DNA from: Dehalococcoidia bacterium | GTDB lineage: Bacteria > Chloroflexota > Dehalococcoidia > UBA6926 | Assembly: GCA_965243495.1 (NCBI GenBank) | Contig: CBDEUZ010000007.1 | Coordinates: 295,743-359,742, forward strand | Length of the DNA stretch: 64,000 bases | Direction of reading: 5' to 3' | Shown here: positions 1 to 64,000 of the stretch, one piece after another | How positions within the stretch are numbered: position 1 is the stretch's first letter | How the letters are laid out: every line of letters starts with the position of its first letter | Made by a program: the position numbers and the translations under genes | The notes under the pieces: model-generated | Databases searched by the model: none | Seen by the model: only the letters and a program-made list of their open reading frames with translations | What the model was told of the DNA's origin: nothing

Positions 1-100
1 GTCGCAGCATGACGTGACCTCCCCCGTTCACTGCGGGAAAAGGTATCAGAACGCGCGTTCTTAGTCAAGAATAGAACCGGCGCGGGGGAAGTGAAGACGT

Positions 101-1201
101 CTAGAACTCGATCAGCGCCCGGCCAACTACTTCCCCACGCCCAAGGGCCGCATAGGCATCATTGACCTGTTCGATGCTGTAGCGGCGCGTAATGATGCGC
201 GGACTCACGTCAACGACCCCCCGCTCCACCAGGTTCAGAATCTGCGGCATGTCTGTCCCTGCCCTTGCACCGTAGGAGCCGATAATGCGCACGCCGCGCC
301 GCACAATCCGTGTGATCTCCAGCGGCACCGTCTCTCCGGCGGAGGCGATTCCAATCATCACGACACGCCCACCATCCACCACAGACTGGAAGGCCTGCTG
401 CACTGTATCCGGCTTGCCTAGGGCCTCAAACGCCGCATCGACCCCGCTTCCGCCGGTAATCTCCTTGATGCGGGCAGGCACGTCCACATGCGCAGCATTA
501 ATGGAGTGAGTCGCGCCAAACGACTGCGCAAGCTCGAGCTTGGCATCATCGATATCCACTGCAATGAGCGGCGACGCGCCCACCGCAGCGGCAATCTGCA
601 CGACGTTTGTGCCAACACCACCCACGCCAACAACTGCCGCGCTCTCCCCCATGTGCAGCTCTGCCTGGTTGCGAACTGCCCCATACGCCGTGAACACGCT
701 GCAGCCGATGATGGCGGCCTCTCGCAAAGAGATGGTGTCCGGCAGACGAAAGACGGAGGACGCTGGCGTCACGGCATACTCTCCAAGCGCCCCCATGCTG
801 TACATCCATACCGGTGATCCGTCAGGCCGCGCCAGCCGCGTCGTGCCGTCGTAGAGCTGCCCCTTGAGACGGTTGTAGGCGAAGAATGTCTCGCACATGT
901 CATCCCGGCCCCTGCGGCAGAACGAACACGCCCTGCACGGCATGATGAAACTGCACACGACGCGATCTCCAACCGCAACGTTTGTCACACCGTCCCCAAC
1001 GGCCTCCACGATGCCGGATGTCTCATGACCGAGTACGCACGGCGTGGGAAAAGCGACCTCGCCCTTCATCACATGCAGGTCCGTATGGCACACGCCGGTC
1101 GCGGCAACCTTAAGCAGCACTTCATCGGCGCGCGGCGAAGGCGTCGGCAGGTCCTCAACCGTCATCGGCTGATTGATTTCATTGAGGATTGCAGCCTTCA
1201 C
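101..1201 (-). CDS. Zn-dependent alcohol dehydrogenase (medium-chain dehydrogenase/reductase family)
   Basis: 366 aa ORF. Catalytic Zn motif GVCHTDLHVMKGEV, structural Zn Cys cluster CRACSFCRRGRDDMCE, and a GxGxxG Rossmann motif VVGVGGVG. Confidence 0.85.
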   Translation of the reverse strand: MKAAILNEINQPMTVEDLPTPSPRADEVLLKVAATGVCHTDLHVMKGEVAFPTPCVLGHETSGIVEAVGDGVTNVAVGDRVVCSFIMPCRACSFCRRGRDDMCETFFAYNRLKGQLYDGTTRLARPDGSPVWMYSMGALGEYAVTPASSVFRLPDTISLREAAIIGCSVFTAYGAVRNQAELHMGESAAVVGVGGVGTNVVQIAAAVGASPLIAVDIDDAKLELAQSFGATHSINAAHVDVPARIKEITGGSGVDAAFEALGKPDTVQQAFQSVVDGGRVVMIGIASAGETVPLEITRIVRRGVRIIGSYGARAGTDMPQILNLVERGVVDVSPRIITRRYSIEQVNDAYAALGRGEVVGRALIEF

Positions 1202-1304
1202 TGATACCTCCCGTCATTCCCGCGAAAGCGGGAATCTTAGACCTGGAGTGCGATCCAACACCTTCCGCCACTCCCGTTGGCTTCTTGTTGTCCTGACTGC
1301 GTAG

Positions 1305-2114
1305 CTACCTACGTGCCAACACGCCCAACTGCGCGTACATGTAGAACGGCCACTCGGACTCCGCAAACCGCGTCCACGCCGCCGAAATCCTGTCCAAATC
1401 GGTCTGCTCCGCCAGCCCGTACGCGAGGGCATCGGCCCCCACGTTGGAGTGCAAAATCCGCTGCGACCACATATTGCCCCAGAAGCGCGCCTCGTCGCCG
1501 TCCATAACCACCACATTGGAGTGAATCTCATAGTCCTGAAATCCTGTTTCACGCACCCAACGGGTGAGATGACGCCCAGCATCCGGCTCCGCCCCGTTGT
1601 GATACGCGACCCGATGATAGAGGCTGCTCCATTCGTCAAACTCCGGGAATTTGGGCGATGGGCACATTGTGGCGTAGTCCGTTTCACGCACACAGAGAAT
1701 CCCGCCCGGCTTGAGCACGCGCCGCATCTCACGCAGCGCTAATGGCTGATCGGTCAGGTGCTGCAGGAGCTGATTTGAATACACGACATCAAACGTGCCG
1801 TCCTCGTAATCAAGTTGATAAACGTCGCCAAAAGTAAATGTCACGTTGCCCACGCCCTCGGCCGCCGCATATTCCCGCGCCTGCGCCAGTATCTCTTCGG
1901 ACAGATCAATGCCAATCACTTCCCCCGGCGCAACTGCCCGCGCCAGCCCCGTAGTGATTGTTCCCGGCCCGCATCCGGCGTCAAGCAGGCGCATTCCGGC
2001 CTTCAGGTGCGGGAGCAGAAACCACGCTTCTCCTTCCGCGCGACGCCGGGCGTGGTTCTGCACCACAGATGCGTGGTGCCCGTGCGTATAGCGATCCCGC
2101 GGAACGTCAGTCAT
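1305..2114 (-). CDS. class I SAM-dependent methyltransferase (type 11-like)
   Basis: 269 aa. SAM-binding motif LDAGCGPGTITTGLA followed by motif II GEVIGIDLS. Confidence 0.8.
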   Translation of the reverse strand: MTDVPRDRYTHGHHASVVQNHARRRAEGEAWFLLPHLKAGMRLLDAGCGPGTITTGLARAVAPGEVIGIDLSEEILAQAREYAAAEGVGNVTFTFGDVYQLDYEDGTFDVVYSNQLLQHLTDQPLALREMRRVLKPGGILCVRETDYATMCPSPKFPEFDEWSSLYHRVAYHNGAEPDAGRHLTRWVRETGFQDYEIHSNVVVMDGDEARFWGNMWSQRILHSNVGADALAYGLAEQTDLDRISAAWTRFAESEWPFYMYAQLGVLARR

Positions 2115-2168
2115 TCGTGGTCCTCCCGCATCCCACTATGATCTACCCTTCGCGCGGTATTCTGGACT

Positions 2169-2360
2169 ATGGCCTTTTCTCTGCCAACTCTTGCTCCCGT
2201 CCTACCCGCCCATGCCCTGACCGGAATGGGAGGATGGGCCGACGAAATCATCAGCTTTGGATTCATCATCGCCATCATTGCCATCCTGATGGTGATGTCC
2301 CGTCTTGGCCGGCGCAAGCGACTCCGCGAAGAGGAGCAGGAGCGCCGCTCTACTGATTAG
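2169..2360 (+). CDS. small hypothetical membrane protein
   Basis: 63 aa ORF with a hydrophobic helix (IISFGFIIAIIAILMVM) and a basic C-terminal tail. No homology call was possible. It overlaps the tsaB stop convergently. Confidence 0.3.
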   Translation: MAFSLPTLAPVLPAHALTGMGGWADEIISFGFIIAIIAILMVMSRLGRRKRLREEEQERRSTD

Positions 2361-3063
2361 CCGCCACTTGCGCCTCTGCGCGCTCCACTGCCGCCGGCGG
2401 CCTGAGATACAACGGTTCCAGCGTCGCAACATCATCAACGTCGCCGCGCCTCAGGCGCAACAGGCCCAGCCGCGCTGCGTTCGCAGCCGTCCTAGTTCGA
2501 ACAACGTCGGGCGCGATTGCCAGCGCTTGCCCGAGGCCATCCCGCGCCAGGTCCGCCAACGCCTCATCGAACTCGCCCGTCAGAACACAGTCCTCGCCGC
2601 GCCCAGCCATCCGCGCAACCAACTCCTCCGGCGAGAGGATTGCCTCCTCCACGAGTTGCTCGATCCCATGCTCGTCTGACGCCCTATAAGCTGCGGCGGC
2701 ATACTGTCCCCGCCCCGCATTGACCACCGACCACACCGGCCTCTCAAGATGAACGGCCCCATACGCCGCAGTGGCCAGCGTTCCCACGCCGACAATCGGC
2801 ACATCAAGCCCCTGCGCGAGGCCCTTGGCCGTCGCAAGGCCGATGCGAATACCCGTGAAGCTCCCCGGCCCGCGTGTGGCAACGACACCGGTCAAATCGT
2901 TCCTCGTAATTCCCGCCAGCATCATCACGTGTTGCAGAGTCGGATGCACATGCATCGTGTGATTGCGTCCCGCCCGCCACGTGAGTTCCGCTGCGATTCC
3001 CCCCTCCGGATGAGCAATAGCAACGCTCGCCGTCTCCGTTGCCGTGTCGATAGCGATAATCAT
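2350..3063 (-). CDS. tsaB: tRNA threonylcarbamoyladenosine biosynthesis protein TsaB
   Basis: 237 aa. N-terminal MIIAIDTATETASVAI, as in YeaZ/TsaB. It overlaps tsaE by 4 nt. Confidence 0.85.
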   Translation of the reverse strand: MIIAIDTATETASVAIAHPEGGIAAELTWRAGRNHTMHVHPTLQHVMMLAGITRNDLTGVVATRGPGSFTGIRIGLATAKGLAQGLDVPIVGVGTLATAAYGAVHLERPVWSVVNAGRGQYAAAAYRASDEHGIEQLVEEAILSPEELVARMAGRGEDCVLTGEFDEALADLARDGLGQALAIAPDVVRTRTAANAARLGLLRLRRGDVDDVATLEPLYLRPPAAVERAEAQVAANQ

Positions 3064-3563
3064 TCCGTCGCCCCAACACCTTCGGGCAGCTGACTCAGCG
3101 CCTGTGCGGACACTGGCCCGCTAGCTGTTGCTGACAGCCGCCGTTCCGAGTCCGAAAGATACTCGATCCGAATCTCCAGCCGATCGTCCGGGAAAATCGA
3201 CGTCGCCCTATCCGCCCATTCCACCGCCAGCACGCCATCACTGCCCAGGTAATCGTCCAGCCCCAGCTCCCACGCCTCTGCGGAATCGTCGATGCGATAA
3301 AGGTCCATGTGGAAGAGCGGCAGCCTGCCCTGGTACTCATTGACCAAAACAAACGAGGGACTCTTCGTATACGCCGTCACGCCCAGCCCATCGGCAAGGC
3401 CCTGCGTTAGTGTCGTCTTTCCCGCGCCAAGCTGGCCGATAAGCAGCACCAGCGTCCCGGCCTCAACCGCCCCGCCAATCGCCCGCCCAATTTCTTTCGT
3501 CTCATCCGCGGAGCGCGAAACGCCGCTCCATTCATGCGTCGCCATACAAATAGCGTAGCGCAT
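3060..3563 (-). CDS. tsaE: tRNA threonylcarbamoyladenosine biosynthesis ATPase TsaE
   Basis: 167 aa. P-loop LLIGQLGAGKTTLTQGLA, typical of YjeE/TsaE. Confidence 0.85.
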   Translation of the reverse strand: MRYAICMATHEWSGVSRSADETKEIGRAIGGAVEAGTLVLLIGQLGAGKTTLTQGLADGLGVTAYTKSPSFVLVNEYQGRLPLFHMDLYRIDDSAEAWELGLDDYLGSDGVLAVEWADRATSIFPDDRLEIRIEYLSDSERRLSATASGPVSAQALSQLPEGVGATE

Positions 3564-3576
3564 AGCTGCACGTGCC

Positions 3577-4944
3577 TTACCCCGCCTTCAAGAATCTCGG
3601 TCTAATCGCCGCCACAATCACCACGGACACCGTCAACGCGCCGCCCAGAATAGCAAGAGCCCAGCCCGCCCCGTACGCAGAGCCCATATACCCCGCAACA
3701 AGACTCCCAATGGGCACAAATCCGCGGTCGAGCAGGTACAGGCTGATAACACGACCATGAAACTCGCTCTCCGTCTGTGTGAGCAGCATCCCGTTTGTCA
3801 GCACGCGTTGGCTTGAGTCCAACAGGCCCAACAGGATCATGAGCGCCAGCGCGAGGATGAGCCATGGCGCAGCCCCCAGCGCGGAGAGAACGACACCGCT
3901 CAGTGCCATCGTGACCACGATTAACATGCCCTTGTTTCGCACATTGCCGAGGTAGGCGAGAATCGTCGGTCCGATAATCGACCCGATCCCCATGAACGTC
4001 AGCAAGCCGCCGAACAGTGTCGCCCCCGTGTTCTGGTTTAGATTGAACGCGTCGGCAATCGTCAGCAGCCAATCGGCGTTGGGCGCGAATCGTTCGTCTG
4101 CTACCTCCGGCAGCAGTACCATGAACGGCTGCAGGAACATCAACGACAACAGGCCTAGCAGTAGTAGCAGGAAAATGTTGACGTGTTGGCGGACGTAGAG
4201 CAAACCCTCCCACGTGTCCCGCAGCGCGCCTGAAACGCCCATGCTTTCCGCGCCCCGCTGCATCAGCGGATACGTCTTCATCCACAGCCACGCAGCGATG
4301 ATTGCGAACTCCAGCAGGATGATGATGATGAAAACCATCTCAAAGCCCGACACTGCAATGAGAATGCCGGTGAAGAGCGGGGCGATTATCCGCGTTCCGT
4401 TGAGTGAGAACTGCTGTAGCGCAACGGCGTTCGCAACGCGCTCCCTGCCGACAATCGCCGGGATGAGCGCCTGCCTCCCGGGCTGATTGAATGCAATCAT
4501 CGCCCCTCGCGCTGCGAACAGCGCATATGCATGCCACAACTCCAGTTGATCCTCCAACAAGAGAAGCAGGAGCACAACGTAGATGACCAGGATGCCCACC
4601 TGGGTAACCACCAGGATGGTCTTGCGGTTGACGCGATCAGCGAGCACGCCCGCCGGAATCGCGAGGAACAGTATGGGTATCGTTCGCCAGAAATTGACCC
4701 AGCCGACGGCGACGGGGTCTCCCGTTATCTCCCAGACCAGCCAACTGCGCGCAACAATCTCCATCCATAGGGTGAGCGCGTGCATGCTCACACCCACCCA
4801 AAGGATGCGGTAATCGCGGACGGCGAATGCCGAGACGGCCTCCCTAAGCGAGGCGCGGCCTCTGGGGGTGCGTCGCCCTTCTAAAGGCTCGTCGGGCGCG
4901 CTCGTCCCCTGCTCGGTGTCCGTGCCTGGGTTGCGGGGGCGCAC
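3577..4944 (-). CDS. MFS transporter
   Basis: 455 aa with multiple hydrophobic helices. Paralogous to the adjacent ORF, downstream of marR. Confidence 0.85.
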   Translation of the reverse strand: MRPRNPGTDTEQGTSAPDEPLEGRRTPRGRASLREAVSAFAVRDYRILWVGVSMHALTLWMEIVARSWLVWEITGDPVAVGWVNFWRTIPILFLAIPAGVLADRVNRKTILVVTQVGILVIYVVLLLLLLEDQLELWHAYALFAARGAMIAFNQPGRQALIPAIVGRERVANAVALQQFSLNGTRIIAPLFTGILIAVSGFEMVFIIIILLEFAIIAAWLWMKTYPLMQRGAESMGVSGALRDTWEGLLYVRQHVNIFLLLLLGLLSLMFLQPFMVLLPEVADERFAPNADWLLTIADAFNLNQNTGATLFGGLLTFMGIGSIIGPTILAYLGNVRNKGMLIVVTMALSGVVLSALGAAPWLILALALMILLGLLDSSQRVLTNGMLLTQTESEFHGRVISLYLLDRGFVPIGSLVAGYMGSAYGAGWALAILGGALTVSVVIVAAIRPRFLKAG

Positions 4945-4959
4945 CGTGGAGAGTCCGGC

Positions 4960-6366
4960 CTAGTCCAGCTGTCGGAGACGCTTCACGAAGACCGTGAAGA
5001 AAATCGTGACTGTCAGAAGCAGGATGGCGGAACCGCCCACGGCGAGTTGAGCGCCGGAGAAACCGCCCTGCTGTCCAATGACATCCGCAAGGACGCCAAC
5101 AAAAAATACGCCGAAGTTCGTCATGCCCCAGTTGAGCATGTAGATGCTCATCACCCGGCCGCGGTGCTCATCGTCCGAGTACACCTGCGCCAGCGTGTTG
5201 CTGAGTGCCATCCGCCCTGCCTGCGCGAATCCCAGCGGAATGAACACGATGAATGCGATGAGATACGAATTCGTAAAGCTGAATATGATCAGCGACACCG
5301 CCATCACAAACATGCTGATCAGCAGCCACAAACCGCGTTTCTTGTCCTCCATCGTCGCAACAAAAATGGAACCGATGAGTGCCCCGATACCGGAGATGCT
5401 GATGAGCAGGCCCTGTCGCGCGGACGATTCGTCCAGCGTGTCAAATAGTGGTCCCACCAGCGGCAGCGATGTGAATACCGTGAGCCGGGATGGGTCAACT
5501 GTGAGGATGGTGTCCGTAAAGGCGGGGAGCAGGAACATGTACGGCATCGACAACACGAATGAGAACAGGGCGAATATCAGGAGCGTGAGAACGGCGGTAT
5601 TGTGCCTGATATACGTGAAGCCCTCGCCCACCTGCCGCAGCATCCCCGAGCCCCGCAGCGCCACAGCGCCCGTCAGAGGGACGCCCATCAGGATGAAAAC
5701 GCCGCCGCCGTACAGCACCGCCATGATGTAGTACACGCCCTCGATGTCCCACAGGGCGATCAGGAATCCTGCCAGCGCCGGGCCCATCAGGCGGAGCAGG
5801 TTCATCGCCGCGCCGTTCAACGCAACCGCGTTCGTGATCATGTTCGCGCCCACAAGCTCCGGGATGATCGCCTGCCGCGCGGGCATCATCAGCGCCATCA
5901 CCATTCCCTGCAGGAACGACGCAATCAACAGGTGCCACACGGTGATCGAACCGAGCGTGATTGACATTGCCACGCCAACCGTGATGACCGTCGACAGGAT
6001 TTGTCCGACGACGAGCACCTGTTTCTTCGGAATGCGATCGGCAAGCACCCCGCCGAACAGGGAGAGTGTCAGCATCGGCACCGCATTCGCCAGCGCCACG
6101 GCGCCCAGCATCGTTACACTGCCGTCGTTCGTGCCGGGCGTCTTGGAAAGCTCGTAGACGTACCAGGAGCGCGCCATCATCTGCATGTTCAACGCGCCCA
6201 TCTGGGCGAGAACAAACAGGAAATACAGGCGGTAGGCAGGTACCGTCAGCGAGGCGATCGCTCGAAATCCAACGCTGCGTTTCTCTGTAACCGGACCGGG
6301 TCCCTGTCGGAGGCCGGGTCCCCCCCGCGATCCGCCCGGGCCGCCCTCCGGCCCTCCGCCCATCAT
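4960..6366 (-). CDS. MFS transporter
   Basis: 468 aa, 12-TMS-like hydropathy. The start is 4 nt overlapped by the upstream marR. The Gly/Pro-rich N-terminus may be over-extended. Confidence 0.85.
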   Translation of the reverse strand: MMGGGPEGGPGGSRGGPGLRQGPGPVTEKRSVGFRAIASLTVPAYRLYFLFVLAQMGALNMQMMARSWYVYELSKTPGTNDGSVTMLGAVALANAVPMLTLSLFGGVLADRIPKKQVLVVGQILSTVITVGVAMSITLGSITVWHLLIASFLQGMVMALMMPARQAIIPELVGANMITNAVALNGAAMNLLRLMGPALAGFLIALWDIEGVYYIMAVLYGGGVFILMGVPLTGAVALRGSGMLRQVGEGFTYIRHNTAVLTLLIFALFSFVLSMPYMFLLPAFTDTILTVDPSRLTVFTSLPLVGPLFDTLDESSARQGLLISISGIGALIGSIFVATMEDKKRGLWLLISMFVMAVSLIIFSFTNSYLIAFIVFIPLGFAQAGRMALSNTLAQVYSDDEHRGRVMSIYMLNWGMTNFGVFFVGVLADVIGQQGGFSGAQLAVGGSAILLLTVTIFFTVFVKRLRQLD

Positions 6367-6926
6367 GAGGAGGCGTTCTCCTCATGCTCGGATGCGGCAG
6401 CTTCGTCCTGCCCCAGGCGTTCCAGCCCCTCCAGCAGAATCGTCAGACCGCGCTGGGCTTCTTTTGCCTCTTCATCGGTCAGGCCGTTCAGGCGCTCCCC
6501 CCACTCGCGACGGCGCAGCGTGAGCAGCCGCTCAGCGAGGTCCACGCCCTCCGGCGTCAGGTGACACACGTTGGAGCGGCGGTCCGCGGGATCCTGCCAG
6601 CGTTCCACCAACCCACGCTCCACAAGCCGGTCGATGACTCCCGTCGCAGTTGAGAGGGAGGTGCCAAGCTGTTTGGCCACAATCCCCATACGGCAATCGC
6701 CGTGCCTGCGCAGCGCAAAGAGCGCCCGCAGCTGGGGCATCGTGAGTTCCACCGTGAACCAATCGTCATGGACGGACGGCCTGAGCAGACGCAGGATGTA
6801 TTCGATATCGCCAATCAGCCGCTGCGTCGTCGGATTGGCGGCGCGCGCCGGCTCATCTGGCGTAGTTACACCGCTTCCGGATCGTTCTTGCACAGCCGAA
6901 TGTCCACTCGTTCCCAATACTTTCAC
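6363..6926 (-). CDS. MarR family transcriptional regulator
   Basis: 187 aa with a winged-HTH region (LRALFALRRHGDCRMGIVAKQLGTSLSTATGVIDRLVERGLVERWQDPADRR). GTG start, first gene of the marR-MFS-MFS operon. Confidence 0.85.
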   Translation of the reverse strand: MKVLGTSGHSAVQERSGSGVTTPDEPARAANPTTQRLIGDIEYILRLLRPSVHDDWFTVELTMPQLRALFALRRHGDCRMGIVAKQLGTSLSTATGVIDRLVERGLVERWQDPADRRSNVCHLTPEGVDLAERLLTLRRREWGERLNGLTDEEAKEAQRGLTILLEGLERLGQDEAAASEHEENASS

Positions 6927-6939
6927 TTGCCCAAAGTAT

Positions 6940-6961
6940 TTGACTCAGCAGTACATGTCAA
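6940..6961. promoter_or_regulatory. imperfect palindrome TTGACtcagcagtacatGTCAA immediately upstream of marR (candidate MarR operator/promoter)
   Basis: The inverted repeat TTGAC...GTCAA sits 14 nt upstream of the marR GTG start. Confidence 0.25.
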
Positions 6962-7120
6962 CACTCTTTTTTCGTCATTCCCGCGAAAGCGGGAATCTGG
7001 AACGCGGAGCCCAACCGGTCACGGTAACGCCTCCCCTGCCATGCGCATACCGCCAAATACCTCTGCTACCCTATTGAAGACGTTTCCCCAGAGTCGCCAC
7101 ACAGGAGACACGAACACGCA

Positions 7121-7579
7121 ATGGCAGTAGAACGCACCCTCATCCTGATCAAGCCTGATGCCGTACAGCGCGGCCTGACGGGCGAAATTCTCGGACGTTT
7201 CGAGAAGCGCGGCCTCAAGATTGTCGGCGCAAAGTTCATGCGTGTTGAACGTGCGCTCGCAGAACAGCACTACGCCGAACACGTCGGCAAGCCATTCCTC
7301 CCCGGGCTGCTGGACTTCATCACGTCCTCGCCGTTGCTGGCGATGGTGTTGGAAGGAGAACGTGCCATCGAGCTTGCCCGTCAGACAATGGGAGCGACGG
7401 ATCCTGGAAAGGCCGCCACCGGCAGCATCCGTGCGGACCTCGGCTTGTCAGTTGGCTTGAACCTGGTCCACGGCTCGGACGGTGTTGAATCTGCGGCGCG
7501 CGAAGTGGCTCTCTGGTTCGACGAATCCGAGTTGATCGACTACCAACAGGCCACGGAGCAGTGGCTCATTGAATCCTGA
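7121..7579 (+). CDS. ndk: nucleoside-diphosphate kinase
   Basis: 152 aa, N-terminal ERTLILIKPDAVQRGL plus the catalytic His region. Confidence 0.95.
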   Translation: MAVERTLILIKPDAVQRGLTGEILGRFEKRGLKIVGAKFMRVERALAEQHYAEHVGKPFLPGLLDFITSSPLLAMVLEGERAIELARQTMGATDPGKAATGSIRADLGLSVGLNLVHGSDGVESAAREVALWFDESELIDYQQATEQWLIES

Positions 7580-7949
7580 CCAGCGGCACGGCGCTGCGCC
7601 ACAACTGCTCCAGCCCATAGAGCTCACGTTGCTCCCCGGCAAAGATGTGGACGATCACGTCGTTAAAATCCATCAGGAGCCAGCCGGAGTCCGCGTCGCC
7701 TTCGGTGCGCAGCACCGCCTGGCCGGACTCCTTCAGCCCCTTGTGCATCGCCTCCCGGATCGCCTGCCCCTGCCTCTTGGACTCCACGGTCATCAGTACA
7801 AAGGCGTCCGCGTAACTGCAGATATTTCGCACGTCGAGCAGGAGGATGTCGCTGGCCTGCCGGTCCTCCGCAATTTCAACGGCTTTTCGCGCGAGCGCGA
7901 TGCCCTCGGTGGCAGGATCAGCGTTGGTGGATGTGGCCTGTTCCGTCAT
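7566..7949 (-). CDS. rsfS: ribosome silencing factor RsfS (iojap)
   Basis: 127 aa, ILLLDVRNICSYADAFVLMTVES motif. Confidence 0.9.
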   Translation of the reverse strand: MTEQATSTNADPATEGIALARKAVEIAEDRQASDILLLDVRNICSYADAFVLMTVESKRQGQAIREAMHKGLKESGQAVLRTEGDADSGWLLMDFNDVIVHIFAGEQRELYGLEQLWRSAVPLVRIQ

Positions 7950-8011
7950 GACGCCATACTACGCCACCCCGCCGAACCCAACAACGCACGCCAACCCCGT
8001 GAGGCCTGCTG

Positions 8012-8959
8012 ATGGACTCCCTCTCCGTCACCCTTGCCGTCATCGCACTCCTCATCGGGGCGATTGCCGATCTCCTCTACCGCGTGGCCCAGCAGCGCGG
8101 CATTGAAGCACCCAACTTTATCTTCTGGCAGTCCACCGTCTTCACGGCCATCATCTGGACGGTGGCCGTCTCAGGCTGGGTGCTCCTCTATACCGAGGGC
8201 CCCCTCGATTTCATCCGCAACAGCACCTGGTTCGATGATGGACGCGCGCTGGTCGGCGACATGATTGGCGCGAACTTCATCCACCCCAGCACATGGCTGT
8301 ACGGCCTGCCCGCCGGCGTACTCGGCTACCTGGGGCTGACGCTCTTTGTCGCAAGCCTTCGTACGGGAGACGCGAGTGTCAACGCTCCCATCTTCAGGCT
8401 CAACTTCGTCGTAACGGCGCTGGGCGCAATCATCATTCTCGGCGAGTCGGCCGACCCCCTAAAGATTGGCGGCATCCTGCTCGCCATTCTCGCCGTCCTC
8501 GTTCTCTTGAACGTCACGCAGATCACAGCCATCCGGTCCGACATCCGGTCAATCCTCTTTGCGCTTGCGGCATCCGGGTTCTTTGGTATCGCCGGTCTGG
8601 TCTCCAAGGCCGGCCTCGACACAGGCGACATCGGCGCGATCCCCATGGTTCTCACCCAGACCGTCGGTTTCCAGCAGGCCGCCATTATCACGCTGCTGAG
8701 GAGCCGCAATTTCGGCATTACCCGTACCGTCTTCAATTTCGCCCCGGGCATTGCGGTGCTGCAGGTGACGTGGGCCGTGCTCCTATTCGAGTCCCTTAGA
8801 ATCGGCGACGCCAGCATCAGCTATCCCATCGTGCAGATGAGTTTCGTCATCACTGCCATCCTCGCAGTCGTTTTCCTGCGCGAGGAGATGAACTGGAGCA
8901 AAGGCGGCGGCCTGGTATTGGCCATCATCGCTGTCGGCGTTCTCGGCCTCGCCGGTTGA
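8012..8959 (+). CDS. EamA/DMT-family membrane transporter
   Basis: 315 aa, ~10 hydrophobic helices in two homologous halves. Confidence 0.7.
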   Translation: MDSLSVTLAVIALLIGAIADLLYRVAQQRGIEAPNFIFWQSTVFTAIIWTVAVSGWVLLYTEGPLDFIRNSTWFDDGRALVGDMIGANFIHPSTWLYGLPAGVLGYLGLTLFVASLRTGDASVNAPIFRLNFVVTALGAIIILGESADPLKIGGILLAILAVLVLLNVTQITAIRSDIRSILFALAASGFFGIAGLVSKAGLDTGDIGAIPMVLTQTVGFQQAAIITLLRSRNFGITRTVFNFAPGIAVLQVTWAVLLFESLRIGDASISYPIVQMSFVITAILAVVFLREEMNWSKGGGLVLAIIAVGVLGLAG

Positions 8960-8986
8960 CGACGCTTTGCGCGCCTCACGCTCTGT

Positions 8987-10141
8987 TTGTATCGTAGAAG
9001 TGAAATGAGTACCTCAGAAAGAGTCATTGTCGCCATGAGTGGCGGAGTCGATTCCTCCGTCGCTGCCTACCTGCTCAAAGAGCAGGGCTACGACGTCATT
9101 GGCGTCACCATGCGCCTCTGGAGCGACGACGTTGAAGGCGCGTCACGACACAACCGCGCCTGCTGCTCCGTCGAAGATGTCTTCGACGCCAAGCGTGTCT
9201 GCCAGAAGCTCGACATGCCCCACTACGTCCTCAACATGGAGGAGGAATTCCGCAAGCACGTCATCGAGTACTTCATCCGTGAGTACAAGAACGGCCGCAC
9301 CCCCCATCCGTGCATCGCCTGCAACGACAAGATCAAGTTCGCGTTCTTCCTCCAGCGAGCATTGGCCCTTGAGGCCGACTGGATCGCCACTGGGCACTAC
9401 GTCCGCCGTCACGCCCATGCAGACGGCAGCATTGAACTGCACAAGGCCGTCGACACCTCCAAGGACCAGACGTACGTCCTCTATGGCCTCGGGCAGGAGG
9501 AACTGCGGCGTTCCCTGTTCCCCATTGGCGAGTTGCCCAAGCAGGACGTGCGCCGCATCGCCCATGAGCTTGAATTGCCCGTCGCGGACAAGCCGGACAG
9601 TCAGGAGATCTGCTTCGTTCCGTCCGGTGATTACCGTGCCTTTCTCTCCGAGCACATGACGCTGACGCCCGGCCCCATCCTGGACGTTGACGGCAAGCAC
9701 GTCGGCTCGCACATGGGGACCGCTGGCTATACCGTCGGACAGCGCAAGGGCCTTCCGCCCTCCCCCACAGGCCGCCGCATGTACGTCATCGACATCGACA
9801 CCACGGAGAACACCATCGTTATCGGCCCCGAGGATCACCTCCTCGCGACCGGACTGCGCGCAGCGCAGGCAACGTTCATCGACGGAGTCGCCCCTGTCGA
9901 CGGCCCAATGCGCGTGTCCGTCAAGGTGCGCTACAAGTCCCCCGAAGCACCCGCCCTCCTGATCCCGGACACGGACGGTGACGGATTCACCCTTGAGTTC
10001 GACGATCCGCAGCGCGCGGTGACGCCGGGCCAGGCCGTCGTTCTCTACGATGGCAGCCGAATGCTCGGCGGCGGTTTAATCGAGCGCGCAATGGCCATTG
10101 AGGGATCGCCCGACTCTGCATTAGCCGCCCAAGCGGTGTAA
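8987..10141 (+). CDS. mnmA: tRNA 2-thiouridine(34) synthase MnmA
   Basis: 384 aa, PP-loop VIVAMSGGVDSSVAAYLL and conserved Cys residues. Confidence 0.9.
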   Translation: MYRRSEMSTSERVIVAMSGGVDSSVAAYLLKEQGYDVIGVTMRLWSDDVEGASRHNRACCSVEDVFDAKRVCQKLDMPHYVLNMEEEFRKHVIEYFIREYKNGRTPHPCIACNDKIKFAFFLQRALALEADWIATGHYVRRHAHADGSIELHKAVDTSKDQTYVLYGLGQEELRRSLFPIGELPKQDVRRIAHELELPVADKPDSQEICFVPSGDYRAFLSEHMTLTPGPILDVDGKHVGSHMGTAGYTVGQRKGLPPSPTGRRMYVIDIDTTENTIVIGPEDHLLATGLRAAQATFIDGVAPVDGPMRVSVKVRYKSPEAPALLIPDTDGDGFTLEFDDPQRAVTPGQAVVLYDGSRMLGGGLIERAMAIEGSPDSALAAQAV

Positions 10142-10184
10142 AATCACCTTTGGGGACAAAGTGGACGCGAGTTAAGGGGAAATA

Positions 10185-10775
10185 ATGTCCATCATTGCCT
10201 TGTCACATGGGTTGCGTGACATTCTGAACCGCGGGGGTTCCGCTCACGTGCAGAACGGATATCCCTCCGGCGACGCCCTCGCAGGTGTTTTCCAGGCGTG
10301 CCAGCGCACACTGACGCAAGCCGTCGAAACGATGTCCGAAGAGGACATGGCATGGCGACCGTTCCCGGAGACGCCCTCCGCTGCCTACTACCTCTGGCAC
10401 GTCGCCCGCGTTCAGGACGCCCTGCTCCACAAGCAGATCCTCAACCGTCCTGAAATCAATGAGACACATGGATATGCGCGGGAATTCGGTCTGCCGCTGG
10501 AGGACACAGGACAGGCATACACCGCAACACAGCGTGCCCACTTCCAGGAGCCGCCAAAGAAGGCGCTGCTGGAGTATTTGGGACTCACGTTCGAGGCCAT
10601 TCTGCGCACCATAGAGGAGCTCGGGCCGGAGGGCTTGGACATCGAGACGGACAGCGGGATGCGGCGCATCCGCTACCTCATCACGCTGACCACCCACGCC
10701 AACCTGCATGCCGGCGCAATCAACCACATCCGGGAAGTTCTCATTGCCTCGAGAGAGGTCCCCGCTGAAAACTGA
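10185..10775 (+). CDS. DinB-family (DinB_2-like) metal-dependent protein
   Basis: 196 aa, His-containing helices (YLWHVARVQD ... HANLHAG). Confidence 0.65.
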   Translation: MSIIALSHGLRDILNRGGSAHVQNGYPSGDALAGVFQACQRTLTQAVETMSEEDMAWRPFPETPSAAYYLWHVARVQDALLHKQILNRPEINETHGYAREFGLPLEDTGQAYTATQRAHFQEPPKKALLEYLGLTFEAILRTIEELGPEGLDIETDSGMRRIRYLITLTTHANLHAGAINHIREVLIASREVPAEN

Positions 10776-11448
10776 TCCCTCGGACGACGGCGTTTCTTCA
10801 TCACGCCGTCCCATCGTCCCCCTCGTCACGCGTCCCGGCCTCTCTTACGAGCGTGAATTGCTCTTGAACGGCGCTCGTACAATAGCTGGCATCGACGAAG
10901 CGGGCCGCGGTGCGCTCGCAGGCCCGGTCGCTGCAGCCGCTGTCATCCTCCCCGTTCGGCCGCTGGCATGGTTCGACGATGTTGACGATTCCAAAAAACT
11001 CAGCGCCCCCGAGCGAGAACGCCTGTCAAAGCTCATCCTGCAAGACGCCGCTGTTGGCCTCGCTATGACGCCCGCAAGCCGCATTGATGCCGAGGGCATC
11101 GCTGCCGCAACTCGCGAGGCTATGCTGGCCGCCCTCAATACGCTCGGCAGCCGCGTGGACGGCATCCTTGTGGACGGCTCGGCGCTGCCCACCTCTAGCG
11201 GTATTCAGCAGATTGCACTCACACGCGGCGACCAGGTCTCCATCTCGGTATCGGCGGCATCCATCATCGCAAAGGTCGCCCGCGATGAGGTCATGCGCCG
11301 GCTGGACACTCAGCACCCAGGCTACGGACTGGCAGCCAACAAGGGGTACGGAACCGCAAAACACCTTGAAGCATTGCGCAAGATCGGCCCCTCTCCAATT
11401 CACCGCCGCACGTTCCGCAACGTTGAAAATGTTGCTGAGCCATCTTGA
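10708..11448 (+). CDS. rnhB: ribonuclease HII
   Basis: IAGIDEAGRGALAGPVAAAAVILP active-site motif. The ORF-track ATG start overlaps the previous gene by 68 nt. The real start is probably downstream (for example the in-frame TTG at 10858). Confidence 0.85.
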   Translation: MPAQSTTSGKFSLPRERSPLKTDPSDDGVSSSRRPIVPLVTRPGLSYERELLLNGARTIAGIDEAGRGALAGPVAAAAVILPVRPLAWFDDVDDSKKLSAPERERLSKLILQDAAVGLAMTPASRIDAEGIAAATREAMLAALNTLGSRVDGILVDGSALPTSSGIQQIALTRGDQVSISVSAASIIAKVARDEVMRRLDTQHPGYGLAANKGYGTAKHLEALRKIGPSPIHRRTFRNVENVAEPS

Positions 11449-11578
11449 CAGGGTATCCCTTCGCCCCCTAGCATGGCGTCGTTCAGATATGGCAACCGAT
11501 TTAGAGCCCCCGAGTACGGGGCACATACAAATTGCGCCGGGTCGACGTATGACTAACGTCGCCGGGGCATAGACGTCA

Positions 11579-12889
11579 GTGTCCGCCCTTCTTTTGCCGG
11601 CGTATCCGCTGGCCTTGATCCTGTTGACGCTGGTTGTGGCGCTTGAGGACGCCTTCTTCCAAACACGGGGAGAGCGGCTGGAGCGGCTGGTTCAACGTCG
11701 ACGACCGGGCGCGCGCCGTCTCGCCCAGCTCCAGGAATCCCACGATTCCCTCGCGATGGCCGCACTTATGATCCGTTCCACCGCAACGGTTCTGTTTGCC
11801 ATCATCAGCTTTGCCCTCATATTGACGTACAGCCCCTGGCCCTCATTGGACGTTCTCTTGGGCATCGTCCTCACCATAGCGGGGGTCATACTGGCGCAGG
11901 CCGCCGGGCGTGTCTGGGGTGGCCATGACGCCGGTCGCCTCGCCCTCGTGTCTGCCCCGTTCGCCGCATTCGTCAACGCCGTTCTTTCCATGCCGGCTTC
12001 ATTCCTTCGCGCTCTGTTCCGCCCGCTTGCCAAGGCTCTGGGGCAGAAAGGGGCGGATAACGCGCCTGCGGAACGCTCGGATCACCGTAACGGCAACGGC
12101 GATCATCCAAACGGCACAGACGCTGCCGTCACTCTGGATGAAGAGTGGGAGCGAAACGTCATGCGGGGCCTCGTCCGATTGGAGTCGCTGGCCGTCCGGG
12201 AGGTAATGGTTCCGCGACCGGATGTTGTTGGCATTGAGGCTGGCTCATCACTCGAAGACGCCGTGCAGATCGTCATGCAGGAGGGATTCAGCCGCCTGCC
12301 CTTGTACCGCGGCAATCTCGACGACACGATCGGCATCGTCTACGCCAAGGATTTGCTCGCCGCGTTCCAGAACAAGGACGAAGATTCACCTCTTGAGTCA
12401 ATCGTCCGTCCTCCGCTGCACGTGCCCGAAACCAAGCGCGTTGGCGATCTCTTGCGCGAGTTCCAGTCACGCCGCGTTCATATCGCCCTTGTTGTCGACG
12501 AATACGGCAGCCTCGTCGGCCTGGTCACTAACGAAGACTTGCTGGAAGAGATCGTGGGAGACATTGACGACGAGTTCACCGCCAGCGAACCACTGGTTCG
12601 CCGAGTGAGCGAGCAGGAGGCCATCGTCGACGCCCGCGCCCCCCTCAAATACATCAACGAGATGTTCAACGTGGAACTGCACGCAGAGGGCGTTGACACC
12701 GTCGGCGGGCTCATTCTCTACGCGTTGGGGCGCATACCGCACCCCGGGGAGACCGTCAGCGACAACGGCTTGACCATGACTATCCTGTCCACCACCGGCC
12801 GCCGTGTCCGCCAAGTGCGCCTCCTTCACGGGGAGTCACCCACCGGAACCGACACTGAAGACCCCACCCCCACCGCCGCCTCCGCCTAA
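11579..12889 (+). CDS. HlyC/CorC-family transporter (DUF21-CBS pair-CorC_HlyC domains)
   Basis: 436 aa. N-terminal TM region, CBS pair (RVHIALVVDEYGSLVGLVTNEDLLEEIVGDIDDEF) and C-terminal CorC domain. Confidence 0.85.
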   Translation: MSALLLPAYPLALILLTLVVALEDAFFQTRGERLERLVQRRRPGARRLAQLQESHDSLAMAALMIRSTATVLFAIISFALILTYSPWPSLDVLLGIVLTIAGVILAQAAGRVWGGHDAGRLALVSAPFAAFVNAVLSMPASFLRALFRPLAKALGQKGADNAPAERSDHRNGNGDHPNGTDAAVTLDEEWERNVMRGLVRLESLAVREVMVPRPDVVGIEAGSSLEDAVQIVMQEGFSRLPLYRGNLDDTIGIVYAKDLLAAFQNKDEDSPLESIVRPPLHVPETKRVGDLLREFQSRRVHIALVVDEYGSLVGLVTNEDLLEEIVGDIDDEFTASEPLVRRVSEQEAIVDARAPLKYINEMFNVELHAEGVDTVGGLILYALGRIPHPGETVSDNGLTMTILSTTGRRVRQVRLLHGESPTGTDTEDPTPTAASA

Positions 12890-13094
12890 ACGCACGCCCT
12901 TTTCGTCATTCCCGCGAAAGCGGGAATCCAGTGCCGCCCGCAGGGCGGCCTTCCACTCTCGGTCACCCTGAGTGTAGTCAAAGACCCCCGCTCACCTTGA
13001 GCCTGTCGACAGGCGGGGGTGGCATCCCCGGCCCAAAACAAATATGGGGGGCGCCCATGGGCGCCCCTCATCAATTGCAGCTATTGGATGTAGG

Positions 13095-13667
13095 CTACTT
13101 GTTGCCCAGCGTCGGAGCCTCACCCGGGCCGTACACGCGGATTGCGGTGCTCGCAGCCGCCGGTCCGGACGCTCCTTCCGGTGTGCGACTGCCCACTGCG
13201 ACAACCGTCCACACGCCGGGCGGCAAATCCTCCGGGATGGCGGGCAACAGATCCGTGCCGACAACCATCTCAAGCGCACCGGAAGAATTCACCTGGGCGC
13301 TTCCCATCTGGTAGTCGCTTCCTGCGCCACCTGCTTCACGAATGTACAGTGTCACGTCATCCCGTCGCGGGAAACCGGACAGCCTGAATGTCACCCGTGT
13401 CGTTCCCGGAACGAGGATGACGTTTGAATCGAGAGTATTGATATTGGCTTCCGGGTTGATGGCACCCGGTCCTGCCTCGCCGGCCGCTCCCGCCTCGCCT
13501 GCTGCTCCGGGCTCTCCTGCCTGGCCGGGCGGCCCCGGCTGACCGTCAATGCCGTCAGAACCGGGCGCTCCTGCGGGACCTGCGGGGCCTCGCTCACCCT
13601 GCTCACCTTGTGGACCCGTGCATGCCGCTAAAACGAGAATAAAGGCTGCAATAAGAACAAGGGGCAT
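13095..13667 (-). CDS. collagen-like triple-helix-repeat lipoprotein
   Basis: Signal peptide [16 protein letters not shown] with an LAAC lipobox, then 18 uninterrupted G-X-Y triplets ([22 protein letters not shown]...), then a ~110-aa C-terminal domain. The ORF track extends to 13778. The start at 13667 is preferred because of an AGGGAAAG Shine-Dalgarno 8 nt upstream. Confidence 0.6.
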
Positions 13668-13879
13668 CCAAAATGCTTTCCCTGTAAACACGCGCTGCTC
13701 CCTCCTGCCTAACCCCGTCAAGCGCTGTGTAAATTGGCCGAAATACGCGCGCCAAACGACTGAAAGACACTTAATCATATTGGCGCAGGTAGGGAACTGT
13801 CAAGATGAACAGGCACCGGACAGCCCTCTTCGCGCGAATTGTCGCCTTATCTGGCCACTGGTGTTAAGCCGGTTTCCAA

Positions 13880-13910
13880 CACAGTCCTCACATGTCACGC
13901 GTATAATGAC
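13880..13910 (+). promoter_or_regulatory. candidate promoter for the tRNA-Ser pair (perfect TATAAT at 13902..13907)
   Basis: The TATAAT hexamer lies 22 nt upstream of the tRNA 5' end. The -35 is poor. Confidence 0.3.
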
Positions 13911-13928
13911 CATCGGAGAGGCCCCCAC

Positions 13929-14018
<90 letters not shown>

Positions 14019-14028
14019 TCCTAAAGAC

Positions 14029-14120
14029 GGAGAGGTGCTGGAGTGGCCGAACAGGCACGCCTGGAAAGCGTGTAGGGTCTTACCGGGCCCTCGCGGGTTC
14101 GAATCCCGCTCTCTCCGCCA
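14029..14120 (+). tRNA. tRNA-Ser (anticodon GGA)
   Basis: 92-nt class II tRNA. Anticodon loop CUGGAAA, long variable arm, T-loop GGTTCGAAT, encoded CCA. Confidence 0.9.
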
Positions 14121-14316
14121 CTTCTTTCTACACCCGTTCACCCTGAACCCGTCGAAAGGTTAACCGCCAACCATGTCTGCGAGCGCAGCGAAGAATCCAA
14201 AACCTCCACTGCTCCACCCATGCCGGAACGCGCAACGCATACTCAACAGGCCCATCGACACTGAATGTGAACTTTAAAATCTTGACCCGTCACACTGAAA
14301 TCGATAGCTTTGAACC

Positions 14317-15495
14317 GTGAACGACGATCTCCCATATTGGATAGCATTTCAGCGCGTCAGCAGGCTCGGCCGGGTCAGATTTGGACATCTCGAGTCGCAT
14401 TTCCCTACTCTGAAAGACGCTTGGCACGCATCAGAGTCGGAACTGCGCGCCACCCGTCTTGATCAACGTACGGTGGAGGAAATCCTTTCAACCCGCGTCG
14501 ACATCAACCCCGAGGATGAGCTTGAGAGACTGCACCGTCACCGAGTCACTGCCTACACCTGGCATGACGAGCAATACCCTGCCCGACTCCGGCAGATCCA
14601 TGACATGCCCCCCGTCCTGTACATCAAAGGAGAACTCAAACCCGAGGATGATCTTTCGATAGCCGTCGTTGGAACCCGCAAGGCCACGCCATACGGACGC
14701 GAGGTCACACGTGAATTCGTCCGAGACCTCGTGCAAGCAGGACTCACAATTGCCAGCGGACTCGCCGCCGGCATAGACTCAACAGCTCACTACGCCACCC
14801 TGCAGAACCGGGGCAGAACAATCGCCGTCCTCGGCAGTGGCGTGGACATCATCTATCCCGCGCAGAACCGCAAGATGGCCGCAGAAATCGTGGAGAACGG
14901 CGCGCTCATCAGCGACTACCCAATCGGTACGCCACCCATGAAAGAAAACTTCCCGCGCCGCAACCGCATTATGAGCGGCATCAGCCTTGGCTGTCTCGTC
15001 ATCGAGGGGAATGAGAAAAGCGGCGCTTTGATTACTGCCCGGCAGGCCCTTGAGCAAAACAGAGAGGTCTTTGCCGTCCCCGGCAGCGCCCTCAGCGAGC
15101 GGAGCCGCGGCCCCAACCTACTCATTCAGAACGGCGAGGCGAAACTCGTGCTGACCACTGAGGACATCCTGCAGGAGCTGAACCTGTCTCAGGAGGACCG
15201 GCAGCTGAATCTTCCGTCCACGACTGAGCCGGTTGACGAAGAACAGGCCGCCGTCCTCAGGGTTCTCAGCCGTTCCCCCATCCACATTGATGAGATCTAT
15301 CGGGCCTCCGGAATGTCCATGCCTGAAGTATCCAGTACCCTGACTATGCTGGAACTGAATGACCTCGTAAGGCAGGTTGGCGGAATGCACTACGTCTTGA
15401 CACGAGAGGCTCATGCGATTTACGAATCTCATAAGGGAACCAGTGACGACGGACAACAGGCGGAAGCCATGACCGCTGAAAATCAGCGCACCTGA
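14317..15495 (+). CDS. dprA: DNA-processing protein DprA
   Basis: 392 aa with a Rossmann-like core (VVGTRKATPYGREVTREF ... AGIDSTAHYATL ... IIYP). Confidence 0.9.
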   Translation: MNDDLPYWIAFQRVSRLGRVRFGHLESHFPTLKDAWHASESELRATRLDQRTVEEILSTRVDINPEDELERLHRHRVTAYTWHDEQYPARLRQIHDMPPVLYIKGELKPEDDLSIAVVGTRKATPYGREVTREFVRDLVQAGLTIASGLAAGIDSTAHYATLQNRGRTIAVLGSGVDIIYPAQNRKMAAEIVENGALISDYPIGTPPMKENFPRRNRIMSGISLGCLVIEGNEKSGALITARQALEQNREVFAVPGSALSERSRGPNLLIQNGEAKLVLTTEDILQELNLSQEDRQLNLPSTTEPVDEEQAAVLRVLSRSPIHIDEIYRASGMSMPEVSSTLTMLELNDLVRQVGGMHYVLTREAHAIYESHKGTSDDGQQAEAMTAENQRT

Positions 15496-15510
15496 AGAGG
15501 CAAAAAGCGA

Positions 15511-17802
15511 ATGACAACCGGTCGAAAGAAGTCGACGACTACACGGAAGACGAAGAAGGCCTCTGCTTCAAGCAATGGCCGCGCAAGCGGTCGCTCATCG
15601 ACGGCGCGGCGAACGAGCAGTTCATCCGGCTCTAACGCGGCACGCGGCGGCGATGTCGTCATCGTCGAGTCTCCTGCCAAGGCCCGCACACTCTCACGCA
15701 TCCTCGGCAACGGCTACAACGTCCTGGCCTCCGTCGGGCACGTCCGCGACCTGCCCAAGAGCAAGATGGCTATCGACGTGGAAAATGATTTCACGCCGGA
15801 TTACGTCGTGCCGCGTGACAAGTCCTCCGTCGTCAAGGAGATCAAGGCCGCCGCAAATGCCGCGGACACCGTTTACCTCGCAACAGACCCTGACCGTGAG
15901 GGAGAGGCCATCTCATGGCACCTAATGGAAGCCGCCGGCATCCCGCAGGAAAGGATGCGCCGGGTCGTCTTTCATGAGGTGACGGAGAACGCAGTCCGCC
16001 GCGCCTTTGACGAGCCGCGCGGCATCGATGTCGATCTTGTCAACGCCTATCAGGCCAGACGTGTCCTTGACCGCCTCGTCGGATACCGCCTCAGCCCGGT
16101 CCTCTGGAGCAAGGTGCGCAAGGGACTGTCCGCAGGCCGTGTCCAATCCGCTGCTCTCCGGCTTGTCGTTGAACGCGAAGCGGAAATCGACGCATTTGTG
16201 CCGCAGGAGTACTGGGAAATCGACGCGAACCTTGCGACACAGGCCGAACAGGCAGAAGACTTTGCTGCCCGGTATCGGGCGGAGCTAGGCGCAAGCCGTG
16301 CTGTCAACATTCCGAATCAGGAAATGGCTGACAGAATTCTCGCCGATTTGCGAGCAAGCAGCTACCAGGTCGAGTCTGTCCGCCGTCGCGAGACAACGCG
16401 CCGTCCCGGACCGCCCTTCATCACCTCTACCCTCCAGCAAGAGGCGTTCCGCAAACTGCGCTTCACCGCCCGCCGGACTATGACCATCGCGCAGCAGCTC
16501 TATGAGGGCCTGCCCATCGGCAATGAAGGCCCAATCGGTCTCATCACCTACATGCGCACCGACTCAACCAACATGGCAAACGAGGCCGTGCAGGAAGCGC
16601 GCGCCGTCATCAGCAACCGCTACGGCAAGGATCACGTCCCCGCCTCTCCCAGGTCCTTCTCGCGCCGTGTCAAGGGAGCGCAGGAAGCCCATGAGGCTAT
16701 CCGCCCCACGTCCTTCATGCGTGACCCGGAGTCGCTGCGAAACTCCCTGAGCCGCGAGCAATTCAACCTCTACCAGCTCATCTGGCAGCGCGCCCTCGCT
16801 TCGCAGACGGCTGACGCAAAGTTCGATCAGACCACCGTCGACATCACGGCCTCCGGCGCGCCGTCCGGCACAAGCCACACCCTCCGCGCCAGCGGCTCCA
16901 TCATGACCTTTGCAGGCTATCTCGCAATCTATCGTGAGGGCCTTGATGAGCCGGATCCGGAGTCCGATGAAGGGCGAGTGCTCCCGGATCTACGTGAGGC
17001 ACAACCGCTAGACATGCGAAACGTCGCGGGAACCCAGCGTTTCACGCAGCCCCCGCCCCGCTATACCGAGGCTACGCTGATACGAGCGTTGGAAGAGCGC
17101 GGCATCGGCCGACCCAGTACTTATGCCGCCATCCTCAGCACCATCCAGGACCGCGGCTACGTGGACAAAGCCGATAACCGCTTCCGACCCCTCAAGCTCG
17201 GTACGGCGGTATCCGGCCTCCTCTCCGAGTATTTCCCGCAGGTTTCCAGCCTTGACTTCACCTCCCGTATCGAGGAGGAGCTCGACGACGTTGCCCGCGG
17301 GGAGCGGGAGTGGGTGCCTGTGTTGCGTGATTTCTACGGGCCCTTCAATGAACGTATCGACACCGCGCAGGAAAAAATCGAGCGTGTTCGCAACATCGAC
17401 GAGGAAACTGATGAGGCGTGCCCGGAGTGCGATGCGAACATGGTTATCAAGCGTGGCCGCTACGGCCCGTTCCTCTCCTGCTCGCGATTCCCTGACTGCC
17501 GCGGCATGAAGCGCATCCAGAAAAGCACGGGGGCCAATTGCCCGAACTGCAGCGGCGAACTGGTGCAACGATCATCCCGCAAGTCCCGCCGCCCCTTCTA
17601 CGGCTGCTCCAACTACCCCAACTGCAACTTCCTCACCAACCAGGAGCCGTTGCCCCAGCCCTGCCCCGACTGCGGCGGCCTCGTTGTTGCCTCAAGTCGA
17701 ACCAATGCGACATGCAACGACAAGGAATGCGGCTGGCAGGGTTCCCGCGAGGAACTCACCGCAGAACAGCCGCAAGCGGAACCCCAACTCGTCGAAGTCT
17801 GA
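15511..17802 (+). CDS. topA: DNA topoisomerase I
   Basis: 763 aa. TOPRIM N-terminus (VVIVESPAKARTLSRILG), the active-site Tyr region, and C-terminal Cys4 zinc ribbons (CPECDANM..., CPNCSGEL..., CPDCGG...). Confidence 0.95.
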   Translation: MTTGRKKSTTTRKTKKASASSNGRASGRSSTARRTSSSSGSNAARGGDVVIVESPAKARTLSRILGNGYNVLASVGHVRDLPKSKMAIDVENDFTPDYVVPRDKSSVVKEIKAAANAADTVYLATDPDREGEAISWHLMEAAGIPQERMRRVVFHEVTENAVRRAFDEPRGIDVDLVNAYQARRVLDRLVGYRLSPVLWSKVRKGLSAGRVQSAALRLVVEREAEIDAFVPQEYWEIDANLATQAEQAEDFAARYRAELGASRAVNIPNQEMADRILADLRASSYQVESVRRRETTRRPGPPFITSTLQQEAFRKLRFTARRTMTIAQQLYEGLPIGNEGPIGLITYMRTDSTNMANEAVQEARAVISNRYGKDHVPASPRSFSRRVKGAQEAHEAIRPTSFMRDPESLRNSLSREQFNLYQLIWQRALASQTADAKFDQTTVDITASGAPSGTSHTLRASGSIMTFAGYLAIYREGLDEPDPESDEGRVLPDLREAQPLDMRNVAGTQRFTQPPPRYTEATLIRALEERGIGRPSTYAAILSTIQDRGYVDKADNRFRPLKLGTAVSGLLSEYFPQVSSLDFTSRIEEELDDVARGEREWVPVLRDFYGPFNERIDTAQEKIERVRNIDEETDEACPECDANMVIKRGRYGPFLSCSRFPDCRGMKRIQKSTGANCPNCSGELVQRSSRKSRRPFYGCSNYPNCNFLTNQEPLPQPCPDCGGLVVASSRTNATCNDKECGWQGSREELTAEQPQAEPQLVEV

Positions 17803-17982
17803 CCCCGTTCTTGTCATTCCGAGCGAAGCCGAGGAATCTAAAGCCTCGCTTGCGCCTCCTAGCCACATGATGCCTCACGCGTAGTCCGTCATTCCCGCGC
17901 AAGCGGGAATCTGAATCCCTTTGCGCCCGCCAAACGGCGTATCCCGACTCACCCGCTTTCAAACCTGGTCTAAAATGTTGGT

Positions 17983-19032
17983 ATGGCACTCAAACCTGCA
18001 CCCACCCTGAACCAACCCGCGGACGCCGCGCCAATTCCTCAGGAGTGGGCGGCTCGGCTCAACGACTTCGCCGTGTTCCTTGAATACGAACGCGGCGCGT
18101 CTCGCTACACCCTCCGCAATTACATGGGCGACATCGGCCTCTTCCTGCAATTCCTGGCAGAAGAGGGTGTTACACGCCTGCCAAACGCCACACGCGACCA
18201 CGCCCAACGTTGGGTCTATGACCTGACGATGGACGGCTCCGCCCGCTCCTCCATCGCCCGCCGCCTCTCAGCGCTCCGCTCCTTCTGGCGCTTTCTCGCG
18301 CGAGAGGGCGTCATTGAAAACCCGGAAACCATCACAAAGACACCCTCACCCAAGATCGGCCGACGACTGCCGGACCTCCTCTCCGAACGTGACGCCGAGC
18401 GGCTTGTCCATGCGCCACTGCGATTCGCGGAGAGCATTGATGCTGCAACCGTGGACAGGCAGCAGGCCCTGCAGCGCGCCCTCGCCCTGCGAGACCATGC
18501 GGTATTGGAACTCGCCTACGGCGCAGGTCTGCGTGTGGCGGAAATCGCCTCGTTGGACATGGCAGGGCTTGATCTCCGTAATCGCGTCGCCCGGGTCTGG
18601 GGCAAACGCTCCAAGCAGCGTGAGACTCTCTTTGGGGAACCTTGCCGAGAGGCCCTCGCCATGTATCTCAACGATGCCCGCCCCCTGCTTGCCCACGGCA
18701 TCAGAACGCGTGCCGCGGTCTTCCTCAATAGCCGTGGTGGTCGGCTGACCACGCGCGGCATTGAACTCTCCCTCAAAAAGTGGGCTCGTGCAGAGGGCCT
18801 CCCGGAAGATATCCACCCCCATACTCTCCGCCACTCCTTTGCCACCCATATGCTGGACGGCGGCGCTGATCTAAGGCTCGTCCAGGAAATGCTCGGGCAC
18901 GCCTCAGTCGCCACCACGGAAATCTATACCCACGTCTCGCAAGCGCAGATGGCGCAGGCCTATGCCCGTGCACACCCGGGCATGAACCGCGACGATGATA
19001 GTGAATCTCAACGAAACACCGTTGCCGACTGA
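17983..19032 (+). CDS. site-specific tyrosine recombinase (XerC/XerD family)
   Basis: 349 aa, C-terminal catalytic motifs HTLRHSFATHMLDGGADLRLVQEMLGHASVATTEIYTHV. Confidence 0.85.
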   Translation: MALKPAPTLNQPADAAPIPQEWAARLNDFAVFLEYERGASRYTLRNYMGDIGLFLQFLAEEGVTRLPNATRDHAQRWVYDLTMDGSARSSIARRLSALRSFWRFLAREGVIENPETITKTPSPKIGRRLPDLLSERDAERLVHAPLRFAESIDAATVDRQQALQRALALRDHAVLELAYGAGLRVAEIASLDMAGLDLRNRVARVWGKRSKQRETLFGEPCREALAMYLNDARPLLAHGIRTRAAVFLNSRGGRLTTRGIELSLKKWARAEGLPEDIHPHTLRHSFATHMLDGGADLRLVQEMLGHASVATTEIYTHVSQAQMAQAYARAHPGMNRDDDSESQRNTVAD

Positions 19033-19197
19033 TAAAATAACCACAAAGGGCTATACCGCAGTTGCAGGAACACGGAACACTGACTATTCTGACTGACCGA
19101 CACTGAACGCGAACAATGCATACATCGGCTACCAACGCCGGAACGCGCAAGAACAAACTCATAGGCCATTCAACAACGAACGCGAACGACAGAAAAC

Positions 19198-19638
19198 ATG
19201 AGGGTATTGCTGATCAACGGCCCTAACCTGAATCGCCTGGGCCACAGGGATCCTGCCGTTTACGGCACAACAACGCTGGCTGAAATCGAGGCCGCGTTCT
19301 CCGCGCGCGTGAAAGAGCACGGCGCAGAATGCGTTTGCTTCCAGTCGAACCACGAAGGGGCCATCGTCGACTTTCTCCAGTCTCAGATTCCGAACGGCAT
19401 CGACGGCATCGTCATAAACCCCGGCGCGCTCACGCACTACGGCCTCAGCCTTCGCGATGCCTTGCAGGACGTTGGCGCGCCCACCGTGGAGGTCCATCTC
19501 TCAAACATCCACGCTCGTGAAGAATTTCGACGCCGCAGCGTCATCGCACCCATTGCCCGTGGACAGATGACCGGTTTCGGCTGGCGCGCCTACCTCTGGG
19601 CGCTGGACTATCTCATCGACGAATTCGACAAGGACTAA
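19198..19638 (+). CDS. aroQ: type II 3-dehydroquinate dehydratase
   Basis: 146 aa, MRVLLINGPNLNRLGHRDPAVYG. Confidence 0.9.
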   Translation: MRVLLINGPNLNRLGHRDPAVYGTTTLAEIEAAFSARVKEHGAECVCFQSNHEGAIVDFLQSQIPNGIDGIVINPGALTHYGLSLRDALQDVGAPTVEVHLSNIHAREEFRRRSVIAPIARGQMTGFGWRAYLWALDYLIDEFDKD

Positions 19639-19645
19639 GGACAAC

Positions 19646-20734
19646 ATGAGTGTCACAAATCGACTAACCAAGTTGCGCGAGACAATGGATCCCTCCGGCG
19701 TGGATGCCGTGTGGGTCTCACAGCCTGAGAACCGCCGCTATATGAGCGGATTCAGCGGTTCCGCCGGCTCCCTCTTCATCACCCCCGAAAGCGCGATGCT
19801 CGCCACCGACTCCCGCTACACGGAGCAGGCGGGCACGCAGTCGCCGGAATACCAGATCGTCCACATGGCCGGACCGGGCGGTGAGTGGTTCAAGGAGATG
19901 CTGGCGTCCATGGGCGACGCGAAGCGGGTCGGCTTTGAGGAAACACACGTTACCGTTGCGACCCACAGACGGCTTGCCGAACTCTGCGGCGAGGCCGGCA
20001 AAGAACTCGTCCCCATGAACGACACTATTGAGTTGATCCGTGCCGTCAAGGATGAAGCCGAGCGCGACGCCCTCCTCACCGCCATCCGCATAACCGATGA
20101 GGCATTCGTCGAAGTGCGCGATGGACTGGAGCCGGGCGCGTCCGAGAAGGACGTGGCGTGGCGCATCGAGAAGGCCATGCGTGAACGCGGCGCGGAGGCG
20201 CTGGCTTTTGAGTCGATTGTCGCCTCTGGCCCACACGGAGCGCGGGCGCACCATACCCCCACAGAGGAGCCGATCGATGTTGGCGTTCCCATCGTCATGG
20301 ACATCGGCGCCCGCTTTGAGGGATACCACGCGGACATGACACGGACCATCTGCATCGGCGACTATGACGACCAGTTCCGCCGCATCTATGACATCGTCCT
20401 GACCGCCCAGGAGACGGCGATCGCCACCATCGAAGAGGGAATGACAGGCAGCCAGGCGGACTCCCTCGCGCGGGACATCATTGAAAAAGCAGGGCACGGC
20501 CCCGAGTTTGGACATTCTCTCGGCCACGGTGTCGGGCTCGCTGTCCACGAGTATCCGCGCCTTGGACAGCGCGCGCCGGATGTGCTGGAGCAGGGGATGC
20601 TATTTACCGTGGAGCCCGGCATCTACATCACCGGTTGGGGCGGTGTCCGCATTGAGGACATCGTTGAGTTCAGGGACGGTCGCTGCCAGCCTTTGAGCAA
20701 AGCCCCCAAGATCAACGTGAAGAACGGGAGTTAG
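19646..20734 (+). CDS. M24-family Xaa-Pro aminopeptidase
   Basis: 362 aa, metal-ligand motifs (HGVGLAVHE, GIYI). Sits in the conserved aroQ-pepP-efp arrangement. Confidence 0.85.
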   Translation: MSVTNRLTKLRETMDPSGVDAVWVSQPENRRYMSGFSGSAGSLFITPESAMLATDSRYTEQAGTQSPEYQIVHMAGPGGEWFKEMLASMGDAKRVGFEETHVTVATHRRLAELCGEAGKELVPMNDTIELIRAVKDEAERDALLTAIRITDEAFVEVRDGLEPGASEKDVAWRIEKAMRERGAEALAFESIVASGPHGARAHHTPTEEPIDVGVPIVMDIGARFEGYHADMTRTICIGDYDDQFRRIYDIVLTAQETAIATIEEGMTGSQADSLARDIIEKAGHGPEFGHSLGHGVGLAVHEYPRLGQRAPDVLEQGMLFTVEPGIYITGWGGVRIEDIVEFRDGRCQPLSKAPKINVKNGS

Positions 20735-20740
20735 CACGGA

Positions 20741-21298
20741 ATGATTGAGACGGGTGACCTGCGCCGCGGTGTGACCATTGAGATCGGCGGCACGCTCTAC
20801 CAACTACTCGATTTTCACCACCTTAAGATTGGACGCGGCTCCGCCCAAGTCCGCATGAAACTGCGCGACATCAAGGGCGGCCACACCATTGAGCGCACTG
20901 TCCAGGCCGGTGAACGCTTCACGCGCGCCACCCTTGAGACCCGCTCTGTCCAGTTCCTCTACAGCGAAGACGGCCTCTATCACTTCATGGACACCGAGTC
21001 CTTTGAGCAGTTCCCCGTCGACCGCGACCAAATCGAGGACTCACTGTCATATATGATCGAGAACATGAATCTTGAAATGGTCTTCTACCAGGACGCGCCC
21101 ATCGGCGTCGAACTCCCAACCACAGTGACCCTGAAAATCGTCGAGACGCCCCCCGCGTTCAAGGGCGATACCGCCAACGCCGGCACCAAACCCGCCACGT
21201 TGGAGACCGGTCTCGTCATCACCGTCCCCATGTTCGTCGAGAACGGCACCGCCGTCGTGGTTGACACGCGCACCGGCGACTACGTGGAGCGCGCCTAG
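20741..21298 (+). CDS. efp: elongation factor P
   Basis: 185 aa, GxxxxxGG...KxGRGSA loop (HLKIGRGSAQVRMKLRDIKGG). Confidence 0.95.
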   Translation: MIETGDLRRGVTIEIGGTLYQLLDFHHLKIGRGSAQVRMKLRDIKGGHTIERTVQAGERFTRATLETRSVQFLYSEDGLYHFMDTESFEQFPVDRDQIEDSLSYMIENMNLEMVFYQDAPIGVELPTTVTLKIVETPPAFKGDTANAGTKPATLETGLVITVPMFVENGTAVVVDTRTGDYVERA

Positions 21299-21354
21299 CT
21301 TACCCACTAATGATCCCCTCTCCATTGGGGAGAGGGTTAGGGTGAGGGTGCCTC

Positions 21355-22023
21355 ATGCGAGCAGACTTCCACATCCACACTCGCGTTTCGCCTGATTCAC
21401 AACTGACGCCTGAAGCCCTCATCCGCGCCTGCCAGCGCAAGGGCATCGACATCATCGCCGTCACGGACCACCACGCTATCCGTGGCGCGCTTGACGTCCG
21501 GGAAATCGCTCCATTCCCGGTCATTGTCGGTGCGGACCTCGAAACGGCTGACGGAGAAATCATTGGCCTGTTCCTTGAAGAGGACATCCCTCCCGGCCTC
21601 TCCGCCAGGGAGTCCGTCAAGCGCATCAAGGATCAGGGCGGCATTGTACAAATCCCCCATCCGTTTGACCGATTTCGCCGCAAGCACATCACCCTGCCCG
21701 CTCTGATGGACATACTTCCGGACGTGGACATCATCGAGGCGTTCAACGCTCGCACTACCCTCAAAGGCGACATCATGCGCGGCGTAGAGTTCATCCGCGA
21801 GCACCGGGAGCAATACAACATCCGGCCTGTCGGTGTCTCGGACGCCCACACGGCCCGTGAAATCGGCAGCGCCTATACGGATATCCCGGCATTCGAGGGA
21901 CGAGAGGATTTCATGGACGCCCTCCGCCACGCATCCATCCGCGGCAGGCGTACCACCCCCCTCATCCACCTCGCCACCCGCTGGACGGTGCTCAGCAAGA
22001 AAATAGGTTTGGCGCGCTCCTGA
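21355..22023 (+). CDS. PHP-domain phosphoesterase
   Basis: 222 aa, ADFHIHTRVSPDS ... IAVTDHH metal-binding motifs. Confidence 0.7.
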   Translation: MRADFHIHTRVSPDSQLTPEALIRACQRKGIDIIAVTDHHAIRGALDVREIAPFPVIVGADLETADGEIIGLFLEEDIPPGLSARESVKRIKDQGGIVQIPHPFDRFRRKHITLPALMDILPDVDIIEAFNARTTLKGDIMRGVEFIREHREQYNIRPVGVSDAHTAREIGSAYTDIPAFEGREDFMDALRHASIRGRRTTPLIHLATRWTVLSKKIGLARS

Positions 22024-22043
22024 TAAACGGCGACCGCTCCCGC

Positions 22044-23204
22044 TTACGCCAAATTACGCACCGCCGCGGCCAGCTGATCCACTTCCTCCTCCGTGTTGAA
22101 GAAATGCAATGAGGCGCGTACGCCCTCAGGATGCTCAATGTGGCGCACAACGATGCGATTGTGTTCCCAAAGATGATCGTCAAGCGCCTCCGGCTCCCAG
22201 CCCTCAACGGCAAATGAAACAAGGCCGGACGCCAGCGGCCCATCCTCCGGCGACAGCACGGTGACACGCGGTGATTCCCTTAGCTGGGCTTTCAGACGAG
22301 AGGCAAGCTGGAGGTTGCGCGCCTCGATATTGCCGACCCCTATCGGCTCGATAAAACGGGTAGCCTCAAGAAACGCCGCCTGCAGCGGGATGCTCCCTGA
22401 TCCTCCAAGGAACTTGTCCATGGTGTCGTGGTTCGGCACCATGTGGTCAGCCGTGACCGGCGATTCCATGTGCCGCCCGCCCGTGTGCGCGGGATGAACT
22501 TGCGGGATGAGTTCCCGTCGGATGTACAACACACCCGTACCCTCGAATCCAAGCATCCACTTCTGGCCGGGTATCGCGTAATAGTCATAGTCGCCCGCGA
22601 CCATATCCAGCGCGATATGCCCTGCCGTCTGCGCCCCGTCCAGTAGTATTTCCGCGCCGTTCTCATGTGCCATCCGCGCCAGCTGGGGCGCGGGCATCCG
22701 CATTCCGGTCGAATACTGGATATGGCTGATGAAAATGAGGCGCGTCCTCGGTGTCATGGCTGCCTGGAATTTCTCAAGGATGACGTCAGTCGGATCATGG
22801 GGATCCAGCGCGACGATACGAACGCTAACCCCGTAGCGCAGGCCAATCATCCACGCGGGCGCAAGCACGGAAGGATGCTCTAGGCTGCACGTGACGATCT
22901 CATCGCCCGGCTGCCAATCCAGCCCGCTCATGACGATATTCAGCCCTTCGGTCGTATTGCGTGTCAGAACGAGTTCCTCTTCCGAGACGTTCATCAGCCT
23001 GCCAACCGCCTGCAGGGCCTGCTCCCGAATCTCGCGCGCGGTCTCAATCACTCGCATACTGGCCGGCGGCTCCATCGCCTCCATATCAATGCGGCCCTTC
23101 AAAGCGTCGATCACCGACTGTGGCGAAGGCCCGGACCATCCCGTATTCATCCACACCTGCTGGCCTAACGCCGGAATCTGAGATCGAAGTTGTGCAACAT
23201 CCAT
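22044..23204 (-). CDS. class V aminotransferase / cysteine desulfurase-family PLP enzyme
   Basis: The ORF runs to 23273. The start at 23204 is preferred (GGGAGGGG Shine-Dalgarno, and it avoids overlap with the divergent gene). Fold-type I PLP features. Confidence 0.7.
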   Translation of the reverse strand: MDVAQLRSQIPALGQQVWMNTGWSGPSPQSVIDALKGRIDMEAMEPPASMRVIETAREIREQALQAVGRLMNVSEEELVLTRNTTEGLNIVMSGLDWQPGDEIVTCSLEHPSVLAPAWMIGLRYGVSVRIVALDPHDPTDVILEKFQAAMTPRTRLIFISHIQYSTGMRMPAPQLARMAHENGAEILLDGAQTAGHIALDMVAGDYDYYAIPGQKWMLGFEGTGVLYIRRELIPQVHPAHTGGRHMESPVTADHMVPNHDTMDKFLGGSGSIPLQAAFLEATRFIEPIGVGNIEARNLQLASRLKAQLRESPRVTVLSPEDGPLASGLVSFAVEGWEPEALDDHLWEHNRIVVRHIEHPEGVRASLHFFNTEEEVDQLAAAVRNLA

Positions 23205-23258
23205 GAGAAATCCCCTCCCGCGACTATCGTACACGGCATCGGGTGCTACGCTTAGCCA

Positions 23259-24089
23259 ATGGCGACCGACCACGAAACAGCATCTCGCGCGCCTCTTCGC
23301 CTAGGCTGGCTATCCACCGGACGTGGCCCCGGCTCTCGGGGACTCCTCGCAGCGGCGTACAAGGCGATCTCCAACGGCACTCTCAACGCATCTATCGACT
23401 ACGTCCTCTGTACCCGCGCACGCGGCGAGGCAGAGGGCAGCGATATGTTCCTCGACCAGGCTGAGAATTACGGCCTGACCACTGTTTCGCTCTCAATCCG
23501 GGACTATCGCCAACATCGTGCCAACGACCCCGCGTGGCGAGACCGCTACAACACCGATCTGCTATCCGCCGTTCAGCACAGACCCGTTGATGCGCTTGTC
23601 TTTGCAGGCCTCATGCTCGTCGTAAGCGAGGAAATCGTTAATGCCTTCCCCGCCCTCAACCTTCACCCCGCCCTCCCCGGCGGGCCCGTAGGCGCGTGGC
23701 AGGACGTGATATGGGAACTCATCCGACGGGACGCGATTGAGACAGGCGTCATGGTGCAGCTATCGACTGCAGAGGTCGATAAGGGGCCTGTGATCGCATG
23801 GTGCCGCTTTCCAATTCGCGGGCCGGAGTTCGACAGCCTCTGGGATGAAGTCGCAGGACAGTCTGTCGACATCCTGCGCCAAAAACATGGAGAGGATCAC
23901 CCTCTGTTCACCAGAATCCGCCAGGAAGGCCTGCGACGAGAACCGCACACACTCGTCGAGGCACTGCATCAGATAGCCAACGGCAACGTGCAGATTGACG
24001 GCGGCGTTGTACGGAACACCAACGGCCAACTGCTCGAAAACGGCCTTGATATCACGGAGAAAATCGAAACGGCAATCAGAGATGACTGA
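23259..24089 (+). CDS. formyltransferase-family protein (PurN-like N-terminal domain)
   Basis: 276 aa, LNLHPALPGGPVGAW resembles the PurN NIHPSLLP motif. It is divergent from the conventional PurN length. Confidence 0.5.
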   Translation: MATDHETASRAPLRLGWLSTGRGPGSRGLLAAAYKAISNGTLNASIDYVLCTRARGEAEGSDMFLDQAENYGLTTVSLSIRDYRQHRANDPAWRDRYNTDLLSAVQHRPVDALVFAGLMLVVSEEIVNAFPALNLHPALPGGPVGAWQDVIWELIRRDAIETGVMVQLSTAEVDKGPVIAWCRFPIRGPEFDSLWDEVAGQSVDILRQKHGEDHPLFTRIRQEGLRREPHTLVEALHQIANGNVQIDGGVVRNTNGQLLENGLDITEKIETAIRDD

Positions 24090-24228
24090 CCACCGTCATT
24101 TTCCACAACTACCCGTCATTCGCGCGAAAGCGGGAATCTTGATCCGGGAATGCAACCCCTCGCGGTAACGCCGACCGCCAGACCCCCCCCCCTCCCTCTG
24201 GGAGAGGGTTGGAGTTAGAGCAAAAGCC

Positions 24229-25566
24229 CTAGGCGCTCTCCTCTTCCGGTCTGAGGGTCACCGTCGCGCCCTGTGCATTGAACAGCAGCGGCGGAACCTT
24301 GTTGTGAATGGTGTCGGCGGTAATCAGGCAGCGCGTGATGCCCTCCATGCTCGGAAGCTCATACATCACGTCCAGCAGGACTTCCTCCACCACCGTCCGC
24401 AGCCCGCGCGCGCCTGTCTTCTGTGACAGCGCACGATCCGCCACTGCCTCCAGCGCCTCATCGGTGAATTCTAGGGTCACGCCATCCTGCCCCAGAAGGC
24501 TCGCATACTGCTTCACCAGCGCGTTCTTCGGCTTCGTCAGCACTTCGAGCAGATCGGGCTTCTGCAACGGATCAAGTGCAACTGCCAACGGCATCCGTCC
24601 CACGAACTCCGGAATCATGCCGTACGCGAGAATATCGTCGTGGCTTAGCTGAGCCATCACGCGACTGCGCTCCGCCGGATCATCCGCCATTCGCTCAGAT
24701 CCGAACCCGATGCTCCGCTTGTCCTTGTTCACGCGGGCGGCAATTATCTCATCCATTCCCTCGAACGCCCCGCCGCAAATGAACAGGATGCCGTGGGTGT
24801 CGATCTGAATAAACTCTTGCTGTGGATGCTTGCGTCCCCCCTGCGGCGGCACGTTCGCCGTGCATCCCTCAACAATCTTCAGCAGCGCCTGCTGAACGCC
24901 CTCTCCGGACACATCACGCGTCACTGAGGGGTTCGCGTTCTTGCGCGCCGTCTTATCGATCTCATCAATGTAGATGATGCCCCGTTGGGCCTTCGAAACG
25001 TCATAATCTGCCGCCTGGATCAGGCGGAGCAGGATGTTCTCCACATCCTCCCCGACGTACCCCGCCTCCGTCAGCGACGTTGCATCGGCTATGGCGAACG
25101 GCACGTTCAGGATGCGTGCCAACGTCTGCGCCAGGAGCGTCTTGCCGCTCCCTGTGGGTCCGACGAGCAAAATGTTTGTCTTGTCCAACTCGACGTCCGG
25201 CGTCTCCTCGTTCTTGACACTACTGCGCTTGTAGTGGTTGTAGACGCCAACGCTGAGCACGCGCTTGGCGCGCTCCTGCCCGATAACGAACTCACTCAGC
25301 AGGCTGTAGATCTCTTTCGGAGCGGGGATCGGCTGCGCCTCTTCTTGCTGCTCCTGCTCCTCATCCACCGCCTGTTCGCGGCCCTTTCCACGAGGCTTAC
25401 CCTCAAGGATGCGCAGGCAGACATGAACGCACTCGTCGCAGATGTACGCCTTGTGATCCGGTCCGGCCAAAAGTCTGACCGTCCCCTCCGGCTTGCCGCA
25501 GAAGGAACACCGATGCGGCCCATCTCCCTGGCCGCCGTTTCGTCGACCGTTAGTCTCGTCCACCAT
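24229..25566 (-). CDS. clpX: ATP-dependent Clp protease ATP-binding subunit ClpX
   Basis: 445 aa. Zn-binding CSFCGK...CDEC and Walker [19 protein letters not shown]. Confidence 0.95.
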
Positions 25567-25646
25567 GCCCGTGCCTTTACTCCTCCCCAGCAGCCGAGTT
25601 TAAGGCAACCCCCGGCCCGTCCCGTACGGGCCTCTATCTCTGGCAG

Positions 25647-26321
25647 TTACGCAGCGCTGGCGTCGTCGCTCTCGCCCTCCGGCCCCGCGAGCACTTCATC
25701 AACAATGCCGTACTCCTTGGCCTGGTCCGCGGTGAGATAGTAGTCGCGATCCATGTCGCGCGCCACTTTCTCCACCGGCTGCCCGGAATGTCGCGACAGA
25801 ATACCACGGATGATCTCCTGCAGACGCAGGATCTCACGCGCCGCAATCTCAATATCCGCCGCCTGCCCTTGCGCGCCGCCCATAGCCTGGTGCATGTGAA
25901 TCGTCGAATTAGGCAGGGCGTATCGCTTGCCTGCCGCGCCTGCGCACAGCAGCACCGTCGCCATGCTCGCCGCCATCCCCACGCAGATCGTGGAAACGTC
26001 CGCCCGAATCAGGCGGATGGTGTCATAGATGGCCAGGCCGGATGTGATGACGCCGCCCGGGCTGCTGATATACAGCGAGATGTCCTTGTCAGGATCCTCC
26101 CTGTCCAGGTAGAGCAACTGCGCCACAACAAGATTTGCAACCTGGTCGTTGATTGGAGTGCCAAGAAAGATGATCCTCTCCTTGAGCAGGAGGGAGTAGA
26201 TGTCAAACGCTCGCTCGCCTCGCGCCCCGGTCTCAATCACCATCGGCACGATGCCTTGCGGTCCCGCCGGCACGATTCCCTGCGGCAATCCCTCGCCCGT
26301 TCCGCCTGTCCACGTTGTCAT
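25647..26321 (-). CDS. clpP: ATP-dependent Clp protease proteolytic subunit ClpP
   Basis: 224 aa, [16 protein letters not shown] ... YISSPGG catalytic Ser region. Confidence 0.95.
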
Positions 26322-26369
26322 GTCGCTAACTCTCCTCTGACGTTTCCGCTGGGCCGATGCCCGCAGGTG

Positions 26370-27854
26370 CTACTCGTCCTCGTTATCTGTATCCTCGTCG
26401 GCGTCCGTTTCCGTCTCAGTCTCGACGGCGTCCTCAGATCCGTCGCGCTCTCCTCGCGCGATCTCTACCAGCATATCCATTGTCTTACGCGCGACAATCC
26501 TACGCTGCACGCTCTCGCGCGCCGCCTCGCTCTCAAATACCTGCCGCGCTTGCTCCTGTGTCGCCTCATCCTGTTGCGCGCCGACGACTTCAGCAATGTC
26601 CCCGTTGATTTCCTCGTCTGACGCCTCAATGCCTTTCGACTCAGCTAGGTTCGTTATCAACAGTCCACGCAGAATGCGCTGTTCTGCCTGCGGGCGAACT
26701 GAGTCGCGCAGCTGCTCAACGTCCTGGCCCGTCGTCTGCATGTAGGCAGTGAGCGACATTCCCATACCCCGCATCTGCTGATCCTGATCCTGCAGAATGC
26801 GGTCAATCTCCAGATCGACGACGATAGGCGGATACGTCACAGTGGCCGCCTCGGCGAACTTGTCAAGGATATTCTCCTCGTACTCCGCGCGAGCCTGCGC
26901 TTCCGTCCGTTCCGTCAGATCAGACCGGATCCGATCCCGTAAGGCCTCCACCGTCTCGAACTCATCGTCACCGAAACCCTCGACGCCTTGCGCCCATTCA
27001 TCATCGAGTTCCGGCAGATTCTGCTCCTTGACCTCGCGTACTGTCACCGTGAAATGCGCGTCCTTGCCGTTCAGATTGCGAACTGTGAAATCGTCCGGCA
27101 CGGAGATCGTGAATTCCTTGGTCTCCTCCGCGCTCATACCGACAAGTTCTTCGGGCACCCCGGGTGCGGGATAAGTCACGCCCTCTTGCACCATGTAGCT
27201 GATGCCTGTCTCCTCCACGAATACGCGTCGGCCCGGTACCTCCGGCTCACTCTCAGAGTCAGCACTGTCGTCAGATTCAGACTCGGACTCCGCATCAGCA
27301 TCGTCGTCGTCAGTTTCCGCCGCGTCCTCCGGATCCTCGTCCACATATCCGTGCATGTCGACGGTCAGCAGATCACCGAGTTGGACATCCCGCTCCACCG
27401 GTTCCCACGGAGAGCCCTGACGACGCAGGTTAGTCAGCACGTCCTCAATCTGCTCGTCCGTGACCTCCGGCTCCTCCCAGTCGACGCGAAGAGACTCATA
27501 ATCCCCAAGCTCAACCTCCGGGCGCAGCGAGATTGTTGCCCGAAACCTAACGGGATTAATAGATTCCACGTCTGTCACCTGCGGCGGCGCGATGGGCTCA
27601 AGCTCCTGCTTCTCCACCGCGTCTGCCACGGACCGCTCCAGCAATCCCTCCATATCATCTTGGAGCAGCGTTTCCGTCCCGATGTGGCGTTCCAAAATCG
27701 CGCGCGGCGTCTTGCCCTTCCGAAATCCCGGGATAACGTACCGTTGCACAAGCCGCCGGTACGCCCGCTGCTTGTGATCCTCAATCTCCGCCTCTTCCAA
27801 CTCAATAACCAGCCCAATCTGGCGGTCAGGCATATCTTCAGTCGTTATCTTCAC
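26370..27854 (-). CDS. tig: trigger factor, with acidic low-complexity insertions
   Basis: 494 aa. N-terminal ribosome-binding motif GFRKGKTP, in tig-clpP-clpX order. Carries an Asp/Glu/Ser-rich insertion and a C-terminal acidic tail. Confidence 0.9.
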   Translation of the reverse strand: MKITTEDMPDRQIGLVIELEEAEIEDHKQRAYRRLVQRYVIPGFRKGKTPRAILERHIGTETLLQDDMEGLLERSVADAVEKQELEPIAPPQVTDVESINPVRFRATISLRPEVELGDYESLRVDWEEPEVTDEQIEDVLTNLRRQGSPWEPVERDVQLGDLLTVDMHGYVDEDPEDAAETDDDDADAESESESDDSADSESEPEVPGRRVFVEETGISYMVQEGVTYPAPGVPEELVGMSAEETKEFTISVPDDFTVRNLNGKDAHFTVTVREVKEQNLPELDDEWAQGVEGFGDDEFETVEALRDRIRSDLTERTEAQARAEYEENILDKFAEAATVTYPPIVVDLEIDRILQDQDQQMRGMGMSLTAYMQTTGQDVEQLRDSVRPQAEQRILRGLLITNLAESKGIEASDEEINGDIAEVVGAQQDEATQEQARQVFESEAARESVQRRIVARKTMDMLVEIARGERDGSEDAVETETETDADEDTDNEDE

Positions 27855-28001
27855 GCGTGGAAACTCCCTATTGGGGCTGGCTCTGAGGCAGGAACCACAT
27901 TATACAACCGCCCCACCAGTCACTACCGTCTCTCACCCGTCATTCCCGCGAACGCGGGAATCTGAATCGCGCTCCGTCCTCCAACCCCGTAACGCCTGCC
28001 C

Positions 28002-29810
28002 TCATTCCTGCGCAGCCTCCCGTAGCCGCAGATTGAGATCGATGAGCTGTTGCTCGTCCACCGTTGAGGGCGCGCTCATCATCAGGTCTTGCGCCGATTG
28101 CGTCTTCGGGAACGGAATCACCTCACGGATATTTGGTTCCCCCGCCAGCACCATCACTGTCCGGTCGATACCCGGCGCGAATCCCCCATGCGGAGGCACG
28201 CCGTACTCGAACGCCTCAAGCATATGCCCGAATCGCTCTTGAATCTCGTCCGGCGAATGCCCCAGCAGCGCGAATATCCTGTCTTGCAGTTCGCGATCAT
28301 GGATCCTGATCGACCCCGAACCCAGCTCAATCCCGTTCACCACCAGGTCATACGCCCGTGACCGAACCGCCGTCGGTGATTCCTCCAATTGGTGCGCATC
28401 ATCAGGCACCGGCGCGGTGAACGGATGATGCACGGAGTTCAGACTGCCCTCTTCATCCCCCGCCTCGAACAGCGGAAACTCCGTCACGAACGCAAACATC
28501 AGCTCATCCGGATTAGCAAGCTCCAGCCGCTCTCCCAACTCCATCCGCAGTGCGCTTAGTGATGCGCTCACGGTATCCTCATGCGCCGCCACGATAAGCA
28601 GCAGATCACCCGCCGAGGCCCCCATCACGCCCGCAATCGACCGCACGGTCTCGATCTCCAGATGCCGTGCCAAAGCCGAGCGCACGTTATCCGGCTGCAG
28701 ATCGGAAACTGCCGTCCCCGCCTCCGCGTCTAGCCCAATCGTTGCCAGCCCCCGCGCCCCCTGCCCGCGCACGATCTCTGTCAGATTCTCAAGCTCGCGC
28801 CGGCTGTACCCCCCGCAACCCGGCGCGACGATTCCCCGCACCGTCCCGCCCGCCTCTGCAAGCGCCGACGTGAACACGCCCACGCCACTGTCGGCCACGA
28901 TGCTCGAAATATCCGTGATTTCCATCCCGAAACGCAGGTCAGGCTTGTCCGATCCGAACCGCCGCATCGCCTCCGCATATGTCATCCGCGGAAACGGCGA
29001 TGTCACTCGCTTCTCCGGGGCAGTCGCGTGGGCCAGTCCCGTATAAAGCTCCTCCATAAGGTCCAGCACGTCCGTCTCGTCGACGAAGCTCATCTCCAGG
29101 TCAAGTTGCGTGAACTCCGGCTGCCGGTCCGCCCGCTGATCCTCATCGCGGAAGCACCGCGCAATCTGGAAATACCGCTCCACCCCCGCAACCATCAGCA
29201 GCTGCTTCAACTGTTGCGGCGACTGCGGCAGCGCATAGAAATGGCCGGGGTGAACTCGTGAAGGCACAAGATAGTCTCGTGCCCCCTCCGGCGTGCTCTT
29301 CATCAGCATGGGCGTCTCGACTTCCAGGAAGCCGCGACCGTCAAGGAAGTCGCGGATATACTTCACGACGCGATGCCGCAGCGCGAGATTCGCCGCCATC
29401 CGCTCCCGCCGCAGATCGAGGTACCGATACCGCAGCCGCAGCGACTCATCGACGTCCGATTCCTCATTGATATAGAAAGGTGGCGTCTTGGACGGATTTA
29501 GCACCGTCACTTCGCTCACATGGACCTCGATGCCGCCCGTCGCGATGCGCGGATTCTCCGTGCCCGCCGGACGAACTTGCACTTCGCCTGTGATGGCCAC
29601 CACCCACTCATTCCGCAGCGCGTCTGCGGATTGGTACGCCGACTCCGCCGTCGATGGATCAACCACAACCTGCACCAACCCGGTGCGGTCTCGCACGTCA
29701 AGGAAGATCAACCCGCCGTGGTCGCGCCGACGGTGAACCCACCCCGCCAGTTTCACGCGCTGGCCGGCGTCGGCAGTCGTCAATTCACCGCAGTTATGTG
29801 ATTTCAGCAT
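28002..29810 (-). CDS. aspS: aspartate--tRNA ligase
   Basis: 602 aa, OB-fold N-terminus, class II motifs and the GAD insertion. Confidence 0.95.
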   Translation of the reverse strand: MLKSHNCGELTTADAGQRVKLAGWVHRRRDHGGLIFLDVRDRTGLVQVVVDPSTAESAYQSADALRNEWVVAITGEVQVRPAGTENPRIATGGIEVHVSEVTVLNPSKTPPFYINEESDVDESLRLRYRYLDLRRERMAANLALRHRVVKYIRDFLDGRGFLEVETPMLMKSTPEGARDYLVPSRVHPGHFYALPQSPQQLKQLLMVAGVERYFQIARCFRDEDQRADRQPEFTQLDLEMSFVDETDVLDLMEELYTGLAHATAPEKRVTSPFPRMTYAEAMRRFGSDKPDLRFGMEITDISSIVADSGVGVFTSALAEAGGTVRGIVAPGCGGYSRRELENLTEIVRGQGARGLATIGLDAEAGTAVSDLQPDNVRSALARHLEIETVRSIAGVMGASAGDLLLIVAAHEDTVSASLSALRMELGERLELANPDELMFAFVTEFPLFEAGDEEGSLNSVHHPFTAPVPDDAHQLEESPTAVRSRAYDLVVNGIELGSGSIRIHDRELQDRIFALLGHSPDEIQERFGHMLEAFEYGVPPHGGFAPGIDRTVMVLAGEPNIREVIPFPKTQSAQDLMMSAPSTVDEQQLIDLNLRLREAAQE

Positions 29811-29993
29811 TGGGCAAGCAAATGAGAGTGATTCACCGGGAATCGCCGGACGGCGCTCAAGACCGCCGATACCGACGTATCAATCATAGCACCCACCCCT
29901 TCGTCATTCCCCTGCGTGACACGGGAATCCAGTGCGGCGCACACCGCCGCCTCCCCCTTGACGGGGGAGGGTTAGCGCGTTGTGGGTCCCGGC

Positions 29994-31856
29994 CTAATTG
30001 GAGACGTCGGGCAGGTCATCGTAGTAGCGCGACGTGAAGAGCAGCCCGTCGTAGCGGATAGCCCAAACGTGAGCGTACAAAGTCTCCGAAGACCTGGTGT
30101 TGGGGAAGACGAAGTTGACCCAGATTCCCTCATCCGTGGCCGCCGCCATCTCTTCGCCGACGTTCCGAGCGGCGCCGGCGCCAACGGTCTTTAGGTCCGT
30201 GCCGATGAGGTGTGGTGAGAGTATGGCTACTCGCACGATGTCATCCTCATCAGCCATTGTCAGATTCCATTGGCCGTCAACACTGTCCGCAGTGTTGTAA
30301 TGAGCAATCGTAGCGTCCAGGCCGTTGGCCACGTAGTAGTCGATGGCACTCTGCACGTATGCCCTGGTCTCGGCCGCTGGGTCGTCAACACGGACGTAGT
30401 AGCCCGAAGCGAAGAGCAGCCCGTCGTGGCGCACTGCATACCCCACCTTCGGAACTTCCTTGAGCGTCACCGGATGAGGCCACAGGTACTCAACCCAGAC
30501 TCCTTCACCACCGTCCTCGGCCTTGGCCAATTCATTGCCCAATTCGTAGCCGTCTGAACCCACCACGTCCTTGATATCCGTGCCAATCAGCTCGGGGATC
30601 AGGGGGTGGACATGATAGACGTCGTTTTCGTCAGTGGCGAACAGGTACCATTCGCCTTCGAAGCTGGCAACACTGTTGTAGTAGTTGAGCATGGATTGCA
30701 GCCCGTCGCGCTCATAACGCGCTATCGCCTGCTCCACATAAGTCACCGTGTATTCCCTCGGATCGACACCCTGCCAGGCCGGAGTGCCGGACTCAACACC
30801 ACCGGTGTAGTAGCCGGAGGCGAAAATCAGCCCGTCATGGCGGACGGCCCACGTAACCTTTTGCTGTTCCTTGCGGGATGTGGGATGAGGCCACAGGTAT
30901 TCTACCCAGATGCCCTCCTCAGTGGCCTCGGCAATCTCGTTGCCCAGCTCCTGTCCGTCCGAGCCGACCACGTCCTTGATGTCCGTGCCGATCAGATGCG
31001 GGAAGATGGGATGGGCCAGGTAGTTGTCGTCCTCGCCGATGAGGAAAAGGTAGAACTGGCCGTTTAGGCTGTCCTGGTTGTTGTAGTAAGCGATAGTGGC
31101 GTCCAGGCCGTCCTCTTCATACTTGGCGATGGCCCTGTCAACGTACTCCTTGGTTGAGCTCGCCACGTCTTCCGTCAGGGCGGAGTGAGTGGCAGCGAAA
31201 AGCAGGCCGTTGTGAAGGACGGCATAGAGTCTCCGCGGTTCCACCAGCTTGGTGACCGGGTTGAGGCCTCGGGTCGTAATCCAGTAGCCATCTTCGGTGG
31301 CGACGGTTGTAAGCCACTGGAGTCCGGACAATGTCGAGCCGGGACCGACGAATTGGCCCTCCAGGGAGGGGAGAGCGCTGTACACCAGCACAACGTTTTC
31401 TTCGATGTCTATGATTGTTAGCGGCCGACCGTTTTCTATGCCGGCTTCAGATCGATATCGCATGAGGGTGGCCTCAAGGCCGTTCGCGTCGTAATAGTCC
31501 ACGGCGCTCTCCACGAAGGCAAGGGTGAGCGCATCGTCTTGACTGGCCTGCTCGGGCGTCGCCGGCTCGGGCGTCACAACCGCCACGCGATCCGGCGCCC
31601 GTGTCGCAGTGGGTTCGGGCGCTTCGGTGGCGGCGGGTTCGGGCATAGAGGTTGCAGTTGGCGGAGGCTCCGCGGCCACGGTGGGCGGGGGAACATTGGT
31701 CGCGGGGGGCACAGGGGCGACGGTGGGGTCATCCTCGCCGCAGGCAACGGCAAAAATAGCGAGAGAAGCCACAACCAGAAGCAGGAACAAGACGGTTGGG
31801 ATTCGCTTGGCCAGCAAGCTGGCGGGGTTCGACTTGCTCTCTTGCTCGGTTCTCAT
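29994..31856 (-). CDS. lipoprotein with four tandem sCache_2-like (single Cache) extracytoplasmic sensor domains, no output domain
   Basis: 620 aa. Signal peptide plus a Cys lipobox (IFAVAC), a Pro/Thr/Ala-rich linker, then four ~115-aa repeats. Each repeat carries Y..AI..Y...G......YY.......G.WYLF...D.....HP..P.LIGTD.KD..GSDG.ELG.........G.WVEY.WP.P.......KV.YA...DGL.FASGYY, matching the Cache fold signature. Confidence 0.6.
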   Translation of the reverse strand: MRTEQESKSNPASLLAKRIPTVLFLLLVVASLAIFAVACGEDDPTVAPVPPATNVPPPTVAAEPPPTATSMPEPAATEAPEPTATRAPDRVAVVTPEPATPEQASQDDALTLAFVESAVDYYDANGLEATLMRYRSEAGIENGRPLTIIDIEENVVLVYSALPSLEGQFVGPGSTLSGLQWLTTVATEDGYWITTRGLNPVTKLVEPRRLYAVLHNGLLFAATHSALTEDVASSTKEYVDRAIAKYEEDGLDATIAYYNNQDSLNGQFYLFLIGEDDNYLAHPIFPHLIGTDIKDVVGSDGQELGNEIAEATEEGIWVEYLWPHPTSRKEQQKVTWAVRHDGLIFASGYYTGGVESGTPAWQGVDPREYTVTYVEQAIARYERDGLQSMLNYYNSVASFEGEWYLFATDENDVYHVHPLIPELIGTDIKDVVGSDGYELGNELAKAEDGGEGVWVEYLWPHPVTLKEVPKVGYAVRHDGLLFASGYYVRVDDPAAETRAYVQSAIDYYVANGLDATIAHYNTADSVDGQWNLTMADEDDIVRVAILSPHLIGTDLKTVGAGAARNVGEEMAAATDEGIWVNFVFPNTRSSETLYAHVWAIRYDGLLFTSRYYDDLPDVSN

Positions 31857-31926
31857 TAAATGTGTACCTCTTCCTTAATATGTTCCCTATATCCATAGTA
31901 TCATTCAGATACTGAGAATAGGCTGA

Positions 31927-33657
31927 ATGAGTCAAATCCGCTACGAACCCGAAGAAGACTGCCCGCCGTTAACAGCGGTAACCGCAGCCTTACAGATACT
32001 CATCCCCAACACCATCAGCCTCGTTCTGCTGACGGCACTGGTGGTGCGTGCAGCTGGCGAATCCGATGCCTACCTCTCTTGGGTCACCTTTACCGCCCTT
32101 GTCGTCACCGGCGCCGGCATGATCCTGCAGACGCTGCGGTTGCGTCATCTGGGCGCTGGCCGACTTTTTGTCGCAAACTTCAATGTGCCCTTCCTGGCCG
32201 TGTGCGCTCTGGCGCTCTCCGTGGGCGGACCCGGATTGCTGGCCAGTCTGGTGGTGGCGTCAACCCTCATTCAGGCCGTCTTGACTTTTCGTCTCGCCTC
32301 TCTCCGCCTCATCTTCACACAGACAGTGAGCGGAATCGTCGTCATGCTGGTGGCGATATCGGCCATGCCATTCATCATCGGCAGAGTGGTCACACCACCG
32401 GAAGGCCAATCAACCCTGTTGTTCCTTGCGCCGGGCCTGGCCGCCCTGGCTGTCGGCGTCCTCATCGCCCTGCAAGACAGGCCCGTGTGGCGCATGTGGA
32501 TCCTCACAATCACCGTCGCCGTCGGAATGCTGGTCGCCGTGCCTCTGGGCTTCTATGACACGAACCCCATCGCCGAGGCCCCCTGGGTGAGCCTACCCGC
32601 CTACCCATGGCCTGCCCTGGATATCGCCTTCAACGCCGATTTCTGGACCCTCCTGCCGGTCTTCGTGCTCGTGAATCTCACCGGATTTATGAAGGTGGTG
32701 GGCGACCTGTCTGTCATCTATCGCGCCTCCTACCGCCGGCAATCCGCCGTGGACTTTCGCGCGGTTCAGGGAGGCCTGAATGTCTACGGCATCGGCACCT
32801 TTGTGTCCGGCCTCCTGGGGACCCTGCCTGTCGCCGCTCCATGGTCGTCCACTGCCGTGTATATCGGCTTCATCGGCGTTGCGGCCAGAAATGTTGGACT
32901 GTACCTGGGTGTGCTGACCATCATCGCCGCCTTCTTTTCCAAGTTCCTTGCCGTCATTGTCGCCATTCCCAGCCCCGTCGTCAGCGCGGTATACATCATC
33001 ATCTTTGCCATGCTCTTTGTGGAAGGGGCCAAAACCGTCTTCACCGGACAGATTGACCAGAAAAAGGCCGCCATCACTGGCGTCTCCATGGTGATGGGCT
33101 TGTCCGCGGTGGCATTGAGCCGCCTCTTCGAGGGCAACGTCGGCCATCTTGTTAGCAACCCTATTGTCGTCGGCGGCGCCGTCGCCATCGCCATGACACT
33201 GATCGCCCAGATGCCGCGTCTACGCGCCAGCACACTGCGGATCGACTTGTCTCCGGCCTCCCCGGCCGCTGTCGATGAATTCCTCGGCAGGTTCGCGGAC
33301 AAACAGTCGTGGACAGAGGAAGGGGCGAACCGGTTGCGTCTTGTCGGAGAAGAGGCCATCCTCAGCCTGCTCGAATCCGGCAAGGAAAGCGCCCTCCCAC
33401 AGAAGCGTTCGATGGTGGCCACAATCAGCCCCGACGGCGCTTCCGCCGAGCTTGAGATTATCGTCGCCTCTAACGACGCCATCCAGGGCAACATTGAGGA
33501 TCGCATGGCCTATCTCGGACAGGATCAGGCGCTGGAAGACGAGCAGGAACTTTCTGTCCGCATCCTGCGGCACTACGCCTCATCCGTGCAGCACCGCCAG
33601 TACTACGGCATCGACATCGTCAACTGCCGCGTCGCAGACACACCCCGTTCACCGTGA
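31927..33657 (+). CDS. multi-pass permease (NCS2/SulP-superfamily-like) with a ~150-aa C-terminal cytoplasmic domain
   Basis: 576 aa, >10 hydrophobic helices followed by a soluble C-terminal domain. Divergent from the tandem-Cache lipoprotein. Family assignment is tentative. Confidence 0.55.
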   Translation: MSQIRYEPEEDCPPLTAVTAALQILIPNTISLVLLTALVVRAAGESDAYLSWVTFTALVVTGAGMILQTLRLRHLGAGRLFVANFNVPFLAVCALALSVGGPGLLASLVVASTLIQAVLTFRLASLRLIFTQTVSGIVVMLVAISAMPFIIGRVVTPPEGQSTLLFLAPGLAALAVGVLIALQDRPVWRMWILTITVAVGMLVAVPLGFYDTNPIAEAPWVSLPAYPWPALDIAFNADFWTLLPVFVLVNLTGFMKVVGDLSVIYRASYRRQSAVDFRAVQGGLNVYGIGTFVSGLLGTLPVAAPWSSTAVYIGFIGVAARNVGLYLGVLTIIAAFFSKFLAVIVAIPSPVVSAVYIIIFAMLFVEGAKTVFTGQIDQKKAAITGVSMVMGLSAVALSRLFEGNVGHLVSNPIVVGGAVAIAMTLIAQMPRLRASTLRIDLSPASPAAVDEFLGRFADKQSWTEEGANRLRLVGEEAILSLLESGKESALPQKRSMVATISPDGASAELEIIVASNDAIQGNIEDRMAYLGQDQALEDEQELSVRILRHYASSVQHRQYYGIDIVNCRVADTPRSP

Positions 33658-33659
33658 GC

Positions 33660-34857
33660 CGCGCCAAAGCCGGACCGCGAACCGAGAGCCGTAACGCAGC
33701 TGCCCCGTTCGCCCTGAGCCTGTCGAAGGGGGCCCCCGAACGGGGACCTAGCCTCTCCGTCATTCCGAGCGTAGTCGAGGAATCTAAAGACTCATCTGGC
33801 AAACATGCTGGAACGCGGCTACCATACCCCTCCGCAACACTACCCGGATCGCGAACTTAAGCCGTAGAGCAGCTACCCCGTTCGCCCTGAGCCTGTCGAA
33901 GGGGGCTCCCGAACGGGGACCTGGCCCCTCCGTCATTCCCGCGAAAGCAGGAATCCGGAATCCCCTCTCACTCAGGGAGAGGGGTAGGGTGAGAGGGTTG
34001 TCATTCCGAGCGCAGCCGAGGAATCTAAAGACTCAACTCCGCCATCAAAGCTGGAACACGGCAAACTACCTCATTCGGTAATCGAACCCAGATCGCGAAC
34101 CGAGAGCCGTAACGCAGTTACCCCGTTCGCCCTGAGCCTGTCGAAGGGGGTTCCCGAACGGGGACCTAGCCTCTCCGTCATTCCGAGCGCAGCCGAGGAA
34201 TCTAAAGACTCATCTGGCAAACATGCTGGAACGCGGCTACCATACCTCTCCGCAACACTACCCGGAACGCGACCCGAGAACCGTAGCGCAGCTACCCCGT
34301 TCGCCCTGAGCCTGTCGAAGGGGGTTCCCGAACGGGAACCTGGCCCCTCCGTCATTCCCGCGAAAGCGGGAATCCAGTGCGGCGCACAGCGCCGCCCCCC
34401 ACGCCATATTGTCATTCCCAGCGCAGCCGAGGAATCTAAAAACTCATCTGCCAAACATGCTGGAACGCGGCGGACAAACGACACAGACCAACCAACCCCG
34501 ACCGCGAACTTAAGCCGTAGCGCAGCTACCCCGTTCGCCCTGAGCCTGTCGAAGGGGGCCCCCGAACGGGGTGCTAGCCCCTCGTCATTCCCGCGAAAGC
34601 GGGAATCCAGTGCGGCGCACCGCGCCGCCTCCCACCCCAGAATGTCATTCCGAGCGCCTATACTGTCATTCCCAGCACAGCCGAGGAATCTAAAAGCTCA
34701 ATCCGCCGCCAAACCCGGAACGCGGCGGACAAACGACACAGACCAACCAACCCCGACCGCGAACTTAAGCCGTAACGCAGTTACCCCCAAAACCCTAACA
34801 GGGCGGCCCCCTAAAGAAGCCGCCCCGCTTTTCAGAGCGTGATCGCGAACTTTAAAA
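33660..34857. repeat. 1.2-kb array of five composite palindromic repeat units
   Basis: Five tandem units each start with the hairpin module ccccgttcgccctgagcctgtcgaaggggNNcccgaacgggg. Its ends ccccgttcg/cgaacgggg are reverse complements. Units continue with gtcattcccgcgaaagcgggaatcc and/or gtcattccgagcgcagccgaggaatctaaag, with ccctctc...gagaggg and ggaacgcgg...cgcgaac segments. The same modules occur singly at ~15 other intergenic sites in the window. Confidence 0.85.
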
Positions 34858-35961
34858 TCAATCCTCGATGTAGCTCTCCAGACGCTCGCGATTCCGCTGC
34901 AGCCGCAGGTTCTTCATCGCGCCAGCCTGAATCTGCCGCACACGCTCCCGCGTCAGGCTCAGCATGTCGCCGATCTCACGCAGCGTGTACTCCTTGCCGT
35001 CCATGATTCCAAACCGCAGCTCCAGCACCAGCCGTTCACGCGGTGACAGCGACGCCAGAACCGCCGCAATCCGCTCCCGCAGCATCGTCTGCGCCGCCAT
35101 GTCGATGGGCGATTCCGTCTCGTCCTGCGCGACAAAGTCCGCCAGCGTCGCCCCGTCCTCACCGATGGGCGCGTCGATGGACGCCGGTTGCTGCGCCAAG
35201 GAGATCAGTTGCTCCACCTTCTCCAGCGGAATCTCCGTCTCCGCCGCCAGTTCCTCCGGCGTCGCCTCGCGACCGAACTGTTGAAGCAGGCGATGCCGCG
35301 CGCGGTCCACCTTCGCGGACAGCTCGCCCACATGAACCGGCAGGCGGATGCTGCTCCCCTGCTCGGACACACCCCGGGCGATGGCCTGGCGAATCCACCA
35401 CGTCGCGTACGTCGAGAACCGGAACCCGCGTCGATGATCGAACCGGTCCACCGCCTTCAGCAGGCCGATGTTGCCTTCCTGGATCAGGTCGAAAAGGGAC
35501 AGCCCCCTGCCCTGATACCGCTTGGCGATGCTGACCACAAGACGAAGATTGGCTTCGGCCATGGACTTGCGGGCTTCCTCGCCCTTCTTGACCGTCTTCA
35601 GCAGTTCACGACGCTCGGAGGCGCTCATGCTGTCCGCGCCGGCAAGGCGCTTGGACGCGCGGCGTCCCTCATCCATGAGCATGCCGAGCTCCGTCTCCTG
35701 CTGCGGCGTCAGCAGCTTGCGTCGGCCGATGTCCTGCAGATAGCCGCGAAGCGGATCATTCAGGTTCTCCGCCGAGCCACTGTCGAACTCGCCGACCTCT
35801 GGCGCGTCCACGGAAGTGGTCGTCTCATCCTGCGCATCGTCGAGGTCGAGGACATCCACGGAGGTCTGATTCACCCCCATAGGGACATCTGTCGAACCCG
35901 GCGCGCGCCGGGCCTCGTCCTCCGCGATCACGGCTCTGGTCTCGTCCGCTATCGCCTTCAT
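34858..35961 (-). CDS. rpoD: RNA polymerase sigma factor RpoD (primary sigma-70)
   Basis: 367 aa, regions 2-4 (LRLVVSIAKRYQGRGLSLFDLIQEGNIGLLKAVDRFD ... TLREIGDMLSLTRERVRQI). Confidence 0.95.
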   Translation of the reverse strand: MKAIADETRAVIAEDEARRAPGSTDVPMGVNQTSVDVLDLDDAQDETTTSVDAPEVGEFDSGSAENLNDPLRGYLQDIGRRKLLTPQQETELGMLMDEGRRASKRLAGADSMSASERRELLKTVKKGEEARKSMAEANLRLVVSIAKRYQGRGLSLFDLIQEGNIGLLKAVDRFDHRRGFRFSTYATWWIRQAIARGVSEQGSSIRLPVHVGELSAKVDRARHRLLQQFGREATPEELAAETEIPLEKVEQLISLAQQPASIDAPIGEDGATLADFVAQDETESPIDMAAQTMLRERIAAVLASLSPRERLVLELRFGIMDGKEYTLREIGDMLSLTRERVRQIQAGAMKNLRLQRNRERLESYIED

Positions 35962-36050
35962 CTGCGCACCTCCTTGTGTTGGTTCTGACCGATCACGCGC
36001 CCGTCAAAACCAGACACCCCCTCCCGGTTTCCCCAAAGGGATTGGCTAAC

Positions 36051-36078
36051 AGCATAGACCTGCTGACACGCTTGTCAA
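36051..36078 (-). promoter_or_regulatory. candidate sigma70 promoter for rpoD (TTGACA-16nt-TATGCT on the minus strand)
   Basis: Reverse complement of 36051..36078 is TTGACAagcgtgtcagcaggtcTATGCT. It lies ~80 nt upstream of the rpoD start. Confidence 0.35.
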
Positions 36079-36274
36079 TCTCTCGGTATCCGATGGTGCT
36101 TATATCTCTCATTACAATTCGCTCTTTACGTCCTCAATTAACAGAACGTTCCAGGAAAGCACGGGGAAAGCAGGTACGTGCCGAGAACACGCTCACTGGT
36201 ACAATGTGGAACAGTCGACGGCACAGTTGCGGCATGCCGCCGTGACCAATCACCTCCCCCCGGAGCAGTTCACC

Positions 36275-37414
36275 ATGCAGGAACTCCCTCGCGCGCTGGA
36301 AATACTGGAGACGCTCTGCAAGCAGCCTGCCACGTCGTACTTCGAGGACAACGTCTCTCGCGAAGTCGAGCGGATGCTCACGGACGCCTCAATCCCCTGG
36401 GAGCAGGACGAGTTCGGCAACATCATCGCCCGGCTGACCCGACAGCACGAATCAGACCCGATGCCATCGCGCCCCATCGCCCTTGTCGCCCACATGGACC
36501 ACCCGGGATTCGAGGTGATCGAGGTCGACGGCCAACGGCTGACCCTGCAGATGCACGGCCGTGTCTCGGACGTCATCTACGAACAGCAGGTGGATCTTGT
36601 CGTCTACTGCGCCGACGGCTCATCATGCAGCGCCCGGACGACCGGCCGGGACGGCGACACTGAAGCGCGAGTCCTCTACGCCGACCTGGCACAGCAGAAC
36701 GATCTCGATTTGCCCGCTTTCGCTGTCTTTGATCTTGTAGATTGTGAATTCCGTAACAATACCGTTTTTGCACGTGCCCTCGATGATCTCGCCGGTTGTG
36801 CTGCCACTTTAAGCGTTATGGAAACTCTCGTCGTGGGAAATGAGTCGGCTGACGTAATCGGCGTATTCACTCGTGCAGAGGAGATTGGGCTCATTGGAGC
36901 TCGTCTGATGGCCGCCGCTGGCTCTCTTCCGAAGGAAACGCTCGTCATCTCCATAGAATCCTCCAGAACACTCCCCGGCGCAGAGCAAGGAAAAGGCCCT
37001 GTCATCCGCGTCGGCGACGCACTTTCAACTTTTTCACAATCCGCAGAAGAAATCCTCCAAACCGCGAGAGCGACGCTTCAACGCAGAGATCCACCCGTTC
37101 CGGTTCAGCGGCAGCTCATGTCCGGCGGTGTCTGCGAAGCATCAGTTTTTGTCGCGCACGGCTATGAATCCACCGGCGTCGCATTCCCGCTGGCCCACTA
37201 TCACAACGGATTCGGCGAAGATTCCATTCAAGCCGAGAACATCACCATCAACGATTTCCTGGGAGGTGTAGAACTCCTGCTGGAAGCTTCCCGTTCCATG
37301 CGTACTTCGCAACAACAGCCCTCCGGCGGCGCTCAATCCCTATACGAGAGGCTCCGCACGGCGCCGGAAGAAGAGGGGAACCGACTCCGTTCAGTCGTGG
37401 GGAGAACCGGATGA
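36275..37414 (+). CDS. M42-family metallo-aminopeptidase
   Basis: HMDHPGFEV motif. The start is chosen at ATG 36275 (GGAG Shine-Dalgarno 9 nt upstream) rather than the ORF-track 36206. Confidence 0.75.
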   Translation: MQELPRALEILETLCKQPATSYFEDNVSREVERMLTDASIPWEQDEFGNIIARLTRQHESDPMPSRPIALVAHMDHPGFEVIEVDGQRLTLQMHGRVSDVIYEQQVDLVVYCADGSSCSARTTGRDGDTEARVLYADLAQQNDLDLPAFAVFDLVDCEFRNNTVFARALDDLAGCAATLSVMETLVVGNESADVIGVFTRAEEIGLIGARLMAAAGSLPKETLVISIESSRTLPGAEQGKGPVIRVGDALSTFSQSAEEILQTARATLQRRDPPVPVQRQLMSGGVCEASVFVAHGYESTGVAFPLAHYHNGFGEDSIQAENITINDFLGGVELLLEASRSMRTSQQQPSGGAQSLYERLRTAPEEEGNRLRSVVGRTG

Positions 37415-37498
37415 TAGGCCACCGAAGGTATGTCGTTGTCGCCATTTACAACTAGCACATTGCGATTTCATAAACTACGCTAGTGGCGGGAACCAAAC

Positions 37499-38539
37499 AT
37501 GCTAAGGCAAGTCTGGCTTTACGGGCGAATCCTCATTGGCATAGCCCTTGGAGTAGGGGTTGCCTACATTATTGTCCGTGAGGTTCGTTTAGACGAGTTG
37601 CTGGAGCAACTCTCCGCGTTCAATTGGTTCCTGATGCTTCCCGTTATGGGCGTCGTCGTTGCCAGCAACACCATCCGGGCAATCAGATGGAGAATGCTCT
37701 TCCATGGCCGGGCGCCGACCGCCACGCTGCTCTTCTTCGTAGAGAACACGGGCCAGGGCCTCAACAACCTCACTCCCATCCGCGTCGTCGCAGAACCCAT
37801 TCAATTCGGGTATATCGCGCTGAGGGAAGGGTATGAAAGGGGGGCCGTCCTCGCGTCCATCGTCTTGAATCGTGTGTCGGACCTCGCAATCACGCTCGGA
37901 AGCCTTGCAGTCGGTTTCGCGATATTTGCCCCGGAGGGTGCACAGTTCCTGAGCATCGTCATCCTGTTTCTGGTCGGCGTTCTTGTCATCGTGGCGGTGC
38001 TCTCTCTGTACACGCACAAGATCACATGGTTCGATCGATTCCCCGTCGTGCGAACGTATTCAGCGGCGTGGCAGGAACTCATCGCTCAGCCGGGGAAACT
38101 GGCCTCAGTCATGGGTGTAACACTCGCAACGTGGATGACACTCGGATTGGCGGCATACCTGGTGGCGCTGTCAAACGGGCTCGAGCCAAACAATTCGCAG
38201 AACCCTGCTGAAGTCTACGTCATCATCTATGTAGTAGTGCTGGGCACCATGACATTGGGGTCAATCTTGCCGGGCCTGCCCTCAGGCATTGGCCCGTTTG
38301 AAGCAGCCGCGGTCGCTTTCCTGGGATTCTACGGTGTAGACAAAGAGGTCGCGCTGGCGTTTGGCCTCATCATCCATGCGGCCTTCTTCATCCCGCCGAT
38401 CATCATCGCCATTGGCACCCTGATCATGTTTGGTCCTCCATGGTCGACGCGGCATCGGGTGCGGCGGCTCCGCCGCGAGCGGCGCGAAGCTCGAGGAGCT
38501 TCCGCAGCCAGAAGGGCAGCGCGAGAAGGAGACCTATAA
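37499..38539 (+). CDS. flippase-like / lysylphosphatidylglycerol-synthase TM-domain (UPF0104) membrane protein
   Basis: 346 aa, 8 hydrophobic helices. The Arg-rich C-terminus overlaps plsY convergently. Confidence 0.7.
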   Translation: MLRQVWLYGRILIGIALGVGVAYIIVREVRLDELLEQLSAFNWFLMLPVMGVVVASNTIRAIRWRMLFHGRAPTATLLFFVENTGQGLNNLTPIRVVAEPIQFGYIALREGYERGAVLASIVLNRVSDLAITLGSLAVGFAIFAPEGAQFLSIVILFLVGVLVIVAVLSLYTHKITWFDRFPVVRTYSAAWQELIAQPGKLASVMGVTLATWMTLGLAAYLVALSNGLEPNNSQNPAEVYVIIYVVVLGTMTLGSILPGLPSGIGPFEAAAVAFLGFYGVDKEVALAFGLIIHAAFFIPPIIIAIGTLIMFGPPWSTRHRVRRLRRERREARGASAARRAAREGDL

Positions 38540-39092
38540 GCGCCCCTCCATACAGGTACCCGGCATTGTCTGCGGCTATTAGGTCGGGCATCTGAACGTC
38601 CGTAAAAACTGAAACCGCGGTTATGGCGAATGCGATGGCGATTGTAACGCCGCCCGTCCACCCCATGTTTTTCGTCACAAGCAGCATGGGAAGGCCAACG
38701 AATCCGGCTACAACAGTCGGCCCAAGCATCATTCCGGCAACGCCGCCAAAAGCAGACGCCAGGCCCGCGCCCCCTCTGAACTTCAGGAAGACGGAATACT
38801 GGTGGCCCCAAAGAGCGCCGGCTGCTGCAATCACCGCTCCTGTTGGACCAAGATCAAGAACGCGATCGGCAATCAGGACTGGCAAGAGTCCTTTGAGTAT
38901 GTCAACGACAGCAACGAAGACGCCTGCACGGGGATCAATCTCCCGAAACACGTTGGCCGCCCCGGCATTCCCGGTTCCGAGCTCGCGCACATCAACACCG
39001 GCGACGAGCCGTGACATGATAACGGCCGTTGGAAGGGAACCAATCAAATAAGCTGCGCCAAGGACACCTGCCAGTCCAATCAACTCAACCAT
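38424..39092 (-). CDS. plsY: glycerol-3-phosphate acyltransferase PlsY
   Basis: 222 aa, LGAAYLIGSLPTAVIMSRL ... GTGNAGAANVFR motifs. Confidence 0.9.
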   Translation of the reverse strand: MVELIGLAGVLGAAYLIGSLPTAVIMSRLVAGVDVRELGTGNAGAANVFREIDPRAGVFVAVVDILKGLLPVLIADRVLDLGPTGAVIAAAGALWGHQYSVFLKFRGGAGLASAFGGVAGMMLGPTVVAGFVGLPMLLVTKNMGWTGGVTIAIAFAITAVSVFTDVQMPDLIAADNAGYLYGGALIGLLLALPFWLRKLLELRAARGGAAAPDAASTMEDQT

Positions 39093-39176
39093 CGTTGTCT
39101 ATTCCTCCAAGAATGTCAGTTGAACGTGTTTTGTTCGTTTGAAACAGGCTGTCCTTAAGAGTAGCGCACGAGTCTG

Positions 39177-40580
39177 GTGGACGAATGGAGTAGAATCGCT
39201 ACTGGAAGTGGCGAAGGCTCGAACACCAATCCAGCGCGGCAGCTCCGCCCTGCCGCCGAACCAGAAGCGAGCAAGATCAGGCTACGATCATTCGGGAATC
39301 GGGGCGAAGAATTGGGTAATAGCCTCTTGGGATCGGTTGGTCTGCGGCTGGCCATTGCCATTGTCACGCTGGCGGCCGGTGTTTACCTCATTCAGGGCAT
39401 ATCCAACCTATTTAGTGTCCTCTTTGATGTCCTGATTCTCATATTCCTCGCATGGATACTGTCTGCCGCGGTGCGTCGTCTGGCGGACTTTGTTGAGATC
39501 TACGTTCCACGGCCAACGTGGGTGGCGGTCCCACTTGCGTACCTCATCATATTGCTCCCTGTTGTCGCACTAATCGGGCTTCTGGTTCCGCTTACCATAT
39601 CCCAGACTGTCACCCTCTCCGAAGACCTGCCTGATTTTGCCGTCAGGCTCTCGGGTTTCATGTCGTCAATCAATGAGTTCTTTGATTCGCTCCGGGCAGC
39701 AGGAGGCGGCGAAGAAACCGCCACCACTGACCCACTTCTTGCCCTTAGCTCCACTGCAAGTGAATGGGTGCAAGACAACGCGCTGGGAATCGTAGGAAGT
39801 ACAACCAACATCGCTATTCAGACCATCTTCTGCATCTCATTGTCGTTCTATATGACTATTGAGCGGGAGCAATTCCGAGGGCTGTTCTACAGGCTCTTGC
39901 CAGTGGAATACCACGAACGCGCCTCCGTGGTTCTTGCCCATCTCGACAGAACGTTCTTCTCGTACCTGAAGGGAATCTCTATCGTTGTTGTGCTTTATTC
40001 CGCAGTTATCACGACCACCATGTTGGCTGCGGGGCTGCCCTTTGCGCTGCCGATCGGGATCACAGCGGGCCTGGTTCAGCTAGTCCCAATCATCGGCGAA
40101 GTCGCCGCCATCGGCATTCCAATCACGATTGCATTGCTGACAGGGTCGGTTACGACGGCAATCATGGTGGCAGTTGCCCTGATTTCGTGGAGCCTCTTCA
40201 TGAACAATTTTGTTCTTCCACGTGTATATGGCAGGGCTGTGCGTATGCCCGGCTTCTTTGTGCTGCTGGCAGTAGTAATTGGTATGCGGTTCGCGGGCCC
40301 GTGGGGAGCCATGCTTGGCGTTCCCGTGGCCGGCTTCATCTACTCTCTGATCTTCGCGTGGGGAGAGTTGAGGCAGAGCCACGACACCGAAGCAGGTGAG
40401 TCATCAGCGGAAGACGAGGCGATAATCGACGAACAAACCGCTCCTGAAGAAGAGGCAGTCGAGCCATCAGACGCGACCGCCGAGACCGGAAACGACCACG
40501 CCCTTGGTAACGGTAACGGGACGAGGCTCCCAACGCCGGAGAGGATCCTGGCCACTATCCGGAGCATGATTTCCCGCTAG
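39177..40580 (+). CDS. AI-2E family transporter with an acidic C-terminal tail
   Basis: 467 aa, conserved C-terminal TM core (LVPIIGEVAAIGIPITIALL...). The N-terminal start is uncertain. Confidence 0.8.
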   Translation: MDEWSRIATGSGEGSNTNPARQLRPAAEPEASKIRLRSFGNRGEELGNSLLGSVGLRLAIAIVTLAAGVYLIQGISNLFSVLFDVLILIFLAWILSAAVRRLADFVEIYVPRPTWVAVPLAYLIILLPVVALIGLLVPLTISQTVTLSEDLPDFAVRLSGFMSSINEFFDSLRAAGGGEETATTDPLLALSSTASEWVQDNALGIVGSTTNIAIQTIFCISLSFYMTIEREQFRGLFYRLLPVEYHERASVVLAHLDRTFFSYLKGISIVVVLYSAVITTTMLAAGLPFALPIGITAGLVQLVPIIGEVAAIGIPITIALLTGSVTTAIMVAVALISWSLFMNNFVLPRVYGRAVRMPGFFVLLAVVIGMRFAGPWGAMLGVPVAGFIYSLIFAWGELRQSHDTEAGESSAEDEAIIDEQTAPEEEAVEPSDATAETGNDHALGNGNGTRLPTPERILATIRSMISR

Positions 40581-40620
40581 TACCTAAAATTGTCCCTTTT
40601 TTGCATGGGGATAAAGCCTG

Positions 40621-41364
40621 CTAAGAGTCAAACCCCAGCCGCATCTCTCTCATACTGGCAAAACGGGTTCCCTCACTGTGAGCAACAACGATGTGGTCGA
40701 GCACCTTGATGTCTAACGCCTTGCCCGCCTCAATAAGTTGGCGCGTGGTGCGTTCGTCATCTGAGCTTGGCGTGGGATCGCCTGAAGGATGGTTATGAAC
40801 AACAATGATGCTGAGTTGGTTTCGCCGCACGGCTTCCCGGAACACTTCTGCGGTTCTCACGTGAGACGAGTTGACGGTTCCACGATACAGGCTCTCCGTA
40901 TGGACGACGTGGTTCTTTGTGTCCAGCACGAGAACCCGCAGCTCTTCATGATCCAGGAAGACCATATCTGAGCCAACCACGTTATAGACATCCTCCGGCC
41001 CCGAGATAATTGGACGCTGCTCCGGAGACTCAACCTGTAGCCGTCTTCCGAGTTCCAGCGCGGCCTTGATCTGAGCGGTTTTGGCGACTGCCATGCCGGG
41101 TTGGCGAGCAAGCTCGTCAAATGTCGCCTGTTGTAGTCCCTTAAGCCCTCCAAGGTCGCGCAGCAGTCGCGTTGACATGGTAACGACGCTCTCATTGCGC
41201 CTGCCGACACGGAGGAGGATTGCCAGAAGCTCAGAATTGCTCAGAGCCTGGGCACCTCTGTCTCTCAGACGCTCTCGCGGCCTTTCACCCCGTGGCACAT
41301 CCCGTATGAGAAGGCCCGCGGAGTATTCGGAACGCCCCGCGTACTCCTGCTCTTCCCCAACCAT
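40621..41364 (-). CDS. radC: RadC-family JAB/MPN domain protein
   Basis: 247 aa, HNHPSGDPTPSSDDERTTRQLIEAG (JAMM motif). Confidence 0.85.
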   Translation of the reverse strand: MVGEEQEYAGRSEYSAGLLIRDVPRGERPRERLRDRGAQALSNSELLAILLRVGRRNESVVTMSTRLLRDLGGLKGLQQATFDELARQPGMAVAKTAQIKAALELGRRLQVESPEQRPIISGPEDVYNVVGSDMVFLDHEELRVLVLDTKNHVVHTESLYRGTVNSSHVRTAEVFREAVRRNQLSIIVVHNHPSGDPTPSSDDERTTRQLIEAGKALDIKVLDHIVVAHSEGTRFASMREMRLGFDS

Positions 41365-41415
41365 GATCCGACCCCCGACACGCCAGCCTCAGCCGGCCAA
41401 AAAACAAGCGATCGG

Positions 41416-41459
41416 CGGCCTGTCGTCTTAACAGGCCGCCGGATCTGTTCGACTTTGAG
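41416..41459 (-). terminator. rho-independent terminator downstream of rplL
   Basis: On the minus strand, an 8-bp GC stem (GGCGGCCT/AGGCCGCC, 11-nt loop) is followed by TTGTTTTTTGG. Confidence 0.6.
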
Positions 41460-41496
41460 TTTGGCCCGGTCACGTGAACCGGGCTCAGACAGTAGC

Positions 41497-41889
41497 TTAG
41501 GTGATGTCGACGCCTGCGCCGACGCCCTCAAGCTTGGACTTAATCGTGTCGGACTCGTCTTTCGCGACGTTTTCCTTGATGGCCGCAGGTGCGGACTCCA
41601 CCAATTCCTTCGCTTCCTTGAGGCCAAGCCCGGGCACCAGTTCGCGGACAGCCTTGATGACCTCAATCTTATTGGGTCCAATGTCCTTAAGCGTCACGGT
41701 AAACTCGAACTTCTCTTCCTCGGCAGGAGCCGCGGCGGCATCTCCACCACCTGCTGCCGGAGCAGCCGCAACGGCGACAGGCGCAGCGGCCGTCACACCA
41801 AGCCGCTCCTCAAGTTCCTTGACCAGATCGGCAAGATCAAGGACAGACATGCCCTCAATTGCCGCAACAATCTCATCCTTTGTCGCCAT
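41497..41889 (-). CDS. rplL: 50S ribosomal protein L7/L12
   Basis: 130 aa, [28 protein letters not shown]. Confidence 0.95.
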
Positions 41890-41893
41890 CTTT

Positions 41894-42424
41894 TTAGCTC
41901 CTCTCCTCCAACTGTCTGCGTCTTTGATCCAGGATATTCACAATACTGCTCACATGAGTATGCAATACACTGACCAGTCGTTGGCTCACACCGTTCATCG
42001 CGCCCATCACCTGCGCCAGCAGCACTTCTCGCGGTGGAAGCGTCGCCAATCGCTCAAGCTGCGGCGGCGAAACGACGCGACTTTCAAGAACCGCGTTCGT
42101 AATCCGCAGCTGCATCCGGTTCGTTCGGACGTACGTCGTGAGAGCCTGTATGACGGGAATCGGGTCTTCTCTCGTCACAATCAGGCCCACGGAACCATCC
42201 AGCAGGCTGCCAATCTCGTCCCCTTGCCCCAACGACTCAGCCGCCCTCAGGGCCAGGCGATTCTTGACGATGCGATAGCGCGTGTCATTGATACGCAGGG
42301 CCCCACGCAGTCCCTCCATCTCCTGGACGGAGAGCCCGGAATGGGCCGCGCCGATAATCAGAGACGCGCCATCAAGGAACTCCTTGAGTTCCTGTACCTG
42401 TTCGATTTTCTTTGCTGCTGGCAT
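41894..42424 (-). CDS. rplJ: 50S ribosomal protein L10
   Basis: 176 aa, positioned in the L11-L1-L10-L7/L12 operon. Confidence 0.95.
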
Positions 42425-42448
42425 GGTGTCGTCTTTCGGTTACATCAG

Positions 42449-43165
42449 TTAGTCAACAGGTTGCAGGGCGCTTGCTGCAATGGGATCGATACGAACACCG
42501 GGACCCATAGAGCTGGAAACACTGACGCTGCGGATAAATTGACCACGCACCACTTCCGGTCGGGCCTGCGTAATGGCGCTCACCAGAGCGGCCATGTTGC
42601 CCATTAGGTTTTCCGGCTCAAAGCTCGCCTTTCCGATGGGGCTATGGATAATGCCGGTTCGATCAAGCCGAAACTCAACCCGCCCCTTTCGGGCCTCTTC
42701 AATAGCACGCGGCAAATCCTGCGGCTGTACCACAGTGTTTCCTCGCGGGCTCGGCATGAGACCCCGGCGTCCAAGGACACGCCCCAGGCGTCCGATGCGG
42801 CCCATGATGTCCGGCGTTGCCAGCGCGACGTCAAAGTCCGTCCAGCCGCCCTCGATTCGTTCAACCAGGTCGTCTGAACCCACAAAGTCGGCGCCTGCTT
42901 CATTGGCAAGCCGCTCACCCTCTCCCTGCGCGAACACGAGGACGCGGACTGCTTTGCCGAGTCCATGCGGGAGTAGAGCGACACCACGTACCTGTTGGTC
43001 CGCCTGTCGGGGGTCAACGTTGAGGCGTATGTGCAACTCCACCGTCTCGTCGAATTTCGCGGTGGCGGAATCTTTGACGAGGCTTATCGCGGCATCCGGC
43101 TCGTAGAAAGTGAGATGCTCGATCGGGTCGGCGGCCTGATTGTATCGCTTGCTGTGCTTTGGCAT
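42449..43165 (-). CDS. rplA: 50S ribosomal protein L1
   Basis: 238 aa, conserved N-terminus. Confidence 0.95.
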   Translation of the reverse strand: MPKHSKRYNQAADPIEHLTFYEPDAAISLVKDSATAKFDETVELHIRLNVDPRQADQQVRGVALLPHGLGKAVRVLVFAQGEGERLANEAGADFVGSDDLVERIEGGWTDFDVALATPDIMGRIGRLGRVLGRRGLMPSPRGNTVVQPQDLPRAIEEARKGRVEFRLDRTGIIHSPIGKASFEPENLMGNMAALVSAITQARPEVVRGQFIRSVSVSSSMGPGVRIDPIAASALQPVD

Positions 43166-43183
43166 CTGTCGATTATCCGTGGC

Positions 43184-43609
43184 TTAGTCACTAATGTCGA
43201 TGCCCATGCTGCGGGCGGAGCCCATCACCATCTGCATCGCAGCTTCAACATTGTCTGTGTTGAGATCCTCCAACTTCAGCTGGGCAATCTCTCGCACCTG
43301 GTCTCGAGTGACCGTCGCGACACGTTCCGTCCGCACGTCTGAACTGCCCTTTTCGATACCTGCAGCTTTGCGCAGGAGATCGGACGCAGGGGGCGTCTTT
43401 GTGACAAACGTGAACGATCGATCCTCATAGATCGTGATGTCAACGGGAATGATATTGCCGGTCTGATCCGCAGTCCGCGCATTGTACTCCTTGACGAATC
43501 CCATGATGTTAACGCCATGGGGGCCAAGAGCCGTACCGACGGGCGGCGCGGGCGTTGCTTTGCCTGCCTGGATTTGCAGGCGCACTACCGACCGTACTTT
43601 GCGTGCCAT
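43184..43609 (-). CDS. rplK: 50S ribosomal protein L11
   Basis: 141 aa, PPVGPALGQ-like motif ([15 protein letters not shown]). Confidence 0.95.
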
Positions 43610-43667
43610 TCTTTCGTATTACTCCGTTGGGTGGTGTCTAAAGTCAGGCGACAAATGGTTGAAGCCG

Positions 43668-44228
43668 TTAAAGCTTCTCAATCTGCAAGAAGTCCAGCTC
43701 CACGGGCGTTTCACGGCCGAAGAACGAAACCATCACAACAACCTTGCCGCGATCCGGGCTGACTTCCTCAACCGTGCCGATGAAGTCAAGGAACGGGCCG
43801 TCCGTAATACGCACGCTCTGCCCCTTCTGATACCCCACGCGAACACGCGGCGCTTCTTGCTCCATCTGATCCAGGATGGACCGTACTTCATTCTCATCCA
43901 GTGGAACCGGCCGCGGCGGGTCTCCGCTGCTCACGAAACCGGTGACGCCGGGGGTTTCCCGAACCACGCGCCACGTTTCGTCATCCATCATCATCTCAAC
44001 AAGGATGTAGCCCGGGAATACTTTACGGGTCACAGTGCGCTTCTGCCCGGAGCGGATTTCAATCTCATCTTCAGTGGGCACAATGACGCGGTAGACCCGA
44101 TCCCTGACATCCAGCGAGTCGATCCGATTCTCCAGATTGCGTTGGACGCGATCCTCCTGTCCTGAGTACGTGTGAACCACGTACCAATGGCTCTGTTCTT
44201 CGCGAATCTCGCTTTGCTGGGTGGTCAT
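43668..44228 (-). CDS. nusG: transcription termination/antitermination factor NusG
   Basis: 186 aa, NGN domain ([12 protein letters not shown]) plus a C-terminal KOW. Confidence 0.95.
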
Positions 44229-44251
44229 GGTTTGTCTGTCCGAACTAACGA

Positions 44252-44482
44252 CTAAACACCCAGGATGAACTCGGTCATCAAGAAGTTGAAGACGTAGTCC
44301 ACACCACCGAGGAACAATCCAACTACTGTGGAAACGACCAACACCATGATGGTGAGACGGACGGCCTCTTCACGAGACGGCCACGTCACGCGCCGGAGTT
44401 CGGTGATAACCTCACGCGGCAGGCGCGTCATGGAGCCCGCGCCAGGGCGGCGTGTGCTGGTAGTCGGAGTGCGTGTGCTCAC
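44252..44482 (-). CDS. secE: preprotein translocase subunit SecE
   Basis: 76 aa with a single C-terminal TM helix, between rpmG and nusG. Confidence 0.85.
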   Translation of the reverse strand: MSTRTPTTSTRRPGAGSMTRLPREVITELRRVTWPSREEAVRLTIMVLVVSTVVGLFLGGVDYVFNFLMTEFILGV

Positions 44483-44502
44483 GGAATTACCGAACGGTCT
44501 GC

Positions 44503-44670
44503 CTATCGGACTTCACGGTGAAGACGGCGCCCATGACAGCGCGGGCAGAACTTGTTGAGTTCCATTCGCTGTGTGTCATTGCGGCGGTTCTTCATAGAGG
44601 AGTAATTGCGCTCACGGCATTCCACGCATGCCATAGTGATAACGATGCGATTCCCCTGTTTCTTTGCCAT
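44503..44670 (-). CDS. rpmG: 50S ribosomal protein L33
   Basis: Not in the ORF track. The minus-strand translation is [55 protein letters not shown], with the Cys4 zinc ribbon typical of L33. It lies between tuf and secE. Confidence 0.85.
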
Positions 44671-44712
44671 GGTTGCCTCGTTGTCCGTGAGCGCCTCTCC
44701 GATTCGCCGTTT

Positions 44713-45912
44713 CTACTGGATGATGCCGGTGATTACGCCGGATCCAACGGTTCGGCCTCCTTCACGGATGGCGAAACGCAGTCCCTCTTCCATCGCGACA
44801 GGCGTGATGAGTTCGATGCGCATTTCAACGTTATCCCCAGGCATCACCATCTCTGTGCCTTCAGGAAGGTGCGCGGAGCCCGTAACGTCCGTGGTGCGGA
44901 TGTAGAACTGCGGCTTGTAGCCATCGAAGAATGGCGTATGTCGCCCGCCTTCATCTCGCGTCAGAACGTACACCTGCGCCGCCGCCTGGGTATGCGGCGT
45001 GATGGAGCTCGGCCTGGAGACCACCTGCCCCCGCTCCACATCATCGCGCTCAATACCCCGAAGAAGGAGACCGACTGCATCACCCGGCTCCGTCTCGTCG
45101 ACGATCTTATGGAACATTTCAATACCTGTGACGACGGTCTTCCTCTGCTCGCCGAAGCCGACGATCTCGACCTCTTCGCCAACTTTCATGATGCCGCGCT
45201 CGACACGGCCGGTCACGACGGTGCCACGGCCCTTGATGCCAAAGACATCCTCAATGGGCATTAGGAAAGCTTGATCGCGCGGGCGCTCCGGCTCCGGGAT
45301 GTAAGAGTCAACAGCTTCCATCAACTGGAGGATGGAAGCATATTCCGCCGCGCTCGCATCGCTCGCATCGCTCTCCAAGGCCTGCAGGGCGCTTCCGCGG
45401 ATGAACGGGATGTCATCACCAGGGAAGTCGTACGTCGAAAGGAGTTCTCGGACTTCCATCTCGACGAGTTCAAGGAGCTCCTCGTCATCCATCATGTCGA
45501 CCTTGTTGAGGTAGACGACGATGCGGGGAACTTCTACCTGCCGGGCGAGAAGGATGTGCTCTCGCGTCTGAGGCATGGGGCCGTCAGGAGCACTCACAAC
45601 GAGGATCGCGCCATCCATCTGTGCCGCGCCGGTAATCATGTTCTTGATGTAGTCGGCGTGACCGGGACAATCGACGTGCGCGTAATGGCGACTCGCCGTT
45701 TCATACTCGACGTGCGCGATATTAATCGTCACGCCGCGAGCCCGCTCTTCGGGGGCATTGTCGATTGAGTCAAAGGGCCGAAAATCGCTTGTGCCGGCGA
45801 GATTCAGCACCTTGGTGATCGCTGCGGTAAGCGAGGTCTTGCCATGGTCCACGTGACCAATCGTCCCGACGTTGAGATGCGGCTTGTTCCGCACAAACTT
45901 CTGCTTCGCCAT
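44713..45912 (-). CDS. tuf: elongation factor Tu
   Basis: 399 aa, [15 protein letters not shown] and DCPGHADY motifs. Confidence 0.97.
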
Positions 45913-45934
45913 TCCCTCCCGTCCTCCTTCGAGC

Positions 45935-46010
45935 TGGAGCCCACAACCAGATTCGAACTGGTGACCTCGTTCTTACCAAGAACGTGCTCTACCTCCTGAG
46001 CTATGTGGGC
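45935..46010 (-). tRNA. tRNA-Thr (anticodon GGT)
   Basis: 76-nt cloverleaf on the minus strand. Acceptor GCCCACA/TGTGGGC, anticodon loop UUGGUAA, T-loop TTCGAAT, encoded CCA. Immediately upstream of tuf, as thrT-tufB in E. coli. Confidence 0.85.
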
Positions 46011-46083
46011 CTCTCTCTCCTTTCCTGTTTTTCTGCTTCTACTCCATGTATTGTCGTGTCTACGGGCGGCATACGCATGATGC

Positions 46084-46159
46084 TGGAGCCCGAGAGGGGA
46101 TTCGAACCCGCTAACCTGCCGATTACAAATCGGCTGCGCTACCCTTGCGCCACTCGGGC
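46084..46159 (-). tRNA. tRNA-Thr (anticodon TGT), T-stem with one mismatch
   Basis: 76 nt. Acceptor GCCCGAG/CTCGGGC, anticodon loop UUUGUAA, T-loop TTCGAAT, CCA. The T-stem GCGGG/CCCCT has a C-C mismatch, so the call is less certain. Confidence 0.55.
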
Positions 46160-46259
46160 CCGGGCCCTTCTCCGTTACGGCACAACAAAAGGAGCTAGCG
46201 GTTGCTAGCCCAATTCAGTATGAGTTGCAGGCTATCAATCGTCAAGTAGACGACGCACT

Positions 46260-47474
46260 TCAGAGAAGGGAATCCTCCGCAGCCCGCCGCACGATGTCAT
46301 AGACGCGACCCAACGGCAGGGAGGACTGTTCCGCCAGCTGTCGGCAATCCTCATATTCAGGGGAGATACCGACTATCTCACCCTCTGCGGCCAGCCGCTT
46401 AATCTTGACGTTCGCCGGGCCGAGTGGAGTCTCAATCACGACCGACTCCCTGACTGCTTCATAGCGGGTGACGGCAGTAACGCGAACCCCAAGCGTGGTT
46501 GTTTCACGGAGCAGCTCACGGACGATTACATCCTTCGCAGATTCCGGCGCGATGATGGACACGATTACACCGGGGCGGCCCTTCTTCATCTGGACATTCT
46601 GTAACCAGATATCTCGCGCGCCAGCTGTCATTAAGCGCTCACGAACGTAGTCATAGACTTCTGGGTTCATATCATCGATCGTTGTTTCGATCATTGCCAT
46701 TGGCCGGGTTTGGATTGGCTCGGCAGCCGCCTCTCCGACGACGAGCGTGACAATGTTTGCCCTGCCCTTGGGGTCTTTCGTGCCTGCGCCGTAGCCGACG
46801 GAGTGAACCGCGTTCATTGCAGGAGGAGGGTCAAAGGAGGCAAGCGTTGTGACGATTGCCGCGCCGGTTGGAGTCACCAATTCCCCTGTTTGCTGACCCT
46901 CACCACTCGCTGGCGGCGGCAGTGTGGGCGCTCCTGCCAATCGCATGATTTCCAGCACGCCGGGGGCCGGTACTGGCAGAATCCCATGCTGAGTCGTCAC
47001 GCGGCCCGTCGCCAACGGGAGACCGGTCGAATAGAGAGTTTCGATTCCAAGTTCATCCAGCCCAACGAGCGTTCCGACAATGTCAACAAGCGTATCGGCT
47101 GATCCGAGTTCCGCGAGTTCTACAGACTCAGCGCTGCCGCCGTGGACAAGTGCTTCCGCCTCACCAATACGGCGCAAGATAGCGACTGCTCGTTGAATAA
47201 CACTTGCCGGGAGATTGGCTTTCTCAACCCAATCAATCAGATCTCTCAGCGGTGTATGGCCGCGTTCAACGGCATCGCCGCCCTGCACTTTGATATGTGT
47301 TGCGCGGATTCCAGCCCGGGAAGTCTCCACCGGCATAAGCCGAATCGGCTCGTCCGGAAAGACGCAATCAATCGCTTCGTTCATCGCGTCCACAGGAGCG
47401 CCGGCGTCCACAAGCGCGCCAAGCAGCATATCGCCGCTGACGCCGTTTGCGCATTGCAGCCACGCGATTCGCAT
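46260..47474 (-). CDS. larC: LarC-family nickel insertion protein (DUF111)
   Basis: 404 aa, N-terminal MRIAWLQCANGVSGDMLLGALVDAG. Confidence 0.8.
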   Translation of the reverse strand: MRIAWLQCANGVSGDMLLGALVDAGAPVDAMNEAIDCVFPDEPIRLMPVETSRAGIRATHIKVQGGDAVERGHTPLRDLIDWVEKANLPASVIQRAVAILRRIGEAEALVHGGSAESVELAELGSADTLVDIVGTLVGLDELGIETLYSTGLPLATGRVTTQHGILPVPAPGVLEIMRLAGAPTLPPPASGEGQQTGELVTPTGAAIVTTLASFDPPPAMNAVHSVGYGAGTKDPKGRANIVTLVVGEAAAEPIQTRPMAMIETTIDDMNPEVYDYVRERLMTAGARDIWLQNVQMKKGRPGVIVSIIAPESAKDVIVRELLRETTTLGVRVTAVTRYEAVRESVVIETPLGPANVKIKRLAAEGEIVGISPEYEDCRQLAEQSSLPLGRVYDIVRRAAEDSLL

Positions 47475-47482
47475 ATGGCGCC

Positions 47483-48364
47483 CTACCCGTTCCGCTTGAT
47501 CAATTCCGCCGAGCCACCTTGGTTTGAGGAGATTGCAGCCTTTCGTGTGTTCAGGCTGCCGGTCTTGTATCCCGCAAGGTCCAGTGTGACGAATAGATAG
47601 CCTAGGTCACGAATGTGGTTGATCAGGTCCTCACGCAGATCCTCAGCGATCAGGCGCTGCATATCCTCGGGCGGGACTTCGATTCTGGCAATGGCACCGT
47701 GATGGCGCACGCGAACCTGCCTGAAGTCGTGCTCATGGAGATATTTCTCCGCGCGGGCAATCTTGTCGAGCAACTCAAATGAGACAGGCGTGCCCAACGG
47801 AATTCGGGAGGCGAGGCATGACTCAGCAGGCTTATCCCAGTTGGGCAGACCACGTTCACGTGCCAGTTGGCGAACTTCCTCCTTGGTCAGACCGACCTCC
47901 ACAAAGGGGCTGCGGACACCTTGCTCGTCCTTTGCCTTAAGGCCGGGGCGCACGTCTCCCAGGTCATCAATGAGAGTGCCGTCAATGATCCACGGAATCC
48001 CGCGTTCCTGCGCAACTGTGTGCAGCTGCGAGAACAGGTCAACGCGGCAGAAATAACAGCGCCGGCCATCATTCGCCGCAAATCCCTCCATGTCCAGCTG
48101 GTCGGTATAGAAGAACTCGTGACGAGCATCCAGGAATGCGGCAATGTCGCGGGCATCTTCGGCTTCGGAATCGGCGAATGTGGGAGAGAGCGCAGTGACC
48201 GCAAGAGCGTCCTGCCCCAGGACCTCAACCGCCTCGGCAAGAAGGAGACTGGAGTCGACCCCTCCCGAAAAGGAAACGACGATAGACCCCATCTCACGGA
48301 GCAGCGTGTGAAGTTGCTCGCGTTTTTCCGCGATTTCAGGAGAGCGGTCAAGATTCCCGTTCAT
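47483..48364 (-). CDS. larE: ATP-dependent sacrificial sulfur transferase LarE (PP-loop ATP pyrophosphatase)
   Basis: 293 aa, PP-loop VVSFSGGVDSSLLLAEA. Operonic with larC. Confidence 0.8.
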   Translation of the reverse strand: MNGNLDRSPEIAEKREQLHTLLREMGSIVVSFSGGVDSSLLLAEAVEVLGQDALAVTALSPTFADSEAEDARDIAAFLDARHEFFYTDQLDMEGFAANDGRRCYFCRVDLFSQLHTVAQERGIPWIIDGTLIDDLGDVRPGLKAKDEQGVRSPFVEVGLTKEEVRQLARERGLPNWDKPAESCLASRIPLGTPVSFELLDKIARAEKYLHEHDFRQVRVRHHGAIARIEVPPEDMQRLIAEDLREDLINHIRDLGYLFVTLDLAGYKTGSLNTRKAAISSNQGGSAELIKRNG

Positions 48365-48373
48365 GGTTTTCCT

Positions 48374-49789
48374 TCACCCTGTCCCTCTCCCGGGAGAGGG
48401 GATTTCCAACTCACTGGCTTGAGGGTATTCAGAAAGGGCTAGCTCAACGGCTTCGTGGAGTGTCGCGGCGGGAACGACTGCGATGGGTGTTTCAGGCGCA
48501 GAAACAGCGTCCGGGGGCGCAATAATGCGGCGGTAGCCCCGGCGAGCAGTCTCGTTGATGCGGCGTTGGAGCTGGGGAACACGCCGAATATCGCCGGTAA
48601 GGCCAATCTCGCCCACTGCCGCAAGATCCGACGCAGCAGGAACGTCTCGAAGGCTTGAAACGATGGCGAGCGCAATCGCGAGATCTGCGGACGGAGTTGT
48701 GATGCGGAGCCCGCCGATAGCGTTAACGATGATGTCGTGCTTTCCGAGTGGCAGCCGTAGTCGTCGTGAGAGAACAGCACATATCAGCAGTAGGCGGTTG
48801 AGATCGACGCCCGTCGCCATACGCCGCGGATCCGCCCCGCCGGAAGGAGCAACAAGGGCCTGTATCTCGACCAACAGAGGGCGCGTTCCTTCAACGATGG
48901 GCGTAACGATGGAACCTGGCGCGGTGGATGTTCGTTCCTGTGTAAGGGCGGCGGAGGGATCATCCACCTCTCTCAAGCCCATGTCGGTCATTTCGAGGAC
49001 GGCAATCTCCTCCGTGGAGCCGAAACGGTTCTTGACGCACCGGGCAACACGGTAGGGGCCGAGACCCTCCCCTTCCAGGTACAGAACAACGTCAACTGCG
49101 TGTTCAAGCACGCGCGGACCCGCAATTGCACCGTCTTTGGTCACATGGCCGGTCATGATGATGGACACACCTCGGCGGCGCCCCCACTCGACAAGCCGTG
49201 CGCCGCACTCTCGCACCTGTGCCACGGTTCCGACTGATGACGATGTGTCAGTCCTCAGTGTTTGAATGGAATCCACGAGCAAAAGGCTTGGAGGGTCATC
49301 GCTGAGTGCGTGCAAGAGTGCGTCAATATTCGTTTCAGACAATAGCGTCACACCGTCGCCCGCAAGGGACAGACGGGCTGCACGGAGGGCGATCTGCTCC
49401 GGGGATTCCTCTCCGGCCACGTAGACCACACCCGCTCCCGCCTTTCCCAGTGCCGAGGCGATTTGCAGCAGCAAGGTTGATTTACCGATGCCGGGCTCGC
49501 CCCCAAGCAGGGTGACGCTGCCGGACACAACACCGCCGCCAAGAACGGTCATAAGCTCCGGCATGCTGGACACCGCAATCCGTGAAGGTTGCGCCGCGGT
49601 CTGCTCCATGAGGGTTGCCAACGCGGCAGGCGGAGAAGAGGCCTCGAACACGCCGCCACCAAATCCGGTGGATTCTGCGGTGACCTCAACAAGGGAGCCC
49701 CACGTTTCACACCGTGGGCAACGTCCCTCCCAGCGGGACGACTCCACCCCACAAGCCGTGCAGCTATACGAAACGCGCGGTCGTGGCAT
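48374..49789 (-). CDS. radA: DNA repair protein RadA (Sms)
   Basis: 471 aa. C4 zinc finger (CTACG...CPRC), Walker A GGEPGIGKSTLLLQ and a Lon-like C-terminal domain. The final ~8 codons run into a ccctctcccgggagaggg repeat module. Confidence 0.95.
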   Translation of the reverse strand: MPRPRVSYSCTACGVESSRWEGRCPRCETWGSLVEVTAESTGFGGGVFEASSPPAALATLMEQTAAQPSRIAVSSMPELMTVLGGGVVSGSVTLLGGEPGIGKSTLLLQIASALGKAGAGVVYVAGEESPEQIALRAARLSLAGDGVTLLSETNIDALLHALSDDPPSLLLVDSIQTLRTDTSSSVGTVAQVRECGARLVEWGRRRGVSIIMTGHVTKDGAIAGPRVLEHAVDVVLYLEGEGLGPYRVARCVKNRFGSTEEIAVLEMTDMGLREVDDPSAALTQERTSTAPGSIVTPIVEGTRPLLVEIQALVAPSGGADPRRMATGVDLNRLLLICAVLSRRLRLPLGKHDIIVNAIGGLRITTPSADLAIALAIVSSLRDVPAASDLAAVGEIGLTGDIRRVPQLQRRINETARRGYRRIIAPPDAVSAPETPIAVVPAATLHEAVELALSEYPQASELEIPSPGRGTG

Positions 49790-49810
49790 CGTGCCAGACC
49801 CGACCGTCAG

Positions 49811-52336
49811 CTAGCCCGCCACCTCGACGGTCTCGGGAGCTTCAGGGGCTTCAGGAGTCTCAGGACTGTCGGCAGGTACAGTTTGCTTGGCCGAACCATG
49901 CGCGGTGACTGTGACGACAACCTCTTCATCCACGTAGTCAACGCGGACCGCGTCTCCCTCAGCGATGTCGCCACTCAGGATTTCGTCGGAGAGCCTGTCT
50001 TCAATCATGTCCTGGATAACGCGTCGAAGCGGCCGTGCGCCATATGTCTCGTCGTAGCCTTTTTCACCCACATGATCGCGCAGCGCGTCGGTGGCCTCAA
50101 TGCTGATCTTCTTGGTCTCTAGCTGTTTCTCCACGTCTTTCATCATCAGGTCAACAATCTGGCGAATGTGCTCCCGATCAAGCGAGTGGAAGACGACCTG
50201 CGCGTCAATGCGGTTGAGGAACTCAGGCCGGAAGAACTGCTTGACCTCGTCCAGTACCTTGTCCTTCATGCGCTCATAGCTCAAACGGCGCACGTCGGTT
50301 TCGTCACGCGCATAGGAGAACCCGATATTGGAGTTCTTCTTGATGACCTCTGCACCGATGTTGGACGTCATGACGATTATGGCGTTGCGGAAATCAACCT
50401 TGCGGCCCTTGGCATCGGTCAGGTGGCCGTCGTCAAAAATCTGCAACAGGATGTTGAAGACCTCAGGGTGGGCCTTCTCAATCTCATCCAGGAGGATGAC
50501 GCAGTAAGAATTGCGGCGCACGGCTTCCGTCAACTGTCCGCCCTCATCAAAGCCAACGTACCCGGGCGGCGCGCCAACGAGTCTCGCGACGGTGTGGCGC
50601 TCCATGAACTCGGACATGTCCAGCCGTATGAGGGAGTCTTCTGAGCCAAACATGAACTCAGACAACGCTCGGACAAGCTCGGTCTTGCCAACGCCGGTCG
50701 GCCCGAGGAACAGGAAGGTTCCTATAGGGCGGCGGGGGTCCTTGAGTCCTGCCCGCGCGCGGCGAACGGCCTTGGAGACATTGATGATGGCCTCATGCTG
50801 CCCGATGATGCGGTCATGCATCACCTCTTCCATGTGCAAGAGGCGCTCGCTCTCTTCGGCGGCAAGGCGCGTGACCGGGATATTGGTCCACATGCTCACG
50901 ACCTGCGCGATGTCATCCTCTGTTACTTCGGGAGTCGCGCTCTGCTGCTCGTTCTGCCACTCCTGTTCAAGGCGAGCAATACGTTCGGCGAGGCTGACCT
51001 CGCGCTCACGCATCTCAGCGGCGAAATCGAAATTAGCCGCAGCGACAGCGTTATCCTTTTCGGCGCGGACACGCTCAAGTGCCCTCATCGCCTCCTTGAC
51101 GGAGAGCGGCATGGACGAAGCGCGAATGCGGACACGGCTGGCGGCCTCATCGATGAGGTCGATTGCCTTGTCCGGAAGGAAACGATCTGCGATGTACCGG
51201 GAGGCCAACGTAGCGGCGGCCTCGACTGCCTCATCTGTGATGGTGAGGCTGTGGTGCTCCTCATACTGAGACTTGACGCCACGCAGGATTGCTGCGGTGT
51301 CATCAGACGACGGCTCCTCAACGCGGACGGGTTGGAAGCGCCGCTCAAGCGCCGGGTCGCGCTCAACGTAGCGGCGGTAATCGTCCAGGGTCGTGGCGCC
51401 GATTGTTTGGAGCTCACCGCGGGCGAGCGACGGCTTCAGGATGTTGGACGCGTCGACCGCGCCCTCCGCCGCGCCTGCTCCAACAAGCGTGTGCATTTCG
51501 TCGATGAAGAGAATGATGTTCTTCGCGGAGCGGATCTCATCGACGACCTTCTTGAGACGCTCTTCGAATTCACCACGGTACTTGGTGCCGGCGACAAGCG
51601 CGCCCATATCAAGTGTGACGAGCCGCGCGCCGGTGAGACTATCCGGAATATCACTGCTGACAATTCGTTGGGCGAGCGCCTCAACGATGGCAGTTTTCCC
51701 AACGCCTGGCTCGCCGATAAGAACCGGGTTGTTCTTGGTGCGCCGGGAGAGAATCTGAACAACGCGCTCGATTTCCTGTTGACGTCCGATAACGGGGTCC
51801 AAATCGCCTTCACGCGCAAGATGGGTCAGGTCGACGCCCAACTGATCAAGAGTCGGGGTGCGCGTGCTGGAGCGGCCACCCGGCTGTCCGCCCGACTGAC
51901 TCAAAATGCGTTGAGTCTCCTGCCGGACTTTGTCGAGGGTGACGCCCAGGCTTTCGAGGACGCCGGCGGCGACGCCGTCACCTTCCCTAAGCAAGCCGAT
52001 GAGCAAATGCTCGGTTCCGATGTAGTGATGTGACATCTCGCGCGCCTCGTCGACGGCGAGTTCAATGACTTTCTTGGCGCGCGGAGTGAGGCCAACGTCG
52101 CTCGTCGGTTGCTTCTGCCCCCGCCCAATGATAAAGGTGACCGCAGATCGGATCTTGGAGAGATCAACACCCAGAGAGACAAGGACACGCGTGCCGACGC
52201 CCTCCGGCTCACGGGCAAGGCCAAGAAGGACGTGCTCCGTGCCGATATAGTTGTGGTTTAGTTCGCCCGCCTCTTCCTGCGCCAGGGAGAGAACCCGCCT
52301 GGCACGTTCCGAGAACTTCTCAAATCTGCTCGCCAT
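49811..52336 (-). CDS. clpC: ATP-dependent Clp protease ATP-binding subunit ClpC
   Basis: 841 aa, two N-domain repeats, two AAA+ modules ([12 protein letters not shown] ; [14 protein letters not shown]) and a UVR linker. Confidence 0.95.
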
Positions 52337-52387
52337 TGTTTTCTCCGCTCACCCTAAATTTGGGATTCGCGCCCGCGCCTTCCAATC

Positions 52388-53530
52388 CTATGCTTCCACC
52401 TGGCGTAGGCTGAGGCCTAGCCTGCGTCGCTCCGGTTCAATCCGGAGCACTTTCACCTGCCGCGTGTCTCCCTCCTTGATGACCTCACGCGGATGATTGA
52501 TGTGATGGTCCGCCATCTCCGAGATGTGAATAAGGCCCTCTATATTACTTTGCTCCAAACGTGCAAAAGCGCCAAATACTGCAAGACGGGTCACAGTTGC
52601 CTCAACAATCTGACCCTCCTGATATGCCTCCACCTCCGCAAGCCACGGATCCGGCTGCGTGCGGCGCAGACTCAAAGAGATACGGCCTGTCTCATGGTCG
52701 ACCTTGAGGACATGCACCTCAAGTTCTTGCCCGGTCTGGACAATCTCTGAGGGATGCGTTACAGGTTCCCACGCAAGCTCAGAGACGTGGATAAGGCCGT
52801 CCGCGCCGCCAAGATCAACAAACGCGCCGAAATCACGGACTCCTGTCACCCGGCCCTTGCGAACTGTGCCTTCCTGCAGTTCAGCAAGCAGGGCTTGCCG
52901 CTGCTCAATTCTCATATCTTGGGACGCGGCACGCTCCGAGAGGATGGCCCGCTGGCGGCGGCGATTCACCTCAATAACCTTGAACTGGAACTCCTCGCCA
53001 ACGAGCGTATCGAGCGCCTGCAACTGGTCATCGCCCTCGCCGGACGCGAGTTCGCGGTGCTCAGGAGACAACTGGGACAACGGCACGAACGCCTGGACGC
53101 CTCGCGTTTCGACGAGGATGCCACCCCGATTGTGGCCGATGACTTTGCCAGTGATGAGTTCGTCCGATTCCTTTTCCTTTTCGAGCTGACGCCACCCACG
53201 TTCGGCCTGCGCGCGGTCATAGGAGAGCATATATTGGCCGGCCTCGTCGGTTCGCACGAGAGTTGCAACGATGGAGTCCCCTGCTTTGAGGGCGCGCACC
53301 TCATCCTCTGGGAGGCTTCGCATTTCTCGGTAGGGAATAACCCCTTCGCTCTTCGCTCCGATATTTACAAGGAGTCCCTCTTCGTCAACGTGGACGATGG
53401 TGCCCTCCACGGCTTCGCCACGGCGGAGGACAGGCATATTTTGCCCTTCAGCCTCCAAAAGGCGAGCCATCTCGCTATCCTCTGGCCGTTGCGATTCCTG
53501 TTGACTTCCCTCGACGGGCTCCTGGAGCAT
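52388..53530 (-). CDS. rpsA: 30S ribosomal protein S1 (four S1 domains)
   Basis: The ORF runs to 53716. The start at 53530 (MLQEP...) is preferred because of an AGGGGA Shine-Dalgarno. It carries repeated S1 OB-fold domains. Confidence 0.8.
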   Translation of the reverse strand: MLQEPVEGSQQESQRPEDSEMARLLEAEGQNMPVLRRGEAVEGTIVHVDEEGLLVNIGAKSEGVIPYREMRSLPEDEVRALKAGDSIVATLVRTDEAGQYMLSYDRAQAERGWRQLEKEKESDELITGKVIGHNRGGILVETRGVQAFVPLSQLSPEHRELASGEGDDQLQALDTLVGEEFQFKVIEVNRRRQRAILSERAASQDMRIEQRQALLAELQEGTVRKGRVTGVRDFGAFVDLGGADGLIHVSELAWEPVTHPSEIVQTGQELEVHVLKVDHETGRISLSLRRTQPDPWLAEVEAYQEGQIVEATVTRLAVFGAFARLEQSNIEGLIHISEMADHHINHPREVIKEGDTRQVKVLRIEPERRRLGLSLRQVEA

Positions 53531-53627
53531 CGAGTCCCCTGACATTGCGCTTATGCGCGAAGTGATGTTGCAAGTATACACCGCAATGGTGTCGTGACGC
53601 ATTTGATTTCCTGTATTTGACGGTATC

Positions 53628-54389
53628 GTGATGAGCATGAGTGAAGAATGGCGTTTGGTTCTGGACGCGGGACTAACTGGCCGCGAAAACATGGCTCTGG
53701 ATGAGGAGCTTGCCACGCAAGTCGCGGAGGGTAAGTCCGCGCCGCTCGTACGGATCTATTCCTGGCCCTGCCCTGCTGTGACGCTGGGACGGCATCAAAA
53801 TGCCGAGCAACTGCTTGACGTTCAGCGCTGTGAGCAGTCGGGAATAGAGGTCGTGCGGCGTCCAACCGGTGGCAAGGCGATCCTGCATTCGACTGGCGAC
53901 GTGACGTACAGCGTTATCGCACCTGCGAATAAGAAGCCCTTCTCACATGATGTGCTGGCCGGCTACTCAGCAATCAACGAAGCGCTCGTAGCCGGACTGG
54001 CAATGCTCGGCGTTCGCGTCACTGTGCGTGATCCTGCGCCAATCTGGCCGGCAACCGGTGTCGAATTCGGTTGCTTCGAGTCTCCCGGACGGCACGAAGT
54101 GTATTGGGCCGGGCGGAAGATGGTGGCCAGCGCCCAGCGCCGCACGGCAGGCGTCGTCCTTCAACACGGGACGATTCCATCGGCAGAGGCAGGTTCGCGA
54201 CTGGCCGATCTCTTGCGACTCGACCCGGGACGTCGGGAACGGTTCCGGCGAGACCTGAATGACCGGGCGGGGACGCTGGCAAGAGCACTGGACAGTGTTC
54301 CCGACTTCAGAGAGGTGGCGAACGCTCTGAGCGAGGGGTTCAGGCAGGCATGGGGAATTGAATTGGCCTTGTCAGAGGTTGGGGACTAG
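53628..54389 (+). CDS. lipoate--protein ligase family protein (BPL/LPL catalytic domain)
   Basis: 253 aa, RPTGGKAILH motif typical of LplA/LipB/LipM. Confidence 0.75.
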   Translation: MMSMSEEWRLVLDAGLTGRENMALDEELATQVAEGKSAPLVRIYSWPCPAVTLGRHQNAEQLLDVQRCEQSGIEVVRRPTGGKAILHSTGDVTYSVIAPANKKPFSHDVLAGYSAINEALVAGLAMLGVRVTVRDPAPIWPATGVEFGCFESPGRHEVYWAGRKMVASAQRRTAGVVLQHGTIPSAEAGSRLADLLRLDPGRRERFRRDLNDRAGTLARALDSVPDFREVANALSEGFRQAWGIELALSEVGD

Positions 54390-54435
54390 CCGTTTAGGTC
54401 TGCGTTTTCGTTGCTCTTGGGTATACGCTTTCTGA

Positions 54436-55986
54436 ATGGCGCTCGCAGAAAGACTCCGCTCCGGCAGCTCATATAAATGGCTCGTTCTCGTCACGGTTGG
54501 TCTTGGGATTCTGACGAGCACGGTTGACGGCTCAATCACGAATATTGCCCTGCCTGAACTGGGCAAGGTCTTCGGCGTAGACCCCAGCATCATCCTGTGG
54601 GTGACCGCTGCGTACATGCTGGCGAGCATCGGTTTAATGTTGACGCTGGGTAGCCTGGGTGACGCCATCGGCCGCAAACAGGTATTCCTGACGGGTTTCC
54701 TTGTCTTTGGTATCGGGTTGGTAATCACGCCGCTGAGCACGACGTTGCCGATGCTTCTTTTTGGACGAGTCGTTCAGGGTATCGGGCAGGCGATGATCCT
54801 CGCCAACGGCAACGCGCTTGTTGTCGACGCATTCCCCGACTCAGAGCGCGGGCGAGCGATTGGGATGGAGAACGCTTTTGTAGGTGTGGGCCTGGCAAGC
54901 GGAGCTCCCTTAGGCGGTTTTCTGCTCGACCTATGGGGCTGGCAATCGCTCTTCTATACACGTGCGCCCTTCATGGCAGCGTTCTTCGTAATGGGGCTGG
55001 TCCTGCTACGGAGCGACCGTCAGGAAGGTCGCCACGCTCGCGTCGATTTCCTTGGCGCTCTGGCACTGTTTGGCTTCATTTCGGCTCTTCTATTAGGCCT
55101 CAACCGCGGCCCGAACATTGGATGGACGGAGCCGCTCATCATAGCGCTCGGTGGGGTGGCAATCTTATCGCTCCTGCTTTTTCTCTTCGTGGAATCCCGC
55201 CAGCGGATGCCGATAGTCGAGATTCAAATGAGGGGCGTCCGCTTATTGAGAGACCACCTCCCTGTCCTGGATTTGAGCCTGTTCCGAAATCGAATGTTCT
55301 CCATAGCGAATAGCGCAAACGCGCTGCAATTCCTGAGCCAGGGGGCAATCATCATCCTGCTCCCGTTCTTCCTGATTTCCGGGCGCGGATTCACGGCGAC
55401 GGAAGCCGGCCTCATCCTGGTCACGCTGCCAATTGTGCGGCTAGTTGTCGCGCCGGTTGCCGGCTGGGCTGCCGACAAGATGTCGTCAAGGACCGTTTCG
55501 ACATTTGGGCTGCTTGTTATGACCGGCGCATACTTTGGTCTGCGAAGTGTTGGCGTCGATACACCCGTCGCTATATTGATTACCTTGCTGCTGGCGGAAG
55601 GGGCGGGCAGTTCTATATTCGGCCCGGGCAACAACAGCGCCATCATGGGCTCAGTGCCGCCTTCCCATCTCGGCACCGCATCAGCAATGCTCGGCACGGT
55701 GAGGCAGATAAGCCAGGCAACAGGCATCGCGGTGGCGGGCACACTCTATGCCGTGATTCAGAGCGATGAGCAGTCAATGCTTCTTGCGTCAGGGCTATCC
55801 GCAGAGGAGGCAATGAGCCAATCGGTTACGACCGGATTCCAGGATGTGCTGACAATCATGCTCATCACACTTGTAGCCGCCATTTTTGTCTCAGTGCTTA
55901 GGGGAAAGGACCCGCCCCATCGCTCCGGACCGCCCGGCGGACGCGGGATGGGCGCGCCTGTGACCCAGCAGCAGGAACGGGCATAG
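54436..55986 (+). CDS. MFS transporter, DHA2 (EmrB/QacA, 14-TMS) family
   Basis: 516 aa, hydropathy of a 14-helix drug:H+ antiporter. Confidence 0.85.
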   Translation: MALAERLRSGSSYKWLVLVTVGLGILTSTVDGSITNIALPELGKVFGVDPSIILWVTAAYMLASIGLMLTLGSLGDAIGRKQVFLTGFLVFGIGLVITPLSTTLPMLLFGRVVQGIGQAMILANGNALVVDAFPDSERGRAIGMENAFVGVGLASGAPLGGFLLDLWGWQSLFYTRAPFMAAFFVMGLVLLRSDRQEGRHARVDFLGALALFGFISALLLGLNRGPNIGWTEPLIIALGGVAILSLLLFLFVESRQRMPIVEIQMRGVRLLRDHLPVLDLSLFRNRMFSIANSANALQFLSQGAIIILLPFFLISGRGFTATEAGLILVTLPIVRLVVAPVAGWAADKMSSRTVSTFGLLVMTGAYFGLRSVGVDTPVAILITLLLAEGAGSSIFGPGNNSAIMGSVPPSHLGTASAMLGTVRQISQATGIAVAGTLYAVIQSDEQSMLLASGLSAEEAMSQSVTTGFQDVLTIMLITLVAAIFVSVLRGKDPPHRSGPPGGRGMGAPVTQQQERA

Positions 55987-55998
55987 GCTTTACAGCAG

Positions 55999-57510
55999 TT
56001 GAGGCAATTCTCGGACAGGCTGCGCGCCGCCGGCTATTTCAAGTGGCTCGTGCTGCTCACCGTGGGCGTGAGCATCCTCACAAGCGCCTTCGACGTAGGA
56101 ATAACGAACATAGCGTTACCCGAGCTCGGGCGAGAGTTCGATGTCGAGCCGGATGTCATCCTCTGGGTAAGCGTCATTTATTTGCTGGCAAGTCTCGGAT
56201 TGAGTTTGACATTTGGCAGCCTCGGCGACGCGATTGGCCGCAAGCAGGTCTTTTTGAGCGGCTTCCTTGTATTTGGCTTCGGGTTGGTCATTGCCACATT
56301 GAGCACAACACTTCCGATGCTGCTGGTTGCCCGGGTCATCCAGGGGATCGGTCTGGCATTGTTCATATCCAACAGCGATGCCATCGTTGTCGGGGCCTTT
56401 CCTGAAGCCGAACGGGCGCGGGCAATCGGGCTGGAGAACGTCTTTGTGGGAATTGGCCTCTCACTTGGCCCATTGCTGGGAGGATTCCTACTGGACGCGC
56501 TGGGATGGCAGGCACTCTTCTACACGCGCATTCCATTCATCTTGTTCTTCTTTGTGATGGGGCTTGTCATTCTGCGAAATGACCGCACAGCGGGCCGTCA
56601 CGTTAGGTTCGATTTCTTTGGCGCGATCCTGCTGTTCGTGTTCATGACCGTGTTCCTCCTTACTCTGAACCGCGGGCCGATTCTCGGTTGGTCGGAGCCA
56701 CTCATCATCGGACTCGCAGTGGCTGCGGCCGCCTCGTTTGCCATATTCATGTACGTGCAGTCGCGACCGGACATGATGGTTCTCCAGATTCGAAAGAGTG
56801 GCGTTCGATTCTTGCGTGAGCGTCTGCCTATCCTGGAGTTGAACCTGTTCCTGATCCGGCAGTTCTCCGCGTCAAACGCTACAAACACGCTCCAGTTCAT
56901 CACACAGGGCGCGCTCATCATCCTGTTGCCGTTCTTCCTGCTGAACGGGCGCGGCCTGACCGCGACGGAGGCGGGCCTGATACTCGTCACCCTGCCCGTC
57001 GTTCGGCTTTTCGTCGCTCCATCCGCCGGATGGGCAGCAGACAAGATCCCGACCCGAGTGATTGCCACCTTTGGACTCGCGCTGATGACGGTGGCCTACT
57101 ATGCGCTGACATATATCGGAATCGACACACACATCGCAATCTTTGTAGTCGTGCTGCTCTCTCTGGGAACGGGCATCTCCATCTTTGAGCCCGGCAACAA
57201 CACTGCATTGGTCAGCTCGGTTCCGCCCAACCGGCTTGGGACAGCTTCAGCCATGATTGCCACAGTCAGACAGGTCAGCCAGGCAACAGGCCTCGCCATA
57301 GCAGGAACACTCTTTGCCGTCATTCAGCGCGATGAGGAAGCACGGCTCCTAGGCGCCGGAGTGGACGCGGGAACGGCAATGGCTCAGTCAGTAACCACGG
57401 GCTACCAGGACGTCATTACGTATCTGACAGTTCTGCTCGTAGTGGCGATATTTGTATCCGCCCTCCGTGGACGAGACCCGGTGCGCGTGAGTGCGACACC
57501 TCAACCATGA
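55999..57510 (+). CDS. MFS transporter, DHA2 family (tandem paralog)
   Basis: 503 aa, co-linear similarity to the upstream gene across the full length. Confidence 0.85.
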   Translation: MRQFSDRLRAAGYFKWLVLLTVGVSILTSAFDVGITNIALPELGREFDVEPDVILWVSVIYLLASLGLSLTFGSLGDAIGRKQVFLSGFLVFGFGLVIATLSTTLPMLLVARVIQGIGLALFISNSDAIVVGAFPEAERARAIGLENVFVGIGLSLGPLLGGFLLDALGWQALFYTRIPFILFFFVMGLVILRNDRTAGRHVRFDFFGAILLFVFMTVFLLTLNRGPILGWSEPLIIGLAVAAAASFAIFMYVQSRPDMMVLQIRKSGVRFLRERLPILELNLFLIRQFSASNATNTLQFITQGALIILLPFFLLNGRGLTATEAGLILVTLPVVRLFVAPSAGWAADKIPTRVIATFGLALMTVAYYALTYIGIDTHIAIFVVVLLSLGTGISIFEPGNNTALVSSVPPNRLGTASAMIATVRQVSQATGLAIAGTLFAVIQRDEEARLLGAGVDAGTAMAQSVTTGYQDVITYLTVLLVVAIFVSALRGRDPVRVSATPQP

Positions 57511-57553
57511 CCCTCTCCCACGTCAGAGGGAGGGCATGTCACGCGAGCAGCAG

Positions 57554-58018
57554 TTAGCTGGAGATACCCCTAACAGCTTCCAGCGCCTCGTTCGCGTGAC
57601 GCTCCATGTCGCCGGGATCATCGATGACATGGCGAAGGATGCCGTCCTTGTCGATGACGTACGTGACGCGGCGAATCATGCTGCGTTCTTCATTCCACGC
57701 GCCGAGCGTCTTGGCCGCCTCATGGTTCGGGTAGCCGCTCACGAGCCTGTAGCTCAGGCCACAATGCTGTGCGAAGGCAGCTTGGCTTGGAATCAGATCA
57801 ACGCTTGAACCCCAGACCTGGGTGTTTAGCTTTCGGAATTCGTCGTGCAGACGCTCGAATTCCCTCAGCTCCCGCTCTCAACCGCCTGTAAACGCGGCGG
57901 CATAGAATGCGATGACAAGGTTTTCCTCGCCCTTGAGATCCGCAGTGCTAATCGTCTCTCGAAACCCGGATGTGAAGGTCAGATCCGGCAGCTGTTGTCC
58001 TACTTCCGGCATGGTCAT
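57554..58018 (-). CDS. Bcp/PrxQ-type peroxiredoxin with an in-frame TGA at the peroxidatic Cys position (candidate selenoprotein; alternatively a pseudogene)
   Basis: The minus-strand translation gives MTMPEVGQQLPDLTFTSGFRETISTADLKGEENLVIAFYAAAFTGG-[TGA at 57878..57880]-ERELREFERLHDEFRKLNTQVWGSSVDLIPSQAAFAQHCGLSYRLVSGYPNHEAAKTLGAWNEERSMIRRVTYVIDKDGILRHVIDDPGDMERHANEALEAVRGISS. This aligns with the Bcp motif FYPKDFTPGC, with the TGA at the Cys position. The ORF track shows only the C-terminal 62-aa fragment. Confidence 0.55.
57835..57863 (-). promoter_or_regulatory. candidate bacterial SECIS hairpin downstream of the in-frame UGA
   Basis: In the mRNA, 14 nt after the UGA there is a perfect 8-bp stem GGAAUUCG/CGAAUUCC with a 13-nt loop (agcgucugcacga) containing GU. 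Confidence 0.4.
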
Positions 58019-58096
58019 GGTCGGTTTAATCCCCCGTTTGCCGCGGCTTTCTCAGCTATGCCGCACCGTAATCGTATCGCGTTAGCATGCTGTCTG

Positions 58097-58576
58097 TCAG
58101 CGCAGGATGCCCCTTCTTTCCTTGGGTGCGTGGCAATACCACACCCGGCCCGCAATGGCATGACGCGCGACAGGCCCAAATGCGCGACTGTCCCTACTGT
58201 CACCACGATTATCGCCGAGGAGAACGAATTCATCCTCGCCTGTTATCCACTCATCCCTATCGCCGGAATTCGGCCTCGACGGAGCGCGTGAGACATACGC
58301 CTCCGGAAGTGGTTCGCCGTTCACATAGATAGCGCCGTCTACCATCGCGATGCGCTCATTCGGCAGACCGCAGATCCGCTTGATAGATACTCCTCCGGAT
58401 TCGGGTTCGCTGAATGCCACAACGTCACTCCTTTGCGGCACACCACCGGAGAAACGCCGAGACACCAGAACCATGTCGCCCTCCAGAAGATATGGTTCCA
58501 TGCTATGGCCGGTCACGCGGAACCTGAGGGAACTGAACAGATCCAGCAGGCGTGGAGGATGCAGCCACCAGGGCAT
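58097..58576 (-). CDS. sodX: S26-family peptidase, Ni-SOD maturation protease SodX-like
   Basis: 159 aa with Ser/Lys dyad motifs (GHSMEPYLLEGDMVLV ... KRICGLPNERI). It is divergently adjacent to sodN, as in Streptomyces. Confidence 0.8.
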   Translation of the reverse strand: MPWWLHPPRLLDLFSSLRFRVTGHSMEPYLLEGDMVLVSRRFSGGVPQRSDVVAFSEPESGGVSIKRICGLPNERIAMVDGAIYVNGEPLPEAYVSRAPSRPNSGDRDEWITGEDEFVLLGDNRGDSRDSRAFGPVARHAIAGRVWYCHAPKERRGILR

Positions 58577-58607
58577 CAGAAGTGCCCCCCCATGCCCGTG
58601 GCATTCC

Positions 58608-58637
58608 TTGCCCTATGAGTGGGGGCTACCGTACAAT
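58608..58637 (+). promoter_or_regulatory. candidate promoter of sodN (TTGCCC-18nt-TACAAT)
   Basis: Hexamers at 58608..58613 and 58632..58637. A GGAGGAAG Shine-Dalgarno precedes the sodN ATG. Confidence 0.4.
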
Positions 58638-58695
58638 CTTTCACGTTTGAATCCGCTTAAGCCAACTTGAAAACTGGGGACGATAGGAGGAAGAA

Positions 58696-59190
58696 ATGTC
58701 CGCACTCAGTATAGCCCTAAGGGCGATCGAAAGGTTCTCACCCGCCAAGCCGGCGAACGCGCACTGTGATATTCCGTGTGGCATCTATGATCCACACGCG
58801 GCGCAGATTGCGGCTCACACGGTGGTGCGGATGGTGAATCTGATCGAAGATCTGGGCGAGGTTTCAGACGCGGAGTCGCGCAACAAGCTCATACGCTACA
58901 TCGCCGTCAAGGAAGAGCATGCTGAGCTCGCCAAGAAGGAGCTCCGCATCCTGTGGGGCGACTATTTCCGCCCCGAGCACCTGGAGCAGCATCCAAACCT
59001 GCACAACCTGTTCTTCACAGCGATGAAGCAGGGCTCCGCCGCGCGGCAGAGCGTCAGTATGGACAACGCTCAGGCGCTTGTGTCGACGGTGCAGGAGATC
59101 GCTGAGATTTTCTGGGCGACCAAGGGCGCCGAGACATCTCGACAGCCGTCTCGTCAGACTTCCGGCGGGGAGATCGTCTATCCGGCATAA
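58696..59190 (+). CDS. sodN: nickel-containing superoxide dismutase precursor
   Basis: 164 aa. A 23-aa leader is followed by the Ni-hook HCDIPCGIYDP. The rest is co-linear with Streptomyces SodN (…ELAKKELRILWGDYFRPEH…). Confidence 0.9.
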   Translation: MSALSIALRAIERFSPAKPANAHCDIPCGIYDPHAAQIAAHTVVRMVNLIEDLGEVSDAESRNKLIRYIAVKEEHAELAKKELRILWGDYFRPEHLEQHPNLHNLFFTAMKQGSAARQSVSMDNAQALVSTVQEIAEIFWATKGAETSRQPSRQTSGGEIVYPA

Positions 59191-59218
59191 CGGCCGGATT
59201 CACCCTACCAGACCTTAA

Positions 59219-59262
59219 ACGAGCAGTCCGGCGATGTCGCCGGACTGCTCGTTTTCGTCGTT
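59219..59262. terminator. bidirectional rho-independent terminator between sodN and the convergent downstream gene
   Basis: A perfect 15-bp stem ACGAGCAGTCCGGCG/CGCCGGACTGCTCGT with a 4-nt loop, flanked by TTTTCGTCGTT on the plus strand and an A-rich run on the other side. Confidence 0.65.
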
Positions 59263-59324
59263 AAGGTGTCAACCTCGCCGGGTAACGCCACAGGCCTTGG
59301 CCCTGTGACCAGAATATCGGCAGC

Positions 59325-59786
59325 TCACGGGTACCCAATGTCTGGATCAAAAGATGGCTCTGAAGCAACCTGTCCGCCGGCGTTTAGGTACCAGCCGTAG
59401 TTGCCGCTCGGGGCGTTCGTTGCGCCGACGTTGAGCGTGGTCTCGGCAGATGTGATATCGGCCGTGGATTCCAGGCCGCCGTGTTCTGCAAGCAGCTCAA
59501 ATGCGAGCCAGGAGCACGTCTCCCCTCCGTCTGAGCCGTCGCATTGATAGCCCGCCGCATTCCCTTCCCGCGGCACGCCAATCTCGCCTGAGAGAGTTGG
59601 CCACTCCGGTTGGGGAAACACCCGGGCCTCCTGGTAGATAGGGATGGCGTCCTGCAGCAGAGAACGATCGGCGTCATGAGCACGTTCGCCGAGGATGCCG
59701 CGAACGGCCGGCGCAAGCAGAATGGCAAGTCCAACCAGAACGATGATGATGATTAGGGCGGATAGTTCCCTTGTGAACCGTCGCAC
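59325..59786 (-). CDS. hypothetical secreted/membrane-anchored protein with a pilin-like N-terminal helix and a C-terminal Cys pair
   Basis: 153 aa. N-terminal RRFTRELSALIIIIVLVGLAILLA resembles, but does not match, a prepilin motif. Disulfide candidate YQCDGSDGGETCSW. Confidence 0.4.
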   Translation of the reverse strand: MRRFTRELSALIIIIVLVGLAILLAPAVRGILGERAHDADRSLLQDAIPIYQEARVFPQPEWPTLSGEIGVPREGNAAGYQCDGSDGGETCSWLAFELLAEHGGLESTADITSAETTLNVGATNAPSGNYGWYLNAGGQVASEPSFDPDIGYP

Positions 59787-59813
59787 GATGGGGCCTTATT
59801 GGGCCGCCGCCGC

Positions 59814-60044
59814 TCAGGAGGCTTCGCGCTTGATTTCCAGGCTCTCGCCGGGGGCGAGCGCAACGCGCTTGACGGTCAAGTTCATCTTCAGAAGCCAGTA
59901 CCAGAGAGTGCCCTTGCTGATCCCGAGTTCTTCGGACATGCCCGGCAATCCAAGTTCGTTGTACATTTCGGGCAAAAGACGCTCGAGGGGGCGCCCATAG
60001 CGCTCCTCAACCTGCTTCATCAGCTTGGTTTTTCCGCGTGCCAT
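59814..60044 (-). CDS. small helix-turn-helix protein
   Basis: 76 aa, predicted HTH (MSEELGISKGTLWYWLLKM). Confidence 0.4.
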   Translation of the reverse strand: MARGKTKLMKQVEERYGRPLERLLPEMYNELGLPGMSEELGISKGTLWYWLLKMNLTVKRVALAPGESLEIKREAS

Positions 60045-60130
60045 ACTGCCTCCGGAGCGTGGCCAGTCTATTCGCGCAGGAGCGGAATTGTCAAGTATTC
60101 TAAGACTGGTTTCAAACCGGGTTCAAAGAC

Positions 60131-60160
60131 TTGACAGATAGAATCTGACCTCAGTAGGAT
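60131..60160 (+). promoter_or_regulatory. sigma70-like promoter of the aro leader (TTGACA-18nt-TAGGAT)
   Basis: Perfect -35 TTGACA at 60131..60136, -10 TAGGAT at 60155..60160. Confidence 0.5.
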
Positions 60161-60169
60161 TTTGGCGTG

Positions 60170-60244
60170 ATGATTGGTGCTGGCTATCGCTATTACGACT
60201 TTAGCTACCCCCTGCGGGGTGGGTTGCCGGCGTCGCTCGTCTGA
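60170..60244 (+). CDS. Tyr/Phe-rich attenuation leader peptide (24 aa, MIGAGYRYYDFSYPLRGGLPASLV)
   Basis: ATG at 60170, codons TAT-CGC-TAT-TAC-GAC-TTT-AGC-TAC at 60185..60208, TGA at 60242. It sits between the promoter and a terminator, upstream of DAHP synthase. Confidence 0.5.
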   Translation: MIGAGYRYYDFSYPLRGGLPASLV

Positions 60245-60270
60245 TTGACGCGCATAGTAGAGAAAAAGGC

Positions 60271-60310
60271 AAAGCCCCCCCGCATCAGTCGGGGGGGCTT
60301 TCCATATATT
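60271..60310 (+). terminator. attenuator terminator hairpin (AAAGCCCCCCC-gcatcagtc-GGGGGGGCTTT)
   Basis: Perfect 11-bp stem followed by a TTTCCATATATT U-rich stretch. The upstream segment GCGGGGTGGGTTGCC (60215..60229) can pair with GGCAAAGCCCCCCCGC as an antiterminator. Confidence 0.5.
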
Positions 60311-60359
60311 CAGGAGTGTTAGAGAGCAAAGGCCGTGTGGCCGGAGGAAAGCGGACGCA

Positions 60360-61382
60360 ATGATCGTCGTAATGCGCACTGACGCAACACAAGAAAACGT
60401 AGACGGCGTTGTCGAGAAGATTCAAGAACTTGGCTATCGGGCCGACGTGGAGCCCGGCGAGTTCACCAGTGTTGTTGCCGTCATCGGTGACACGACTGCG
60501 GGAGGCGATGACGTCCTGAGAATCCTGCCGGGTGTGGATCACGTAGTCCGCATCATGAAGCCGTATAAGCATGTGAGCCGTGATTTTCGAAAGCGGGACA
60601 CCATAGTTGATTTGCCGAATGGCGTGAAAATTGGCCCGAGCGCGCCGGTGGCCATGATGGTGGGACCGTGTGCGGTGGAGTCCGAAGAGCAGGTGCGACA
60701 GGTTGCTGAAATGGACCGGAAACTCGGCTTCACCATTCTTCGCGGCGGCGCGTTCAAGCCACGCACCTCGCCGTACACGTTCCAGGGGCTGGGCCTTGAG
60801 GGACTGCGCATCCTGAGGAATGTCGCAGATGAGTACGGTCTGATGGTCATCACAGAAGTGATGTCTGAGATGGACGTGGAAATGTGCGAGGAATACGCCG
60901 ACATCCTCCAGATCGGCGCTCGCACCATGCACGCGTTCCGGCTGCTCAAGACCGTCGGACAAACGCGCAAGCCGGTTTTGCTGAAGCGCGGATTCCACGC
61001 CACCATCCGCGAGTGGCTGCTGAGCGCTGAGTACATCATCAGCGAGGGCAATTGGAACGTCATCATGTGTGAGCGCGGCATCCGCAGCTTTGACGATGAG
61101 TTCTCACGAAACGTCCTTGATCTGACGGCCGTGCAGATACTCAAAAGAGAGAGCCACCTGCCTGTCGTTGTTGATCCCAGCCACGGCACGGGTGAGCGTG
61201 ATCTGGTAATGCCAATGGCGAAGGCTGCCATCGCAGCAGGAGCGGACGGGCTTATCATCGAAGCGCACCCCGACCCTACGACGGCGCTTTCTGATGGAGC
61301 GCAGTCTCTGCCAGTGGACTGGCTGCCGGAGTTGCAGAAGCAGGTCAACGGCATTGCCAAAGCAATTGGACGGGAGGTCTAG
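60360..61382 (+). CDS. aroF: 3-deoxy-7-phosphoheptulonate (DAHP) synthase, type I-beta with N-terminal regulatory domain
   Basis: 340 aa, KPRTSPYTFQGLG and the (beta/alpha)8 core. GGAGG Shine-Dalgarno. Confidence 0.9.
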   Translation: MIVVMRTDATQENVDGVVEKIQELGYRADVEPGEFTSVVAVIGDTTAGGDDVLRILPGVDHVVRIMKPYKHVSRDFRKRDTIVDLPNGVKIGPSAPVAMMVGPCAVESEEQVRQVAEMDRKLGFTILRGGAFKPRTSPYTFQGLGLEGLRILRNVADEYGLMVITEVMSEMDVEMCEEYADILQIGARTMHAFRLLKTVGQTRKPVLLKRGFHATIREWLLSAEYIISEGNWNVIMCERGIRSFDDEFSRNVLDLTAVQILKRESHLPVVVDPSHGTGERDLVMPMAKAAIAAGADGLIIEAHPDPTTALSDGAQSLPVDWLPELQKQVNGIAKAIGREV

Positions 61383-61475
61383 GGCAAAGGAGTCTCAGCA
61401 TTCTTCGCTGCGCTCGGAATGACATGGCGCGGGGCATGACGTGAGAAGGCGGTGGTCAGTAGAATGCGTAGCAAC

Positions 61476-61562
61476 GGCAGGATGGCGGAGTGGACAAACG
61501 CACCAGGCTGTAAACTTGGCGCCCTAAGGGCTACGGGGGTTCGAATCCCTCTCCTGCCACCA
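61476..61562 (+). tRNA. tRNA-Tyr (anticodon GTA)
   Basis: 87-nt class II tRNA. Acceptor GGCAGGA/TCCTGCC, anticodon loop CUGUAAA, long variable arm, T-loop GGTTCGAAT, encoded CCA. A TAGAAT -10-like hexamer lies 10 nt upstream. Confidence 0.9.
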
Positions 61563-61597
61563 CTCCGCCCTTACCTCATAACGCCCACGAGGCGTGT

Positions 61598-63640
61598 GTG
61601 ATGTTGTTTGAACTTTCAGACGACCTGCTGAAGCGGCACCCAACGTATGTTGTGGGCGTCGTATTCGTGCGTGGCGCGGCCAAGCCCTCCCAAGAAAACG
61701 TCAGCGCACTCCAACGCGCGCTGCAGGAGGCGGCACAGGCTGTGCCCTGGAAGCTTGGCGGGGCCGGGTTGCACGGCCATCCGGCAATTACTCGTTGGGA
61801 GCAGGCCTTTGAGGCAGAGGGAATCAACCCGCGAACTCATATGCCGTCGATCGCGGCCCTCGCCCAGCGGTGCCTGCGCGGCGACTATATTCGGTTAATC
61901 AACACTGCGACAGATATTGCCAACCTTATTTCTTTGAGACACCTCGTCCCCGTCGGAGCGCATGATGTAGATCGGCTGCCGGGAGACATTGCTGTGCGCT
62001 TGAGCACCGAAGGGGACACGTACACGGGTTCCGCTGATGATGAAACCGAAGAACTACCCTCCGGCGAACCCGTGTACGCAACGGGTAGCGATATTCGGAC
62101 CCGTCGCTGGGTATGGCGGCAGGCTGAAGCGGCCATGACGACGCCGGAGAGCAGCACGATCGTCTATCCGGTCGACGGCTTCATGGACGGAACTGCTGAC
62201 CGCGTGGAAACGGCGACCCAGGAGCTGGCGCTGTTAGCCAAGGCTGCCCTGGGCGGAGATGTTTCTTACGGCTATGTGAGCGTCGACAATCCTTCGCTTC
62301 CTGAGGATGATGCTTCGCTGACCCAGGTGAATGAAGTTGAGGCGGCCACTGCCCTGCTATTATCCCTCGGGTCAGCAGATGAAGGCGCCGAATCATACCC
62401 ATCCCCGCCTGCGGATGAGGCGCTCGCCAAATGGTCGCTATCTGATCTACTCCGCCGGGGAATCCTGGACGGCGTGATTGTTGAAGAAGAACTGCAGAAG
62501 GACCTCGATTCTGACCGGCGTCTCACCATCTACGAGGGGTTTGATCCGACAAGCACCAGCCTTCACATCGGCCACTATCTTTCGTTGCGCGTCTTGCGAT
62601 GGTTCCAGTTGCAGGGCCACCGCGTAATCATGCTGTTCGGTGACTTCACTGCCCGCATCGGCGATCCAACAGGCCAATCAGCGGAACGCCAACAACTCAC
62701 GCAAGACCAGGTGCTCGCCAACGCCCAGGAGTGGCAGGCGCAGGTATCACATGTGCTCGACCTGGGTGGAGACAACCCCGTTGAAATCAAGTGGAATGGT
62801 GAATGGCTGGACCGGCTCACACTGCGAGACATGATCGAAATCTCGGCGAACATGACGGTACAACAGCTCATAGAACGGGACATGTTCCAGGAACGACTCT
62901 CACAGCAACGTCCCCTCCATCTACATGAGACGCTTTACCCGCTGCTGCAGGGTTACGACTCTGTGGCGATGAGCGTAGACGCAGAGCTTGGCGGTCGTGA
63001 CCAAATGTTCAATATGATGGTCGGGCGAGACCTTGTACGGAATTACAGTGGCAAGACGAAGCATGTGCTGATGACGCCGCTCATCCCGGGTCTCGATGGC
63101 CGCAAGATGAGCAAGTCATATGGGAACACGGTCGACCTCACCGAGAATTCTGTCGACATGTTCTTCAAACTGACACAGGTGAGCGATGAATTGCTGCCGA
63201 TGTTTATGAGCGTTCTCACGGACACGCCGGACGAGGAGATCGAAGAGATTCGCCTCCGCCTGTCATCTGAGTCCAATCTGCAGGACGCCCGGGAGCGTTT
63301 CGCATGGGCCGTCACAGAGCGCTTGCACGGCGCCGATGAAGCGCAACGAGCGCAGGCAGAATTCACACGTGTGGTGGATGAAGGCAACATGCGACAAGAC
63401 GTGGAGGAGGTATTCCTGAAACCCCCGACGGAGCCTCTGACCATTCTGGACGTTGCAGTGGCGACAGGCCTGGCTACGAGCCGGGGCGATGCACGCCGCC
63501 TCATCCAGCAAGGTGGTCTTGAGATAAACGACCGCCGCCACACCGAGCCCACGCTGCAGCTCTCGCCGGAGGACGTGGAAGGAGCAATCGTCAAGATGGG
63601 CAAGCGCGGATTCGTGCGGATGAAGGTGGATCGCGCATGA
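61598..63640 (+). CDS. tyrS: tyrosine--tRNA ligase fused to an N-terminal solo-B3/4 (PheT editing-like, COG3382-type) domain
   Basis: 680 aa in one frame. Residues ~290-680 are TyrRS (HIGH = LHIGHY, KMSKS = KMSKSYGN, C-terminal S4-like). Residues 1-~270 match B3/4-domain motifs (HMPSIAALAQRCLRG..INTATDIANLISLRHLVPVGAHDVDRLPGDIAVRLSTEGDTYT ... GEPVYATGSDIRTRRWVWRQAE). No candidate start codon separates the two parts. Confidence 0.85.
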   Translation: MMLFELSDDLLKRHPTYVVGVVFVRGAAKPSQENVSALQRALQEAAQAVPWKLGGAGLHGHPAITRWEQAFEAEGINPRTHMPSIAALAQRCLRGDYIRLINTATDIANLISLRHLVPVGAHDVDRLPGDIAVRLSTEGDTYTGSADDETEELPSGEPVYATGSDIRTRRWVWRQAEAAMTTPESSTIVYPVDGFMDGTADRVETATQELALLAKAALGGDVSYGYVSVDNPSLPEDDASLTQVNEVEAATALLLSLGSADEGAESYPSPPADEALAKWSLSDLLRRGILDGVIVEEELQKDLDSDRRLTIYEGFDPTSTSLHIGHYLSLRVLRWFQLQGHRVIMLFGDFTARIGDPTGQSAERQQLTQDQVLANAQEWQAQVSHVLDLGGDNPVEIKWNGEWLDRLTLRDMIEISANMTVQQLIERDMFQERLSQQRPLHLHETLYPLLQGYDSVAMSVDAELGGRDQMFNMMVGRDLVRNYSGKTKHVLMTPLIPGLDGRKMSKSYGNTVDLTENSVDMFFKLTQVSDELLPMFMSVLTDTPDEEIEEIRLRLSSESNLQDARERFAWAVTERLHGADEAQRAQAEFTRVVDEGNMRQDVEEVFLKPPTEPLTILDVAVATGLATSRGDARRLIQQGGLEINDRRHTEPTLQLSPEDVEGAIVKMGKRGFVRMKVDRA

Positions 63641-64000
63641 GTTTCGATAGACCGACGGTCGGATTTCTCCAGCCGGAGGCGACCTTCACCCACCTCGCGG
63701 CCATCGCTCACTTTGGCCGGGACGCCATCTTCGAACCGATGGAGTCGGAGGCAATCTGCCAGGCCGTTCAGCAGGGTGAGATTGAATACGGCGTACTGCC
63801 TATCGAGAACCTGCTTGAAGGGACCGTAGGAGCGACGCTGGACTTCGTGACGGCGACGGAGGGTATCAATGTGGTGGCTGAAGTCTTCTTGCCCATTCAC
63901 CACCACCTGCTGACCAAGACATCACTGGAACAGGTAACACGCATCTACTCACATCCGCAGGCATTGAGCCAGTGCCGGCGGAGCATCCGGCGCTTGTCGG
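63637..64000 (+). CDS. pheA: prephenate dehydratase (N-terminal part, continues past the window end)
   Basis: The ATG overlaps the tyrS TGA (ATGA). PDT N-terminal motif VGFLQPEATFTHLAA. Confidence 0.85.
   Translation, partial: MSFDRPTVGFLQPEATFTHLAAIAHFGRDAIFEPMESEAICQAVQQGEIEYGVLPIENLLEGTVGATLDFVTATEGINVVAEVFLPIHHHLLTKTSLEQVTRIYSHPQALSQCRRSIRRLS

What the first reader, a model, noticed from the sequence alone, without database searches (positions are those of the whole stretch)
29994..33657. Stand-alone lipoprotein made of four tandem single-Cache (sCache_2-like) domains, divergent from a permease
Cache domains normally form the extracytoplasmic sensor of chemoreceptors or kinases. Here four consecutive copies, each with the ...G.WYLF..D...HP..P.LIGTD.KD..GSDG...G.WVEY.WP.P....KV.YA...DGL.FASGYY signature, are anchored only by a lipid-modified Cys and a Pro/Thr-rich stalk, with no transmitter. 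This suggests a high-avidity ligand-capturing protein, probably for small carboxylates as is typical of sCache_2. It may serve the divergently transcribed NCS2/SulP-like permease, which has its own C-terminal cytoplasmic domain, as a non-canonical binding-protein-dependent uptake system.
Basis: partly seen in the sequence, partly recalled or inferred. Interest (0 to 1): 0.65.

Follow-up and report, generated by a model that had tools for sequence, protein, structure and literature searches.

The report
Tethered Cache-domain array paired with permease
A membrane-tethered surface protein built from four sensor-type (Cache) domains, two with an intact carboxylic-acid pocket, is almost always encoded beside one unusual transporter in sponge-associated Chloroflexota, which suggests a so far undescribed way of coupling ligand capture or sensing to a carrier.

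Summary
ORF 29994-31856(-) encodes a 620-aa protein: signal peptide, lipobox Cys39, Pro/Thr-rich linker, then four tandem sCache_2-fold domains and no transmitter. ORF 31927-33657(+), transcribed divergently, encodes an NCS2-fold permease with an extra cytoplasmic domain.

The correction: only the two inner domains carry the signature. In 111 four-domain cassettes from 80 proteins, positions 2 and 3 keep the published carboxylate-binding residues (Tyr, His, Tyr, Lys, aromatic sandwich) essentially without exception. Positions 1 and 4 have lost them. Complete proteins always have 4, 8 or 12 domains.

The gene pair is conserved in 72 of 75 informative loci and in a lineage whose permease is only 54% identical, while other neighbours change. 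The permease has lost the nucleobase motif and has Lys where canonical carriers have Glu. Its C-terminal domain is a sequence orphan with a predicted SpoIIAB/RsbW-like fold, not STAS.

Best reading (about 0.45): a tethered capture antenna feeding a carboxylate carrier. Main rival (about 0.3): a ligand-sensing regulatory partner. No ligand, interaction or transport has been shown. I found no published precedent.

The parts
29994..31856 (-). Gene for the 620-aa tethered four-domain sCache_2 array (stop codon 29994-29996).
   Evidence: ORF. Pfam sCache_2 6e-21. More than 1000 homologues, all without a transmitter domain. AF2 model with pLDDT 83.4.
31740..31856 (-). Signal peptide with lipobox (residues 1-39, ...FAVAC, Cys39).
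   Evidence: Read directly from the sequence. A hydrophobic region followed by x-x-[AGS]-Cys is conserved in about 70 of 80 homologues, and the 57 mature proteins counted have no other Cys. The n-region has RR in 50 of 74 homologues and KR here.
31545..31739 (-). Pro/Thr/Ala/Glu-rich flexible linker (residues 40-104).
   Evidence: Sequence. In homologues the linker has a median length of 63 aa (range 26-172) and is 79% P/T/A/E.
31152..31544 (-). Cache domain R1 (residues 105-235). It has the Cache fold but a degenerate pocket (Leu, Ile, Tyr, Thr, Gly, Arg at the PscD ligand positions).
   Evidence: Orthologous repeats at cassette position 1 are only 54% identical between proteins.
30759..31151 (-). 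Cache domain R2 (residues 236-366). The pocket is intact: Tyr, Phe, His, Gly, Tyr, Trp, Lys.
   Evidence: Pfam stretch 264-338. The pocket residues are invariant in 111 of 111 cassettes, with one Lys-to-Met exception. Mean identity between proteins is 80%.
30357..30758 (-). Cache domain R3 (residues 367-500). The pocket is intact: Tyr404, Phe406, His417, Gly440, Tyr457, Trp459, Lys470.
   Evidence: Residue-by-residue alignment to PscD 5G4Y, 4K08 and 2QHK. Ligand residues from PMC5062169. Invariant in 111 of 111 cassettes. Mean identity between proteins is 83%.
29997..30356 (-). Cache domain R4 (residues 501-620). It has the Cache fold but a degenerate pocket (Asn, Thr, Ala, Phe, Phe, Ala).
   Evidence: Mean identity between proteins is 61%.
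31857..31926 (.). AT-rich 70-bp divergent intergenic region, presumed to hold the promoters of both genes.
   Evidence: Sequence. One sigma-70-like match on the + strand (TTAATA-18-TATCAT, 31875-31904), no better than the shuffled expectation. No Rfam element.
31927..33222 (+). Membrane domain of the permease (residues 1-432). It has the NCS2 / Xan_ur_permease fold with a re-tooled substrate site.
   Evidence: PF00860 at 110 bits across the full model. TIGR00801 is below its cut-off. The profile aligns to UapA 5I6C, SVCT1 and UraA. UapA Glu356 is Lys256 here, Asp360 is kept, and Q408-N409-N410-G411 is S-T-A-V. The AF2 model of this part failed, with pLDDT about 30.
33223..33657 (+). Cytoplasmic C-terminal domain of the permease (residues 433-576, plus stop codon). 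It is a sequence orphan with a predicted SpoIIAB/RsbW/UsfX-like fold.
   Evidence: pLDDT 60-80. Foldseek hits to 8IH8, 6M37, 8JZT, 1L0O and 1TID at E 5e-7 to 1e-5, TM 0.7-0.8. No Pfam match, no hhalign signal and no PDB profile hit. The domain is found in 380 clusters at 50% identity; the 9 long hits scanned with Pfam were all NCS2 permeases.

Best explanation
The two genes form a dedicated module for handling an organic anion at the cell surface.

The lipoprotein is exported and probably acylated on Cys39. It hangs from the cytoplasmic membrane on a flexible linker of about 65 residues. Its four-domain cassette presents two functional sCache_2 pockets (R2 and R3) between two structural, pocket-less Cache domains (R1 and R4).

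The pockets follow the short-chain carboxylic-acid rule: a Tyr/His/Tyr/Lys hydrogen-bond tetrad and a Phe/Trp sandwich. The back wall is opened (Gly where PscD has Phe and 4EXO has Ile). The ligand is therefore most likely a carboxylate of the pyruvate/acetate type carrying a bulkier substituent.

The partner is a 14-helix NCS2-fold secondary carrier. It has lost the nucleobase-recognition motif and carries an invariant Lys where canonical members have the substrate-binding Glu, which fits an anionic substrate.

The most likely mechanism is that the tethered array captures and retains the ligand next to the membrane and so raises its local concentration for the carrier. That makes it an SBP-like antenna for a secondary transporter. 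Capacity would be scaled by cassette duplication (4, 8 or 12 domains) or by extra array genes.

Shown here: the domain identities, pocket conservation, cassette grammar, gene linkage and altered carrier site. Inferred: lipidation, ligand class, physical interaction, direction of transport and the hand-over step.
For: - Linkage. The permease is adjacent in 72 of 79 loci, and in 72 of 75 where the upstream DNA is available. No other gene is conserved; the next real cluster is in 12 of 79. The pair also occurs with a permease 54% identical, in an operon-like order with a 150-bp gap.
- Pocket. Positions 2 and 3 keep all PscD/4EXO ligand residues in 111 of 111 cassettes. These domains are 80-83% identical between species, against 54-61% for positions 1 and 4. 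The ligand rule comes from PMC5062169 and PMC12415202.
- Carrier. TM8 Glu is replaced by Lys, invariant in the Cache-paired clade but variable (E/K/R/Q/D) in the wider family. The NAT motif is lost.
- Topology typical of solute-binding lipoproteins in bacteria without an outer membrane: lipobox plus a long P/T-rich tether.
- Scaling. There are 60 proteins with 4 domains, 16 with 8 and 7 with 12. Eight loci have two array genes per permease. This makes sense for capture capacity and less sense for a 1:1 regulatory subunit.
- No transmitter domain occurs in any of the 120 best homologues.
Against: - I found no precedent for a Cache domain acting as the binding protein of a transporter.
- Cache domains have no Venus-flytrap closure that a carrier could read.
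- NCS2 carriers work without binding proteins.
- More distant members of this same permease family, with the same C-domain, have no Cache neighbour. The carrier is therefore not intrinsically dependent on the array.
- No extra membrane subunit like DctQ or TctB is conserved.
- The divergent arrangement shows co-localisation, not co-transcription.
- The transmembrane model failed, so the substrate-site argument rests on a sequence alignment to UapA with E 8.5e-9 over residues 185-411 only.
- No ligand, binding or transport data exist.
Confidence: 0.45

Rival explanations
1. Split sensor or regulatory subunit. The Cache array is the ligand-sensing ectodomain whose missing transmitter is the neighbouring membrane protein. 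Ligand binding changes how the array contacts the permease. This either gates or tunes transport, as an alpha2delta-like auxiliary subunit would, or is relayed through the permease to its cytoplasmic SpoIIAB/RsbW-like domain, which then binds or releases a cytoplasmic partner such as a sigma factor or a STAS protein. The permease would then be a transceptor.
For: - Cache domains are overwhelmingly sensors (PMC5062169; PMC12415202).
- The permease C-domain is predicted to have the fold of partner-switching anti-sigma kinases and is very strongly conserved: E475, E476, N522, R545, L547 and H556 are invariant across members 27-54% identical.
- It seems to lack the N-box Asn and the glycine-rich ATP-lid boxes. 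This is read from a forced alignment only, but it would fit a binding module rather than a kinase.
- The eukaryotic alpha2delta subunit, a lipid-anchored multi-Cache ectoprotein without a transmitter that partners a channel and binds amino acids, was among the top structural matches (PMC9901441).
- The degenerate R1 and R4 are still conserved (54-61%) and could be docking surfaces.
Against: - The C-domain is present in family members that have no Cache partner. It is therefore a feature of the carrier family and not an adaptation to the array.
- No sigma factor, STAS protein or other signalling gene is conserved nearby. The sigma-70 gene at 34858-35961 is kept only in the 3 closest genomes.
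- The SpoIIAB likeness exists only at the level of a model with pLDDT 60-80. No sequence method supports it.
- Duplication of cassettes to 8 or 12 domains, and second array genes, are hard to fit with a stoichiometric regulatory subunit.
Confidence: 0.3
2. Co-regulated but physically independent functions. The array binds or retains a metabolite, or a surface or host-matrix component, on its own. It might act as an extracellular buffer or store, or as an adhesin toward sponge-derived acids. It is kept next to the permease only because both belong to the same regulon.
For: - The arrangement is mostly divergent, with intergenic spacing varying from 70 to about 550 bp, and a few loci are convergent or tandem.
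- Some homologues carry extra N-terminal modules (FN3-like, or a repetitive stalk) typical of surface proteins.
- The hosts are sponge-associated MAGs, at least for the SB06xx bins.
Against: - Linkage survives when every other neighbour has changed, and across 54% permease identity.
- The pocket is that of a small-molecule carboxylate binder and is invariant.
- The chemical match between an anion-type carrier site and a carboxylate pocket would be a coincidence.
Confidence: 0.15
3. The system is for nucleobases or related heterocycles (urate, xanthine, orotate) rather than simple carboxylates. This would keep the ancestral NCS2 specificity, with the Cache pocket adapted to a planar acidic ring.
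For: - The carrier belongs to the NCS2 fold.
- Cache domains that bind purines exist, for example McpH with uric acid (8BMV), listed.
- An aromatic sandwich with an enlarged back wall (Gly) could hold a planar ring.
Against: - The residues that recognise nucleobases in UapA and UraA (TM8 Glu, TM10 Gln/Glu-Asn) are all replaced.
- The Cache pocket matches the short-chain carboxylate rule residue for residue.
- The known purine sensors are dCache_1, not sCache_2.
Confidence: 0.1

Closest known systems
sCache_2 sensor domains of chemoreceptors (PscD-SD 5G4Y/5G4Z, Adeh_3718 4K08, V. parahaemolyticus 4EXO/2QHK, McpP)
   Same: Same Pfam family and same fold. R2 and R3 have the same ligand-contact residues: the Tyr/His/Tyr/Lys tetrad, and the Phe/Trp sandwich exactly as in the pyruvate-binding 4EXO.
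   Different: Those domains are single. They sit between two transmembrane helices and drive a cytoplasmic transmitter as dimers. Here four domains are strung in one exported, lipid-tethered chain with no transmitter, two of them have lost the pocket, and the back-wall residue is Gly.
MctS/MctR-MctP and similar systems, in which an sCache_2 sensor kinase controls a monocarboxylate permease
   Same: An sCache_2 carboxylate pocket is functionally tied to a secondary carrier for the same class of compound. NCBIfam's best hit for R3 is the MctS model (E 2.7e-9, far below the equivalog cut-off).
   Different: In MctS the link is transcriptional, through a histidine kinase and a response regulator. 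Here there is no kinase, and the link is gene adjacency with a different carrier family (NCS2 fold rather than SSS). What MctS does is stated from the family name and my own knowledge, and was not tested here.
Binding-protein-dependent secondary transporters (TRAP DctPQM, TTT TctABC)
   Same: An extracytoplasmic high-affinity binder for organic acids is encoded next to a secondary carrier. In bacteria without an outer membrane the binder is a tethered lipoprotein.
   Different: TRAP and TTT binders are Venus-flytrap proteins (DctP, TctC or TAXI families) and need an extra small membrane subunit. Here the binder has the Cache fold, no extra subunit is conserved, and the carrier family also exists without it.
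alpha2delta auxiliary subunit of voltage-gated calcium channels
   Same: A lipid-anchored extracellular protein with four Cache modules and no transmitter. It partners a membrane transport protein and binds a small carboxylate-bearing ligand (amino acids, gabapentinoids) in only some of its Cache modules. It was among the top multi-domain structural matches (PMC9901441).
   Different: alpha2delta has two dCache_1 domains plus a VWA domain, is eukaryotic, and regulates trafficking and gating of a channel. There is no VWA domain here and the domains are sCache_2. This is an analogy only, not homology of the architecture.
NCS2/NAT nucleobase-ascorbate transporters (UapA 5I6C, UraA 3QE7, SVCT1 7YTW)
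   Same: The Pfam PF00860 match runs across the whole model, with about 14 predicted helices. The profile aligns to UapA, SVCT1 and UraA over the TM5-TM12 region, and Asp260 corresponds to UapA Asp360.
   Different: The NAT signature motif is absent, the TM8 Glu is Lys, the score is far below the TIGR00801 cut-off, and there is an extra 145-aa cytoplasmic domain.
SpoIIAB / RsbW / UsfX anti-sigma factor kinases (GHKL fold)
   Same: The predicted fold of the permease C-domain matches at TM 0.7-0.8 with probability 1.0.
   Different: No detectable sequence similarity. The ATP-binding boxes are not recognisable. The domain is fused to a carrier, and no sigma factor or STAS partner is linked.

Membership tests
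sCache_2 (Pfam PF17200) | Profile score above the Pfam gathering threshold. | tested here: met
   75.4 bits against a cut-off of 25, with two stretches (R2, R3) passing. In the 8-repeat relative, 4 stretches pass.
sCache_2 (Pfam PF17200) | Single-module Cache fold: N-terminal helices followed by a PAS-like five-stranded sheet. | tested here: met
   All four repeats show helix-helix-strand-strand-helix-strand-strand-strand in the AF2 model. They superpose on 4EXO, 2QHK, 4K08, 5G4Y and 3UB6-9 at TM 0.58-0.71.
sCache_2 short-chain carboxylate binders | Ligand residues equivalent to PscD Tyr90, His103, Tyr143 and Lys156, plus the aromatic sandwich 92/145. | tested here: met
   Met in R2 and R3 (Y, H, Y, K, F/W), and invariant in 111 of 111 cassettes. 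Not met in R1 and R4. PscD Phe126 is Gly here.
Cache-type transmembrane receptors (MCP, HK, DGC) | The sensor domain is flanked by transmembrane helices and joined to a cytoplasmic transmitter domain. | tested here: not met
   No HAMP, MCPsignal, HisKA, HATPase or GGDEF domain in the window protein or in the 120 best homologues. The protein ends with R4.
Bacterial lipoproteins (signal peptidase II substrates) | An n-region and h-region followed by a lipobox ending in an invariant Cys. | tested here: met
   ...LAIFAVAC39 in the window protein. About 70 of 80 homologues have x-x-[AGS]-C after a hydrophobic stretch, and the 57 mature proteins counted have no other Cys. This was a pattern search only; no dedicated predictor was available.
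Bacterial lipoproteins (signal peptidase II substrates) | Actual diacylglyceryl modification and cleavage. | not testable with these tools
   Needs biochemistry. The presence of lgt and lspA in the genome was not examined.
NCS2/NAT transporters | Pfam PF00860 match across the whole domain. | tested here: met
   110.2 bits against a cut-off of 27, residues 17-397 on model positions 3-386 of 389.
NCS2/NAT transporters | NCBIfam TIGR00801 (ncs2 superfamily) trusted cut-off. | tested here: not met
   108.1 bits against a cut-off of 291.8. The pbuX model scores 115 against 414.
NCS2/NAT transporters | NAT signature motif in TM10, [Q/E/P]-N-x-G-x-x-x-x-T-[R/K/G] (motif quoted from my own knowledge), and the substrate-binding Glu in TM8 (UapA Glu356). 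| tested here: not met
   Aligned to UapA, Q408-N409-N410-G411...T416-R417 reads S-T-A-V...T-G (A-T-V-V in the family consensus), and Glu356 is Lys256. Asp360 is kept as Asp260.
SulP/SLC26 transporters with a STAS domain | Sulfate_transp membrane domain and a C-terminal STAS domain. | tested here: not met
   No PF00916 or STAS hit at E up to 1. The best fold matches of the C-domain are the SpoIIAB/RsbW/UsfX kinase chains rather than their STAS-type antagonist partners in the same complexes.
SpoIIAB/RsbW-type anti-sigma factor kinases (HATPase_c_2) | GHKL/Bergerat fold. | tested here: inconclusive
SpoIIAB/RsbW-type anti-sigma factor kinases (HATPase_c_2) | Sequence-profile membership and the ATP-binding N, G1 and G2 boxes. 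| tested here: not met
   No Pfam hit at E up to 10. hhalign probability is at most 0.2% with a 110-sequence profile. No PDB hit by profile. In the forced alignment the N-box Asn falls on Leu/Ser and no Gly-rich lid is seen.
TRAP / TTT binding-protein-dependent secondary transporters | A Venus-flytrap binding protein (DctP, TAXI or TctC families) plus a small accessory membrane subunit. | tested here: not met
   The binder has the Cache fold. No third conserved gene exists in 79 loci.
TRAP / TTT binding-protein-dependent secondary transporters | Transport depends on the binding protein. | not testable with these tools
   Needs uptake assays with and without the lipoprotein. Genomic hint against strict dependence: distant family members lack a Cache neighbour.
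alpha2delta-type auxiliary subunits | A VWA domain with a MIDAS site plus two dCache_1 domains. | tested here: not met
   No VWA hit. The domains are sCache_2, and dCache_1 scores only 13 bits against a cut-off of 45. The resemblance is architectural only.

The most novel reading that the evidence does not exclude
This is the first member of a third kind of binding-protein-assisted secondary transporter. The extracytoplasmic binder is not a Venus-flytrap protein but a modular array of Cache sensor domains. The unit is a fixed four-domain cassette with two binding and two scaffolding domains, multiplied to 8 or 12. It docks on, or feeds, an NCS2-fold anion carrier whose own cytoplasmic SpoIIAB-like domain reports or regulates transport. 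That would show a classic sensor fold recruited for nutrient capture, a bacterial counterpart of the alpha2delta-channel partnership.
Probability: 0.3. Interest if true: 0.8.

Novelty: new variant of a known kind. Interest (0 to 1): 0.62.

Why it matters
Cache domains are the largest family of extracellular sensor modules in prokaryotes, and they are understood almost entirely as the input of a receptor that carries its own transmitter. Here a large family breaks that rule in a regular way. It has more than 1000 sequences in public data, all annotated as hypothetical or 'cache domain-containing'. Its members have no transmitter, a strict four-domain cassette with two live and two dead pockets, and a dedicated partner carrier.

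- If the array feeds the carrier, this would be a new solution to high-affinity uptake in bacteria without a periplasm. It would add a third class beside TRAP and TTT systems.
- If the array regulates the carrier, it would be a bacterial analogue of the alpha2delta-channel pair, and a new route from an extracellular ligand to a cytoplasmic partner-switching-like domain.

Either way the work defines two uncharacterised families: the array, and an NCS2 subfamily with an orphan C-terminal domain. It gives a concrete, testable ligand prediction (a pyruvate/acetate-type carboxylate with a larger substituent). It also points to a metabolite that seems to matter to abundant sponge-associated Chloroflexota.

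Tried and rejected
- A dCache reading. Pfam also reports dCache_2 (70 bits), but only over its membrane-proximal part and overlapping the sCache_2 hits. Every repeat has its own pair of N-terminal helices in the model. Rejected in favour of four separate sCache_2 modules.
- A SulP/STAS reading of the permease. No such Pfam hits, and the C-domain matches the kinase chains of the anti-sigma complexes rather than the STAS chains. Rejected.
- Sequence-level homology of the C-domain to SpoIIAB or RsbW.
- A third conserved gene, such as a regulator, sigma factor, STAS protein or small membrane subunit. All-against-all clustering of ORFs from 79 loci gave only the two genes plus shadow ORFs caused by high GC.
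- A riboswitch or other known RNA near the pair. None; Rfam found only tRNAs elsewhere in the window.
- Promoter and terminator scans were no better than shuffled sequence.
- The structure model of the permease membrane domain failed (pLDDT about 30) because the alignment was shallow. It was not used for any claim about the membrane part.
- Literature searches for stand-alone Cache lipoproteins with transporters, for Cache in Chloroflexota or SAR202, and for NCS2 carriers with anti-sigma-like domains found no precedent in the held library. This is absence of evidence within that library only.
- Other copies in the window: none.

Full report
**What is there**

The finding's coordinates match two divergent ORFs exactly. 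ORF 29994..31856 on the minus strand is 620 aa. ORF 31927..33657 on the plus strand is 576 aa. A 70-bp AT-rich spacer separates them in a genome of about 60% G+C.

The 620-aa protein starts with a basic n-region, a 20-residue hydrophobic stretch and the box FAVAC (Cys39). A 65-residue Pro/Thr/Ala/Glu-rich segment follows. The rest consists of four tandem repeats of about 125 residues: R1 105-235, R2 236-366, R3 367-500 and R4 501-620. They match each other with BLASTP E-values from 3e-12 to 4e-53, and R2 and R3 are 60% identical. This is far beyond chance.

**The repeats are Cache domains**

- Pfam gives sCache_2 at 75.4 bits against a cut-off of 25.
- The only PDB sequence matches are sCache_2 sensor domains of chemoreceptors: PscD 5G4Y, Adeh_3718 4K08, the Vibrio 2QHK/4EXO domain and TlpB.
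- An AlphaFold2 model of residues 105-620 has mean pLDDT 83.4 and pTM 0.61. It gives each repeat two N-terminal helices and a five-stranded PAS-like sheet.
- Foldseek superposes single repeats on those same structures at TM 0.58-0.71 and rmsd 2.6-3.8 A.

No transmitter domain is present in this protein or in the 120 best homologues.

**Correction to the observation: only two of the four domains are binding domains**

The PscD structure paper names the ligand contacts (PMC5062169). Tyr90, His103, Tyr143 and Lys156 hold the carboxylate. Trp92 and Trp145 sandwich it. Phe126 closes the back of the pocket. A later screen of sCache_2 domains confirms this rule. It also shows that His at the 103 position goes with pyruvate-type ligands and Leu with L-lactate (PMC12415202).

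I cut 444 repeats out of 80 complete family proteins, aligned them to one repeat profile and read these columns by position in the cassette:

| PscD residue | Position 1 (commonest) | Position 2 | Position 3 | Position 4 (commonest) |
|---|---|---|---|---|
| Tyr90 | Thr (31 of 111) | Tyr | Tyr | Asn (34 of 111) |
| Trp92 | Ile (51) | Phe | Phe | Thr (88) |
| His103 | Tyr (61) | His | His | Ala (84) |
| Phe126 | Gly (29) | Gly | Gly | Gly (109) |
| Tyr143 | Thr (37) | Tyr | Tyr | Phe or Tyr (36 each) |
| Trp145 | Gly (93) | Trp | Trp | Phe (85) |
| Lys156 | Arg (83) | Lys | Lys | Ala (81) |

Positions 2 and 3 show these residues in 111 of 111 cassettes, with a single Lys-to-Met exception. Positions 1 and 4 are variable and non-canonical.

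The inner domains are also much more conserved overall. Mean identity between proteins is 80% and 83% for positions 2 and 3, against 54% and 61% for positions 1 and 4. Pfam itself sees only the inner domains: 2 stretches here and 4 in an 8-repeat relative.

The pocket is thus that of a short-chain carboxylate binder of the His (pyruvate/acetate) type, with the same Phe/Trp sandwich as the pyruvate-binding 4EXO. The back wall is Gly where PscD has Phe and 4EXO has Ile. I infer a carboxylate ligand with a larger substituent. This is inference, not a result.

**A fixed four-domain cassette**

Every complete family protein in the 79 fetched loci has 4, 8 or 12 repeats (60, 16 and 7 proteins). All other counts belong to genes cut by a contig end or split by a frameshift. 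The grammar degenerate-binding-binding-degenerate is repeated in each cassette, including in the most distant paired relative. The unit of evolution is therefore the tetrad and not the single domain. Why this is so remains unexplained. I could not inspect the model's inter-domain geometry.

**Export and tethering**

About 70 of 80 homologues have a hydrophobic stretch followed by x-x-[Ala/Gly/Ser]-Cys and then a P/T/A/E-rich linker (median 63 residues, range 26-172). The 57 mature proteins counted contain no other cysteine. This is the layout of solute-binding lipoproteins in bacteria without an outer membrane. Lipidation itself is not shown. The n-region carries Arg-Arg in 50 of 74 homologues and Lys-Arg in this window, so Tat-type export is possible.

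**The gene pair is conserved**

A scan of one genome per species returned 79 loci, all from Dehalococcoidia or other Chloroflexota MAGs. Bins of the SB06xx series are listed among sponge-associated genomes in PMC7883664.

- tblastn with the window's neighbours found the permease in 72 of 79 loci. AspRS appeared as a true orthologue in 3 (plus two weak paralogous matches), trigger factor in 3 and the sigma-70 gene in 3.
- Four of the seven misses are contigs that end at the Cache gene. The real exceptions are L012, L047 and L053.
- The usual arrangement is divergent. One locus has the pair co-directional and four have them convergent.
- Clustering all ORFs of the loci found no third conserved gene.
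- A permease only 54% identical to the window's (P0244) lies 150 bp downstream of, and on the same strand as, a 1177-aa protein with eight sCache_2 repeats and the same grammar.

The second refutation test, that the pair is not conserved, therefore also fails to refute.

**The permease**

It matches Pfam Xan_ur_permease over the whole model (110 bits) but is far below the NCBIfam NCS2 cut-offs. A family profile aligns to UapA (E 8.5e-9), SVCT1 and UraA. In that alignment:

- UapA Glu356 in TM8 corresponds to Lys256.
- Asp360 is kept as Asp260.
- The TM10 motif Gln408-Asn409-Asn410-Gly411 reads Ser-Thr-Ala-Val (Ala-Thr-Val-Val in the family consensus).

Lys256 is invariant in the Cache-paired clade. 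In the wider family the same column is Glu, Lys, Arg, Gln, Asp or Asn. A cationic residue in place of the substrate-binding Glu fits an anionic substrate and agrees with the carboxylate pocket of the array. This rests on a sequence alignment only, because the AlphaFold model of the membrane part failed with pLDDT about 30.

**The C-terminal domain**

Residues 433-576 were modelled at pLDDT 60-80 with the order strand-helix-helix-strand-strand...helix-strand-strand. Foldseek matches this to the anti-sigma factor kinases UsfX 8IH8, RsbW 6M37 and SpoIIAB 1L0O/1TID at E 5e-7 to 1e-5 and TM 0.7-0.8.

No sequence method supports the relationship. Pfam finds nothing at E up to 10. hhalign gives nothing with 73-sequence or 110-sequence profiles. 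A profile search of all PDB chains gives only noise. I therefore describe it as a sequence orphan with a predicted SpoIIAB-like fold. It is not STAS.

A search of 1.84 billion cluster representatives found 380 clusters with this domain. Long hits carry it at their C-terminal end, and the 9 long hits scanned with Pfam were all NCS2 permeases; one further 397-aa hit had no Pfam match. Five divergent members (33-39% identical overall) sit in unrelated neighbourhoods. Four were scanned in six frames with the repeat profile and showed no Cache repeat. The fifth had no Cache family among its called genes. The carrier with its C-domain is therefore an older, self-standing family, and the Cache array is an addition in one clade.

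**Mechanism**

Shown:
- Two intact carboxylate-type pockets per cassette under very strong constraint.
- A surface-tethered topology.
- Specific, long-lived linkage to one carrier whose substrate site has turned cationic.
- Scaling of the array by whole cassettes (4, 8 or 12 domains) and, in eight loci, by a second array gene.

From this I favour a capture-and-retention antenna that raises the local concentration of a carboxylate for the carrier, with confidence about 0.45. The scaling argues for capacity rather than for a stoichiometric subunit.

Against this reading:
- No Cache protein is known to serve a transporter.
- Cache domains lack the closure that carriers read in classical binding proteins.
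- The carrier family can live without the array.

The main rival (about 0.3) is that the array is a ligand-sensing partner that gates the carrier or signals through its SpoIIAB-like domain. The eukaryotic alpha2delta subunit is a striking analogue and appeared among the structural matches. It is lipid-anchored, has four Cache modules and no transmitter, is bound to a channel, and binds ligand in only some of its modules. Against the rival, the C-domain is not specific to the Cache-paired clade and no sigma factor or STAS gene is linked.

Two further readings are less likely. Co-regulated but independent functions get about 0.15. A nucleobase-type substrate gets about 0.1 and overlaps with the readings above, because it concerns the substrate rather than the mechanism.

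**Comparison with known systems and novelty**

- The domains are members of sCache_2.
- The protein is not a member of any receptor class, because it has no transmitter.
- The carrier has the NCS2 fold but fails that family's signature tests.
- The system is not TRAP or TTT: the binder has the wrong fold and there is no accessory subunit.
- It is not alpha2delta: there is no VWA domain and no dCache_1.

Searches of the held literature found no description of such arrays, of their pairing with a carrier, or of NCS2 carriers with this C-domain. Database names are only 'hypothetical protein' or 'cache domain-containing protein'.

I rate it a new variant of a known kind. If the capture role is proven, it would deserve to be called a new class of binding-protein-assisted secondary transport.

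**Limits**

Everything functional is inferred from sequence, models and gene order. Lipidation, ligand, complex formation and transport are untested. The C-domain fold rests on one moderately confident model and one search method. The sponge habitat is documented only for part of the loci.

Noticed in passing
window 33660-34800: The 1.2 kb between the permease stop and the sigma-70 gene is a mosaic of interspersed direct repeats: five copies of a 95-nt unit, five of a 61-nt unit, and a 188-nt pair at 94% identity. ORF 34071..34484(-) looks like a shadow of these repeats. It may be a MITE/REP-like element family.
   Followed up: partly
window 26370-27854 (-): The trigger factor homologue carries an unusual Asp/Glu/Ser-rich insertion (about residues 165-205) and an acidic C-terminal tail.
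   Followed up: no
window 31740-31856 (-) and loci L001-L079: The signal-peptide n-region has a twin arginine in 50 of 74 homologues and Lys-Arg in the window protein. Tat-dependent export of a folded Cache array is possible.
   Followed up: partly
L015, L029, L068, L071 (N-terminal region upstream of the first repeat); L060, L066: Some family members have an extra FN3-like module, or a long repetitive 'VVETVVVEKERVVEGPT' stalk, in place of or in addition to the P/T-rich linker.
   Followed up: no
L080-L083, 4125-5714 (+): A distant member of the permease family (P0298) has no Cache neighbour, but a 529-aa VWA-domain protein lies 286 bp upstream on the same strand. This is curious because alpha2delta combines VWA and Cache domains. 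Only one lineage was seen.
   Followed up: partly
L007, L012, L014, L015, L017, L029, L031, L047: Eight loci carry two Cache-array genes, often of different length (for example 617 and 1700 aa in L007). Six of them (all but L012 and L047) have a single permease in the fetched stretch. L067 and L076 are single genes split by frameshifts.
   Followed up: partly
L088 1311-2918 and 9626-15735: In the distant paired locus the module sits among acyl-CoA carboxylase subunits, an aminotransferase, and HutI-like and amidohydrolase genes. These are not conserved elsewhere, so they give no firm metabolic hint.
   Followed up: no
window 13929-14117 (+) and 45938-46159 (-), 61476-61559 (+): There are five tRNA genes, four of them in two adjacent pairs. 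These are the only Rfam matches in the window.
   Followed up: no

What the first reader, a model, noticed from the sequence alone, without database searches (positions are those of the whole stretch)
33660..34857. 1.2-kb intergenic array of composite palindromic repeat units
Five tandem ~170-290-bp units fill the gap between the permease and rpoD. Each is assembled from the same sub-modules: a 43-nt hairpin ccccgttcg...cgaacgggg, GAAA-tetraloop stem-loops gtcattCCCGCgaaaGCGGGaatc, gtcattccgagcgcagccgaggaatctaaag, ccctctc..gagaggg palindromes and ggaacgcgg/cgcgaac segments. This is REP/BIME-like, but the modular concatenation is unusually elaborate. The unit boundaries coincide with 'cgcgaacttaagccgta(g/a)cgcag', which suggests replication by a defined mechanism such as a REP-associated transposase or template switching. 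Gene callers produce spurious ORFs here (for example 34071..34484).
Basis: seen in the sequence. Interest (0 to 1): 0.55.

Follow-up and report, generated by a model that had tools for sequence, protein, structure and literature searches.

The report
NIME-like mosaic array of hairpin repeats
The 1.2-kb gap between two housekeeping genes of a sponge-type Dehalococcoidia bacterium is a real, non-coding and fast-changing pile-up of short DNA hairpin repeats, one identical to the Neisseria sequence cut by the single-strand nuclease SsnA, so it is a known kind of repeat array in a new host with one odd feature: every copy points the same way.

Summary
Window 33639-34787 holds five full units (173-255 nt) and a truncated sixth, all in direct orientation, between a convergent NCS2 permease and an RpoD-like sigma factor. 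It is non-coding and has no Rfam match.

The units are built from hairpin families that also occur singly in other intergenic gaps of the window.
- Module B1 is an exact match to the Neisseria NTS/dRS3 motif, the target of the GIY-YIG ssDNA nuclease SsnA (Chenal 2025).
- Module A (CCGTTCG, a covarying stem, the loop GAGCYTGTCGA) is shared as an identical 28-mer across phyla. In 80 independently chosen metagenome loci it flanks a second clade of single-domain GIY-YIG genes, about 30-fold enriched.

Related genomes whose flanking genes are 85-90% identical carry, at the same site, no array (a 129-nt gap) or a different mosaic plus a restriction-modification cassette.

The array therefore resembles a Neisseria intergenic mosaic element more than an E. 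coli BIME. No RAYT transposase was found.

In Chloroflexota all copies are co-oriented, and orientation follows GC skew rather than gene direction. This is unlike the proteobacterial loci.

No ssn gene could be shown for this lineage. The nuclease link in this organism is therefore inferred.

The parts
33639..34787 (+). Lineage-specific repeat array: the segment with no counterpart in relative L173
   Evidence: Homology with L172 and L173 stops at 33638 and resumes at 34788 (L173) or 34841 (L172). Repeats are shown.
33643..33660 (+). Half of a module-A-like repeat (CCCCGTTCACCGTGAGCC). It overlaps the permease stop codon (33655-33657) and changes the protein's C-terminus relative to relatives.
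   Evidence: (family D5)
33675..33847 (+). Unit 1, short form: small hairpin, module A, B2, tail
   Evidence: Alignment A1
33848..34093 (+). Unit 2, long form: additionally holds B1/NTS (33931-33958) and hairpin E (33962-33997)
34094..34266 (+). Unit 3, short form. 94% identical to unit 1 over 188 nt.
   Evidence: (family D3)
34267..34500 (+). Unit 4, long form: holds B1/NTS (34350-34377) and hairpin D (34377-34396)
34501..34755 (+). Unit 5, long form: holds B1/NTS (34583-34610), hairpin D (34610-34629) and a partial B2 (34644-34663)
34756..34787 (+). Truncated unit 6. It ends inside the 5' flank of module A.
34529..34571 (+). Module A hairpin, one example of five. The others are at 33703-33745, 33876-33918, 34121-34163 and 34295-34337. 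Sequence: CCCCGTTCG-CCCT-GAGCCTGTCGA-AGGG-GGnnC-CCGAACGGGG. Each is preceded by the small hairpin GTARCGCAGYTAC.
34350..34377 (+). Module B1: CGTCATTCCCGCGAAAGCGGGAATCCAG, an exact match to the NTS consensus and containing dRS3. Other copies in the array are at 34583-34610 and 33931-33958 (one mismatch).
34177..34206 (+). Module B2: GTCATTCCGAGCGCAGCCGAGGAATCTAAA, one example of five. The others are at 33759, 34000, 34411 and 34665. It has the same GTCAT...ATC flanks as B1 but a 5-bp stem and a 12-nt loop.
   Evidence: (family D2)
34801..34832 (.). Hairpin with T-run shared by the two convergent genes (probable bidirectional terminator). It is conserved in relatives and is not part of the repeat array.
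1213..1236 (+). Dispersed single B1 copy between two minus-strand genes. Other single B-type copies, all on the + strand, are at 6974, 12905, 17813, 17888, 24115, 27939 and 29903.

Best explanation
The region is a non-coding intergenic mosaic array of the NIME/BIME kind. It is a landing and expansion site for several families of short, orientation-defined DNA hairpin repeats that are scattered through the intergenic gaps of this sponge-type Dehalococcoidia genome.

Two of the families are the kind of hairpin that small single-domain GIY-YIG nucleases of the Ssn type recognise on single-stranded DNA:
- B1 is the Neisseria NTS/dRS3 motif itself.
- Module A is the hairpin that flanks a second GIY-YIG clade.

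The array grew in two ways. Modules were inserted next to hairpins already present, and blocks were tandemly duplicated between the direct repeats.

Its likely present-day role is as a cluster of cis sites at which an Ssn-like nuclease can cut single-stranded DNA (incoming or replicative), and as a recombination hotspot. It is not a gene or an RNA.

Shown here: composition, hairpin covariation, dispersal, presence/absence polymorphism between relatives, motif identity with NTS, the module A-GIY-YIG association, and co-orientation.

Inferred: that a cognate nuclease exists and acts in this organism, how the modules move, and why they are polar.
For: 1. The repeats are real and far beyond chance.

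2. B1 matches CGTCATTCCCGCGMAVGCGGGAATCYRG exactly. Seven copies with at most 1 mismatch are in the window, all on the + strand, against 0 expected. The published SRM regex gives 5 hits on + and 0 on -. The paper shows SsnA cuts only the forward strand, and only as ssDNA.

3. B1 and D fold strongly as DNA (z -4.5 and -4.0). The module A stem covaries: 93% of cells paired against 71% in shuffles, 63 double changes against 21, 0 of 500 shuffles as good.

4. Module A hairpins flank GIY-YIG genes in L084 and L109. In 80 metagenome loci chosen by protein alone, the density is 2.8 per kb within 100 nt and 0.09 per kb beyond 1 kb. 49 of 76 loci have one upstream, 51 of 77 downstream, and 34 on both sides. 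The proteins are PF01541 single-domain.

5. The site is hypervariable. L173 has a 129-nt gap. L172 has a different ~800-nt mosaic plus an NgoMIV-type restriction-modification cassette. The flanking genes are 85-90% identical.

6. Single modules are present in the window but absent in both relatives at 24083-24227 and about 27906-28006, and a 16-nt D hairpin indel lies at 29934.

7. There is an internal duplication at 418-nt spacing.

8. There is no coding potential and no RNA family match.
Against: - No GIY-YIG gene is present in the 64-kb window or in about 30 Chloroflexota loci.
- The source genome is not in the searchable collections, so a cognate nuclease in this lineage is unproven. The Ssn paper itself reports that 19% of SRM-rich genomes lack ssn.
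- B2, the commonest module in the array, does not fit the published SRM regex and folds weakly (z +0.2).
- No transposition mechanism is known for NTS/SRM elements.
- The module A-nuclease link is statistical co-location, not biochemistry.
Confidence: 0.65

Rival explanations
1. It is a classical REP/BIME array maintained by a REP-associated tyrosine transposase (RAYT, IS200/IS605-like Y1 HUH enzyme).
For: - The region holds extragenic palindromes clustered in a mosaic.
- Three of the six small hairpins contain GTAG (GTAGCGCAGCTAC), the tetranucleotide typical of RAYT-type REPs.
- Strict co-orientation with the replication strand is what ssDNA transposition of the IS200/IS605 type produces (the mechanism is from established knowledge of IS608).
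Against: - No Y1 transposase was found among the 40 window genes annotated. A rough IS200 TnpA probe hit nothing in the window or about 260 loci. That probe was recalled from memory, so this is a weak negative.
- BIMEs alternate REP orientation, whereas here everything is direct.
- B1 is exactly the motif associated with GIY-YIG genes, not with RAYTs.
Confidence: 0.12
2. The repeats are orphan relics. The lineage no longer encodes any enzyme that acts on them, and the array changes only by homologous recombination and replication slippage between direct repeats.
For: - The tandem duplication at 418-nt spacing and the shuffled module order in L172 are what recombination alone would give.
- No nuclease gene was found.
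- 19% of SRM-rich genomes lack ssn.
Against: - Clean presence/absence of single ~70-150-nt modules at otherwise conserved sites implies recent insertion, not only rearrangement.
- Near-perfect sequence conservation of B1 and of the module A 30-mer argues for ongoing constraint or very recent spread.
Confidence: 0.15
3. The array is a transcribed structured 3' UTR or small-RNA array that stabilises or regulates the permease or sigma-factor mRNA.
For: - It lies downstream of the permease, upstream of the shared terminator, and is full of stable hairpins.
- REPs in E. coli are known to stabilise upstream mRNA (established knowledge).
Against: - There is no Rfam match even at E<=10, and no internal promoter.
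- The same modules sit antisense between minus-strand genes at 1213, 27939 and 29903.
- The array is absent from a relative with the same two genes. SsnA does not act on RNA.
Confidence: 0.06
4. It is an assembly artefact: a mis-joined or mis-counted repeat region.
For: Repeat arrays are error-prone in metagenome assemblies. The relatives come from different assemblies.
Against: - The units differ from each other in a structured way (short and long forms, point differences, compensatory changes GTAGC..GCTAC and GTAAC..GTTAC).
- Comparable mosaics occur in independent assemblies (L097, L130, L164, L172).
- The flanks join cleanly to conserved genes.
Confidence: 0.02

Closest known systems
Neisserial intergenic mosaic elements (NIME: dRS3 inverted repeats separating RS elements)
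   Same: - The 20-bp dRS3 consensus ATTCCCN8GGGAAT is present: 7 in the window and 2 exact plus 1 near copy in the array.
- Hairpins are separated by 35-150-nt repeat segments of several families.
- Arrays are intergenic, and syntenic arrays differ in number and order between relatives.
- A gene cassette (restriction-modification) sits inside the relative's array.
   Different: - The host is a Chloroflexota sponge-type symbiont, not Neisseria. In 2007 NIMEs were said not to occur outside Neisseria.
- Most separators here are the B2 variant, which is not strict dRS3.
- A second, unrelated hairpin family (module A) is a regular component.
- All elements are in one orientation.
NTS/SRM repeats and the Ssn family of GIY-YIG single-strand-specific nucleases (Chenal et al. 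2025, PMC11893778)
   Same: - B1 equals the NTS consensus base for base and fits the SRM search pattern.
- It is orientation-defined by the 5' CGTC flank.
- It is dispersed in many copies. The NTS-ssn-NTS layout is seen in locus L017.
   Different: - No ssn gene is shown for this lineage.
- The paper does not describe tandem mosaics in Chloroflexota, replication-strand polarity, or the GAGCYTGTCGA-loop hairpin family.
REP/BIME elements with RAYT transposases (E. coli, Pseudomonas REPINs)
   Same: Short extragenic palindromes, clustered into mosaics in convergent intergenic regions, with a GTAG-like 5' motif in some copies.
   Different: Direct rather than alternating orientation, no RAYT found, and different motifs.
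IS200/IS605-derived palindrome-associated elements and integron attC arrays (ssDNA hairpin sites polarised relative to replication)
   Same: Hairpin sites whose orientation tracks the replication strand. This is the expected signature of processes that act on single-stranded DNA.
   Different: No TnpA, TnpB or integron integrase nearby, no cassettes between the sites, and different sequence.

Membership tests
NIME (Neisseria intergenic mosaic element) | Repeated 20-bp dRS3 inverted repeat ATTCCCNNNNNNNNGGGAAT | tested here: met
   Seven strict matches in the window, at 1216, 6977, 12908, 17891, 27942, 34354 and 34587. Two are in the array, with a third copy one mismatch away.
NIME (Neisseria intergenic mosaic element) | dRS3 copies flank ~50-150-bp RS elements of many families, clustered in arrays | tested here: inconclusive
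   B-type hairpins are spaced 60-177 nt apart, with at least three kinds of intervening segment. However, 5 of the 8 separators are B2, which is not strict dRS3.
NIME (Neisseria intergenic mosaic element) | Arrays at syntenic positions differ in repeat number and length between related genomes | tested here: met
   The window has 1.15 kb, L172 a different ~0.8-kb mosaic plus a restriction-modification cassette, and L173 a 129-nt gap.
NIME (Neisseria intergenic mosaic element) | Confined to the genus Neisseria (as defined in the literature) | tested here: not met
   The permease is 98% identical to that of a Dehalococcoidia MAG. For this reason the array is called NIME-like, not a NIME.
Ssn-related motif (SRM/NTS) system | Sequence fits the NTS consensus or the SRM degenerate pattern, with the oriented 5' flank | tested here: met
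Ssn-related motif (SRM/NTS) system | The genome encodes a single-domain GIY-YIG Ssn homologue, typically flanked by the motif | not testable with these tools
   None is in the window or the fetched Chloroflexota loci. A search with an NTS-flanked Ssn returned only Alphaproteobacteria among the named proteins in the best 120 hits.
Ssn-related motif (SRM/NTS) system | Forward strand cut as ssDNA by the cognate nuclease | not testable with these tools
   This needs biochemistry.
REP/BIME with RAYT | REPs within a BIME alternate in orientation | tested here: not met
   All modules in the array and in the first 35 kb of the window are on the + strand.
REP/BIME with RAYT | A Y1 HUH transposase (RAYT) gene flanked by the REPs | tested here: inconclusive
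   None was found among the 40 window genes scanned or by a rough probe. Only 64 kb of the genome is available.
CRISPR array | Identical short repeats separated by unique spacers, usually with cas genes | tested here: not met
   The 'spacers' are themselves repeated, units are 173-255 nt long, and there are no cas genes.

The most novel reading that the evidence does not exclude
In Chloroflexota of this type, at least two families of ssDNA hairpin repeats are held in one orientation along the replichore. The strand that SsnA cuts in Neisseria sits on the C-rich strand, which is the leading-strand template. One family is the NTS. The other is a pan-bacterial hairpin (CCGTTCG-stem-GAGCYTGTCGA) that is the cognate site of a second, UPF0213-like clade of Ssn-type nucleases. 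On this reading the repeats spread, or are filtered, by a replication-coupled single-strand process. Arrays like this one are where that process repeatedly lands.
Probability: 0.35. Interest if true: 0.65.

Novelty: new member of a known kind. Interest (0 to 1): 0.42.

Why it matters
The finding extends NIME-type repeat arrays and the recently discovered NTS/Ssn system from Neisseria and other Proteobacteria to uncultivated sponge-associated Dehalococcoidia.

It gives a concrete identity to repeat families that produce many spurious 'hypothetical proteins' in metagenome annotation (WIPAFAGMT, PFDRLRANG).

It also yields two testable leads:
- A second hairpin-nuclease pair. The module A 28-mer is identical from Betaproteobacteria to Dehalococcoidia.
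- A replication-strand polarity, which would constrain how these elements spread or how the host tolerates a nuclease that cuts its own single-stranded DNA.

Tried and rejected
- **Rfam.** A scan of the array at E<=10 and of the whole window gave only a chance tymovirus tRNA-like hit and five tRNAs. This gives no support for a known RNA.
- **Promoter and terminator scan.** Nothing lies inside the array.
- **GIY-YIG in the window.** A regex and an HMM search found none.
- **IS200 TnpA probe.** No hit anywhere. The probe sequence was recalled from memory, so the negative is weak.
- **Exact look-up of three window proteins.** None is on record, so the source genome could not be extended.
- **Genome scan with the module A 28-mer.** It was intended to identify the organism. 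It instead returned 92 stretches from many phyla and not the source genome.
- **IMG/VR scan for the lineage-specific B1+D junction.** 0 hits.
- **IMG/VR scan for B2.** 4 loci, none with a GIY-YIG gene.
- **Homologue search with an NTS-flanked Ssn.** It was intended to find a Chloroflexota member. Only Alphaproteobacteria are named among the best 120.
- **More distant permease homologues (74-80% identity).** Synteny is lost, so they say nothing about this site.
- **Literature search for module A strings.** Nothing relevant.
- **Replication origin in the window.** I considered whether the GC-skew change near 50 kb marks an origin. No dnaA or dnaN is there, so I make no such claim.

Full report
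**1. The observation**

The region reads as described. Tandem Repeats Finder reports a 174-nt period (score 518) inside it. The repeat finder recovers six direct-repeat families with five or six copies each and no inverted pairs.

An alignment (A1) gives five complete units: 33675-33847, 33848-34093, 34094-34266, 34267-34500 and 34501-34755. A sixth is cut off at 34787. The 30-mer core of the large hairpin is identical in all five copies, with 0 expected by chance.

The array lies between convergent genes. One is an NCS2-family permease (31927-33657, +). The other is a 367-aa RpoD-like sigma-70 (34858-35961, -). The array is strongly C- and A-rich on the + strand (GC skew to -0.25, AT skew to +0.36).

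**2. Anatomy**

Each unit reads, in order (coordinates):
- CGCGAAC..AGCC.
- A small hairpin GTARCGCAGYTAC. It shows a compensatory pair of variants, GTAGC..GCTAC and GTAAC..GTTAC.
- Module A: CCCCGTTCG-CCCT-GAGCCTGTCGA-AGGG-GGnnC-CCGAACGGGG.
- ACCTRGCCYCTCC.
- Module B2: GTCATTCCGAGCGCAGCCGAGGAATCTAAA.
- CTGGAACGCGG.
- A ~40-nt CA-rich tail.

The three long units carry an extra block inserted exactly in front of B2. The block is module B1 (CGTCATTCCCGCGAAAGCGGGAATCCAG) followed by hairpin D (GTGCGGCGCACAGCGCCGCC) or hairpin E (CCCCTCTC..GAGAGGGG).

Folded as DNA, the z-scores are:

| Module | z-score |
|---|---|
| B1 | -4.5 |
| D | -4.0 |
| A | -2.0 |
| E | -2.2 |
| B2 | +0.2 |

The segment 33667-33854 recurs at 34085-34272 with 94% identity. 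Part of the array is therefore a duplication at 418-nt spacing.

The ORFs in the region are read-throughs of the repeats and have no Pfam domain. For example, 34071-34484 translates to ...WIPAFAGMT...PFDRLRANG... twice. There is no Rfam match and no internal promoter. The hairpin with a T-run at 34801-34832 is conserved in relatives and is probably the shared terminator.

**3. The modules are dispersed repeats**

B1 occurs nine times in the window with at most 3 mismatches. Six of those copies are single, in other intergenic gaps. B2, D, E and an A-like copy also occur elsewhere in the window.

Every orientation-defined copy between 1 and 35 kb is on the + strand, whatever the direction of the neighbouring genes. 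For example, 1213, 27939 and 29903 lie between minus-strand genes. The only minus-strand copy is a B2 at 61.4 kb.

**4. What B1 is**

A literature search on the sequence led to Chenal et al. 2025 (PMC11893778). That paper reports the following:
- The Neisseria NTS is CGTCATTCCCGCGMAVGCGGGAATCYRG. It contains the 20-bp dRS3 palindrome.
- The small GIY-YIG protein SsnA binds the forward strand of the NTS and cuts next to it. It acts only on single-stranded DNA, not on dsDNA, RNA or the reverse strand.
- ssn genes are typically flanked by the motif.
- 81% of genomes with more than 200 such motifs encode an Ssn.

B1 matches the consensus exactly. Seven copies with at most 1 mismatch are in the window, all on +, with 0 expected. 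The paper's degenerate SRM pattern finds 5 on + and 0 on -. The exact 25-mer is also in 79 IMG/VR stretches. In one of these, L017, a 97-aa GIY-YIG gene has the motif on both sides.

**5. What module A is**

Its 28-mer core occurs as an exact copy in 92 stretches of species-representative genomes. These come from Beta-, Gamma- and Alphaproteobacteria, Deltaproteobacteria-labelled MAGs, Binatia, Moduliflexus, Bacillota and many Dehalococcoidia.

Across 165 distinct copies the family has this form:
- a conserved 5' flank, CCGTTCG;
- a 4-5-bp stem that covaries (C-G, G-C and T-A swaps);
- a conserved 11-nt loop, GAGCYTGTCGA.

On the alignment of 56 of these copies (A3), 93% of cells are paired against 71% in shuffles. 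There are 63 double-change cells against 21, and 0 of 500 shuffles do as well. Slid controls fall to 28-52% paired.

In two of the 92 loci (L084 Sulfurisoma, L109 Thiocapsa) a ~92-aa GIY-YIG gene is flanked on both sides by these hairpins. I then fetched 80 metagenome loci using only that protein. The density of the loop motif by distance from the gene is:

| Distance from the gene | Motif density |
|---|---|
| within 100 nt | 2.8 per kb |
| 100-300 nt | 1.9 per kb |
| beyond 1 kb | 0.09 per kb |

49 of 76 loci have the motif upstream, 51 of 77 downstream and 34 on both sides. Only six B-type motifs occur in all 80 loci.

This clade is 33% identical to the NTS-associated protein. Its nearest solved relatives are UPF0213 proteins (1zg2, E 1.6e-15). 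Module A therefore looks like the cognate hairpin of a second Ssn-type nuclease. This is co-location, not biochemistry.

**6. Comparison with relatives**

The permease is 98% identical to one in a Dehalococcoidia MAG (VXMO01, SB0661_bin_39; locus L172) and 95% identical to one in CAYOPL01 (L173). The flanking genes are 85-90% identical at the DNA level. Homology stops at 33638, just before the permease stop codon, and resumes at 34788 (L173) or 34841 (L172).

At the same site:
- L173 has only 129 nt, holding a single A-like hairpin and the terminator.
- L172 has a different ~800-nt mosaic of the same families. It is followed by an NgoMIV-type restriction-modification pair and one more degenerate B-type hairpin.

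The last codons of the permease differ in all three genomes. In the window they are supplied by half of an A-like repeat.

Elsewhere in the syntenic block, a 146-nt B1+E element (24083-24227) and a B1-plus-tail element (~27906-28006) are present in the window but absent from both relatives. The 16-nt D hairpin at 29934 is missing in L173. The modules have therefore been gained or lost individually and recently.

**7. Polarity**

In 31 Chloroflexota loci, A- and B-type copies within a locus are always co-oriented, with one exception (L163). Orientation correlates with GC skew computed after masking the repeats:

| Family | Loci (abs. GC skew >= 0.03) with the forward copy on the C-rich strand | p | Copies on C-rich : G-rich strand |
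|---|---|---|---|
| B-type | 13 of 15 | 0.007 | 39 : 6 |
| Module A | 18 of 22 | 0.004 | 43 : 14 |

No such bias is seen in the mainly proteobacterial NTS loci (36 concordant against 27; 31 loci have mixed orientation). None is seen in the non-Chloroflexota module A loci either (26 against 40).

By the general rule that the leading strand is G-rich, the forward (cleavable) strand lies on the leading-strand template. This is the strand less exposed as single-stranded DNA. That would fit either counter-selection of self-cleavage or insertion coupled to replication. Both readings are inference. Tandem duplicates inflate the copy counts, and 8-kb skew estimates are noisy. The Ssn paper does not discuss replication-strand polarity.

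**8. Comparison with known systems**

The closest described structure is the neisserial intergenic mosaic element. NIMEs are arrays of dRS3 palindromes separating 50-150-bp repeat segments. They are dynamic between strains at syntenic positions. In 2007 they were thought to be specific to Neisseria. The array shares these features except the host genus. It differs in its B2 separators, its regular module A component and its single orientation.

It does not behave like an E. coli BIME, where REP orientation alternates. No RAYT or other transposase was found among the window genes I annotated. Those genes are housekeeping: tsaB/E, ndk, mnmA, rnhB, dprA, topA, a XerC-like recombinase, efp, clpXP, tig, aspS, tuf, radA and clpB, among others. 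It is not a CRISPR array.

**9. What remains open**

I could not show that this lineage encodes an Ssn-type nuclease. The window has none. The source genome is not in the collections. A homologue search named only Alphaproteobacteria among its best hits.

B2 is unexplained beyond its shared GTCAT...ATC flanks and a covarying stem (TTCC/GGAA and TTCT/AGAA). How any of these modules move is unknown.

**10. Verdict**

It is a REP-like mosaic, but more precisely a NIME-like array of Ssn-type hairpin motifs in a new phylum. The kind is known and this is a new member of it. Interest is moderate. It rests mainly on the polarity and on the second hairpin-nuclease pair.

Noticed in passing
window 1-35000; loci L092-L173 (Chloroflexota): All orientation-defined hairpin modules (B1, B2, A, E) share one orientation over 35 kb regardless of gene direction. 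In Chloroflexota loci the orientation tracks GC skew. Proteobacterial loci show no such bias.
   Followed up: partly
L080-L171; L175-L254: The 28-mer CCCGTTCGCCCTGAGCCTGTCGAAGGGG is identical in genomes of many phyla. Its family (CCGTTCG + covarying stem + loop GAGCYTGTCGA) flanks a ~92-aa UPF0213-like GIY-YIG gene with about 30-fold local enrichment. I found no description of this pair in the searchable literature.
   Followed up: yes
L172 10967-12726: In the closest relative, an NgoMIV-type restriction enzyme and an N6/N4 methyltransferase sit inside the same permease-sigma gap, with B-type hairpins on both sides. This resembles the hairpin-flanked gene cassettes of Neisseria.
   Followed up: partly
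window 24083-24227, ~27906-28006, 29934-29949: Single repeat elements are present in the window but absent at the orthologous sites of both relatives. These are B1 plus a ~35-nt tail ending in CGGTAACGCC, with or without hairpin E. A 16-nt D-hairpin indel lies directly 3' of ...GGGAATCCAG. The recurring 'B1 + tail ending in GTAACGCC' may be the basic mobile unit.
   Followed up: partly
window 33639-33657: The last codons and the stop codon of the permease are supplied by half of a module-A-like repeat. The C-terminal residues differ in the window, L172 and L173.
   Followed up: partly
window 14317-19032 and 48374-49789: dprA, topA and a XerC-like tyrosine recombinase lie in a row, with B2 and B1 copies between topA and the recombinase. 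A radA homologue lies further on. DprA and RadA handle incoming single-stranded DNA in transformable bacteria, which is the context in which SsnA acts in Neisseria.
   Followed up: no
window 13095-13778 (-): A 227-aa ORF with a Pfam collagen triple-helix repeat hit lies next to a composite of B1, D, a B2-like copy and an A-like copy (12905-13020) and two tRNA genes (13929-14117). I did not check whether it is a real gene.
   Followed up: no
window 36000-64000: G+C content drops from about 0.61 to 0.58, GC skew rises from about -0.1 to about 0 or slightly positive, and the hairpin repeats almost disappear. The only copy is a reversed B2 at 61399-61423, beside a tRNA. No dnaA or dnaN is present, so this is not demonstrably an origin.
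   Followed up: partly
L081 5879-6239; L149, L116, L095: Other genomes carry tandem arrays built from module A. Ideonella sp. YS5 has a 111-nt period. Several Dehalococcoidia MAGs have arrays with about 120-145-nt periods. Arrays of this hairpin are therefore not peculiar to the window.
   Followed up: no
window 19040-19200: A CA-rich intergenic stretch contains GGAACGCG and CGCGAAC pieces like the 'tail' of the array units but has no hairpin module. It may be a decayed element.
   Followed up: no

What the first reader, a model, noticed from the sequence alone, without database searches (positions are those of the whole stretch)
60131..60362. Tyrosine-codon leader peptide and terminator/antiterminator upstream of DAHP synthase: a candidate Tyr-responsive attenuator
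A near-consensus promoter (TTGACA-18-TAGGAT) is followed by a 24-codon ORF in which 5 of 8 consecutive codons are Tyr/Phe (Y-R-Y-Y-D-F-S-Y). Next comes a perfect 11-bp GC hairpin plus U-rich tail, ending 50 nt before the DAHP synthase ATG. The leader's 3' part (GCGGGGTGGGTTGCC) is complementary to the 5' arm of the terminator, giving the mutually exclusive pairing expected of a trp/phe/his-type ribosome-mediated attenuator. Leaders of this class enriched in Tyr are rarely annotated, and attenuation control of the first committed shikimate enzyme is unusual. The regulated unit appears to continue into tRNA-Tyr, TyrRS and pheA.
Basis: partly seen in the sequence, partly recalled or inferred. Interest (0 to 1): 0.8.

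Follow-up and report, generated by a model that had tools for sequence, protein, structure and literature searches.

The report
Tyrosine-codon leader attenuator before DAHP synthase
A short tyrosine-rich mini-gene and a switchable RNA hairpin ahead of the first aromatic amino acid synthesis gene probably raise that gene's expression when charged tyrosine tRNA runs low, which is a textbook bacterial mechanism found here with a new amino acid specificity in an uncultured Chloroflexota lineage.

Summary
At 60131-60311 there is a promoter (TTGACA-18-TAGGAT). It is followed by a 25-codon ORF (MMIGAGYRYYDFSYPLRGGLPASLV) and a 12-bp GC hairpin, 58 nt before the ATG of a type I-beta DAHP synthase.

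All three elements recur upstream of the orthologous gene in every Dehalococcoidia relative fetched. This includes 38-39% GC lineages whose leaders can no longer be aligned by sequence.

- **Coding signal:** the Tyr codons are kept through synonymous TAT/TAC changes, UUU (Phe12) is invariant, and the stop codon stays in place.
- **RNA switch:** the G-rich 3' part of the ORF can pair either with an upstream C-run (1:2) or with the terminator's 5' arm (2:3). Compensatory changes between lineages support both pairings.
- **Other families:** Rfam gives no T-box or other match.

This is a ribosome-mediated (trp/phe-type) transcription attenuator. Its leader is Tyr-dominant exactly in the lineages where tRNA-Tyr and TyrRS follow DAHP synthase. 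Related lineages without them have mixed Phe/Tyr/Trp leaders.

A Phe-Tyr-Phe leader before Corynebacterium glutamicum aroF is a precedent, so this is a new member of a known kind. Function, amino acid specificity and the extent of the regulated transcript remain untested.

The parts
60131..60136 (+). -35 hexamer TTGACA
   Evidence: Invariant in the Dehalococcoidia orthologs, with TTGACG in L025.
60155..60160 (+). -10 hexamer TAGGAT (18-nt spacer)
   Evidence: TAGGAT or TACGAT in all orthologs. The leader start codon lies 6-10 nt downstream, and 6-7 nt in most.
60167..60244 (+). Leader peptide ORF, 25 codons from GTG 60167 (24 from ATG 60170), stop TGA at 60242-60244. There is no transcribed Shine-Dalgarno sequence, so it is probably leaderless.
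   Evidence: The ORF is intact in all relatives. The first codon is always GTG or ATG. The stop is always at codon 26 (TGA 16, TAA 3, TAG 1).
60185..60208 (+). Control codons: Tyr7 (60185), Tyr9 (60191), Tyr10 (60194), Phe12 (60200), Tyr14 (60206)
   Evidence: counts over 20 distinct sequences. Tyr7 20/20 (TAT 16, TAC 4). Tyr9 18/20. Tyr10 19/20 (TAC 14, TAT 5). Phe12 TTT 20/20. Tyr14 15/20.
60176..60234 (+). Composite 'protector' structure. The outer helix pairs 60176-60188 with 60222-60234. It encloses the 1:2 hairpin UACCCC (60206-60211) / GGGGUG (60216-60221).
   Evidence: The 1:2 hairpin is paired in 100% of cells. The outer helix is paired in 79% and has 4 pairs with changes on both sides.
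60213..60228 (+). Region 2, the 5' strand of the antiterminator (UGCGGGG-U-GGGUUGCC), lying inside the leader ORF
60235..60253 (+). Small conserved hairpin with the leader stop codon in its loop. It forms in both conformations.
   Evidence: (helix 4: 92% paired, 2 pairs with changes on both sides).
60268..60284 (+). Region 3, the 3' strand of the antiterminator. It comprises the terminator 5' arm, flanking GGC, and the first loop bases.
   Evidence: -29.0 kcal/mol, p=0.007. (86.6% of cells paired against 47-57% in slid controls).
60271..60301 (+). Terminator hairpin (3:4), 12 bp with a 7-nt loop
   Evidence: Relatives have a canonical U-tract (UUUUUUU in L021-23 and L029-34).
60302..60311 (+). 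Weak U-containing tail CCAUAUAUUC
   Evidence: A bona fide convergent-gene terminator at 59217-59254 has the same AAA-stem-TTT style with a short T run.
60332..60349 (+). Conserved GGCC-N4-GGCC hairpin (60332-60343) abutting the DAHP synthase Shine-Dalgarno GGAGGA (60344-60349)
   Evidence: Kept in all high-GC orthologs, including a GGUC/GGUC wobble variant in L004 and L008. Its function is unknown.
60360..61382 (+). Regulated gene: type I-beta DAHP synthase with an N-terminal ferredoxin-like regulatory domain
   Evidence: PF18152 plus PF00793. (NF006421, 445 bits).
61436..61562 (+). Promoter-like site ATGACG-18-TAGAAT (61436-61465) and tRNA-Tyr(GTA) (61476-61562)
   Evidence: The TAGAAT is conserved in high-GC relatives.
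61598..63640 (+). B3/4-domain-TyrRS fusion (680 aa)
63637..64000 (+). Prephenate dehydratase (pheA) N-terminus. Its ATG overlaps the TyrRS stop (ATGA).

Best explanation
The element is a ribosome-mediated (leader-peptide) transcription attenuator controlling DAHP synthase.

**Proposed sequence of events**
1. Transcription starts about 7 nt after TAGGAT, that is, at or next to the GTG/ATG of a 25-codon leader ORF. The ORF is therefore probably translated as a leaderless message.
2. The nascent RNA first folds into a protector structure. UACCCC pairs with GGGGUG, enclosed by an outer helix.
3. When Tyr-tRNA(Tyr), and probably Phe-tRNA(Phe), is plentiful:
   - The ribosome runs through codons 7-14 and over region 2 to the stop codon.
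   - Region 2 is then covered, or re-pairs with region 1 behind the ribosome.
   - The 12-bp hairpin at 60271-60301 forms and RNA polymerase terminates, giving a transcript of about 135 nt.
4. When charged tRNA-Tyr is scarce:
   - The ribosome stalls on Tyr9, Tyr10 or Phe12.
   - Its footprint covers region 1 but leaves region 2 (60213-60228) free.
   - Region 2 pairs with the terminator's 5' arm (60268-60284) as that arm emerges. The terminator cannot form and transcription continues into DAHP synthase, and possibly into tRNA-Tyr, TyrRS and pheA.

**Shown here:** the sequence elements, their conservation, the coding signature, the competing pairings and their covariation.

**Inferred:** the transcription start site, leaderless translation, the kinetic competition, and which amino acid is the effective signal.
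For: **Conservation**
- The promoter, ORF and hairpin occur in 25/25 Dehalococcoidia loci at 74-98% DAHP synthase identity.
- They also occur in L028-L034, L040-L043 and the FL-less L035, L036, L038 and L039.
- A covariance model built only from the high-GC clade finds full-length hits at the same position in the diverged lineages:
  - L021-23 and L029-30: E 4e-5 to 1e-3
  - L036 and L039: E 0.004
  - L032: E 0.009
- The model finds no second copy in the window.

**Coding signature**
- Synonymous TAT/TAC changes occur at Tyr7 and Tyr10.
- Phe12 is invariant.
- Stop-to-stop substitutions occur at a fixed position.
- Leaders that cannot be aligned to each other are all aromatic-rich:
  - MRLYDFKEYFIYY...
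  - MNYQTFKYYFMY...
  - MARSAYYYFAFTY...

**RNA structure**
- The terminated-state structure is paired in 90.2% of cells against 43-47% when slid, with 8 pairs changed on both sides.
- The antiterminator is paired in 86.6% of cells against 47-57% when slid.
- RNAalifold independently recovers the 1:2 hairpin, the stop-codon hairpin and the terminator.
- The 2:3 duplex beats shuffles in most lineages (p=0.001-0.1).

**Compensatory changes between lineages**
- The window has GCGGGG[U]GGG pairing with CCC.CCCCGC.
- L021 has CGGGAG[U]GGU pairing with ACC.CUCCCG.
- The U in region 3 pairs with an A in both region 2 and region 4 in L021, L032 and L036.
- In L012 and L014, a G-to-A change in region 2 is matched by a C-to-U change in a terminator loop base. 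That base only matters for the 2:3 pairing.

**Ribosome geometry**
- In the low-GC lineages, truncated-transcript folding gives the antiterminator only when the ribosome footprint sits on the aromatic codons.

**Biological coherence**
- Tyr-dominant, Trp-free leaders occur in the 4 lineages with tRNA-Tyr and TyrRS downstream. Mixed F/Y/W leaders occur in the 6 lineages without them.
- The enzyme carries the ferredoxin-like domain through which the T. maritima enzyme is inhibited by Tyr or Phe (PMC5526877).
- There is a precedent in the C. glutamicum aroF leader peptide.
Against: - There is no experimental or transcript evidence.
- The U-tract in the window's clade is short. The consensus scan called the hairpin a terminator only on the minus strand.
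- At equilibrium the terminator forms whatever the ribosome position.
- In the high-GC clade the antiterminator is thermodynamically preferred in truncated transcripts even without a ribosome. Discrimination would therefore have to be kinetic, which cannot be computed here.
- The leader stop codon lies 19 nt beyond region 2. A ribosome parked at the stop does not itself cover region 2.
- The overall folding z-score is only -1.47.
- There is no Shine-Dalgarno sequence, so translation depends on an unverified leaderless start.
- Within the close clade covariation is modest, because most stem positions are invariant G-C pairs.
Confidence: 0.8

Rival explanations
1. The architecture is the same attenuator, but the effective signal is phenylalanine or general aromatic starvation rather than tyrosine. 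Stalling at the invariant UUU codon (Phe12) is what uncovers region 2, and the Tyr codons contribute little.
For: - UUU at codon 12 is the only aromatic codon that is 100% invariant.
- With an A-site footprint reaching +12 nt, a stall at Phe12 covers region 1 exactly. Stalls at Tyr7-Tyr10 fall a few nt short, and a stall at Tyr14 also covers part of region 2 (geometry).
- The C. glutamicum Phe-Tyr-Phe leader responded to Phe limitation but not to Tyr limitation (PMC11802643).
- Sister lineages have mixed F/Y/W leaders.
Against: - Tyr codons outnumber Phe 4:1.
- Tyr7, Tyr9 and Tyr10 are kept through synonymous changes.
- Some relatives gained an extra Tyr at codon 11.
- Tyr dominance tracks the presence of tRNA-Tyr and TyrRS downstream.
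Confidence: 0.2
2. The short ORF encodes a functional micropeptide, or the roughly 135-nt terminated transcript is a small RNA. The hairpin is simply its constitutive terminator, and DAHP synthase is transcribed from elsewhere or by constitutive leak-through.
For: - The ORF and hairpin are conserved.
- The equilibrium fold always contains the terminator.
- A conserved SD-proximal hairpin downstream could mark a separate 5' end.
Against: - No second promoter was found between 60311 and 60360.
- The C-terminal half of the peptide differs completely between lineages and is even read in a different frame relative to the conserved GGGRGUGG RNA motif. Only the aromatic cluster is shared.
- Complementarity of region 2 to the terminator arm, with compensatory changes, would have no purpose for a plain terminator.
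- The element is always placed directly upstream of DAHP synthase.
Confidence: 0.06
3. The element is a T-box or another ligand- or protein-binding riboswitch, in which uncharged tRNA-Tyr, an amino acid or a protein stabilises the antiterminator. The ORF is incidental.
For: - The G-rich GGGUGGGUUGCC loosely recalls the T-box motif.
- T-boxes regulate Tyr genes in other Gram-positive-type lineages (general knowledge; PMC1262725).
Against: - No T-box or any riboswitch hit appears, even at E<=10. The best leader-family hit is Phe_leader at 17.6 bits against a 55-bit threshold.
- The leader is only about 135 nt and has no Stem I or specifier loop.
- The ORF keeps its start, frame, Tyr codons and stop across all lineages.
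Confidence: 0.02
4. The hairpin belongs to the minus strand as a terminator, or the region codes for the 103-aa antisense ORF at 60068-60379.
For: - The scan scores the hairpin as a terminator on the minus strand, with tail GCCTTTTTCT.
- A mechanical 103-aa ORF exists on the minus strand.
Against: - No minus-strand gene ends upstream of it. The neighbouring minus-strand gene (59814-60044) starts, rather than ends, on that side.
- The upstream A-run is lost in L016, L019 and L025, whereas the downstream U-run is kept or longer in all relatives.
- Single-base indels in L002, L005, L009 and L010 would break the antisense frame.
Confidence: 0.01

Closest known systems
Classical leader-peptide attenuators of enterobacterial amino acid operons (trpL, pheL/pheA, pheM/pheST, hisL; Rfam Trp_leader, Phe_leader RF01859, His_leader)
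   Same: - A short ORF with clustered codons for the regulated amino acid.
- Regions 1-4 with mutually exclusive 1:2, 2:3 and 3:4 pairings.
- An intrinsic terminator just upstream of the first biosynthetic gene.
   Different: - The control codons are mainly Tyr, and no Tyr leader family exists in Rfam.
- There is no sequence or model membership (Phe_leader 17.6 bits against a 55-bit cut-off).
- There is no Shine-Dalgarno sequence, and the start codon sits 6-7 nt after the -10, so the ORF is probably leaderless.
- The leader ORF extends 19 nt beyond region 2.
- The host is Dehalococcoidia (Chloroflexota).
- The target is DAHP synthase, which in E. coli is controlled by the TyrR and TrpR repressors (PMC11802643).
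Corynebacterium glutamicum aroR leader peptide upstream of aroF (DAHP synthase), Neshat et al. 2014 as cited in PMC11802643; first noted in PMC4046766
   Same: - Ribosome-mediated attenuation of the first shikimate-pathway enzyme by an aromatic-codon leader (Phe-Tyr-Phe).
- Actinobacterial leader peptides can also lack a ribosome-binding site (ilvB leader, Morbach 2000, cited in PMC4046766).
   Different: - The phylum differs, and homology was not tested because I had no aroR sequence.
- aroR has one Tyr and two Phe and responded to Phe, not Tyr.
- Here there are 3-5 Tyr and 1-2 Phe, and the cluster continues into tRNA-Tyr and TyrRS.
Tyr-specific T-box riboswitches (tyrS and aromatic biosynthesis genes in Firmicutes)
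   Same: - They sense tRNA-Tyr charging.
- They control readthrough of a terminator by an alternative antiterminator.
- They regulate TyrRS and aromatic-pathway genes.
   Different: - In a T-box the sensing is direct tRNA binding, not ribosome stalling.
- No T-box model match was found here.

Membership tests
Ribosome-mediated (leader-peptide) transcription attenuator | A short ORF in the 5' leader with a cluster of codons for the end-product amino acid(s) | tested here: met
   - There are 5 aromatic codons in 8.
- The ORF is unique among 553 short ORFs in the window.
- It is conserved in all lineages, with synonymous Tyr changes.
Ribosome-mediated (leader-peptide) transcription attenuator | An intrinsic terminator between the leader ORF and the structural gene | tested here: met
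   - A 12-bp GC hairpin at 60271-60301.
- Relatives have a canonical U7 tract.
- In the window the U-tract is short, but it resembles the convergent-gene terminator at 59217-59254.
- Termination activity itself was not tested.
Ribosome-mediated (leader-peptide) transcription attenuator | An antiterminator (2:3) that uses the terminator's 5' arm and a segment reachable by the translating ribosome | tested here: met
   - Duplex of -29.0 kcal/mol, p=0.007.
- Paired in 86.6% of cells against 47-57% in slid controls.
- Cross-lineage compensatory changes.
Ribosome-mediated (leader-peptide) transcription attenuator | A 1:2 (protector or pause) pairing that a ribosome stalled at the control codons disrupts | tested here: met
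   - The 1:2 hairpin is paired in 100% of cells and is predicted independently by RNAalifold.
- Footprint modelling works cleanly in the low-GC lineages and only approximately in the window's clade.
Ribosome-mediated (leader-peptide) transcription attenuator | The leader ORF is actually translated | tested here: inconclusive
   - There is no Shine-Dalgarno sequence.
- The start codon lies 6-10 nt after the -10, which suggests a leaderless mRNA.
- The coding signature supports translation.
- No direct evidence is available.
Ribosome-mediated (leader-peptide) transcription attenuator | Readthrough responds to charging of the cognate tRNA | not testable with these tools
   This needs reporter assays, Term-seq or an in vitro coupled system.
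Rfam Phe_leader (RF01859) and other curated leader families | A score at or above the family gathering threshold | tested here: not met
   - Phe_leader scores 17.6 bits against 55.
- Thr_leader scores 15.3 bits against 55.
- Nothing reaches a gathering threshold.
T-box riboswitch (RF00230) | A match to the T-box covariance model (Stem I with specifier, and the T-box antiterminator bulge) | tested here: not met
   No hit appears even at E<=10 on 60050-60400.
C. glutamicum aroR-aroF attenuator | Sequence or structure homology of the leader and the same DAHP synthase class | not tested
   Only the functional analogy could be established from the literature.

The most novel reading that the evidence does not exclude
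The attenuator may head a self-referential 'tyrosine supply' transcript. Stalling caused by scarce Tyr-tRNA(Tyr) would drive readthrough into DAHP synthase and then on into three further genes. These are the gene for the sensed tRNA-Tyr itself, a TyrRS carrying an editing-type B3/4 domain, and pheA. If so, it would be the first tyrosine-specific leader-peptide attenuator. It would also be the first in which the sensor tRNA gene lies inside the transcript it regulates, and the leader would be translated from a leaderless mRNA in Chloroflexota.
Probability: 0.3. Interest if true: 0.6.

Novelty: new member of a known kind. Interest (0 to 1): 0.45.

Why it matters
- **New specificity and phylum.** It extends textbook ribosome-mediated attenuation to an uncultured Chloroflexota (Dehalococcoidia) lineage and to tyrosine. 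Tyrosine has no curated leader family in Rfam.
- **Natural comparison set.** Leader codon composition shifts from Tyr-dominant to mixed Phe/Tyr/Trp together with operon content (tRNA-Tyr and TyrRS present or absent). This can be used to study how attenuator specificity evolves.
- **Two-level feedback.** The leader senses charged tRNA-Tyr and tRNA-Phe at the level of expression. The enzyme carries the ferredoxin-like domain that mediates Tyr/Phe inhibition in T. maritima.
- **Practical use.** The roughly 23 distinct aligned leaders are enough to seed a new RNA family and improve annotation of these MAGs.
- **Limits.** The mechanism is not new, and DAHP synthase attenuation has a precedent in Corynebacterium.

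Tried and rejected
- **Rfam scans.** The gathering-threshold scan of the whole window found only tRNAs. The permissive scan of 60050-60400 found no T-box or riboswitch, and only sub-threshold terminator-driven hits (rnk_pseudo on the minus strand, Phe_leader 17.6 bits).
- **Whole-leader MFE against shuffles.** Not significant (z=-1.47).
- **Equilibrium folding of the full leader with a moving ribosome footprint.** Uninformative, because the terminator is always present at about 0.95 probability in most sequences. It was replaced by folding transcripts truncated before region 4.
- **First automatic terminator finder.** It failed on the weak U-tract and was redone.
- **Minus-strand readings.** The minus-strand terminator and the antisense 103-aa ORF were both rejected. 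The reasons were gene orientation, loss of the upstream A-run in relatives, and frame-breaking indels.
- **Scan for other leader-peptide-like ORFs with amino acid runs.** Nothing convincing was found. Upstream of aroQ (19198) there is no leader.
- **Covariance-model alignment of diverged lineages (A4).** It aligns the terminator and a shared UAC-UUU-A motif but not region 2. Cross-lineage covariation was therefore read from duplex predictions rather than from a formal pair count.
- **More distant DAHP synthase loci.** These have no leader: Nitrospiraceae L024, Thermoanaerobaculia L026, L037, L044, Deferribacter L045 (gene inside an aro operon) and Gemmatimonadetes L046.
- **Look-up of P0039.** It found nothing.
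- **Literature searches.** No paper was found on attenuators or leader peptides in Chloroflexi, on leaderless transcripts in Dehalococcoidia, or on tyrosine-codon leader peptides.
Full report
**1. What is in the sequence**

- A promoter-like site TTGACA-18-TAGGAT lies at 60131-60160. It is a 10/12 match. The region 59000-64000 has 7 such sites against 1.8 expected.
- Six nucleotides after the -10 begins GTG ATG ATT GGT GCT GGC TAT CGC TAT TAC GAC TTT AGC TAC CCC CTG CGG GGT GGG TTG CCG GCG TCG CTC GTC TGA (60167-60244). It encodes MMIGAGYRYYDFSYPLRGGLPASLV.
- A hairpin AAAGCCCCCCCG-CAUCAGU-CGGGGGGGCUUU lies at 60271-60301.
- The ATG of a 340-aa gene follows at 60360.
- That gene is a type I-beta DAHP synthase with an N-terminal ferredoxin-like (FL) domain (Pfam PF18152 plus PF00793; NCBIfam NF006421, 445 bits).
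- The leader ORF is the only one of 553 ORFs of 15-40 codons in the window with at least 5 aromatic residues in 8 codons.
- Its 4 Tyr in 25 codons compare with 2.0% Tyr in neighbouring proteins (P=0.0013).
- The hairpin is one of only five perfect hairpins of at least 9 bp in the 64 kb window.

The weak point is the tail.
- After the GC core come UUU, which is paired with AAA, and then CCAUAUAUUC.
- The consensus scan therefore scored the hairpin as a terminator only on the minus strand.
- However, the terminator between the convergent Ni-SOD gene and ORF 59325-59786 (59217-59254) has the same AAA-stem-TTT design with a short T run. That design therefore looks normal for this genome.

**2. It is not a known RNA family**
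- Rfam at gathering thresholds finds only five tRNAs in the window.
- A permissive scan of 60050-60400 gives no T-box or riboswitch.
- The best leader-family match is Phe_leader at 17.6 bits against a threshold of 55, and it is driven by the terminator.

**3. Comparative evidence**

Loci from public genomes.
- A scan with the DAHP synthase returned 27 loci.
- Twenty-four are Dehalococcoidia or Chloroflexota MAGs at 74-98% identity.
- The upstream 262 nt show the same promoter, a short ORF and a terminator hairpin in all of them.
- This includes a 34-39% GC lineage (L021-L023) whose leader cannot be aligned to the window at sequence level. It reads MRLYDFKEYFIYYCRESAGVVVV and is followed by AAAAACCCUCCCGGAAAUAUGGGAGGGUUUUUUU.

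Further lineages from the metagenome scan and from look-ups of more distant homologues.

| Locus | DAHP synthase identity | Leader peptide |
|---|---|---|
| L040 | 81% | MARSAYYYFAFTYAREMGAATAIE |
| L032-34 | 74% | MNYQTFKYYFMYADGICTAEVFSRSR |
| L041 | 60% | ...WSYYRFFYGPDKAGGFSRL |
| L042 | 61% | MLNRAIRSLYFWSFYPPQGEWEDLGRR |
| L043 | 60% | ...WFGFYYFYFALDATGG... |
| L036/L039 (68-73% GC, enzyme lacks the FL domain) | 59-60% | MREIPGAVSFFWYFYFTHRPGGARAV |
| L035 (same group) | 59% | ...TFHYWFYFEPTAREGRA |
| L038 (same group) | 60% | ...SFSCRFYFGPTLGRHRL |

A single family.
- A covariance model built only from the high-GC clade finds full-length matches at exactly these positions in the diverged lineages (E from 4e-5 to 0.016).
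- It finds no second copy in the window.
- The leaders therefore appear to be one family.
- More distant DAHP synthase genes have no such leader. This covers the Nitrospiraceae, Thermoanaerobaculia, Deferribacter and Gemmatimonadetes loci and L037 and L044.

**4. The ORF behaves as coding sequence with selected control codons**

Counts are over 20 distinct sequences of the window's clade.

| Position | Result |
|---|---|
| Codon 1 | Always GTG or ATG |
| Tyr7 | 20/20 (TAT 16, TAC 4) |
| Tyr9 | 18/20 (one Phe, one Asp) |
| Tyr10 | 19/20 (TAC 14, TAT 5) |
| Codon 11 | Became Tyr in three sequences |
| Phe12 | UUU in 20/20 |
| Tyr14 | 15/20 |
| Codon 26 | Always a stop (TGA 16, TAA 3, TAG 1) |

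- The distance from the -10 to the start codon is 6-7 nt in most sequences and 10 nt at most.
- No Shine-Dalgarno sequence can be transcribed from this promoter.
- I infer a leaderless leader peptide.
- This has an actinobacterial precedent in the C. glutamicum ilvB leader 'without ... a ribosome binding site' (Morbach 2000, cited in PMC4046766).

**5. Alternative RNA structures**

The structures.
- The MFE of the leader contains a 6-bp hairpin UACCCC/GGGGUG (60206-60211 / 60216-60221).
- It sits inside an outer helix (60176-60188 / 60222-60234).
- There is also a small hairpin with the leader stop codon in its loop (60235-60253), and the terminator.
- RNAalifold on 23 aligned leaders recovers these independently.

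Pair counts.
- On that alignment the terminated-state structure is paired in 90.2% of cells against 43-47% when partners are slid. Eight pairs change on both sides.
- The antiterminator pairs 60213-60228 with 60268-60284. It has 15 pairs and two bulges at -29.0 kcal/mol, against -17.9 +/- 3.7 for shuffles (p=0.007).
- It is paired in 86.6% of cells against 47-57% when slid.

Evidence between lineages, which is stronger.
- Anchored on a conserved bulged U, the window has GCGGGG[U]GGG pairing with CCC.CCCCGC.
- L021 has CGGGAG[U]GGU pairing with ACC.CUCCCG.
- The C-to-U change in region 3 is matched by G-to-A in both region 2 and region 4 in L021, L032 and L036.
- In L012 and L014, a G-to-A change in region 2 is matched by a C-to-U change in a base that lies in the terminator loop. 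That base matters only for the 2:3 pairing.
- The peptide encoded over region 2 differs between lineages and is read in a different frame. Region 2 is therefore conserved as RNA, not as protein.

**6. Mechanism, and what is only inferred**

Folding results.
- Folding transcripts truncated before region 4, with a 28-nt footprint moved along the ORF, gives classical behaviour in the low-GC lineages.
- There, region 3 is sequestered by region 2 only while the ribosome sits on the aromatic codons. It is not sequestered without a ribosome, or with the ribosome further downstream.
- In the window's clade the antiterminator is favoured thermodynamically even without a ribosome.
- With the full transcript the terminator always wins.

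What follows from this.
- Discrimination in the window's clade must be kinetic.
- Without a stall, region 2 would be trapped in the locally formed protector structure, or covered by the ribosome crossing codons 15-21, while region 4 is being made.
- This step is inferred and cannot be tested by computation here.

Stall geometry.
- Stalls at Tyr9, Tyr10 and Phe12 best expose region 2.
- A stall at Tyr14 would cover part of region 2, and Tyr14 is the least conserved aromatic position.
- This geometry, the invariance of UUU, and the report that the C. glutamicum Phe-Tyr-Phe leader responded to Phe but not Tyr (PMC11802643) make 'Tyr-specific' less certain than 'aromatic-responsive attenuator'.

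**7. Context**

Downstream genes in the window.
- tRNA-Tyr(GTA) at 61476-61562.
- A 680-aa B3/4-domain-TyrRS fusion at 61598-63640.
- pheA, whose ATG overlaps the TyrRS stop.

Synteny.
- The order DAHP synthase, tRNA-Tyr, TyrRS is conserved in all lineages with Tyr-dominant, Trp-free leaders. These are the window clade, L040, L021/L029-31 and L032-34.
- The six lineages without tRNA-Tyr and TyrRS downstream have mixed Phe/Tyr/Trp leaders.
- This correlation is the best argument that the Tyr bias is functional.

Extent of the regulated transcript.
- No plus-strand terminator separates DAHP synthase from the tRNA.
- However, a TAGAAT -10 immediately before the tRNA is conserved in the high-GC relatives.
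- The downstream genes therefore probably also have their own promoter.
- Whether the attenuator controls them cannot be decided here.

Enzyme-level regulation.
- The FL domain mediates inhibition by Phe or Tyr in the T. maritima enzyme (PMC5526877).
- That parallels the leader's codon content.

**8. Comparison with what is known**
- Functionally and architecturally this is a trp/phe/his-type ribosome-mediated attenuator. All structural membership criteria tested were met.
- Translation of the leader and the response to tRNA charging could not be tested.
- It is not a member of any curated Rfam leader family, and it is not a T-box.
- Attenuation of DAHP synthase by an aromatic leader peptide is already described for C. 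glutamicum aroF (PMC4046766; PMC11802643).
- A 2005 survey of Actinobacteria found no RNA element for tyrosine genes (PMC1262725).
- My searches found nothing on such leaders in Chloroflexi.

**9. Verdict**

The element is real, conserved and well explained. It is a new member of a known kind, with a new amino acid bias, a new phylum, a probable leaderless leader, and a tRNA-Tyr and TyrRS gene cluster downstream. It is of moderate interest. It is useful as a seed for a new RNA family and as a natural series for studying how attenuator specificity evolves, but it does not change any concept.

Noticed in passing
window 61598-63640 (+): The TyrRS carries an extra N-terminal domain of about 280 aa containing a B3/4 domain (PF03483, aa 67-205). 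Its best solved relatives are the free-standing canavanyl-tRNA deacylase CtdA (9f7e, E=3e-10) and a 'B3/4 domain-containing protein' (9mkl). The PheRS-beta editing domain matches much more weakly. The fusion is present in the high-GC clade and L040 but absent from the low-GC lineages, whose TyrRS aligns only from residue ~264. It may proofread mis-acylated tRNA-Tyr.
   Followed up: partly
window 61436-61562 (+): A tRNA-Tyr(GTA) gene sits between DAHP synthase and TyrRS in every lineage with a Tyr-dominant leader. It has a conserved TAGAAT -10 about 10 nt upstream and only about 36 nt between the tRNA 3' end and the TyrRS start. tRNA and synthetase are therefore probably co-transcribed and separated by processing.
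   Followed up: partly
window 59814-60044 (-): A divergently transcribed 76-aa ORF (MARGKTKLMKQVEERYGRPLERLLPEMYNELGLPGMSEELGISKGTLWYWLLKMNLTVKRVALAPGESLEIKREAS) looks like a helix-turn-helix protein. It is 96-100% identical across genomes whose neighbouring proteins are only 55-98% identical. It has no Pfam or NCBIfam hit. It shares the 120-bp promoter region with the leader and is absent from the low-GC lineages and L040. It could be a DNA-binding regulator.
   Followed up: partly
L003 3913-3943 and L011 3912-3942 (terminator hairpin): The terminator loop is the exact reverse complement (GACUGAUGC against GCAUCAGUC) inside an otherwise identical perfect palindrome. This is a hairpin loop 'flip' inversion that has occurred in two genomes.
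   Followed up: no
window 60332-60349 (+): A conserved 4-5 bp hairpin GGCC-N3-4-GGCC directly abuts the DAHP synthase Shine-Dalgarno GGAGGA. It is kept in all high-GC orthologs, with a double C-to-U change giving G.U pairs in L004 and L008. It is absent in the low-GC lineages. Its function is unknown; it could be a 5' stabiliser or a translation element.
   Followed up: no
window 59217-59254: A perfect 17-bp hairpin (AAACGAGCAGTCCGGCG-ATGT-CGCCGGACTGCTCGTTT) lies between the convergent Ni-superoxide dismutase gene (58696-59190) and ORF 59325-59786. It is a likely bidirectional terminator. It shows that this genome's terminators have short A/T flanks.
   Followed up: partly
L035, L036, L038, L039, L041, L042, L043 (upstream of DAHP synthase): Sister leaders carry all three aromatic amino acids, for example FFWYFYF, YFWSFY, FYYFYF and WSYYRFFY. 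Each has a CCUCCC/GGGAGG terminator and a GGGAGG region 2. In L035-L039 the enzyme lacks the ferredoxin-like domain and the GC content is 68-73%. The phylum of that group is unknown.
   Followed up: partly
L020 5015-7737: In one genome (OZ242191.1) about 2.7 kb is inserted between DAHP synthase and tRNA-Tyr, breaking the otherwise invariant spacing.
   Followed up: no
L041 3886-5015: An IS3-type transposase pair (HTH_Tnp_1 and rve) lies directly downstream of the leader-controlled DAHP synthase in one 60%-identity lineage.
   Followed up: no
L002 7273-8154: The pheA ortholog is split into two ORFs (162 aa and 129 aa) in this MAG. This is either a frameshift or an assembly error.
   Followed up: no
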